Shown here: piece after piece, positions 1 to 32,000 of the stretch
How the letters are laid out: the number at the start of each line of letters is the position of its first letter
How positions within the stretch are numbered: position 1 is the stretch's first letter
DNA from: Opitutia bacterium KCR 482
Lineage (GTDB): Bacteria > Verrucomicrobiota > Verrucomicrobiia > Opitutales > Intestinicryptomonadaceae
Direction of reading: 5' to 3'
Assembly (NCBI GenBank): GCA_029269845.2
Contig: CP149973.1
Location: 210,001-242,000 of the forward strand
Length of the DNA: 32,000 bases
The notes under the pieces: model-generated
Databases searched by the model: none
What the model was told of the DNA's origin: nothing
What the model saw: the letters and a program-made list of their open reading frames with translations, nothing else
Position numbers and translations under genes: made by a program

Positions 1-1649
1 TTGCCGTGGAAGACGTAGAACATTGCAGTGCCCGTTCCCGCGCGGTAGCCGCCGCCGCGCTCGTTGCGCTTGTCCCCGAACGCGTCGGCGAAAGAATCCA
101 GAAGGCGCACGGCGAGCGCGTCGGCGCAGTCGTCGTCGAGACCCATTTTCGGGGCTTCGTTGCGGAGTTTTCTCAGCAGCTCGGGCGCGTTTTTGAAATT
201 CGTGCGGACGGCCTCGAGCATATCGGAAGCCGAAACGGATTTTTCGTCGAAGCAGTATTTTTTCACCGCCGCCAGCGAGTCAACCGCCGTCGAAATACCC
301 GTTCCGTGCACGCCGTAGTTGTTATATTTAAGGCCGAACGAAATGTCGCGCCCCCTTTCGATTGCGTCCGACATAACCGACATCATCGGCGCGGGCTTCA
401 TATAAATGTTGCGGTGGCGCAGACACATTTCGTCGGCGCGGGCTTTGATTTGGCGCTCGACGAGCGAGTAAAACTCGTCGAAAGTTGCGCAGGTCGGCAG
501 GTCGGCAAGCGCGAAGCTTACGCAGTCGACGAGCGAAAGCGCGTCGATGTTGGGAATGTCCGTGCCGCACTTGGGCACGATAAACTCCCAACACGCGGCA
601 ACCACGTATTCGTGCGCGTCCTCGGGCGAATAACCCTTCTCGATGAGGCTCGGAATCACAACGTCGTCGTTGCTGTACTGCGGGAAGCCGAGCCCGATTT
701 TGGTAAGCTCCGACCCCTTTTCGAAAACCTCGAGCGGCGTTTTCGAATCTACGCGGATATTGATTTTGGGGTCGATTAGCGCAAGTTCGTAGCTTGCCCT
801 CAGCGCCATTTCGGAAAGCTCGTTGAACATATATTCGCCCGAAAGCGAACGCCCGCCGAGCACAAGGCTCTGCCCGTTGTCGCCCTGCTGCATTCCGATG
901 TAAAGGTCGCTGTCCTTGTTGCACGAAAGGAAAAATTCTTCGAGCAAATCGAACGCCTCATCTTTCGAAATTTTGCCGCCGTCGACGTCTGCGCGGTAGT
1001 ACGGATAAAGGTATTGGTCAATCCGTCCGAGCGTGTTGTGGTAGTTGCCCGCCGCCCATATCGAGAAGTGCATAATGCGTAGCAGCTGCAACGCCTGGCG
1101 GAAGCTTTTCGCCGCGCCTCCGCGCACTGCCCGCAGGACTTCGGCGATGTCCGGCTGTCCGATTTTCTCCGCTTCTATCGCATACCTGTCTATCAAATTC
1201 TGAACGGCTTCAATCGAGCGGATTGCCGATTCCAGAAAGATGCGCCCCTGCGCGTCGGCCGTTTCGAGCCCTTTTTTTGCCGCGGCCTTGCGCGAGTCCA
1301 AACCCTCGGCGAGAACGCGCTCGTAGTCGGGCGAAAGGTTGAAGACCTCTCCCTTTTCGTGGATGAAATGCGTCGTCGAAATCTGCTCCCATTCCGACGG
1401 CGTGAAGTAGTCGGGAATGTCCCTTATCGTGCGGGTGAAAACTATTTTTTCGTTCGGCAGAATAACGGGAGTTTCCGCGGCGAGAAACGCCTCGAACATT
1501 CTGCCCGACCGCTCCTGCGCCGTCATTCCCGCCGCCCGGAAGTCCTCCGCCAGTTCGTCGAGACGCGCCGATTTCGCGTCGCGGCGGAAGGCTCTGTGAA
1601 GCCTGTCGTCCACGATATATTTTTTTAGTGATTGTATGCGTTTGTTCAT
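1..1649 (-). CDS. Glycyl radical enzyme (PFL2-like superfamily), N-terminal 549 codons only; the C-terminus with the glycyl loop lies beyond the left edge
   Basis: Absent from the supplied ORF track because there is no stop inside the window. Hand translation of the minus frame from ATG 1649..1647 is open to the edge: MNKRIQSLKKYIVDDRLHRAF...SFRQALQLLRIMHFSIWAAGNYHNTLGRIDQYLYPYY...MFNELSEMALRAS...GFPQYSNDDVVIP...EYVVAACWEFIVPKCG...GYRAGTGTAMFYVFHG. GRxDQYLYPYY, NELS and the Cys-x-Glu loop are GRE hallmarks. ATGA overlap with the upstream activase stop. Confidence 0.85.
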   Translation of the reverse strand, partial: MNKRIQSLKKYIVDDRLHRAFRRDAKSARLDELAEDFRAAGMTAQERSGRMFEAFLAAETPVILPNEKIVFTRTIRDIPDYFTPSEWEQISTTHFIHEKGEVFNLSPDYERVLAEGLDSRKAAAKKGLETADAQGRIFLESAIRSIEAVQNLIDRYAIEAEKIGQPDIAEVLRAVRGGAAKSFRQALQLLRIMHFSIWAAGNYHNTLGRIDQYLYPYYRADVDGGKISKDEAFDLLEEFFLSCNKDSDLYIGMQQGDNGQSLVLGGRSLSGEYMFNELSEMALRASYELALIDPKINIRVDSKTPLEVFEKGSELTKIGLGFPQYSNDDVVIPSLIEKGYSPEDAHEYVVAACWEFIVPKCGTDIPNIDALSLVDCVSFALADLPTCATFDEFYSLVERQIKARADEMCLRHRNIYMKPAPMMSVMSDAIERGRDISFGLKYNNYGVHGTGISTAVDSLAAVKKYCFDEKSVSASDMLEAVRTNFKNAPELLRKLRNEAPKMGLDDDCADALAVRLLDSFADAFGDKRNERGGGYRAGTGTAMFYVFHG

Positions 1650-2401
1650 AGAACAGTATATTTTATATTGTTTTTTGTGAATTCGTCAATAAAATGCGGT
1701 TGTTTCTCTGTGTCGAATGTCGGAGAATATTTTTTGCCTACCATGTAATATTTTGCGCCGGCCGTCTTGTGGTACGGCAGAATTTCGACGCGGACAAGGC
1801 TTTTCGCCCCCGCGAGAATCTCCGAGAGCGCGAGCATATTTCCGCGCGTGTCGTTGACCGCCGGAATCAGCGGAACGCGCACGATAAACGGGCGCGCTGC
1901 GGCGCAGAGCCATCGCAGGTTTTCGAGGATTTTTGCGTTGTCGACCCCCGTAAATTTTTTGTGCGTTTCGGAATCGACGGCCTTGCTGTCCATTAGAACC
2001 AAATCTACGGCTTCGGCGATTTTGCGGAACACTTTCGGCTCGGCATAGCCGCTCGTTTCGACCGCGCAGTGTACGCGCCCCTTGAGGCGCGAAACAACGT
2101 CGAAAAGGAATTCGTGCTGGGCAAGAGGCTCGCCGCCCGAAAAGGTTATTCCGCCCTCGTTGAGAGCGAATATTTTTTCGTCGCGCAGAAGTTTTTCGGC
2201 AAGCCAGCCCGACTCGACAACGCGCCCGCAGACCGAAGTTTCGCCGTTTTTTTTGACGAGCGTTTCGGGCGCGAACGAAAGCCCCTCCGGGTTGTGGCAC
2301 CACTGGCAGCGCAGCGGGCAACCCTTCAAAAATACGGTCGTGCGAATCCCCGGTCCGTCGTTTACGGCGAAGTCTTCGATGCTGAAAACCGTCCCGAGCA
2401 T
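1646..2401 (-). CDS. Glycyl-radical enzyme activating enzyme (radical SAM, short PflA-like type)
   Basis: 251 aa. N-terminal FAVNDGPGIRTTVFLKGCPLRCQWCHNPE (CX3CX2C radical-SAM cluster plus the GRE-activase signature). GGEPL SAM-binding motif. Stop TGA 1648..1646 overlaps the GRE ATG. Confidence 0.9.
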   Translation of the reverse strand: MLGTVFSIEDFAVNDGPGIRTTVFLKGCPLRCQWCHNPEGLSFAPETLVKKNGETSVCGRVVESGWLAEKLLRDEKIFALNEGGITFSGGEPLAQHEFLFDVVSRLKGRVHCAVETSGYAEPKVFRKIAEAVDLVLMDSKAVDSETHKKFTGVDNAKILENLRWLCAAARPFIVRVPLIPAVNDTRGNMLALSEILAGAKSLVRVEILPYHKTAGAKYYMVGKKYSPTFDTEKQPHFIDEFTKNNIKYTVL

Positions 2402-2407
2402 TGCCGT

Positions 2408-3484
2408 TTAGCGTGCCGAAAATGCGTAGCGGCAGACGTGTTTGTAAACCCGCCCCTTTTTCAGAACTGTCGACGGAAAATCCGGCTGGTTCGGGCTGTC
2501 GGGGAAGTGCTGCGTTTCGAGCGCGAAAGTACCCCTGAATGCGTACGGTCTGCCGCTTTTGCCGATTTCGCCGTCGAAGAAATTTCCGCCGTAAAACTGC
2601 ATTGCAGGCTCTGTCGTAAAGACCGACAAAACGCGCCCCGAAACGGGGTCGAAAACCTCGGCGGCGAAGTCGAGCGCGCCCTCCGCGGATTTGTTCAAAA
2701 CCCAGTTGTGGTCGTAGCCGTTGCCGCGCTTCAGCTGGATGTCGACGCACCCCAAACGCGAGCCTATTACCGTCGGGCGCGTGAAGTCGAACGGCGTGCC
2801 CGCAACGTCCATAAGCTCGCCCGTGGGAATCATATTTTCGTCGATAGGCGTAATGCGCGAAGCGTCGATTGTCATAACGTGGTCGTTGATGTCGCCGACG
2901 CCCTCGCCGTGCAGATTGAAGAACGAATGGTGCGTAAGGTTTACGATTGTGTCGCCGTCGCTTGTCGCGGTGTGGACTACTTCAAAGGCGTCGTCGTCGG
3001 TAAGGCGGTATGTCATATCGACGGCGAGCGTTGCGGGATAGCCTTCGTCGCCGTCGGGCGAGAGAAGGCGGAATTTTATTTCCGATTCGTCCGCCGAAAC
3101 GACGTCCCAAACTTTCATATCGAAGCCTTTGAAACCGCCGTGAAGCGAATTTTCGCCGTTGTTTACGGGCAGCTGATACGCCTTTCCTCCGAGCGAAAAC
3201 CTGCCCTTTGCGATGCGGTTGCCGAAACGCCCGATTGTCGCGCCAAGAAAACGCTCGCCCTTGTAGTTTACGTATTCGTCGAGCGTTTTGTGCCCGAGCA
3301 CAACATCGGCAAATTCGCCGTTCCTGTCGCGGACAAAGAGTTCGACCACGCGCGCGCCGAAGTTTGTGACCGACATTTCGGTGCCGTTTTTGTTTTTCAA
3401 AATGTAAAGCCCGACCTTTTTCGAATCTATTTGCGCGTCGAAATCGGCTGGGTTGAGTTTGCTGAATTGTTTTTTCCGCTGCAT
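2408..3484 (-). CDS. galM: Aldose 1-epimerase (galactose mutarotase family)
   Basis: ORF 2408..3622. Likely start is the internal ATG 3484 (MQRKKQFSKLNPADF...). Motifs VNLTHHSFFNLHGEG, NSLHGG, FALETQHFPDSPNQPDFPS. Only 6 nt lie between its stop and the activase start. Confidence 0.85.
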   Translation of the reverse strand: MQRKKQFSKLNPADFDAQIDSKKVGLYILKNKNGTEMSVTNFGARVVELFVRDRNGEFADVVLGHKTLDEYVNYKGERFLGATIGRFGNRIAKGRFSLGGKAYQLPVNNGENSLHGGFKGFDMKVWDVVSADESEIKFRLLSPDGDEGYPATLAVDMTYRLTDDDAFEVVHTATSDGDTIVNLTHHSFFNLHGEGVGDINDHVMTIDASRITPIDENMIPTGELMDVAGTPFDFTRPTVIGSRLGCVDIQLKRGNGYDHNWVLNKSAEGALDFAAEVFDPVSGRVLSVFTTEPAMQFYGGNFFDGEIGKSGRPYAFRGTFALETQHFPDSPNQPDFPSTVLKKGRVYKHVCRYAFSAR

Positions 3485-3516
3485 TAAAAGAGTTGAATAC
3501 CCTTTTGACGTGTTTT

Positions 3517-3561
3517 GCGAGAAAAAAAACTCCTTTCGCGGTCGGAGTTTGCATTTCTCGC
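3517..3561 (-). promoter_or_regulatory. Compound hairpin / terminator-like element in the leader of the galM-activase-GRE operon
   Basis: Minus-strand RNA reads GCGAGAAA-ugc-AAACUCC-gaccgcgaaa-GGAGUUU-uu-UUUCUCGC. The inner 7-bp stem is followed by a U8 run; an outer perfect 8-bp stem can sequester the U tract. The element ends 32 nt upstream of galM ATG 3484. Confidence 0.4.
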
Positions 3562-4092
3562 AGAAGTTGGAAATAATGGCAGAAAAGCGCGGGGTAGGGC
3601 TGTTGTCCTTTCTCCAACGCAAACATTCTTTTAACCATTGTTCCGATGGAAATCGTCGGTGAATACGCCAAACTTTGCGCTTTTCTTAATGATAAATCTT
3701 GTGCGATACGTTTGAATTGAGCATATTGGCGCGGAATTGGCGCGATTGCTGCTCATAACCCGTTAGAAAAGTGCGATAAGCCCCACGATTGAGTCAAAAA
3801 GGGGCGGTTTTTAGCTTATAATAGACAGACTGTTTAATAATATTTTCGCTATTTGCCGCGATTTTCAACCCAACAAACGCCTTCATAACTAATTTATATT
3901 ACGTTTGTTATGTTTATTTTCGCAGGCCGGACACGCGAAACAAAACCCAAGCGCTTTTCGATTTTCACGAATTAGACATAATATATATTGTGCGACAAAT
4001 TTGTTCGGCGGAGTTTGATTTATTATGCGCTTTTTTGGTGCGGCTTTCTTTGCAACGCGCTTTGTGTTGGCGCGTTTTTCAATAATTGCCGT

Positions 4093-4629
4093 TTAGAATT
4101 TGATAACATATTTTTTCAGGTCTTTGCGCTGGTCGGAGCTATATGAGTATATTTTAAGTAGCGACGTTGCAAACCATGCGGCGAATCCGATTCCCGTAAA
4201 AATCCACGGCGTCATTGTGCCGAGCACTTTTATCGGGTTCGGGTCTACCGCGTTTATTATCATGAAATTGAACGAAATCACCGCCATGGTGAAGTCTATT
4301 GCGAGCATTATGCCCAAGTCGAAAAAGCTCACGCGTTTTATGAAGTCGCCGCGTTTCGACACTATATGGTCGCCAAAATAGCTCAGCCATGCGAACGGTC
4401 CGACCAGCACGATGTCCGTCAGGAAAAGCGCGAGCGACATGAACATTTTATAGCCGTCCAGAAAAGCCTTGCGGAACGACAGGCTCACTTCGGGATATTG
4501 TTCGGCGACAAGCCTCAAATTCTCGTCGCTCGTGAAGTTAATATATGTCAGCGCAAAAAACGAAACGCCGAGCAACGCCCAAAAAAGTTTGCGCGTTATG
4601 CCTGCCGGTTTTCGATTTTGCGCCGCCAT
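4093..4629 (-). CDS. Hypothetical integral membrane protein (about 4 TM helices)
   Basis: 178 aa. Hydrophobic stretches LFWALLGVSFFALTYI, MFMSLALFLTDIVLVGPFAWLSYF, FFDLGIMLAIDFTMAVISFNFMII, WIFTGIGFAAWFATSLL. Its ATG (4629) directly abuts the stop of the upstream ACT gene (4630..4632). No family recognised. Confidence 0.6.
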   Translation of the reverse strand: MAAQNRKPAGITRKLFWALLGVSFFALTYINFTSDENLRLVAEQYPEVSLSFRKAFLDGYKMFMSLALFLTDIVLVGPFAWLSYFGDHIVSKRGDFIKRVSFFDLGIMLAIDFTMAVISFNFMIINAVDPNPIKVLGTMTPWIFTGIGFAAWFATSLLKIYSYSSDQRKDLKKYVIKF

Positions 4630-5016
4630 TTAGCCGAAAATGCGCTCCGCCGCGTCGATATCCTTAAACGACATCACCATTACGGGCTTGTCGTTTACGG
4701 GGCGCGTCATTGCGTACATATATTCCACATTCAGCCCGACTTCCGACGCCTTTCTGAGGATTTTCGAGAGTTCGCCGGGTTTGTCTTCAACTTCTATTGC
4801 AAGCACTTCGACGAGTTTTGCAAAAAATCCGTTATCTTTGAGCGTACGCGCCGCTTTTTCGGGGTCGTCCACGATTGCGCGGACAATTCCGTAATCTTTT
4901 GTTTCCGAGATTGTTATGGTGTGGAGATTAATGTCCGCCTCGGCGAGCGTCTTGCAGACTCTTTCAAGGTGTCCGGGGGTGTTTTCCAAGAATACGGATA
5001 TTTGTTTTATTCTCAT
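4630..5016 (-). CDS. ACT domain-containing protein (the type found with IOR/PaaK clusters)
   Basis: 128 aa with two ACT-like halves: ISVFLENTPGHLERVCKTLAEADINL and LAIEVEDKPGELSKILRKASEVGLNV. Sits 15 nt downstream of the ligase. Confidence 0.8.
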   Translation of the reverse strand: MRIKQISVFLENTPGHLERVCKTLAEADINLHTITISETKDYGIVRAIVDDPEKAARTLKDNGFFAKLVEVLAIEVEDKPGELSKILRKASEVGLNVEYMYAMTRPVNDKPVMVMSFKDIDAAERIFG

Positions 5017-5031
5017 GTCGGGTTTTCCTTT

Positions 5032-6363
5032 CTAAATTTTTCGGTTGTCGATGACTCTTTTCGCCTTGCCGTCGGAGCGCGGGATTTTATTGGGTTCGAC
5101 AATTTTCACTTCGATTTTGATTCCGACTATGTTTGCAATCGACGTTTTGATTTTCTTGCGGAGCGCGTCTAGCTCCGAAACGCTGTCGGCGTAGTATTTT
5201 TCGTCTACTTCCACTTCGACCGTCACGGTGTCGAGGTCTTTTTCCCTGTCGAGAATGATTCTGTAATTCGGCGTGCATTCCTCGACCCTCATCAGCGCGA
5301 CTTCGATTTGCGACGGGAACACGTTTACGCCGCGGATGATGAACATGTCGTCGCTTCTGCGCCCTATTCTGCGAATGCGTCGGAGCGTTCTGCCGCATTT
5401 GCACGGCATGGTGATAATCGACGTAATGTCGTGGGTGCGGTAGCGGAGAATCGGCATCGCCCTCTTCGCCAATGTCGTGAGGACAAGCTCGCCCTCTTCG
5501 CCGTCGGGGAGCGGTTCGCCCGTTTCGGGATCTACGATTTCGGGGTAGTAGTTATCCTCCAAAATGTGGAGACCGTTCTGTTCGGAGCACTCGCAGCCGA
5601 CGCCGGGGCCCGTGATTTCGGAGAGTCCGTAGATGTCGTGCGCGACGACGTTCGTGTTTTTCTGAATGAAATTGCGCATTTGCTCCGACCACGGCTCCGC
5701 GCCGAAAACGCCGTGCGAAAGCGGCAGTTTTTTCATGTCGATTCCGTATTTTGGCGCGACTTCAATCAAGTGGATAAAGTAGCTTGGCGTGCAGCAGATT
5801 GCGGTTGTGCCGAAGTCGCGCATAATCATGAGCTGGCGTTCGGTGTTGCCCGTCGATGCGGGGATAACCGTGCAGCCGAGTTTTTCCGCGCCGCCGTGCG
5901 CGCCCAGACCTCCCGTAAAGAGCCCGTAGCCGTAGCAGATTTGGACGAAGTCTCCCCTATTGATTCCGCTCATGAGCAGGCAGCGCATGACGGAGGTTTT
6001 CCAAACGTCCATGTCGTCTTCGGTGTAGCCTACGACAATCGGCTTGCCCGTCGTGCCGCTCGATGCGTGCAGCCTCACGACCTCGTTTGTGGGGACTGCG
6101 AAAAGTCCGTATGGATATGTGTCGCGGAGGTCGGTTTTCTGTGTAAACGGAAGCTTCGATATGTCGTCGATGGACTTGATGTCGGACGGTTTCACGCCCT
6201 TTGCATCCATTCTTTCGCGGTAGAGGGCGACGTTTTCATAGGCGTGCTCTACCATCGCCGAGAGCCTTTGGGACTGGATGAATCTGAGCTGTTCGCGCGG
6301 CAGGTAGTCCATCGCGCTTACGGGGTTGAATTTTCCGTTTTTGTCGTTCCAATTTTGAGCCAT
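5032..6363 (-). CDS. paaK: Phenylacetate-CoA ligase family protein (aryl-acetate/CoA ligase)
   Basis: 443 aa. LPFTQKTDLRDTYPYGLFAVP, HASSGTTGKPIVVGYT (AMP-binding P-loop), YGLSEITGPGV, RYRTHDI, C-terminal KAKRVID. Classic PaaK architecture. Confidence 0.9.
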   Translation of the reverse strand: MAQNWNDKNGKFNPVSAMDYLPREQLRFIQSQRLSAMVEHAYENVALYRERMDAKGVKPSDIKSIDDISKLPFTQKTDLRDTYPYGLFAVPTNEVVRLHASSGTTGKPIVVGYTEDDMDVWKTSVMRCLLMSGINRGDFVQICYGYGLFTGGLGAHGGAEKLGCTVIPASTGNTERQLMIMRDFGTTAICCTPSYFIHLIEVAPKYGIDMKKLPLSHGVFGAEPWSEQMRNFIQKNTNVVAHDIYGLSEITGPGVGCECSEQNGLHILEDNYYPEIVDPETGEPLPDGEEGELVLTTLAKRAMPILRYRTHDITSIITMPCKCGRTLRRIRRIGRRSDDMFIIRGVNVFPSQIEVALMRVEECTPNYRIILDREKDLDTVTVEVEVDEKYYADSVSELDALRKKIKTSIANIVGIKIEVKIVEPNKIPRSDGKAKRVIDNRKI

Positions 6364-6387
6364 ATGTGTACGGAAATTGTGCTGCTG

Positions 6388-6864
6388 TTATTTTTTCGAA
6401 TTGCGCCCGAGCTTGAAGGCCTCCTCGTTTGCATCGCGGAGTTTTTCGGGGAAGAATTTTGCGATTGTTTCAAGCCAGCGGTTTTCGGGAATGTCGAGGT
6501 AGTTGCTGAGCACGCCGAGAGCCGCTACGTTTATAGCCTTCGCGCTTTTGAGCTTTGATACGTCGAAGTCGGCGGGCGAAATCACCACGCCGTCGGGCGC
6601 GAGCGACGACTTGTGGACGTCAGACCATTCGGGTTCGAGCGACAGCAAAAAGTCAATCTTGCCCTCTCCTATCATCGGGCTTACGACTTTTTTGCCGAAG
6701 CGCACGTCGCTTGATATCGAGCCGCCGCGTTGCGACATTCCGTGGACTTCCGCCTTTTTGACGTCGTAGCCCTCTTCGAAAAGCAGTTCGCTGAGAATAA
6801 GCGACGCCTTCAAGACGCCCATGCCGCCGAGACCCGCAGTGCGAATGTTTGTAGTTTTTTCCAT
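6388..6864 (-). CDS. iorB: Indolepyruvate:ferredoxin oxidoreductase, beta subunit
   Basis: 158 aa. GLGGMGVLKASLILSELL...HGMSQRGGSISSDVRFG is typical of the gamma-type domain of 2-oxoacid:Fd oxidoreductases. Lies 3 nt after iorA. Confidence 0.85.
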   Translation of the reverse strand: MEKTTNIRTAGLGGMGVLKASLILSELLFEEGYDVKKAEVHGMSQRGGSISSDVRFGKKVVSPMIGEGKIDFLLSLEPEWSDVHKSSLAPDGVVISPADFDVSKLKSAKAINVAALGVLSNYLDIPENRWLETIAKFFPEKLRDANEEAFKLGRNSKK

Positions 6865-6867
6865 GGT

Positions 6868-8463
6868 TTAAGCCTTTTTCATTTTTGCGAGGTTCGCCGC
6901 CGCAAGCAGGCAGGGCTGTTTGAGAATAATCAGCGTAAGCTCGTTCGTAGCCAATTTTTCTTCGAGGTAGCTCTTGATTTTTTCGCCGTCGCGCACGGGG
7001 TTGAACTCAACCACGTTCTGGACGCCGATTGCCTTTGCGACGTCCGCAATCGAAACCTTGTGCGGCGCGGGTGTGTGGTCGAGCTTTCTGCCCGTTCCGG
7101 GGTGTTCCTGTTGGCCTGTCATCGCGGTCGTGGAGTTGTCTACAACCACCACGACGTGCCCCGTTGCGGGCGGATTGTAGACCATTTCGAGAAGCCCCGT
7201 GAGACCGCTGTGCATGAAAGTGCTGTCGCCGATAACGCTTACGACTTTCCGCGCCTGCTCTTCGGGAAGGACTTTCCTAAGCCCTATTCCCATGCCGATT
7301 GACGCGCCCATGCAAATTTGCAGGTCCATTCCGCTTACGGGGCGCATTGCCGCGAGCGTGTAGCAGCCGATGTCGCCCGAAACTATGCAGTTGAGTTCCA
7401 CGAGCGGCTTGAAGCTGAAAGCGTGAGGGCAGCCGTTGCAGAGTTGCGGCGGCTTCATTTTGAGAAGGAGCGCGGCGTAGTCTGTCCTGCCCTCTATTTG
7501 CGCCTTTGCCCTGTCGGAATTGAATTCGCCGAAACGCCACACTTCGTCGCGCGGCTCGACGTTTGCGCCGCCCGCAAGCAGCAGTGTAGACATGTAGGGG
7601 TCGCCCTCTTCCACCACTACGCAACGCTTGTATTTTTTCGTAAATTCGGCGATTTTCTTTACGGGAAGCGGGTTCGAGAACGAGACTTTGAAGAAGCCCG
7701 CGTCGGGAGCCGCCTCCATTGCGTGCTGGAACGCCACGCCGCTTGCGATTATCCCCAGCTCGTCCGACTTGCCCTCGATTATTTTGTTCGGCGATTCGCC
7801 GGACTCGTTCCACGCGAGCATGTCGGCGTGCTTCTTGCGGAGGCGTCTGTGCGCGGGCTTTGCGTGCCCGGGGACCATGACGTGCACTGTGATGTCTTTT
7901 GCGTAGTTCGCGGGGTGGATGTCTTCAACCGCGTCGAGGTCGTACGAAACAACCGTATTGCTGTGGGCAATGCGTGTTGTGGTTCTAATGATGAACGGAA
8001 TCCCCCATTTGCGGGAAAGTTTGAACGCAAGGCGCGTGAGGTCGTAGGCCTCCTGCGAGTCGGCGGGTTCGAGGACGGGGAGTCCGCCCGCGTATGCAAG
8101 CGAGCGGGTATCCTGCTCGTTTTGGCTCGACGCCATTCCTGGGTCGTCTGCTACGACCGCTACAAACGCGCCCTGAACGCCGCTGTATGATGCCGTAAAG
8201 AACAGGTCTTGGGCTACATTGAAGCCGACGTGCTTCATTGTTACCATGGAATTTGCCTCCGCAAAAGCCGCTCCCAGCGCGACTTCCGCGGCAACTTTTT
8301 CGTTCGGCGCCCATTCGGCGTTTCCGCCGAGCAGGGAAAAGTTTTCGAGAATTTCGGTCGATGGCGTTCCGGGGTAGCCCACTCCGAGGGCGCAACCCGC
8401 GTGGCGTGCGGCGAGGGCTATTGCCTCGTTTCCGCTCAAAAGTTTCTTTACGATATTTGACAT
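6868..8463 (-). CDS. iorA: Indolepyruvate:ferredoxin oxidoreductase, alpha subunit (TPP-binding)
   Basis: 531 aa. LSGNEAIALAA...GYPGTPSTEI. TPP motif GDSTFMHSGLTGLLEMVYN. Cys motifs LCNGCPH and GDIGCYTL. Confidence 0.9.
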   Translation of the reverse strand: MSNIVKKLLSGNEAIALAARHAGCALGVGYPGTPSTEILENFSLLGGNAEWAPNEKVAAEVALGAAFAEANSMVTMKHVGFNVAQDLFFTASYSGVQGAFVAVVADDPGMASSQNEQDTRSLAYAGGLPVLEPADSQEAYDLTRLAFKLSRKWGIPFIIRTTTRIAHSNTVVSYDLDAVEDIHPANYAKDITVHVMVPGHAKPAHRRLRKKHADMLAWNESGESPNKIIEGKSDELGIIASGVAFQHAMEAAPDAGFFKVSFSNPLPVKKIAEFTKKYKRCVVVEEGDPYMSTLLLAGGANVEPRDEVWRFGEFNSDRAKAQIEGRTDYAALLLKMKPPQLCNGCPHAFSFKPLVELNCIVSGDIGCYTLAAMRPVSGMDLQICMGASIGMGIGLRKVLPEEQARKVVSVIGDSTFMHSGLTGLLEMVYNPPATGHVVVVVDNSTTAMTGQQEHPGTGRKLDHTPAPHKVSIADVAKAIGVQNVVEFNPVRDGEKIKSYLEEKLATNELTLIILKQPCLLAAANLAKMKKA

Positions 8464-8655
8464 ACTTTACGGATAATCCGACTTTTCGCGGAAATATTCA
8501 ACATCATTTTCCCGATTTCGGAAAAATTTTTGTCTTTTGTTCTTTAAAAAACGCGAAGCTGTCCGATAATTCACAATTAAACACGGGGCGCGCGCGGGTC
8601 GGGAACAATCCGCGACGCTTGCATATTTTCAAAAAACAAAACACTATAATAATAT

Positions 8656-10482
8656 ATGGACTACAAATTCAAAGCGGAAGTAAAACAGGTACTGGACATC
8701 GTCGTAAACTCGCTCTACACCGACAGGGAAATCTTCGTCAGGGAGCTTGTCTCGAACGCCGCAGACGCTTCCGAAAAACTGCGCTTCACCAAACTTTCCT
8801 CAGGCGGGAAAATCGCCGACGACGAGCTTAAAATCACCCTCTCGACCGACGAAAAGGCGAACACTTTCACAATCGAAGACCGCGGCATAGGCATGACCTC
8901 CGAAGAGCTTGTCGCGAACCTCGGAACAATCGCGCATTCAGGCTCGAAGGCGTTTTTGCAGGCTCTCAAAGAAAACAAGAGCGACTTGTCGGAAGGGCTT
9001 ATCGGGCAGTTCGGCGTGGGCTTTTACAGCGTATTCATGGTTGCCGACAAGGTTGACGTCTACACGAAAAGCGAAAACGGCGGCGGACTCCACTGGTCGT
9101 GCGCGGGCGACGAGAACTTCACGATTGAAGACTTTGACAAGCCCGAACGCGGCACGAAAATAGTCGCGACCCTCAAAAAGGAATACTCCGAATTTTCAAA
9201 GCCCGCGCGAATCAAGGAGATTGTCGAAAAGTACAGCGCGTACGTCGATTTCCCGATTTACTTCGGCGAAGAGAAAATCAAGACGATGCAGGCAATCTGG
9301 CTCAAAGCGAAGTCGGACATCACCCCCGAACAGTACGAAGACTTCTACAAATTCCAGACCCACTCTTTCGACAAGCCCATCGACTGGCTGCACTTCAAGG
9401 CGGACGCGCCCGTAGAGCTTAACGCGCTAATCTACATTCCCAACGAAAATCCCGAACGCCTCGGCTTCGGGAAAAGCAAGTGCGAAGTCTCTCTGTACTG
9501 CAAAAAGGTTCTGATTGACTCCGAACCCAAGAACCTCTTTCCCGAATGGCTGCGCTTCGTAAAGGGCGTAATCGACAGCGCCGACATTCCGCTGAACATC
9601 TCGCGCGAAAGCATGCAGGACAGCGCGCTTGTCAAAAAGCTCGGGCGCGTGGTTCTCAAACGCTTCCTTAAACACCTTGCCGACATCGCCAAAAAGGACA
9701 CCGCCAAGTACGACATGTTCTTCAAGAAATTCGGCGTGTTCCTCAAAGAGGGAGCGGCGGTCGATTTCGAAAACCGTACAGAACTAACAAAGCTGCTTCG
9801 CTTCGAGTCGAGCCTCTACGCCGACGGAACGAAAGTGTCTCTCGACGACTACGTTTCGAGAATGAAAGACGGCCAGACGGAAATCTACTACGCGTGCGGC
9901 GCGGACAGGAAAACGATTGAAAGCGCGCCGTACATCGAGGCGTTCGCCGCCCGCGGGCTTGAAGTGCTCTACCTCTACGAGCCTATCGACACTTTCCTTG
10001 TGGGCAACCTCGGAAGCTACTCCGAAAAGCCGTTCGCAAGCGTTGATTCCGACGTAAAACTCGGCGACGCGCCCAAGCCCGCCGACGGAGAGGCAATCCC
10101 CGAAGAAGCCCTGAAATCGCTCAAAGACTGGATTAAATCAACCCTCGGCGACACAAAGGTCGAATCGGTTTCGAGCGGCGAAAGGCTTGTAGAAAGCCCT
10201 GTTGCGGCAATCAATACCGACGGCATCACGCCGCAAATGCGCATGATGTTGAAGGCGATGAACCCCGACAATCCCCTCCCCGCCCCCGCGGTGAAGCTTG
10301 AAATCAACCCGCGCAGCGACGTAATCAAGAACCTCGAAACTCTGAGGAACGCCGACGAGCCGCTCGCAAAGCTCGTTCTCGAACAGCTTTACGACAACGC
10401 GCTGCTCGCGGCGGGGCTTCTTGAAAATCCGCGAGCGATGGCAAAGCGCATGAACGAAATTCTCGCAAAAGTTAAGGCGTAA
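8656..10482 (+). CDS. htpG: Molecular chaperone HtpG (Hsp90)
   Basis: 608 aa. FKAEVKQVLDIVVNSLYTDREIFVRELVSNAADA, GQFGVGFYSVFMVADKV, LNISRE. Confidence 0.95.
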   Translation: MDYKFKAEVKQVLDIVVNSLYTDREIFVRELVSNAADASEKLRFTKLSSGGKIADDELKITLSTDEKANTFTIEDRGIGMTSEELVANLGTIAHSGSKAFLQALKENKSDLSEGLIGQFGVGFYSVFMVADKVDVYTKSENGGGLHWSCAGDENFTIEDFDKPERGTKIVATLKKEYSEFSKPARIKEIVEKYSAYVDFPIYFGEEKIKTMQAIWLKAKSDITPEQYEDFYKFQTHSFDKPIDWLHFKADAPVELNALIYIPNENPERLGFGKSKCEVSLYCKKVLIDSEPKNLFPEWLRFVKGVIDSADIPLNISRESMQDSALVKKLGRVVLKRFLKHLADIAKKDTAKYDMFFKKFGVFLKEGAAVDFENRTELTKLLRFESSLYADGTKVSLDDYVSRMKDGQTEIYYACGADRKTIESAPYIEAFAARGLEVLYLYEPIDTFLVGNLGSYSEKPFASVDSDVKLGDAPKPADGEAIPEEALKSLKDWIKSTLGDTKVESVSSGERLVESPVAAINTDGITPQMRMMLKAMNPDNPLPAPAVKLEINPRSDVIKNLETLRNADEPLAKLVLEQLYDNALLAAGLLENPRAMAKRMNEILAKVKA

Positions 10483-10512
10483 AACCCCGCCGCAACTTGT
10501 TGCGTTTTAAGG

Positions 10513-10542
10513 AACGCCCTTCGGAAACGGAGGGCGTTTTTT
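10513..10542 (+). terminator. Rho-independent terminator after htpG
   Basis: AACGCCCT-tcggaaacgg-AGGGCGTT followed by a T-run (10537..10542), about 30 nt after the htpG stop. Confidence 0.75.
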
Positions 10543-10700
10543 GCGCGGCAAAAGGCGGGGCAAATGTGCGTTTGTTTAAAAAAGTCAAAATAGTCCAAGA
10601 ATCGGAGGATAAAGAACAAAGCGAATGTCGGATTTCCCTTGCTTATACAAACTTTTGTTTTTATTGTATTATAAATAACGAAAAGGAGAAAACCACATCA

Positions 10701-12266
10701 ATGAAAAAATACCTCATACTATCATGCGCGCTTGCGGCGTCCTCCGCTTTCGCCGCAACTGTAACAATAAACGGTTCGGCGGTCTCGGGCGAGGCGCAAC
10801 ATAACAGCGTTGTCAGCTCGAACCCGGGCGACGACGTTGTTTTATCGGTAGACGAAACGCTCAAAAACTACCACTTCTTCGGCAAAAAAGACAACACCAT
10901 GAAGTCAATGTCGTCCACTGCGTCGTACATACACTTCTTCGGGCCCTATCAAAACGGCGCGAACAGCGGCATTATCGACATTGCCGCGGAATCTGGCGAG
11001 GCCGACGCAATGAACTTTGCGGGCAAGTTCTACATGAACCTCGCAAACCTTAAGATTACAAATTCGGTCGGCGGAAAAAACGCCACGGCGAATTTGAAAT
11101 TCGACATCTTTGAATTATGGAGCATGGCGATCGCGCCGAACAACCAAATCCAAAGCATTTCGTTCGAAAACGTCAAGGCTAGCGTAACGACGGCGAACGG
11201 CGCGATCATAGGCTCTACCGGCTACAATTATACGCCGAATGCTGCGTCGATAAACGTGGCGGCAAATGCCGAGGTTGCGTGGAACGGCGCGCAAACAGTC
11301 GAGCAGAACGGCATAATAAACGTTATGGGCTCGTATACAAACGCGGGCGCGCTGACTTTGAAAAAAGGCGGTCAGACCATCGTCGATAGCGGCGCGACCT
11401 ACAACATCAACGCAGGCGGCACGATAGCGGGTAGCATTACGACAAGCGGCACGCTCAACGTCGCGGGCGGCACGACGTTCTCGAACGGCTCTAGCATCGA
11501 CGTCATCGACGGCAACGTTGTTTTTGCCGACGACACAAAGTTCGGAACAACCGCCGCTATCAATATTTCGGGCGGCACGGTTACCGCGACAAAAGACCTC
11601 GAATTCGGCTCTATTATCAGCACGGGCGGCAAGCTCGTACAGACGACCGGCGACGGCATTAAAATCATCGGCAACTCGACGCTGTCCGACAACGGCGTTT
11701 GGGATATCAAAAACAAAGTTCAGGTAAACGGCGGCGCTTCGTTCACGCTCGACAACAGCAACCTGAATTTGTCCGGCACAAACCAGCGTTTCATTCTCGT
11801 CAACGACGGCACAATCACGCTCAACCAGATGTACAAAACCTCGCGGGCGGGCGGAGCTATTCCGATTGTGTTTACGGGCACGAAATCGGGCACTTTGATT
11901 ATCGGCGGCGACATTTCGTTGGAGTTCATCAACAACATAAACGACAAAGTTGCTAACATCGTTCTCGCAAACGAAGACGCGGTGCTGAGGCTCGTTTCGG
12001 TTGACGACACGCTGAAATTCAAGAACGACAACGGCTTGGCTATCTTCAATTTCAGGGAAAACGCGATTTTTGTCGGCGATAGCGCGACCGAATCCGAACT
12101 TGCGCTCGTCAAGCTCTATTCGGGCATGGACGATTCGAGCTACATCGGAACGGCGAAACTTGTGAACGGCTGGCTGACGGCGGCTATCCCCGAACCCGCC
12201 GAATGGGCGGCGATTTTCGGCGGCATTGCGCTGGCGATTGCGGTCTACCGCAGAAGAAGGGCATAA
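10701..12266 (+). CDS. Secreted beta-helix-like repeat protein with C-terminal PEP-CTERM sorting signal
   Basis: Start moved to ATG 10701: RBS AAAGGAGAA at 10683..10690 and signal peptide MKKYLILSCALAASSAFAATV. Gly/Thr/Asn-rich repeats (GGTIAGSITTSGTLNVAGGTTFSNGSSIDV...). C-terminus IPEPAEWAAIFGGIALAIAVYRRRRA = PEP motif + TM + Arg cluster. Confidence 0.85.
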   Translation: MKKYLILSCALAASSAFAATVTINGSAVSGEAQHNSVVSSNPGDDVVLSVDETLKNYHFFGKKDNTMKSMSSTASYIHFFGPYQNGANSGIIDIAAESGEADAMNFAGKFYMNLANLKITNSVGGKNATANLKFDIFELWSMAIAPNNQIQSISFENVKASVTTANGAIIGSTGYNYTPNAASINVAANAEVAWNGAQTVEQNGIINVMGSYTNAGALTLKKGGQTIVDSGATYNINAGGTIAGSITTSGTLNVAGGTTFSNGSSIDVIDGNVVFADDTKFGTTAAINISGGTVTATKDLEFGSIISTGGKLVQTTGDGIKIIGNSTLSDNGVWDIKNKVQVNGGASFTLDNSNLNLSGTNQRFILVNDGTITLNQMYKTSRAGGAIPIVFTGTKSGTLIIGGDISLEFINNINDKVANIVLANEDAVLRLVSVDDTLKFKNDNGLAIFNFRENAIFVGDSATESELALVKLYSGMDDSSYIGTAKLVNGWLTAAIPEPAEWAAIFGGIALAIAVYRRRRA

Positions 12267-12292
12267 CTCCTTTTTTTCATAAGATAGTATTG

Positions 12293-12322
12293 GCGTCGCC
12301 CGATTTTCGGGCGGCGTTTTTT
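12293..12322 (+). terminator. Rho-independent terminator after the PEP-CTERM gene
   Basis: GCGTCGCCCG-atttt-CGGGCGGCG (one G-U pair) followed by TTTTTT (12317..12322). Confidence 0.75.
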
Positions 12323-12361
12323 GTTGCATGGCGCAAAATTTTTCCGATAAACTCGTCTATT

Positions 12362-12886
12362 ATGAAAAAGGATACAGCCGTTTTTACCAGACGCTCCGTC
12401 AGAGCCTACGACTCGTCGAAGCGCGTTTCGAAAGAGCAAATCGAAGACATTTTGGACGCCGCAATGCACGCGCCGTCGGCGATGAACAAACAGCCGTGGC
12501 GTTTTGTTGTGGCGACCGAAGACTCGGTCTTGGACGCCCTCACGAAAGCGCACCCCTACTGCGAGTCGGTCAAAGACGCGCATTCCGCGATAATCGTTTG
12601 CGGCGACTTGGACGAACAGTTCTCAACCCCCTGCGGCGGCTACTACGAGTACGACTGCTCCGCCGCCGCGCAGAACATTTTGATACGCGCAAAAGAGCTA
12701 GGGCTCGGCACGTGCTGGTGCGGTGTTGCGCCCGAAAAGGAGCGCATGGAGGCTATCCGCAGGCTTTTCGGAATGCCGAAAAACATAGCGCCGATGGCGT
12801 TGATAATTCTCGGCTATCCAGCGGAGTCGCCTGAGCTTGACGCCCCGCGCTACACCCCCGCCAAAGTCCACTGGCAAAAGTGGTGA
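12362..12886 (+). CDS. Nitroreductase family protein
   Basis: 174 aa from ATG 12362. RRSVRAYDS...ILDAAMHAPSAMNKQPWRFVV. GLGTCWCG near the C-terminus. Confidence 0.85.
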   Translation: MKKDTAVFTRRSVRAYDSSKRVSKEQIEDILDAAMHAPSAMNKQPWRFVVATEDSVLDALTKAHPYCESVKDAHSAIIVCGDLDEQFSTPCGGYYEYDCSAAAQNILIRAKELGLGTCWCGVAPEKERMEAIRRLFGMPKNIAPMALIILGYPAESPELDAPRYTPAKVHWQKW

Positions 12887-13054
12887 TGAAGCTTGGCGGA
12901 TTCCCCAAGCTTTTCTTGGGCTTGTGAAGCTGGCGGATAAATGCGTTTCGCTTGTTGCGGCTTGGTCACGTACGCAAGTACGCTCCCATCGCCTCACTGC
13001 GCAAAGCCGCATTTCTTCGCTCAGCTTGACAAGCCTAAGCAGCGCGGCTGTGCC

Positions 13055-13096
13055 GCGCATGGAGTTTTTTAAACTTGTTAGCGGATAGCCGTTTTG
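13055..13096. repeat. Direct repeat copy A (GCGCATGGAGTTTTTT...GCGGATAGCCGTTTTG)
   Basis: Matches copy B 138 bp downstream: 16/16 in the left block and 15/16 in the right block. Preceded by a perfect 7-bp GC hairpin GCGCGGC-tgt-GCCGCGC (13042..13058). Confidence 0.6.
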
Positions 13097-13192
13097 CAGG
13101 CTGGAGCCTGCACGCCGACGGAGGGGGTTGCCGCCCCAAAAGGCGGTTTTCGCTACCACGAAAACTTCCGCCTGTTCCCCCACTGCACAGCT

Positions 13193-13233
13193 GCGCATGG
13201 AGTTTTTTGATTAGTATGCGGATTGCCGTTTTG
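13193..13233. repeat. Direct repeat copy B (GCGCATGGAGTTTTTT...GCGGATTGCCGTTTTG)
   Basis: See copy A. Preceded by the near-palindrome GCACAGCTGCGC. Followed by the palindrome AAAAAATGC-ttcc-GCATTTTTT (13233..13254). Confidence 0.6.
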
Positions 13234-13342
13234 AAAAAATGCTTCCGCATTTTTTGTGGCTTGGTGTTTTGCGGAAGCTTCGAAGAAAAACCGTGGATTA
13301 GCGGATACCACAAGCCCAATCGGGACTTGGGCAATATCCAAC

Positions 13343-14269
13343 TTACCATTGAGGTTCGACGTGGACGTTGATTATCGACCTGCCGATGTTCGCCCTCAAA
13401 ACGCGCTCGACCCGCTCGGAAATTTCGTGCGCCTCAACAATCGAAAGCGACGCGTCAACGTGAATGTTTACGTCTATAACGTACACGTTCCCCGACGCCC
13501 TTACACGCAGGTCGTGCGATTTTATCACGCCGTCAACGTCGCCTATGAGCGACGAAACCTTTTCGCGCAGTCCGTCGGGGGCTTTGTCCAAAAGCTCGTC
13601 AATCGCCCGCGACGAAAGTTTTATCGAGACCCAAATCACGATTATCGCAACCGCGAGCGCCGCTATTGCGTCCGCCGAATGGAAGCCCAAGAACGAGCCT
13701 GCCACGCCGAAAAACACCACCGCCGAGCTCCAAATGTCGGTGGAAAAGTGGAGCGCGTCAGCCTCCAACGCCTGACTTCTGTACTTTTTTGCCGCCTTCA
13801 TCAGCGCGCGCGAACGCCCCACGTCCACGGCGATTGACGCAATCACAACCGCGAAGCTCCAAAAGCCGACCTCGATTGCGGAGTGCTTTAAAATCAGCCG
13901 CGCCACCGCCTCGTAGATAATCCAGCCGCATGTGATAAGCAGAAGCAGAGCCTCTATGAGCGCGGAAAAATTCTCTATCTTGCCGTGTCCGAAATTGTGC
14001 TCTTTGTCGGCGGGCTTGTCGGAAAGGCGCACGGCAACCCACGTCACGGCGGCGGCTACCAAATCGAGCGCGGAGTGCAAAGCTTCCGACAAAATGCCCA
14101 GGCTGCCCGTCGAAATTGCGACCGCCATTTTCAGCGCGACGAGTGCCGCCGCCGCTCCTACCGAAAGCATCGCCGCCCTGTTTTTTCCCTGTGAGTCCGC
14201 CGTCATTTTTAATTCAACATCGTACAATATTGCGCCGTTCGAAGCTGTCGCGCAAGCCGGCATTTTCAA
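13343..14269 (-). CDS. Cation diffusion facilitator (CDF) family metal efflux transporter
   Basis: SLGILSEALHSALDLVAA, HNFGHGKIENFSALIEALLL, HFSTDIWSS, C-terminal dimerisation domain (DLRVRASGNVYVIDVNIHVD). Start uncertain: TTG 14269, ATG 14263 or ATG 14206. Confidence 0.85.
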   Translation of the reverse strand: MKMPACATASNGAILYDVELKMTADSQGKNRAAMLSVGAAAALVALKMAVAISTGSLGILSEALHSALDLVAAAVTWVAVRLSDKPADKEHNFGHGKIENFSALIEALLLLITCGWIIYEAVARLILKHSAIEVGFWSFAVVIASIAVDVGRSRALMKAAKKYRSQALEADALHFSTDIWSSAVVFFGVAGSFLGFHSADAIAALAVAIIVIWVSIKLSSRAIDELLDKAPDGLREKVSSLIGDVDGVIKSHDLRVRASGNVYVIDVNIHVDASLSIVEAHEISERVERVLRANIGRSIINVHVEPQW

Positions 14270-14288
14270 AAAATGCTTTTTTTGAAAA
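14263..14288. promoter_or_regulatory. AT-rich perfect inverted repeat in the CDF/coaB divergent region (candidate operator)
   Basis: TTTTCAAAAAA-tgct-TTTTTTGAAAA, 11-bp arms. Overlaps the two upstream-most candidate CDF start codons and lies 24 nt upstream of coaB ATG 14312. Confidence 0.3.
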
Positions 14289-14311
14289 AAATTTCTAGTA
14301 GGATTCGCCCC

Positions 14312-14965
14312 ATGAAAAAAATCAGATGTTTGGTGACGGCGGGCCCCACCCGCGAATATTTCGACCCTGTGCGCTTCATTAGCAACCCCTCGACGGGCAA
14401 AATGGGCTGCGCCGTAGCCGCCGCCGCCCGCGCCAAAGGCTGGGACACCACCCTTGTGCTCGGACCTTCCGCCCTGCCAGACATCGACGGAGTAAAAACC
14501 CTGCGCGTAGTCTCCGCCGCCGACATGTTCGCCGCCTGCGACAAACTCTTCGACTCGTGCGACATTCTGATAATGTCCGCCGCCGTAAGCGACGTGCGCC
14601 CCAAAACTGTGCTTTCGCGCAAGGCAAAAAAGGACGAGATAGACCTCAACCCCCAGCTTGAACGCACGCCCGACATTCTGCTCGAATTATCAAAACGCAA
14701 AAAAAATCAGATTTTGATAGGCTTTGCCGCCGAAACCCAAAACGTGCTCGAATACGCAAAAGACAAACTCGAACGCAAGAACCTCGACGGCATAGTCGCA
14801 AACAACGTCGGTGCGGAGGGCGCGGGCTTCGCCGCCGACACAAACAAAATCGACCTGATTCTGCGCAGCGGCGAAGTTGTAGATTTCCGCAAAGGCTCGA
14901 AGTCGGAAGTCGCCGAGCTGCTCGTTTCGTTCCTTTCGGCGCGTTTCTTCAACGAGCCTATTTAA
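14312..14965 (+). CDS. coaB: Phosphopantothenate-cysteine ligase (stand-alone CoaB domain)
   Basis: 217 aa from ATG 14312. VTAGPTREYFDPVRFISNPSTGKMG, ILIMSAAVSDVRP, KKD...L.L.RTPDIL, IGFAAET. No flavoprotein (CoaC) domain upstream; the divergent gene begins immediately. Confidence 0.8.
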   Translation: MKKIRCLVTAGPTREYFDPVRFISNPSTGKMGCAVAAAARAKGWDTTLVLGPSALPDIDGVKTLRVVSAADMFAACDKLFDSCDILIMSAAVSDVRPKTVLSRKAKKDEIDLNPQLERTPDILLELSKRKKNQILIGFAAETQNVLEYAKDKLERKNLDGIVANNVGAEGAGFAADTNKIDLILRSGEVVDFRKGSKSEVAELLVSFLSARFFNEPI

Positions 14966-14974
14966 CAATCACGC

Positions 14975-15008
14975 GCTGACGACGGCGCGCAATACTTCCG
15001 CCGTCAGC
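14975..15008. terminator. Hairpin between convergent coaB and the DUF167 gene (possible bidirectional terminator, no U tract)
   Basis: GCTGACGACGG-cgcgcaatactt-CCGCCGTCAGC. 11-bp stem with one mismatch that is a G-U pair in the minus-strand RNA (an A-C mismatch in the plus-strand RNA). Confidence 0.3.
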
Positions 15009-15043
15009 TTCGCCGCGTTTGGATTGACCGACGCAAACGCGCC

Positions 15044-15301
15044 CTATTCCGCCAAGAGCCTCGCAAGGCAGTTTTCGGAGTCCACTTCCACAAGCTTGTC
15101 GCGCGAGGTTTCGCCGCAGACAATGCGCACCGCGCCGCGCCCCACTCCGAGTTTTTTTGACAGAAATTTTACAAGCTCGGCGTTCGCCTTGCCGTCCATC
15201 GCCTGCGCCGCGATTTTTATTTTCACGGCGTCTCCGTATGCCCCCGCGCACGCGCTCTTGGGCGCGTTCGGAACAACCTGCACTTTGAAGCGTTCCGCCA
15301 T
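15044..15301 (-). CDS. DUF167 (YggU) family protein
   Basis: 85 aa from ATG 15301. KVQVVPNAPKS...IKIAAQAMDGKANAELVKFLSKKLGV...VRIVCGETSRDKLVEV. The ATG shares one nt with the pheA stop (TGATG). Confidence 0.8.
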   Translation of the reverse strand: MAERFKVQVVPNAPKSACAGAYGDAVKIKIAAQAMDGKANAELVKFLSKKLGVGRGAVRIVCGETSRDKLVEVDSENCLARLLAE

Positions 15302-16362
15302 CACATCGGGTAGCTGCCGAGCCACTTGACCATCGGGAGCGTCTTTTGCAGTTCGGCGACCGCCGTGCGGACGTTTTCGTCCTCCCAATGCCCCTCGAAA
15401 TCGAGGAAGAAGTAGTAGTTCCACGCCTTTGTTTTGCTTGGGCGCGACTCGATTCGCGTGAGGTTTATGTTCATGCGGTTGAACGGCAAAAGCATGTCGT
15501 AAAGCGCGCCGGGGCGGTCGTTAAGCGAGAGCACGAGGCTTGTTTTGTATTTTACGCCGTCGGTTTTCGGGCAGAATTTTTTGCCCACAATCAGGAAGCG
15601 CGTCTGGTTGTTTTTCCTGTCCTGAATGCCGTGTTCGAGAACGGGCACGCCGTAGAAATCGGCGGCTATCGAGCTTGCGACGGCGGCGGTTTCGGGGTTG
15701 TCACGGGCAAGTTCGACCGCGGCGGTCGTGCTTTCGACGTATTCTATTTCGACGCTGTGGAGGTTGCGGCGCAGCCACTCGCGGCACTGGCCGATAGCCT
15801 GGTCTTTCGAGCAGACTTTGCGGATTGTTTCGAGCGTTCCGCGCGAAATCAGGCAGTGCTCGATTGGCATGTAAACCTGCCCCACTATATATAAAGAGCT
15901 GTCGCGGAGCATGTCCATTGAGTGGAAGACCGCGCCCTCTGTCGAATTTTCAATCGGAATGACGCCGTAGTCGGCATCGCCGCTTTCGACCGACGCGAAC
16001 ACGTCGGGAATCGACGGCATTGGGCGGTAGTCTACGCTCGAACCGAAGTTCTTGACCGCCGCCTGCTGCGTGAACGTGGCTTTCGGACCGAGGTATGCGA
16101 CCATCAGCCGCTTTTCCGCCGAAATGCTCGCCGAAATTATTTCGCGGTAGATTGAGCGCAACGCGGCTTCGTCGATGCGCCCGCCGTTTTTGTCGGAAAG
16201 GTTTTTGAACACGAGCGTCTCGCGGCTGGGAACGTAGATTTCCTCGCCGTTTGCCGCCTTCATTTTCCCGATTTCCTTTGCGCACTCAATTCTGTGCGAA
16301 AGCAGGTCGAGAATCTGGGTGTCGATAGCGTCTATTTCTTTTCTGATAGCGTCTTTGTCCAT
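15301..16362 (-). CDS. pheA: Bifunctional chorismate mutase / prephenate dehydratase (P-protein)
   Basis: 353 aa from ATG 16362 (MDKDAIRKEIDAIDTQILDLLSHRIECAKEIG = CM type II). PDT domain VAYLGPKATFTQQAA...IPIENSTEGAV. C-terminal ACT domain with TRIESRPS. The Arg-rich 93-aa upstream extension in the ORF track is not credible. Confidence 0.9.
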   Translation of the reverse strand: MDKDAIRKEIDAIDTQILDLLSHRIECAKEIGKMKAANGEEIYVPSRETLVFKNLSDKNGGRIDEAALRSIYREIISASISAEKRLMVAYLGPKATFTQQAAVKNFGSSVDYRPMPSIPDVFASVESGDADYGVIPIENSTEGAVFHSMDMLRDSSLYIVGQVYMPIEHCLISRGTLETIRKVCSKDQAIGQCREWLRRNLHSVEIEYVESTTAAVELARDNPETAAVASSIAADFYGVPVLEHGIQDRKNNQTRFLIVGKKFCPKTDGVKYKTSLVLSLNDRPGALYDMLLPFNRMNINLTRIESRPSKTKAWNYYFFLDFEGHWEDENVRTAVAELQKTLPMVKWLGSYPM

Positions 16363-16373
16363 CGTAAAAATTC

Positions 16374-17297
16374 CTATTTGTCGCCGTCGGAGACTTCGAA
16401 TTCCTCTTCGCTGCCCGCGCTTTCCGCGCCGTCGTAGGAGAAGTGCGTTGCGCCCTCTTTTTGCGGGGTTTCGGATTCCGTTGCGGACGCCTCCGCCGCC
16501 GCGTCGGATTCGTTTTCGACTGAATCTGCGGAAGCCTGCGCCTGCGTTGAGACGCTGCGGCTGTTGTGCTCGGCGTCGTTTGAGGGAAGCCCGACGTCCT
16601 TTTCGGCGATGTCCGACGGCGAGCTTGCGCGGCGAATCCACTCCGAAATCTGGTTGGGGCTTAGCACGTCGGAGGCTGGCAGCTCTTCGAGCGAGTTTAC
16701 CCCCGCGTAGTCGAGGAAGTTTTTAGTCGTCGAAAACTGTATCGGACGCCCGGGCAAATCGGCGCGTCCGCTTATGAAAATAAGCTCCTTTTCGGTAAGG
16801 CGCGTGATTGCGCTGTCGGCGTTAACCCCGCGGATTGCCTCTATTTCGGCGCGGGTTACGGGCTGTCGGTAGGCGATAATCGCCAGCGTTTCGAGAGCCG
16901 CCCGCGTGAGCCTCTGCGGGCGCGGGTCGTTGCGCAAAAGCCGCACCCACTCGGCATAGTCTTTCGAAATGGCGAGCTTGAAGCCCGACGAGCTTTGCAG
17001 AAGTCTGCACACGTCGCCGCTTTCCTCCAATTCCGCGGAAATCTCCTCCATCGCCTCGCGGATTTGCGTTGCGGTAAGGAGCGTGGGCACCTGCGCCATG
17101 ATGTCCTCCATCTCCGACTGCTCGCCCTCCACGAGAGCTTCGGGGACTTCGGGCTGGCCGCCGTTTTTCGCCGCTTTTTTCATGTTTTCGCGCTCGTTGT
17201 GGTAGCGCGTGATGACCGCCTGAATATCCTTGATAGTCAGCGCGTCGCTCGTCGAAAAAAGCAGCGCCCGCAGAATCTTTTTTAAGTTGAAAGCCAT
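16374..17297 (-). CDS. scpB: Segregation and condensation protein B with internal insertion and long acidic C-terminal tail
   Basis: 307 aa from ATG 17297 (alternative ATG 17321). LRALLFSTSDALTIKDI, LTRAALETLAIIAYRQPVTRAEIEAIRGV, LPGRPIQFSTTKNFLDYAGV. The last ~95 aa are Ser/Asp/Glu-rich. Confidence 0.85.
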   Translation of the reverse strand: MAFNLKKILRALLFSTSDALTIKDIQAVITRYHNERENMKKAAKNGGQPEVPEALVEGEQSEMEDIMAQVPTLLTATQIREAMEEISAELEESGDVCRLLQSSSGFKLAISKDYAEWVRLLRNDPRPQRLTRAALETLAIIAYRQPVTRAEIEAIRGVNADSAITRLTEKELIFISGRADLPGRPIQFSTTKNFLDYAGVNSLEELPASDVLSPNQISEWIRRASSPSDIAEKDVGLPSNDAEHNSRSVSTQAQASADSVENESDAAAEASATESETPQKEGATHFSYDGAESAGSEEEFEVSDGDK

Positions 17298-17384
17298 TTT
17301 GATAAATTCTTGCCGTCTCATAATGGATTTTTTCCGCCGTCTTACAACAAAAAATTCTCCGCCCCCTCCGCGCGAAAACTTTTG

Positions 17385-17413
17385 TTGACGATTCGCCGCT
17401 TCGGTGATTTTAT
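17385..17413 (+). promoter_or_regulatory. Candidate sigma70-type promoter for ilvD
   Basis: TTGACG (17385..17390), 17-nt spacer, TGaTTTTAT extended -10 (17405..17413). About 38 nt upstream of ilvD ATG 17452. Confidence 0.3.
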
Positions 17414-17451
17414 CAACGTTAATTTTACAAACAAAAAACCAAAACGCAATT

Positions 17452-19290
17452 ATGCCAGAATATAAATCAAAGAAAAGTTTTAACGGTAGAAACATGGCGG
17501 GCGCGCGCGCGCTTTGGCGCGCAACGGGCGTAAAGGAGGAGGATTTCGGCAAGCCGATTATCGCGGTCGTAAATTCCTACACGCAGTTTGTCCCCGGGCA
17601 CGTCCACCTCGACAAGGTGGGCAAATACGTCTGCGAGCAGGTCGCAAAGGCGGGCGGCATTGCGCGGGAATTCAACACAATCGCAATCGACGACGGCATA
17701 GCCATGGGGCACGAGGGCATGCTCTATTCGCTCCCCTCGCGCGAGCTTATCGCCGACAGCGTTGAATACATGTGCACCGCCCACTGCGCCGACGCCATGA
17801 TTTGCATTTCAAACTGCGACAAAATCACCCCAGGAATGATGATGGCCGCCATGCGCATGAACATTCCCGCGATTTTCGTATCGGGCGGCCCGATGGAAGC
17901 GGGCGAGGCAAAACTCTCCGGCGGCGACGACAGAAAGCTCGACCTTATCGACGCGATGATTGCCGGCGCAAACCCCAATGTTTCCGACGCCGACAGCGAA
18001 CTCATGGAGCGCAACGCGTGCCCCACATGCGGCTCGTGCTCGGGCATGTTCACGGCAAATTCCATGAACTGCCTCATGGAGGCAATCGGGCTTGCCCTCC
18101 CCGGAAACGGCACGATTGTCGCAACCCACAAGGCGAGAAAATCGCTTTTCGCAAAGGCGTCGAAACGCATTGTCGAAATGGCGAAAGCCTACTACGAAAA
18201 AGACGACACCTCCGTGCTTCCGCGCTCAATCGCAAAGCGCAATTCGTTCATGAACGCAATGAAGCTCGACATCGCAATGGGCGGCAGCACCAACACTGTC
18301 CTGCACCTCTTGGCGATTGCCCGCGAGGGAGAGGTAGATTTCTCGATGTCCGACATCGACGCGCTCTCGCGCATCACCCCCTGCATATGCAAAGTAGCCC
18401 CCAGCACGCAGAAAGTGCACGTTCAGGACGTCCACCGCGCGGGAGGAATCATGGCGATTATGGGCGAACTCGCGCGGGCGGGGCTTGTAGATATGAGGGC
18501 AAAGACAGTCTACGGCAAGACAATCGGCGCGGCGATTAAGGCAAACGACATCATGTCGCCCACATGCTCTTCGACCGCGCGCAAGCTCTACCGCGCAGCC
18601 CCAGGAGGCGTCCACAGCATCAAGGCTTGGTCGCAGGATAAATACTACGACGAGCTTGACACCGACCGCGCAAACGGCGCAATCCGCTCCGTCGAGCACG
18701 CGTTCAGCAAGGACGGCGGGCTTGCGGTGCTCAAAGGCAACATCGCAAAAGACGGCTGCATTGTAAAAACCGCGGGCGTGGACGAATCCATTCTGAAATT
18801 CAGGGGAACGGCGAAAGTGTACGACTCTGAGCAGGACGCAAGCCTTGCAATCCGCAGCGGAAAGGTCGCCCCGGGCGACGTCGTCGTTATCCTCTACGAA
18901 GGCCCGCGCGGCGGCCCAGGCATGCAGGAAATGCTCTACCCCACAAGCCACTTGAAGAGCATGGGGCTTGGCAAGGTCTGCGCGCTGCTCACCGACGGCA
19001 GATTTTCGGGCGGCACAAGCGGTCTTTCAATCGGACACGCCTCCCCCGAAGCGGCGGACGGCGGCGACATCGCGCTTGTCGAAAACGGCGACATGATTAA
19101 CATCGACATTCCCGCGCGTACGATTTCCCTCGAAATCTCCGACGCCGAAATGGACGCCCGCCGCGAAAAAATGAAGGCAAAGGGCGACTTGGCGTACAAA
19201 CCCGTGCGCGACAGAAAAGTCTCAAAGGCGCTCCAATCCTACGCTAAGTCGGTTTCCTCGGCGGCGGACGGCGCGGTGAGAAAGCTCTAA
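17452..19290 (+). CDS. ilvD: Dihydroxy-acid dehydratase
   Basis: 612 aa from ATG 17452. [62 protein letters not shown]. Confidence 0.95.
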
Positions 19291-19291
19291 T

Positions 19292-20164
19292 ATGAAAAGC
19301 ATGACGGGCTTCGGCCGCGTAAAAAAACAGTGCGCGGCTTTCGACATCGCAATCGACGTTTCGTCGGTGAACAAAAAGGGCTTCGAGCTTTCCGTGTCGC
19401 TCCCGCGCGAGTGGGCGCCCATGGAAAGGCTTTTCGCGCAGTTGCTGAAAAAGTCGGTAGCGCGGGGCAAAGTGTCGGTCTCGGTAAAAATCGAAAAAAA
19501 AGACGGCGGAGCGGCGGGCGTTCTCGACGCCGACGCCCTCGCAAAGCCCCTCGCCGACTTCAAGGCGGTTTGCGAAAAACTCGGCGCAAAGTTCGAACCG
19601 ACGCCCGAATTGCTGCTCAAACTCGGCGAAATGCTCGCCGCAAACGAATCCGCGGCGGACTGGGAGGAAAGCTGGGCGGAAATCGAACCCGCCGCAAACG
19701 AGGCGGTCGAAAAGCTCGACGCAATGCGCATAACCGAGGGCGCGGCATTGAAGACGGACCTGAAAGCGAGGCTCGGTACAATCTCGGCTCTGGTCGCCGA
19801 CGTCGAAAATTCGTCGCGCGGCACGGTGGAAAAATACAGGGAACAGCTCCTGCAAAGGCTCGCAAATTCGGGCTTGCAGCTCGACCCTAACGACGAGCGC
19901 GTCTTGAAGGAAATCTGCATTTTTGCCGACAAATGCGACATCTGCGAGGAAATCACGCGGCTCAAAAGCCACATCGCGCAGTTCCTCTCGACTCTCGAAG
20001 AGCCAGAAGCCGTCGGACGCAAGATGGACTTCATCTGTCAGGAAATGGGGCGCGAAATCAACACAATCGCAAGCAAGGCAAACTCGCTCGAATTGACGAA
20101 ACTTGCAATAGACCTCAAAAACGAGCTCGAAAGAATCCGCGAGCAAACCCAAAACGTAGAATAG
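19292..20164 (+). CDS. yicC: YicC family stress-induced protein (putative endoribonuclease)
   Basis: 290 aa. MKSMTGFGR N-terminus. C-terminal GRKMDFICQEMGREINTIASKAN. Starts 1 nt after the ilvD stop. Confidence 0.9.
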   Translation: MKSMTGFGRVKKQCAAFDIAIDVSSVNKKGFELSVSLPREWAPMERLFAQLLKKSVARGKVSVSVKIEKKDGGAAGVLDADALAKPLADFKAVCEKLGAKFEPTPELLLKLGEMLAANESAADWEESWAEIEPAANEAVEKLDAMRITEGAALKTDLKARLGTISALVADVENSSRGTVEKYREQLLQRLANSGLQLDPNDERVLKEICIFADKCDICEEITRLKSHIAQFLSTLEEPEAVGRKMDFICQEMGREINTIASKANSLELTKLAIDLKNELERIREQTQNVE

Positions 20165-20207
20165 ACAAAACAAAAGCGCAACGCGAACTCGGACACGCTC
20201 CAACAAC

Positions 20208-20231
20208 AAAAACGCCGCTACGGCGTTTTTT
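20208..20231. terminator. Bidirectional rho-independent terminator between yicC and the convergent small ORF
   Basis: AAAAACGCCG-cta-CGGCGTTTTTT, with an A-run and a T-run flanking a 7-bp stem. The loop CTA is the TAG stop of the minus-strand ORF. Confidence 0.6.
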
Positions 20232-20523
20232 GCTTTTGCGGAGCTTTCGGCGGCTTTGCGGGTTTGCCGAACTTCGGCGGAGGCGGAGGCGCAGGCGGGA
20301 AAGGCTCGCCGCGCTCAGTGCCGATTTCCACCTTTCCGTCAATGTCGGAATACACGGTGCGCTCGATTTTCGAGGGCTTGCGGACATCGACAACATTTCC
20401 GCGCGAATCGCGGTAGACCGTGTGCTGGCGGTACGGGTTCGGCGGCAAAACGGCAGTCCCCGCAAGACACATCGACGCCGCAAAAGCGCAGAAAACCGAA
20501 CATAATAAGCGAATCGATACCAT
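20218..20523 (-). CDS. Small secreted protein with Pro/Lys-rich C-terminus (hypothetical)
   Basis: 101 aa. Signal-peptide-like MVSIRLLCSVFCAFAASMCLAGTA. Tail FPPAPPPPPKFGKPAKPPKAPQKQKTP. No family recognised. Codon usage is similar to the neighbours. Confidence 0.55.
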   Translation of the reverse strand: MVSIRLLCSVFCAFAASMCLAGTAVLPPNPYRQHTVYRDSRGNVVDVRKPSKIERTVYSDIDGKVEIGTERGEPFPPAPPPPPKFGKPAKPPKAPQKQKTP

Positions 20524-20661
20524 ATTTATATACGACAGCCGAAAAATTCCGCCGTTTCGAGATTCGCGGATTTAAAAAAAAATAAAAAACGCAAAAATTT
20601 ACTTTACAGACGTCGGTTTTCGTATTGAATTCAAAACTTTAATTTTCTTACACAACAAGAA

Positions 20662-20853
20662 ATGCAAAAGACAAAGAAATCCATAGTAAAACGCTTCAAG
20701 ATTACATCTTCGGGCAAAGTGCTTCGCAGAAGCCCCGGCAAACGCCACCTTCTCAGCGCAAAGTCCATCAAGCAGAAGCGCGCGATGGGGCACGACAAAG
20801 AGGTAACTCCCGGCGTCGCCGCCAACGTCAAAAAGGCAATGCCTTTCGCGTAG
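20662..20853 (+). CDS. rpmI: 50S ribosomal protein L35
   Basis: 63 aa. MQKTKKSIVKRFKITSSGKVLRRSPGKRHLL. Confidence 0.95.
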   Translation: MQKTKKSIVKRFKITSSGKVLRRSPGKRHLLSAKSIKQKRAMGHDKEVTPGVAANVKKAMPFA

Positions 20854-20934
20854 TAATCTAAAAAGCACAGACAATAACTCGCCGCAAGGGTGAAGGCGAC
20901 CCCCAGGCAATCAAAAATATAAGGAAATACAAAC

Positions 20935-21294
20935 ATGCCAAAAGTGACAACTTCGGTTGCGTCCCGCAAACGCAGACAACGCACATTGAAGGCGGCAAGA
21001 GGCTATTTCGGCAATAAGTCCAGACTCTTCCGCTACGCAAAAGACGCCGTGCAACATGCCGGCAAATACGCATATCGCGACAGACGCGTGCGCCGTCGCG
21101 AATTCCGCAGCCTCTGGATTACCCGCATCAACGCGGCGTGCCGCGCGGCTGGGCTTAAATACAGCGTATTCATGGCGGGTCTGAAAGCCCTCAATGTCGA
21201 GCTTGACAGAAAGCAGCTTTCGGAACTTGCAATTAACGACGAAGCGGCTTTCGCGGTTCTCGTTAAGAAGGTTATCGACTCCGTCAAGAAATAA
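20935..21294 (+). CDS. rplT: 50S ribosomal protein L20
   Basis: 119 aa. MPKVTTSVASRKRRQRTLKAARGYFG...YAYRDRRVRRREFRSLWITRINAA. Confidence 0.95.
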   Translation: MPKVTTSVASRKRRQRTLKAARGYFGNKSRLFRYAKDAVQHAGKYAYRDRRVRRREFRSLWITRINAACRAAGLKYSVFMAGLKALNVELDRKQLSELAINDEAAFAVLVKKVIDSVKK

Positions 21295-21314
21295 GTCTTG
21301 TAAAAACTTTTTCG

Positions 21315-21347
21315 AAAAACTCCGAACGATTTGTTCGGAGTTTTTTT
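21315..21347 (+). terminator. Rho-independent terminator after rplT
   Basis: AAAAACTCCGAAC-gattt-GTTCGGAGTTTTTTT. 8-bp GC-containing stem plus a T7 run. Confidence 0.85.
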
Positions 21348-21436
21348 GTCGGCTAATTCCACGCCCATTAAACAGTTTACCAAGTTTCAATATTTGGAGG
21401 CTTGCGTGCGCCCCCAAGCGACGCCATTATTTAAGC

Positions 21437-22447
21437 ATGAGATTTTTCCTTGCAATGCTCGCCGCGACAACGCTCGCGCAGGCGGCCTCCGTCCGCCCGT
21501 GGGACTACCCTCTTTACCTCGACTTCGGCACGCCCGCCGCAAAGCGCGTGAAAGTCGAAATCGAAAATAAAACCGACGCGGATTTTAAAGCCGAACCAGT
21601 CCGAATTTCGGCAAAAAAGCTCGGACTCGTCGGCGAAAAAACAAACGCAATAAGGGTCGTCCAAAAAAACGGCAGGGAACTGCTATTCGCGGTCTCGTCG
21701 AACGCCGAAAAATTTTCGGGAGAAACGTCCCTCGTACTGCCCGTCGATTGCCCCGCAAAAGGCTCAGCCGAACTCTGGGTATATTACAGCAACCACGACG
21801 CGCTCGAAGTGCCCGACTTCTTCATAGAGCCGCGCATGGACGAAAACTTCGACGCCGACGACGGCGCGGCAAACCGCTGGACATACCTGAACAAGCCGAA
21901 CAAAACAGCCGTCGGAATCTCGACAAAATACTCGCGCAGCGGCAAAAACTCCCTGCGCGCGGCGAGCTGCAAAAAAAGCCCCTACGCGCATAAAATGCCC
22001 CTGCGCTTCGACACAAAACGGGCAATAGAAAAACGCGGATTCCCGCGCGAGGGAAGCTTTGCGGCAAACGACACCCTGAAAATTTCGGCATATGTAAAAA
22101 CCGACGCGCTTAAAGCGGCGAAAAACGGCGGCGCGGGAATCGGCGTCGTCTACACGTTCGGGGACGGGAAATACAAAATAGAAGAATCCGAACTGCTGTC
22201 GGACGCGTCGGACTGGACAAAAATTTCGTTCACCTCAAAAATCCCCGCCGACGCGACTTCGGCGTCGCTTGCGGCGGTCGCCAAAATCGGCGCGGGCGAA
22301 GCGTTTTTCGACGACATAAAAGTCTCGAAAATCGTCCCCAAAAACAACTACGCCGTAAAAGTTTCGGAGCGCGAAACGCTCGAACTGGCAAAGACGATTC
22401 CGCCGAAAAATGGGAAACGGACGACAAAAATTTCAACCTCCGCATAA
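21437..22447 (+). CDS. Secreted carbohydrate-binding-module-like protein; probable N-terminal part of a frameshifted GH123-like gene
   Basis: 336 aa from ATG 21437 (signal peptide MRFFLAMLAATTLAQAAS). Beta-sandwich-like module, then a CBM4/9-like module ending GEAFFDDIKVSK. Terminates at 22445..22447 just after an A5 run, while frame 1 continues open into the next ORF. Confidence 0.7.
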   Translation: MRFFLAMLAATTLAQAASVRPWDYPLYLDFGTPAAKRVKVEIENKTDADFKAEPVRISAKKLGLVGEKTNAIRVVQKNGRELLFAVSSNAEKFSGETSLVLPVDCPAKGSAELWVYYSNHDALEVPDFFIEPRMDENFDADDGAANRWTYLNKPNKTAVGISTKYSRSGKNSLRAASCKKSPYAHKMPLRFDTKRAIEKRGFPREGSFAANDTLKISAYVKTDALKAAKNGGAGIGVVYTFGDGKYKIEESELLSDASDWTKISFTSKIPADATSASLAAVAKIGAGEAFFDDIKVSKIVPKNNYAVKVSERETLELAKTIPPKNGKRTTKISTSA

Positions 22448-22599
22448 AAACGTCGTTCTTCAACTTCGGCGAAAAACCGACGGGCGAGGCGGTCGGGATA
22501 ATCCCGATAAGCATTGCCGCCCGCGGCAATTTCAGACCGTCCGACTACAAAGTATACAAAAACGGAACTGAAGTTCCTCACGCGCTCCTCAACGGCGAA

Positions 22600-25110
22600 A
22601 TGCTGGTTTTGCTCGACGGAATCGCGCCGAAAACGGAGGCGGTCTACAACGTCTACATCGCCGAAAACAGGAAGAATATAGAGCCGAAAATCGCGGTTTC
22701 AAAACAGGCAAGCTACATTCTTAGCGACCTCGTCTCCGAAATCGACAACGGCTGCGACGCCGCGGGGCTTGCCAAATTGACGGCGTCAAGCGCAAACAAA
22801 ATCGAGAACGCAAACTTCGAAAAGGGCTTCGACGGCTGGAATTTCCGCTCGCACAAGGGAAGGGAAAACACGGGCGAAATTTCGCTTGTTGACGGCGGCG
22901 TTTTCGGCGGCAAGGCGCTTTCGATAAAATTCAACAAAGACATCGCGATTGAGCAAAGCAGGGAGTTCAAATTCCCAGGGGGCGCGTCGTCGGGAAAACA
23001 CAAATACGCCCGCCAAAAATTCCCCAACCACTGGTTCGGAATCAGGCGGAAAATCGAAACCGAAGCTGGGCGCAAATACATAAACATCGCGTGGGTTAAG
23101 GGGCTTGAAGAGTCCGTCTATCAGTCGATTCCGCGAATGGCGGTTTTCAGCGGAGGCAAAAATTCCTACGCCCGCGCGGCAATAAAACCGACCTCCGAAT
23201 GGAAAGTCAAAAGCTGCACCTACACGGCAAAAGACGGCGACGAAATTTGGATTGACGCATTCGGCGTGAACAAAGCCGACATTCTAATCGACGGGCTTTT
23301 CGCTGCGGAATGCATCGACGCCACAAAATTCGAATACCAAGCCCGCGCCGACTTCGAAAAGCCGCGCACAATCGCGTGGAGCGTAAGCCCGATAGTCAAG
23401 GTATTCGACTTTTTTGCGCCGCCCGCCGAAAGCGGGGAAGCCGCAATTTCGCTCGCAAAAAACGAACAGGAAAACCTGCAATTTGCCCTGCGCTCTAACG
23501 AGCCGTTGCGGCGGCTCGAAATATCGGCGACCACCCCGAAACTCGTCGGCGGAAGCGCGACGCTCGAAGCCCCGACCGTCTCCGTGGCGCGGAATGTCGT
23601 GTGCGACGCGCCGAGCCGCTACCAAATCTTCAACGGCGTAAAATTCAACGAACGCTGCGTCCCCCGAAATTCGATGATACAACTCTACCCCGACCCGCTC
23701 GTAAGGCAGAATTTCGTCGAACTTTCGCCGAACAAAACGGAGTCGGTGTGGCTGAAATTCGGCGCGGACGAATCCGCGGCAGCAGGCGAATACGAGGGAA
23801 AAGTCGAGTTCAAAGACGGCGGCAAAACCGTGCTCGCAGTGCCCTACCGCGTAAGGGTGCGCAACTTCGCAATCCCGAAATCGCCGAGCCTCGGCGCAAT
23901 TTTCGACTCGCGCGGAAGCGGCTTCAACGGCGGCTGGCGGCAGCCGTTGAAAGCCGCGGGCATAACAAGCAAATTCTACGACATCTCGCAGCTTCAAGAA
24001 TTCATGGCGCAATACAGAACGTCGATAAACAAGCCGCCGCGAATCAAATTCTACACGAAAGACAGCAAGCTGTCCGCCGATTTTTCGGACTTTGACAAGT
24101 TCTGCGAAAACGCGTTCGGCAAACTCGGCACGCGCCTCATGTACCTGCCCAATCCGATGGGTGGTTTCGGCTTCGCAAACCCGATAAACAGGATAAAGCG
24201 CGACGACCCCGACGCCAAGCCGATTGCCCCCTACGACGGCGAATACCCCTACGCCGAAGCCGACAAAAAAATCCTGCGCCCCGAATTTGTCGCCGAATTG
24301 CAGGCGCAGGCAAAACTCGTCTACAAGCACCTCGACGAAAAGGGGTGGCGCGACCGCTTCCTCTGGTACGTCTGCGACGAACCTCACTGCGACGCCGACG
24401 GAATCGCCGACATGACAAAAGCCTATTGCGCGGCGGTCAAGGCGGCCGACCCGAAAGCGCGTCTGTATTCGAGCACTTGGGCGTACATTCCCATGCTCGA
24501 AGGCGGAATCAGCGTATGGGGCATAGACATGTCGTCCGACAGAACGCCCGCCGACATCGAAAAAATCGAAAAGCGCGGAGAGGAAAAAGCGTTCACCACC
24601 GACGGCAACTACTGCATCAACACGCCCTACTGCGCACAGGAGCGGCTCATTCCGCTCTACTGCTTCGCTGGCGGATTCATCGCGCACGAGTACTGGGGCG
24701 TTGACTGGTACACGCGCGACCCGTTCAAATGGGGCTTCCACTACGACAGAATCAGCTCGCCGTCGCCTACCGTGCGCAACAGAACGCGCTACCCCAACGG
24801 CGACGGATACTTTGTGTATTCGGGCGAAATCGTCGGGCGCAGCGAAATCTTCCCGTCGGTGAGGTTCGAATCGGTTCGCGACGGACAGGAAGACTACGAA
24901 TACTTCAAGATTCTCGAAAAGCTCGCCGCAAAAACGGGCGACGCTTCCGCGCAAAAAACGCTCGAAAAAGTGAAGTCGCTCGCGGTCTACCCCAACGCGC
25001 GGGGCACGCGCTCGACGGAACTTCTGCCCGACCCCGCAAAGCTCGAAAATTTGCGCGAAGAAGTTGCCGGGCAAATCGAAAGGCTGAACGCCGAAAGCCC
25101 GCAAAAGTAG
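22600..25110 (+). CDS. DUF4091 / GH123-like glycoside hydrolase family protein (C-terminal part; coding probably continues upstream to about 22411)
   Basis: 836 aa from the first ATG. CBM-like IENANFEKGFDGWNF. Putative catalytic FLWYVCDEP (Asp-Glu at 24376..24381). DUF4091-type C-terminus YPNGDGYFVYSG...SVRFESVRDGQEDYEYFKIL. No signal peptide of its own. Confidence 0.8.
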   Translation: MLVLLDGIAPKTEAVYNVYIAENRKNIEPKIAVSKQASYILSDLVSEIDNGCDAAGLAKLTASSANKIENANFEKGFDGWNFRSHKGRENTGEISLVDGGVFGGKALSIKFNKDIAIEQSREFKFPGGASSGKHKYARQKFPNHWFGIRRKIETEAGRKYINIAWVKGLEESVYQSIPRMAVFSGGKNSYARAAIKPTSEWKVKSCTYTAKDGDEIWIDAFGVNKADILIDGLFAAECIDATKFEYQARADFEKPRTIAWSVSPIVKVFDFFAPPAESGEAAISLAKNEQENLQFALRSNEPLRRLEISATTPKLVGGSATLEAPTVSVARNVVCDAPSRYQIFNGVKFNERCVPRNSMIQLYPDPLVRQNFVELSPNKTESVWLKFGADESAAAGEYEGKVEFKDGGKTVLAVPYRVRVRNFAIPKSPSLGAIFDSRGSGFNGGWRQPLKAAGITSKFYDISQLQEFMAQYRTSINKPPRIKFYTKDSKLSADFSDFDKFCENAFGKLGTRLMYLPNPMGGFGFANPINRIKRDDPDAKPIAPYDGEYPYAEADKKILRPEFVAELQAQAKLVYKHLDEKGWRDRFLWYVCDEPHCDADGIADMTKAYCAAVKAADPKARLYSSTWAYIPMLEGGISVWGIDMSSDRTPADIEKIEKRGEEKAFTTDGNYCINTPYCAQERLIPLYCFAGGFIAHEYWGVDWYTRDPFKWGFHYDRISSPSPTVRNRTRYPNGDGYFVYSGEIVGRSEIFPSVRFESVRDGQEDYEYFKILEKLAAKTGDASAQKTLEKVKSLAVYPNARGTRSTELLPDPAKLENLREEVAGQIERLNAESPQK

Positions 25111-25138
25111 GCGCAAACGCCGCAAAAAAATTCCGTTT

Positions 25139-25175
25139 CGAAAGTCCGCGGTTTTTCCGCAGACTTTCCCTTTTT
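25139..25175 (+). terminator. Rho-independent terminator after the GH123-like gene
   Basis: GAAAGTCCGCGG-ttttt-CCGCAGACTTTC (one mismatch) followed by CCTTTTT. Confidence 0.6.
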
Positions 25176-25278
25176 ATGCGCTCAAAAAATGCTTGCCAAA
25201 TTCCGCGCTTGAAATTGAATTTACCGCTAATTTGCAAGCATTCGCGCCGAATTTTTCGGACGCGCTAAATATCAATTT

Positions 25279-26325
25279 ATGGAAAACAAAATCAACGAAA
25301 TTTTGGCGAAGGCGAAAACGTCGCTGCCCGCCGCAAAAACAAAAACGGAAGTCGCAAACATAGGCGCGGCAATCACGGGTCCGAACGGGGAGCTTACGGC
25401 TCTGATGAAGCTCATTCCCACGCTCGACAAGGCGGAACGCCCCGCAATGGGCAAGCTCATCAACGCCGCAAAGCGCGAAATTGAACCGTTGATTACCGAC
25501 GCCTACGCGAGAATCGAAAGCATGGAAATGGTGTCCGCGCTCGGCGAAAAGCCCGACATCTCCCTGCCGAATATCGACACACCGCGCGGGACAATCCACC
25601 CGCTCTCGCTGACAATCCGCAAAATTTGCGACATCTTCAAACGCGCGGGCTTCACCGTCGCCGAGGCTACGAACCTCGAAACCGAATGGTTCTGCTTCGA
25701 CGCGCTCAACACGCCCGCCGACCACCCCGCGCGCGACGCGCAGGACACGCTTTTCATGCCGCGCGAAACGGTCGCAAGCAACGTCGAAAAACACGCCGAC
25801 GAGCTTTACCTTCTGCGCAGCCACACGTCGTCGGTGCAAATCCGCGCGATGGTAAAGGAGGGCGCACCGATAAGAATCCTAGCCCCCGGCCGCGCGTTCC
25901 GCCGCGACACGGTAGACGCGACCCACTCGGCGAACTTCCACCAAATCGAGGGGCTGTACGTAGACAAAAACGTAAAGCTTACCGACCTCAAAGCCGCGCT
26001 CGACTACCTCTTCAAAAACCTGTTCGGCTCGTCGGCTAAAACGCGCCTGCGCCCAAGCTTCTTCCCGTTCACAGAACCGAGCTTCGAAGTTGACTTCATG
26101 AGCGCGGACATGGGCAAGCTCAGCAACCGCTGGATTGAAATTCTCGGCTGCGGCATGGTAGACCCCAACGTAATCGCGAACGTCGGTCTCGATCCGAAAG
26201 TGTACAGCGGCTACGCGTTCGGGCTGGGCGTCGAAAGAATCGCAATGCTCATGCACTCTATAGACGACATACGCCACTTCTACTCGAACGATACGCGTTT
26301 CCTCAAACAGTTCGCGTCAAGATAA
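25279..26325 (+). CDS. pheS: Phenylalanine-tRNA ligase alpha subunit
   Basis: 348 aa. HPARDAQDTLFM, LLRSHTSSVQIR, GRAFRRD, FHQIEGL, FPFTEPS, GCGMVDPNV, GYAFGLGVERIAML. Confidence 0.95.
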   Translation: MENKINEILAKAKTSLPAAKTKTEVANIGAAITGPNGELTALMKLIPTLDKAERPAMGKLINAAKREIEPLITDAYARIESMEMVSALGEKPDISLPNIDTPRGTIHPLSLTIRKICDIFKRAGFTVAEATNLETEWFCFDALNTPADHPARDAQDTLFMPRETVASNVEKHADELYLLRSHTSSVQIRAMVKEGAPIRILAPGRAFRRDTVDATHSANFHQIEGLYVDKNVKLTDLKAALDYLFKNLFGSSAKTRLRPSFFPFTEPSFEVDFMSADMGKLSNRWIEILGCGMVDPNVIANVGLDPKVYSGYAFGLGVERIAMLMHSIDDIRHFYSNDTRFLKQFASR

Positions 26326-26346
26326 ACAAAGAAAAATTTTCCGAAA

Positions 26347-28791
26347 ATGAAAGTCAGCTTAAAATGGTTAAATAATTACGTCGATCTCTCGGACGTGTCG
26401 GCGGAAGCTATTGCGGAGGCTCTGCCGATGCTGGGTCTGGAAGTCGAAAGCGTGGAAACGACGGGCTTGAAGCCGCTCGAACACGTGGTCGTGGGCGAAA
26501 TTCTCAGCCGCGAACAGCACCCGAACGCCGACAAACTCGGCGTGTGCATGGTAAAAATCGCGCCAGACAAAGAGCCTATCCAGATTGTCTGCGGCGCAAA
26601 AAACTACAAAGTGGGAGACAGAGTTCCCGTGGCTCTCGAAGGCGCAAAACTTCCCGCTCCCGACGGCGGAATTTTCGAAATCAAGATTTCGCAACTGCGC
26701 GGAATCACAAGCAACGGCATGATGTGCTCGGCGAGGGAGCTTGGGCTTGGCTGCGACCACAGCGGGCTGCTTATCCTCGAAATGCGCCCCGAAGTCGGCA
26801 CGCCCATCAACGACGTGTTTACAGACTCCGACACGGTATTCGAAATCGAGCTTACAGCAAACCGCGGCGACTGCCTCAGCCATATCGGCGTTGCCCGCGA
26901 GCTTGCCGCAAAGTTCGGCAAAAAACTCAAAAAGCCCGAACTCAAATACGTCCCCGAATACGCCGACAAGCCCGACGGCACGCTTCTCGACTCGGTGGAA
27001 TCGCACACAAAGAACTGCCCGCTCTACACGGCTGTTTCAATCAAGGGCGTAAAAATTGCCCCCAGCCCCGAATGGCTTCGCCGCGACTTGGAGGCGGTCG
27101 GTCTGCGCTCAATCAACAACGTCGTGGACGTCACAAACTTCGTCCTCATGGAATACGGACAGCCCCTGCACTCTTTCGACGCGTCGAAAATTCGCGGCAG
27201 GAAAATCGTAGTGCGTCAGGCGGCGGACGGAGAGGAAATCCAGACGCTCGACGAAAAGAAATACAAGCTCACTCCGGAAGCAACCCTTATTTGCGACGGC
27301 GAGGGCGCGACCGCGCTCGCGGGCGTCATGGGCGGGCTTGACTCGGAAGTGAGCGACTCCACTGCCGACGTCGTGATTGAATCGGCATATTTCAACCCCG
27401 GAAACGTCCGCGCGACAAGCCGCAAATACGGAATCAACACCGATTCCTCGTACAGGTTCGCCCGCGACGTAGACCCGCAGTCTACGCTCGACGCCTCGCG
27501 CCGCGCGGTGGATTTGATTCTCGAAACGGCCGGCGGCACGGTCTGCGGCGCAACCTGCAAAATCGGCGAAGCCCCGCGCGGAGACCGCACGGTTGAAATC
27601 GACATGCCCTACATTGTGGACAGGCTCGGCTTCGAAGTCTCGCAGGCGGACGTTGTCGGCGTGTTCGAATCGCTCGGCTTTTCGGTCGAGGAAAACGGAA
27701 ACGCGATGAAAGTAAACGTGCCGTCGTTCAGAAGCGAAGTAGACAGACCCGTAGACTTGGTCGAAGAGTTCGTGAGAATCTACGGAACGGACAAAATTCC
27801 CGAAACGGAAATGACCGCCGTTGCGCACCTGCGCGACGACGACCCGCTTTTCAAATACAACCGCGCGGTTTCGGATTTCCTTGCCTCGCGCGGCATGAAC
27901 GAGTGCCAAAACTACTCGCTTAAAGACAGCGCAAAGCTCGCAAAGGTGCACGCAAACGTGGACGCGCTCAAACTTGCGAACCCGCTTACGTCCGACCAAG
28001 ACTGCCTGAGACCCTCGCTCGTAGACGGGCTGCTCGACGTCGTGCGCCTGAACATCTCGAACGGAAACGACTTCTTCGGATTCTTCGAAAACGGAAAAAT
28101 CTTCCGCGCCGACCCGAAGGGCAAAATCTGCGAACTTGCCTCAACCGCGTTCGTTATCGCGCCCGACCCCGCAAAACGGCTCTGGAAAAAGCGCGAAGCC
28201 CCCGACTTCTTCACTGCAAAGGAATTCGCCTCCGACATTTTGGGAATACTCGGCGTCGACGCGTCGCGCCTGAACTTCGCCGAAACCGACGAGCCGCTCT
28301 GGCAGAACGGTTTTGCGGCGGCATGCGGCTCGGAAAAGCGCGAGGGCTTTGTAATCCGCTTCGGGGCAATCAGCGCGGCGCACCTGCGCGAACGCGGAAT
28401 CGAACGCGTTGTCTACGCGGGCGAAATCATGTTCAAGCCCGACGTCGCCGCCCGCAAGAAGAGCGCGGAAAAATTCAAGGCGTTCAGCCTGTTCCCCGCC
28501 GCGCCGCGCGACATCGCGGTAATCGCGAAGGAATCGGAAAGCGCGGAATCGGTTGCGTCGGAAATCAAGAAAGTCGCCAAGCAGAAACTCAAAGGCGCGG
28601 ACTTCGACATAGAGTCAATCGAGCTGTTCGACTCGTACAGCGGCAAGGGCGTCGACGAAGGCTGCAAAAGCCTTGCGTTCGCCCTCTCCTTCCGCTCGCA
28701 GGACAGAACGCTGCCGACCGAAGACGTAAACAAGGTCTTCGACGCAATCTGCGCCGAACTCGGCAAAAAGCGCAAGCTCAGAATCTCGTAA
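26347..28791 (+). CDS. pheT: Phenylalanine-tRNA ligase beta subunit
   Basis: 814 aa. MKVSLKWLNNYVDL, tRNA-binding domain HPNADKLGVCMV, B3/4 and B5 regions, C-terminal FDxY...GKGV..G.KSLAFALSFRSQDRTL. Confidence 0.95.
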   Translation: MKVSLKWLNNYVDLSDVSAEAIAEALPMLGLEVESVETTGLKPLEHVVVGEILSREQHPNADKLGVCMVKIAPDKEPIQIVCGAKNYKVGDRVPVALEGAKLPAPDGGIFEIKISQLRGITSNGMMCSARELGLGCDHSGLLILEMRPEVGTPINDVFTDSDTVFEIELTANRGDCLSHIGVARELAAKFGKKLKKPELKYVPEYADKPDGTLLDSVESHTKNCPLYTAVSIKGVKIAPSPEWLRRDLEAVGLRSINNVVDVTNFVLMEYGQPLHSFDASKIRGRKIVVRQAADGEEIQTLDEKKYKLTPEATLICDGEGATALAGVMGGLDSEVSDSTADVVIESAYFNPGNVRATSRKYGINTDSSYRFARDVDPQSTLDASRRAVDLILETAGGTVCGATCKIGEAPRGDRTVEIDMPYIVDRLGFEVSQADVVGVFESLGFSVEENGNAMKVNVPSFRSEVDRPVDLVEEFVRIYGTDKIPETEMTAVAHLRDDDPLFKYNRAVSDFLASRGMNECQNYSLKDSAKLAKVHANVDALKLANPLTSDQDCLRPSLVDGLLDVVRLNISNGNDFFGFFENGKIFRADPKGKICELASTAFVIAPDPAKRLWKKREAPDFFTAKEFASDILGILGVDASRLNFAETDEPLWQNGFAAACGSEKREGFVIRFGAISAAHLRERGIERVVYAGEIMFKPDVAARKKSAEKFKAFSLFPAAPRDIAVIAKESESAESVASEIKKVAKQKLKGADFDIESIELFDSYSGKGVDEGCKSLAFALSFRSQDRTLPTEDVNKVFDAICAELGKKRKLRIS

Positions 28792-28792
28792 T

Positions 28793-30118
28793 ATGGCGAA
28801 GAAAAAGACAAACAGCGACGGAGAAATGACGTTCCTCGAACATCTCGAAGAGATGAGGGGCGTGATGTTGAAGTCGCTGCTTGTGTTCGTAATCGCGCTA
28901 ATCGGGGTCGGGGCGGGATTCTCGTATTTCAATACGGTCATGCTCTACCCGCTCAACGCGGCGAAGAAAATAATCTCGACGACCTCGTTTTTAAGCGGCG
29001 GGAAATCGGAGGACGCGGCGGCGGAAAAAGTCGGCCCCGTCTACCTTGTGGACGAAAGCGCGCCCGACAAAAAATCAGGCCCCTACTTCATCGTCGCAAA
29101 GGACGAAAACTCCGTGCTGCTCGGCGGGAAAAAGGGAAACTGGTACGACTCGATAAAACTCAGGTCGATGTCGTTTGTGACGCCCATTGTCGTCTGGTTC
29201 TATGTGAGCTTTTTGGGCGCACTCTGCATCTCCCTGCCCGCCATTGTGTACTTCGTAATTCAGTTCGTAGCCCCTGGACTTACGGCGGAGGAAAGGAAAC
29301 TGCTAAGGCCGGGAATGTTTGCGGCGGTCATACTGTTTTGCGTGGGGGCGGCGTTCGCGTTCTCGTTCATGCTGCCGATGGGCATAGCGTTCATGTCGAG
29401 TATGTCGGAATCCATGCAGATGGAGATGTTCCCCGACGCGCAGTCGTATTACAGCATGGTGCTTTTCCTGACGCTCGCGGTGGGCGTGGTGTTTGAAGTG
29501 CCGCTTATCGAGGTTATTCTAATCTACCTCGGCGTGCTGAATGTCGAGTGGTTGAAGAAGAACAGAAGAATCGTCTTCATGGTGATTCTGATTTTCGCGA
29601 CTGTCATTACGCCGCCCGACTTCATCACGCAGGTAACGCTTACAATCCCCCTCTACATGATGTACGAGCTTGCCCTGCGGATAGGCTCGCGCATGCGCAA
29701 AAACAAGCTCCGCCGCGAGGCGGAGCGCGAAAAGCGCGAAGAGGAGGAGGACGAAAAGGAACGCCGCGAATACGCCCGCATGGTTGCAAAGGAAAGAATC
29801 GCCGAAGAGGAGGCGGAAAAAGCCGAGGAAAAAGCGGAGGAATTCGAAATCGACAAATCGCACTACGGCGAGGAAGGCTCAATTCCCGACGACTACGACC
29901 CAAACAAAATCGACGGCGACGACTACGACCTCTACGGATACAACGAAGAATTCAACGAAGACGAATACGGGCTTGAACCCTATGTGGACTACGGCAGGCT
30001 TTCGCGCCCCGTGCCCGACTTCCAGCCCGATTGGGATTTAAACCGCCCCGACACAAGCTTCATGCAGCCCGACTGGAACCTTAATTCCGACGAGCCGCAG
30101 AACGATAATAAACCGTAA
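28793..30118 (+). CDS. tatC: Twin-arginine translocase subunit TatC with enlarged first periplasmic loop and ~145-aa charged C-terminal extension
   Basis: 441 aa. MTFLEHLEEMRGVMLKSLL, six hydrophobic segments, ATVITPPDFITQVTLTIPLYMMYELAL (TatC signature). The tail from about residue 298 is K/E/R-rich, then D/Y/N/P-rich. Confidence 0.85.
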   Translation: MAKKKTNSDGEMTFLEHLEEMRGVMLKSLLVFVIALIGVGAGFSYFNTVMLYPLNAAKKIISTTSFLSGGKSEDAAAEKVGPVYLVDESAPDKKSGPYFIVAKDENSVLLGGKKGNWYDSIKLRSMSFVTPIVVWFYVSFLGALCISLPAIVYFVIQFVAPGLTAEERKLLRPGMFAAVILFCVGAAFAFSFMLPMGIAFMSSMSESMQMEMFPDAQSYYSMVLFLTLAVGVVFEVPLIEVILIYLGVLNVEWLKKNRRIVFMVILIFATVITPPDFITQVTLTIPLYMMYELALRIGSRMRKNKLRREAEREKREEEEDEKERREYARMVAKERIAEEEAEKAEEKAEEFEIDKSHYGEEGSIPDDYDPNKIDGDDYDLYGYNEEFNEDEYGLEPYVDYGRLSRPVPDFQPDWDLNRPDTSFMQPDWNLNSDEPQNDNKP

Positions 30119-31956
30119 TGAAATGCTTTGGCACAATTTCGCGGGCGGCGGCGGCGTGCGCGCTTCTGTCCGCCCTTTTGTGCGCGTGTTCCGAACCGCC
30201 GAAAATCGAACGCGGGCAGTTCCCGCTTCCGAAAGGCGCGGAAACGGCGGAATGCGAAGTCGGCAAATACGGCGGCATCTTCGTTTTGTCCGATGCGCAG
30301 GAGCCTAAAACATTCAACCTGTTGATGGCGTCCGACGCGTACTCGGCGCAGTCGATTTCGCTAATGCTCTCGCCGCTCGTGAACTACGACCCCATGAAAG
30401 AGGAGGTCGTGCCCGCGCTCGCGGAATCGTGGACGGTTTCGGAGGACGGCAAAACCTACGTCTTCAAACTGCGCGAGGGTGTGAAATTTTCGGACGGCGC
30501 GGAGCTAACCGCAGACGATGTGGTTTTTACGTTCGACGCAATCTTCGCACCGCAGCTCGACGCCGACGGCAAGCCCGTCTTGGACAAAGCCACAAAACGC
30601 CCGTTGCTCCGCTATCCGTCGCGCTACGCGGGGCAGTACACAATCGGCGGCGAGCCAATCAAATACAGGAAAATCGACAAGTACACGGTCGAATTCAAGA
30701 CGAACAAAGTGTACGCGCCGTTTCTAAACGACATCGGGTTCATCGAAATTCTGCCGAAACACAAGCTGCAAAAAGCGGCGGACGACGGCTCGCTTCAACA
30801 GGCGTGGTCTACGCAAACGGCGATAAACTCGCCGTCGGAAATAGTGTCGTCGGGGCCCTTCATGCTGTTTTCGTACAAGCCGGGAGAAAGGCTCGTCATG
30901 CAGCCCAACCCGCACTACTGGCGGGCAGACAAAAGCGGGCAACGCCTGCCCTACATAGACTTCCTAGTCTACAAATTCGTAGCCGACGTTAACACCGCGA
31001 CAATCCTCTTCGCCACGGGGCAATGCGACGCCTCCGCCGTCGGCGCAAACGACTACGCGTGGGTGGCAAAATACGCAAAAACCTACGCGTTCAAAATCTA
31101 CGAGCGCGGGCCGGAAGCCAGCATCTCATTCCTCTGGTTCAACCAAAACGGCGGCAAAAACGAAAGGGGCGAGCCGTTCGTAAAACCCTACAAATTCAAG
31201 TGGTTCTCGAACAAAAAATTCAGGCAGGCGGTAATGCGGGCAATCGACCGCGACGGACTGATTAAAAGCGTGTGGTTCTCGCGGGCGAGAAAGCTCGATA
31301 CAATCATAAGCCCCGCAAACAAAAAATGGCACAACCCCGACACGCCCAAATACGAATACTCGCCCGAAAGCTCGCGGGAAATCCTGCTCTCGGAGGGCTT
31401 CAAATACGACGCGTCGGGCGCGCTGCTCGACCCGGAGGGCAACCGCGTGGAATTCGAATTCGTCGTTGCCGACGGCTCGCAAAACTCTTCGGTAATCGCG
31501 ACGACGTTCGTCGAAAACATGAAATCCATAGGCATTTCCGTGAAGCTTAAATTTCTGGACTTCGGCACGATTATCTCGAAAATCGACAACACTTTCGACT
31601 ACGAGGCCGCCATGATGGGCTTCACGGGCGGCGGCGACCCCTCCGGCGGCAAGGCAATATACCGCTCCAACGGCTTTCTGCACGTCTGGAACCCGCGCCA
31701 AAAATCTCCCGCAACAGACTGGGAAAAACGCATAGACGAAATCATGGACGCGCAGGAAATCGAGATGAACCCCGAAGCACGCAAACGCCTGATTTTCGAA
31801 ATGCAGAAAATCTTTTCGGACGAGCTTCCCCTGCTCTACCTAATCACGCCGACGGGGTATTCGGGAATCGCGGAAAAATGGCGCAACGTGAAAATTCCGC
31901 CATTAGGCTCAATCATCTGGAACATCGACGAACTGTACGAATCGGACGAAAACTAA
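30118..31956 (+). CDS. ABC transporter substrate-binding lipoprotein, family 5 (peptide/nickel/opine type)
   Basis: 612 aa. Lipobox LSALLCAC-S. Family-5 features: VPALAESWTVSEDGKTYVFKLREGVKFSDG.ELTADDVVFTF, PNPHYW. ATG overlaps the tatC stop (TAATG). Confidence 0.85.
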   Translation: MKCFGTISRAAAACALLSALLCACSEPPKIERGQFPLPKGAETAECEVGKYGGIFVLSDAQEPKTFNLLMASDAYSAQSISLMLSPLVNYDPMKEEVVPALAESWTVSEDGKTYVFKLREGVKFSDGAELTADDVVFTFDAIFAPQLDADGKPVLDKATKRPLLRYPSRYAGQYTIGGEPIKYRKIDKYTVEFKTNKVYAPFLNDIGFIEILPKHKLQKAADDGSLQQAWSTQTAINSPSEIVSSGPFMLFSYKPGERLVMQPNPHYWRADKSGQRLPYIDFLVYKFVADVNTATILFATGQCDASAVGANDYAWVAKYAKTYAFKIYERGPEASISFLWFNQNGGKNERGEPFVKPYKFKWFSNKKFRQAVMRAIDRDGLIKSVWFSRARKLDTIISPANKKWHNPDTPKYEYSPESSREILLSEGFKYDASGALLDPEGNRVEFEFVVADGSQNSSVIATTFVENMKSIGISVKLKFLDFGTIISKIDNTFDYEAAMMGFTGGGDPSGGKAIYRSNGFLHVWNPRQKSPATDWEKRIDEIMDAQEIEMNPEARKRLIFEMQKIFSDELPLLYLITPTGYSGIAEKWRNVKIPPLGSIIWNIDELYESDEN

Positions 31957-31959
31957 AAC

Positions 31960-32000
31960 ATGTTAAAATTTATCACAAGACGGGTATTTTCATTGATTCC
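31960..32000 (+). CDS. ABC transporter permease (OppB/DppB-like), first 13 codons only
   Basis: MLKFITRRVFSLI... is the typical N-terminus of family-5 transporter permeases. Starts 3 nt after the binding-protein stop. Truncated by the window edge. Confidence 0.6.
   Translation, partial: MLKFITRRVFSLI

Follow-up and report, generated by a model that had tools for sequence, protein, structure and literature searches.

The window, a 32,000-nt stretch of contig CP149973.1 from the gut verrucomicrobium Opitutia bacterium KCR 482, carried at its left end a minus-strand operon of galM, an activase gene and the gene of a glycyl radical enzyme (GRE) (Table 1). Re-reading of the sequence confirmed the gene order and coordinates given in the preliminary description, and translation yielded the 549 stop-free GRE codons that it had counted up to the window edge. 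The spacing between galM and the activase gene was 6 nt, and the ATGA overlap between the activase and GRE genes, as read from the sequence, is indicative of translational coupling. The proposed arrangement of a coupled activase ahead of the GRE thus held for this operon, but the activase-first order was not universal among the loci compared below. In the 608-nt region upstream of galM, no ORF with a family match and no Rfam family at the gathering threshold were found, and the only sigma-70-like matches were weak ones. In strains L001 and L002 the DNA beyond this region was replaced by mobile-element genes, which places the operon boundary here.

Table 1. Features of the operon, in window coordinates
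Feature	Position	Strand	Remarks
galM (aldose 1-epimerase, mutarotase)	2408..3484	-	first gene of operon; 358 aa counted from ATG
activase, radical-SAM GRE-activating enzyme, short form	1646..2401	-	251 aa; without ferredoxin-like two-cluster insert
GRE, N-terminal 549 codons of 688	1..1649	-	gene cut by window edge
ATGA overlap, activase stop codon / GRE start codon	1646..1649	-	read from sequence as ctATGAac
Cys loop A-A-C353-W354-E355	585..599	-	translates to AACWE
activase C28-x3-C32-x2-C35 radical-SAM [4Fe-4S] motif	2297..2320	-	sequence ...KGCPLRCQWCHNPEG...
intergenic region 5' of galM, 608 nt	3485..4092	.	presumed promoter/regulatory region of operon

The rest of the GRE gene was read from two loci (L004 and L005), which showed a difference of a single nucleotide to the window across 3484 nt and both encoded the whole 688-aa protein with the C-terminus ...LIVRVWGWSGYFVELDECYQDHVIARTEFALG. 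Judging from these loci, the other 139 codons are situated left of the window, as is an MFS sugar-porter gene, which follows the GRE gene. The window fragment was identical at 546 of 549 positions to a full-length protein of 688 aa (P0001). The glycyl loop ...VRVWG663WSGY..., which lies outside the window, was present in L004, L005 and P0001, with Gly663 25 aa from the C-terminus. An RVxG-type loop 25–30 aa from the end of a protein of ~700 aa had been predicted, so both the motif and the length were as expected, and the concern that the lack of a glycyl motif might reveal a pseudogene did not materialize. In each of the four operon genes, synonymous codon differences among six strains were more numerous than non-synonymous ones (26:14 for GRE and 14:0 for the activase); the genes are thus subject to purifying selection, and none of them is a pseudogene. 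galM, the activase gene, the GRE gene and the sugar-porter MFS gene outside the window form an intact, conserved operon.

The window GRE matched the PFL-like family PF02901 (3.7e-92), and the glycyl radical domain PF01228 was precomputed for the GRE proteins that complete the window fragment. The AF2 model of GRE (pLDDT 90.4, pTM 0.91) showed the GRE fold, with Foldseek TM scores of 0.82–0.89 to solved C-x-E eliminase/isomerase GREs. Translation agreed with the proposed thiyl loop AACWE, including Cys353 to Glu355 at nt 593..585, and thus with the C-x-E arrangement (A-C-W-E) that had been read in place of the Cys-Cys of PflB. C353, W354 and E355 were invariant in 28 family representatives and were aligned to C433-V434-E435 of the B12-independent glycerol dehydratase (GDH); from these alignments, Cys353 is predicted to be the thiyl-radical Cys, and Glu355 the general base of the C-x-E motif. 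The catalytic Cys is at position 433 in GDH, 438 in propanediol dehydratase (PD), 434 in HypD and 489 in CutC (PMC13450708), in line with the earlier claim that Cys353 lies some 80–140 residues closer to the N-terminus than its counterparts.

The activase matched Radical_SAM and Fer4_12 in Pfam. It scored 237 bits against the GRE-activase model TIGR02494 (cut-off 174), the alignment consisting of two stretches that skipped the ferredoxin-like insert, and 174 bits against TIGR02493, below the cut-off of 232. Its only cysteine cluster was C28-x3-C32-x2-C35; the ferredoxin-like insert with two auxiliary clusters, a feature of the PFL2 type, was absent. A PflA-like activase of 251 aa with a single cluster, as described before, is thus what this operon encodes, but it is not a trait of the whole family: the short form was restricted to Bacteroidales, Verrucomicrobiota and a few Clostridia, whereas most orthologues of Bacillota, Prolixibacteraceae and Spirochaetota had an activase of 281 aa in which the CX2CX2CX3C motif occurs twice. 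GalM, for which gene calling gave 358 aa in each of eight related contigs, contained an Aldose_epim domain (2.3e-83) and passed the galactose-1-epimerase subfamily model PRK11055 (305.6 bits, cut-off 240), but did not reach the Leloir equivalog TIGR02636 (317 versus 398). Likewise, the operon MFS protein passed the sugar-porter subfamily model TIGR00879 (322.8 bits, cut-off 237.8), but its best equivalog model, XylE, gave 336.6 versus 608, so it is not an equivalog.

The GRE family was sharply defined by the Cys loop VAACWEF, the Gly loop VRVWGWSGY and a length of ~650–700 aa, both loops being kept down to 34% identity. It was found in at least 597 species genomes from five or more phyla, including Verrucomicrobiota, Bacteroidota (among them B. 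fragilis), Bacillota, Spirochaetota and Lentisphaerota. At thresholds of 40% identity and above, the family was separate from GDH, PflD and YbiW; identity to these three was 29–31%, that to any solved or characterised GRE did not exceed 31%, and Foldseek identities against all solved GREs were 18–27%. The best NCBIfam scores of the full-length GRE were 229–287 bits against equivalog cut-offs of 1000–1109, all of which it failed, and P0001 also failed the PFL2-3 subfamily model TIGR01774 (329.5 bits, cut-off 678.2). The suggestion that the protein falls outside the characterised GRE clades was therefore sustained, and no characterisation of the family was found in a June 2026 GRE review and literature searches. 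The best reading is that GRE represents a previously uncharacterised PFL2-type C-x-E eliminase/isomerase subfamily that is coupled to sugar uptake.

Active-site residues were mapped to GDH through an alignment of 31% identity, not through coordinates. In this alignment, five of nine GDH active-site positions differed in GRE (H164→N104, S282→N205, Y339→G259, V434→W354 and Y640→G540), and H281, C433, E435 and D447 were retained as H204, C353, E355 and D364. When only the eight substrate-lining residues of GDH were considered (His164, His281, Ser282, Tyr339, Cys433, Glu435, Asp447 and Tyr640), four differed. N104, G259 and W354 were invariant in the GRE family, as was a polar loop, D246-x-D-x-Y250...Q254-x-G-D257-N258-G-Q260. 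The two Tyr→Gly changes should enlarge the substrate pocket, and a pocket with Asn, Gln and Asp residues together with Trp would be typical of sugar binding.

Gene context was surveyed in 80 species-level loci, 49 of which were at least 15 kb long. An activase gene was adjacent to GRE in 73 of the 80. Transporters were represented by sugar-porter MFS proteins (26/80) and CUT2-type ABC transporters (12/80), and regulators by LacI (15/80) and GntR proteins with a sugar-binding domain (12/80). Neighbouring hydrolases were GH51-like and GH127 arabinofuranosidases (10/80 each), GH36 galactosidases (13/80) and, in a few of the loci, GH78/GH106 rhamnosidases; in L050 and L072, araA, araB and araD were divergent from GRE. 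At least one partner for carbohydrate transport, regulation or hydrolysis was present in 43 of these 49 longer loci, which supported the earlier hint of a sugar-linked substrate. The near-universal partners of GRE are the activase and genes for carbohydrate transport, regulation or hydrolysis. An activase-GRE-MFS core, with or without galM, was conserved between Opitutales and B. fragilis, and minimal operons comprised only GRE, the activase, a sugar porter, and galM or a glycosidase, with downstream enzymes missing. Linkage of galM to GRE was not unique to this genome: it recurred in 12 of the 80 loci, from three phyla, and also in B. fragilis and another Opitutales MAG, but it was not universal (~15%).

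We consider it reasonably probable that the locus is an intact operon of an uncharacterised C-x-E GRE subfamily coupled to the uptake of a neutral sugar. Enzymes of this family probably cleave, without oxygen, a C–O bond of a sugar that comes from plants. By homology, the activase would install a radical on Gly663, from which it would be relayed to Cys353. According to the mechanism shared by C-x-E GREs, the Cys353 thiyl radical would take a hydrogen atom from a hydroxyl-bearing substrate carbon and Glu355 would deprotonate that hydroxyl, giving a ketyl radical; the beta C–O bond would then be cleaved, and Cys353-SH would give the hydrogen atom back. Gene context suggests that the substrate is a neutral monosaccharide or a very close derivative, which the neighbouring glycosidases would release and the co-transcribed sugar porter would take up, with GalM equilibrating the anomers. 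The substrate is most likely arabino- or galacto-configured, i.e. L-arabinose, D-galactose or a modified form. The partner glycosidases were heterogeneous (arabinofuranosidases, alpha-galactosidase-type enzymes and rhamnosidases), so that no single sugar was pinned down.

The net reaction may be a dehydration or, as with YbiW, an isomerisation that opens the ring. In a dehydration, for example, abstraction of the anomeric C1-H and loss of the C2 substituent would give a 2-deoxy-aldonolactone, and the enzyme would then be anomer-specific, which would explain the mutarotase; an isomerisation would instead lead to a deoxy-keto sugar. The product may, in some genomes, be handed on to enzymes encoded nearby, namely a FucI-like isomerase, an FGGY kinase and a class II aldolase. 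Several observations count against this reading: the general-acid His of GDH, with its bearing on protonation of the hydroxyl leaving group, is replaced by Asn; GalM is limited to the loci mentioned above; and the minimal operons lack downstream enzymes. Furthermore, ordinary non-radical pathways already exist for L-arabinose and D-galactose.

It was also considered that GRE might be a polyol dehydratase that acts in the manner of GDH. It would attack the terminal 1,2-diol of an alditol of greater length or of a cyclitol, with L-arabinitol, galactitol or an inositol as examples, and its product would be a 2-deoxy-aldose or a deoxy-inosose; an aldo-keto reductase would provide the alditol, and GalM would use the product in its cyclised form. 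This is unlikely, but several lines of evidence point to it. GDH was the top match by sequence as well as by fold, and the replacement of Tyr339 and Tyr640 by Gly would open the pocket where a longer polyol chain extends, although the general acid His164 is lost. Aldo-keto reductase genes were present in 4–6 loci, a small minority, and IMPase-family or HAD phosphatases adjoined GRE in a few Bacteroidota. The solute-binding protein adjoining the GRE of L046 was closest to PDB entries including polyol-bound proteins, but the similarity of the binding proteins (167–237 bits) was too low for ligand inference. In 4RS3, one of these entries, ribitol or xylitol is bound (PMC10935332). On the other hand, the dominant partner glycosidases release aldoses, not polyols, and no deoC/deoK-type 2-deoxy-sugar genes were among the 25 commonest Pfam families per batch in two batches of same-strand neighbours.

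The nearest characterised relatives of GRE are glycerol and propanediol dehydratases, and a dehydratase for a small molecule that arises as a by-product when pentoses or deoxyhexoses are cleaved was also weighed. Its substrate would be 1,2-propanediol, ethylene glycol, glycerol or a hydrate of lactaldehyde or glycolaldehyde, and GRE would be linked to sugar operons only because the substrate stems from those sugars. Lactaldehyde or glycolaldehyde would be formed through the GH78 and GH106 rhamnosidases, the rhamnulokinase-like gene and the isomerase/kinase/aldolase trios seen in some loci, and the aldo-keto reductase could serve as aldehyde reductase. However, a tblastn search of the 80 loci with PduA gave no match to a microcompartment shell gene at E ≤ 1e-3, and the two batches of same-strand neighbours contained no BMC family, aldehyde dehydrogenase or Fe-alcohol dehydrogenase among their 25 commonest Pfam families. 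The composition of the minimal operons, the replacement of the pocket-constricting Tyr residues and general-acid His of GDH, and scores far under the cut-off for all dehydratase models also made this quite improbable. By chemical analogy to the beta-scission at C1 by YbiW/PflD, a C2 ketyl radical might drive out the C1 aglycone of a small glycoside and leave a 1,5-anhydro-ulose; plant phenolics that carry arabinose or rhamnose would be examples of such glycosides. Plant-glycoside enzymes (GH78, GH51, GH36) do occur in the context, but conventional glycosidases are present already, the transporters are of monosaccharide type (sugar-porter MFS, CUT2 ABC) and a mutarotase would have no role for a glycoside, so we regard this as highly improbable. 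Most databases name the protein 'pyruvate formate lyase family protein' or 'formate C-acetyltransferase'. Those names were all that favoured a pyruvate or 2-ketoacid formate-lyase, and with 73 bits against TIGR01255 (cut-off 994) and similarity to PflB structures limited to the C-terminal domain, its likelihood was judged negligible; the identity as formate C-acetyltransferase was rejected because the Cys-Cys pair is missing from the A-C-W-E loop.

Among known systems, the favoured sugar-linked C-x-E GRE is closest to GDH of Clostridium butyricum (1R8W/1R9D), by sequence (5.2e-78, ~31% over 585 residues) and by fold (TM 0.88). The two share the C-x-E Cys loop, the RVxG Gly loop, His281, Asp447, the GRxDQY motif and a dedicated radical-SAM activase. 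In contrast, GRE is ~100 residues shorter, ~60 of these N-terminal, its loops read A-C-W-E and RVWGW instead of G-C-V-E and RVAGY, the general acid His164 of GDH is an invariant Asn in the family, Ser282 is Asn or variable, and the activase of this organism lacks the ferredoxin insert. The context of GDH is 1,3-propanediol formation, and that of GRE is sugar uptake and glycosidases.

The only characterised GREs that act on a sugar ring are the 1,5-anhydrohexitol-6-phosphate C–O lyases YbiW and PflD (the 'anhydroglycolysis' GRE isomerases), a precedent for C-x-E GREs with such substrates (PMC13450708). They share the C-x-E with GRE, their Glu binding the hydroxyl of the attacked carbon, and their gene clusters likewise have a transporter, an aldolase and a sugar phosphatase. 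GRE scored 273 bits against the PflD model NF007437 (cut-off 1109), and the His at the GDH-164 position is present in PflD but absent from GRE. The YbiW/PflD substrates are PTS-imported 6-phosphates without an anomeric hydroxyl, whereas no PTS genes were among the 25 commonest Pfam families of either same-strand neighbour batch, and GRE loci have a mutarotase and, for transport, either an ABC system or a sugar porter of the proton-symport type, implying an unphosphorylated reducing sugar. PD, HypD, CutC, IslA/IseG and HpsG/HpfG have the same fold and C-x-E radical elimination logic (22–26% identity in structure alignments), but these PFL2-type 1,2-eliminases are ~790–850 aa long with the Cys at 434–489, have no Trp between Cys and Glu, and have a context of amino-acid, amine, sulfonate or microcompartment genes; no such genes were found around GRE. 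PflB belongs to the same superfamily, but only its C-terminal glycyl domain aligns and its Cys-Cys is missing in GRE; the window activase resembles PflA in its size and single cluster.

The glycyl radical enzyme (GRE) gene at the left window edge was found to lie in a minus-strand operon with an aldose 1-epimerase gene (galM) and a radical-SAM activase gene. The coordinates, the spacing of 6 nt between galM and the activase, the ATGA overlap of the activase stop with the GRE start and the length of the open GRE frame were all as given in the preliminary description. Its hand-read Cys loop was also recovered: nt 599–585 translate to AACWE, and therefore Cys353 and Glu355 stand at the positions assigned there. 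The activase protein was present on 22 public contigs, of which 8 places were fetched (near-identical contigs L001–L008). All 8 carried galM, activase, GRE (688 aa) and a gene for an MFS sugar transporter (442 aa) in this order, with intergene spacings of 6, –4 and 18 nt. L004 and L005 showed a one-nucleotide difference from the window over 3484 nt, and the GRE C-terminus in these two contigs was ...NLIVRVWGWSGYFVELDECYQDHVIARTEFALG. Therefore the RVxG-type glycyl loop, which had been predicted within a protein of ~700 aa, is present, with Gly663 located 25 residues before the end of the 688-aa chain. The window fragment was identical to P0001, a full-length 688-aa homologue, at 546 of 549 residues. 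In each operon gene, synonymous codon changes outnumbered non-synonymous ones among the six strains compared. A pseudogene or gene fragment was ruled out by this excess and by the complete C-terminus with its glycyl loop; selection acts on the operon genes, all of which are intact. The GTDB species representative is an uncultured Verrucomicrobiota MAG (L015, 96% identity), and the nearest relatives are Opitutales (70–78% identity).

Coordinates of the operon genes and of other features in the window
Feature	Coordinates	Strand	Length and matches
Aldose 1-epimerase gene (galM)	ATG 3484, stop 2408	minus	358 aa; Aldose_epim 2.3e-83 (Pfam)
Radical-SAM activase gene	2401->1646	minus	251 aa; Radical_SAM/Fer4_12 (Pfam)
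GRE open frame	from 1649 to window edge	minus	549 stop-free codons; PFL-like 3.7e-92 (Pfam)
iorA	8463->6868	minus	
iorB	6864->6388	minus	
PaaK-like aryl-acid-CoA ligase	6363->5032	minus	
ACT-domain protein	5016->4630	minus	
Membrane protein	4629->4093	minus	178 aa; no Pfam match
GH123-like protein	22600-25110	plus	836 aa; weak Pfam match, 3.4e-11
ORF adjoining htpG	10497-12266	plus	589 aa; no Pfam family

Nowhere in the window did an Rfam family attain its gathering score, hence there was no riboswitch or leader RNA match upstream of galM, and a promoter scan of this region gave weak consensus matches only. Directly upstream of the operon are five co-directional minus-strand genes (4093–8463), a set from iorA to the membrane protein gene that looks like an arylpyruvate/arylacetate module. 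A link between these iorAB-paaK genes and the GRE was rejected because the flanking DNA differs in other strains: in L001 and L002 this flank is swapped for resolvase, ParB and other mobile-element genes. The remaining window genes are housekeeping genes (pheA-like CM/PDT, ilvD, pheS/pheT, tatC and one for an SBP_bac_5 protein).

Full-length P0001 scored far under the cut-off of every curated model, namely 329.5 bits for the PFL2-3 subfamily (cut-off 678.2), 287 for HypD (1100), 273 for PflD (1109), 257 for HpsG/HpfG (1000), 228 for CutC (1050) and 73 for PflB (994). The last value refuted the annotation as 'pyruvate formate-lyase'. The closest solved relative by sequence was the B12-independent glycerol dehydratase (GDH) of Clostridium butyricum (5.2e-78), near behind which came PflD, HypD, PD, CutC and YbiW. 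From 21 family members a confident AlphaFold model was obtained (pLDDT 90.4, pTM 0.91), which matched solved eliminase/isomerase GREs with the Cys-x-Glu (C-x-E) motif at TM 0.82–0.89 and 22–27% identity, GDH being the top match; identity to decarboxylase and benzylsuccinate synthase structures was 18–20%. A search through all 1.84 billion cluster representatives delimited the family to ~25 full-length clusters at 50% identity, with 34–60% identity to the query and ~640–710 aa. Their Cys loop reads V-A-A-C-W-E-F-[IV] and their Gly loop V-R-V-W-G-W-S-G-Y, and in an all-against-all comparison they split from GDH, PflD and YbiW at ≥40% identity. This separation and the missed cut-offs place the full-length protein outside the characterised clades, as had been suspected. 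Judged by sequence, the VAACWEF/VRVWGWSGY GREs are a sharply defined, distinct, conserved and widespread family.

When one genome per GTDB species was scanned, at least 597 species had a confirmed relative of the GRE. The carriers, which span at least five phyla, belong to Verrucomicrobiota, Bacteroidota (B. fragilis, Parabacteroides, Alistipes, Prevotellaceae, Prolixibacteraceae), Bacillota (Hungatella hathewayi DSM 13479, C. symbiosum, Enterocloster, Blautia, Oscillospiraceae), Spirochaetota, Lentisphaerota and Kiritimatiellia. The cluster of the B. fragilis protein by itself has 1,914 member sequences. Two tandem GRE-activase pairs of the family were observed in an Acetatifactor sp. (L066, GREs of 766 and 679 aa) and in a Clostridia MAG (L075, 717 and 793 aa). 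A sister group of compact GREs (~640–815 aa, mostly 680–750; P0159, P0169, P0170, P0190, P0192, P0207, P0213 and others) has the Gly loop RVWGF[SNC]AY and the Cys loops [ST]SACWEPL, GCWE or NDGCWE, and this clade appears likewise uncharacterised. Six further homologues (P0143, P0152, P0154, P0157, P0166, P0198) with 33–41% identity to the GRE have neither the catalytic Cys nor the RVxG Gly. Examples are AAGSCF or SSRGEP in the Cys loop and RLWSS in the Gly loop, which is absent in other cases; these homologues look like 'radical-dead' family members.

The window activase has cysteines only in the pattern C28-x3-C32-x2-C35, and it matched the GRE-activase model in two pieces with the ferredoxin-like insert skipped. 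The short single-cluster form reported earlier was thus confirmed for KCR 482, but it is not a family trait, as two forms occur among orthologous loci (L016–L093). The insert-free form (~250 aa) was found in Bacteroidales, Opitutales and other Verrucomicrobiota, an Akkermansia sp., a Brevinematales MAG and two Clostridia, and the insert-bearing form (~281 aa, two CX2CX2CX3C) in most Bacillota, Prolixibacteraceae, Spirochaetota, Lentisphaerota and Kiritimatiellia. Some Clostridia have an intermediate, in which a single CX2CX2CX3C is joined by further Cys residues. The insert-free activase reflects loss of the insert in particular lineages of a single GRE family, whose coexisting activase forms provide a natural experiment on the need for auxiliary clusters. 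Similarly, the order activase before GRE holds in the window operon, whereas across the family either gene may come first.

The substrate-contacting residues of GDH were mapped through the HMMER alignment (~31% identity) rather than through coordinates. His164 of GDH, the general acid for the leaving hydroxyl (PMC13450708), corresponds to Asn104; the other equivalences are His281 to His204, Ser282 to Asn205, Tyr339 to Gly259, Cys433 to Cys353, Val434 to Trp354, Glu435 to Glu355, Asp447 to Asp364 and Tyr640 to Gly540. In 28 family representatives, N104, G259, C353, W354 and E355 were invariant, H204 and G540 were each kept in 27, and position 364 was D or E in all. Almost invariant in the same set were a polar loop, D246-S-D248-L-Y250-x-G-x-Q254-Q-G-D257-N258-G-Q260, and N367, H448, R536, Y545, N597, T602 and E604. 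The radical machinery (Gly, Cys, Glu) appears intact, and the two Tyr-to-Gly changes would widen the predicted cavity. Its predicted lining is rich in Asn, Gln and Asp with one Trp, as is usual in carbohydrate sites.

Gene neighbourhoods were sampled in the 80 best loci, in which ORFs were called and clustered, and partners were counted by tblastn over these loci and by scanning 222 neighbours on the same strand against Pfam. The tblastn counts, which are lower bounds, were 73 of 80 for the activase, 26 for sugar-porter MFS, 15 for LacI, 13 for GH36-type proteins, 12 each for CUT2 ABC ATPase, GntR with a sugar-binding domain and GalM, 10 each for GH51-like arabinofuranosidase and GH127, and 2 for GH78. 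The Pfam scans gave Sugar_tr (24), Peripla_BP_4 (16), Alpha-L-AF_C (13), ABC_tran (11), Melibiase/Raffinose_syn (10), Aldose_epim (7) and FGGY (3). At least one carbohydrate partner was present in 43 of the 49 loci of ≥15 kb. PDB matches of the GH51-like partners were GH51 alpha-L-arabinofuranosidases only, and the Sip1-type GH36 partner matched an Arabidopsis protein deposited as galactinol--sucrose galactosyltransferase 6. The galM linkage, which might have been peculiar to KCR 482, recurred in Verrucomicrobiota (L015, L016, L012 and the window), Bacteroidota (L009, L021, L023, L031, L032, L047, L048) and Bacillota (L035, L044, L067, L076).

A PUL of B. fragilis contains, in this order, HTCS, activase, GRE, MFS, GalM and GH127. 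In a second Opitutales the series runs galM, activase, GRE, MFS and GH106, and in the window species a convergent GH106 gene follows MFS. In Blautia and C. symbiosum the GRE-activase pair is flanked by GH78 rhamnosidase, an ABC system, LacI and an aldo-keto reductase, and in two Clostridia (L050, L072) araA, araB and araD divergently adjoin the GRE-activase-ABC unit. In three phyla (L040, L055, L076) the GRE is accompanied by a FucI-like isomerase, an FGGY kinase and a class II FBP-type aldolase, which may constitute its downstream pathway; the best NCBIfam match of the isomerase was sulfoquinovose isomerase SftI, at 90–148 bits against a cut-off of 700. In the window species one tight operon joins the GRE to a mutarotase and to a transporter of the sugar-porter type. 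Across phyla the family is strongly associated with monosaccharide transport and sugar-responsive regulators, and with arabinofuranoside, alpha-galactoside/beta-L-arabinopyranoside and rhamnoside glycosidases. The original reading, of a GRE that is uncharacterised and has sugar-related neighbours, was upheld.

The glycosidase partners point to L-arabinose or D-galactose, though rhamnosidases occur too. L-arabinose would be the one sugar fitting GH51, GH127, GH27/36, GalM and araBAD jointly; D-galactose has the same ring configuration, and the rhamnosidases are consistent with co-occurrence in pectin and arabinogalactan-protein side chains. A radical enzyme is not explained for sugars with ordinary pathways, and therefore the substrate may be a modified or rarer sugar from the same glycans. 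The C-x-E mechanism, common to GRE 1,2-eliminases and isomerases (PMC13450708), would act on an imported neutral sugar. Either the anomeric C1-H would be abstracted and the C2 substituent lost to give a 2-deoxy-aldonolactone, an anomer-specific route that would give GalM a role, or a C2 or C4 ketyl would lead to scission of a ring C-O bond and a deoxy-keto sugar, as in the 1,5-anhydrohexitol-6-phosphate C-O lyases YbiW/PflD. It is tentatively proposed, as an idea that we consider rather unlikely in this full form, that the family is the first of the GREs to act directly on a free, unphosphorylated reducing sugar, as an anomer-specific radical dehydratase or ring-opening isomerase, for example on arabino- or galacto-pyranose.

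A GDH-like polyol dehydratase was kept alive as another reading, since GDH is the best match of the GRE, the Tyr-to-Gly changes sit where a longer chain would reach, and AKR genes occur in a few loci. The solute-binding proteins at GRE loci, one MglB-like and the others ribose- or polyol-binding-protein-like, all at low identity, also have polyol binders among their best PDB matches. A small-diol or hydroxyaldehyde dehydratase, including one of the microcompartment type, is disfavoured by the pocket, which is remodelled relative to GDH in the alignment, by the minimal operon structure and by two negative results: no BMC shell gene was detected in the 80 loci (tblastn, PduA query, E ≤ 1e-3), and no aldehyde-processing genes were among the 25 commonest Pfam families listed for each of two batches of same-strand neighbours. 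A radical glycoside lyase is chemically attractive, but the monosaccharide-type transporters do not fit it, nor does the mutarotase.

GREs perform oxygen-free gut chemistry, such as production of trimethylamine, p-cresol, skatole and H2S and the use of hydroxyproline, and to our knowledge every newly assigned GRE family has opened a new metabolic route. The present family consistently sits in plant-glycan utilisation loci without an assigned reaction. If a free sugar is the substrate, this would be a new reaction class for the superfamily and a new step in the fermentation of dietary fibre (arabinan, arabinogalactan, pectin). It would provide an oxygen- and NAD-independent entry to the catabolism of pentoses and hexoses, or of methylated or rare plant sugars, and its users would be hundreds of species of gut and rumen, Bacteroides fragilis among them. 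Cultured hosts are available in B. fragilis, Hungatella hathewayi DSM 13479, Clostridium symbiosum and Enterocloster, and the naturally small single-cluster activase may ease reconstitution. VAACWEF plus VRVWGWSGY can serve as an annotation signature in place of the misleading 'pyruvate formate-lyase'.

A June 2026 review covers six C-O, one C-N and three C-S eliminases, three isomerases, decarboxylases, X-succinate synthases, formate-lyases, RNR and aminoacyl radical enzymes, and notes entire clades without validation (PMC13450708). It contains no enzyme with a free sugar as substrate and none tied to a mutarotase, in agreement with the earlier remark on galM. In full-text literature including GRE papers of 2024–2026, no paper on this family was found (subscription-only papers were possibly missed). 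In Bacteroidota, small phosphatases adjoin the GRE, of the IMPase family in L024, L027, L028, L029 and L009, and of an unrelated HAD/MDP-1-like type in L043 and L047. A similar arrangement is that of E. coli ybiW, which has the gene of the sugar phosphatase YbiV as its neighbour. The phosphatases may point to an intermediate that is phosphorylated and perhaps a toxic deoxy-sugar. Compared with GDH, several internal loops are shorter and, as first surmised, the N-terminal region is compact, GRE residue 102 aligning with GDH residue 162. This compact N-terminus together with optional auxiliary clusters in the activase is a new architecture, and the family probably combines the radical logic of a known superfamily with a new signature and a new substrate class.
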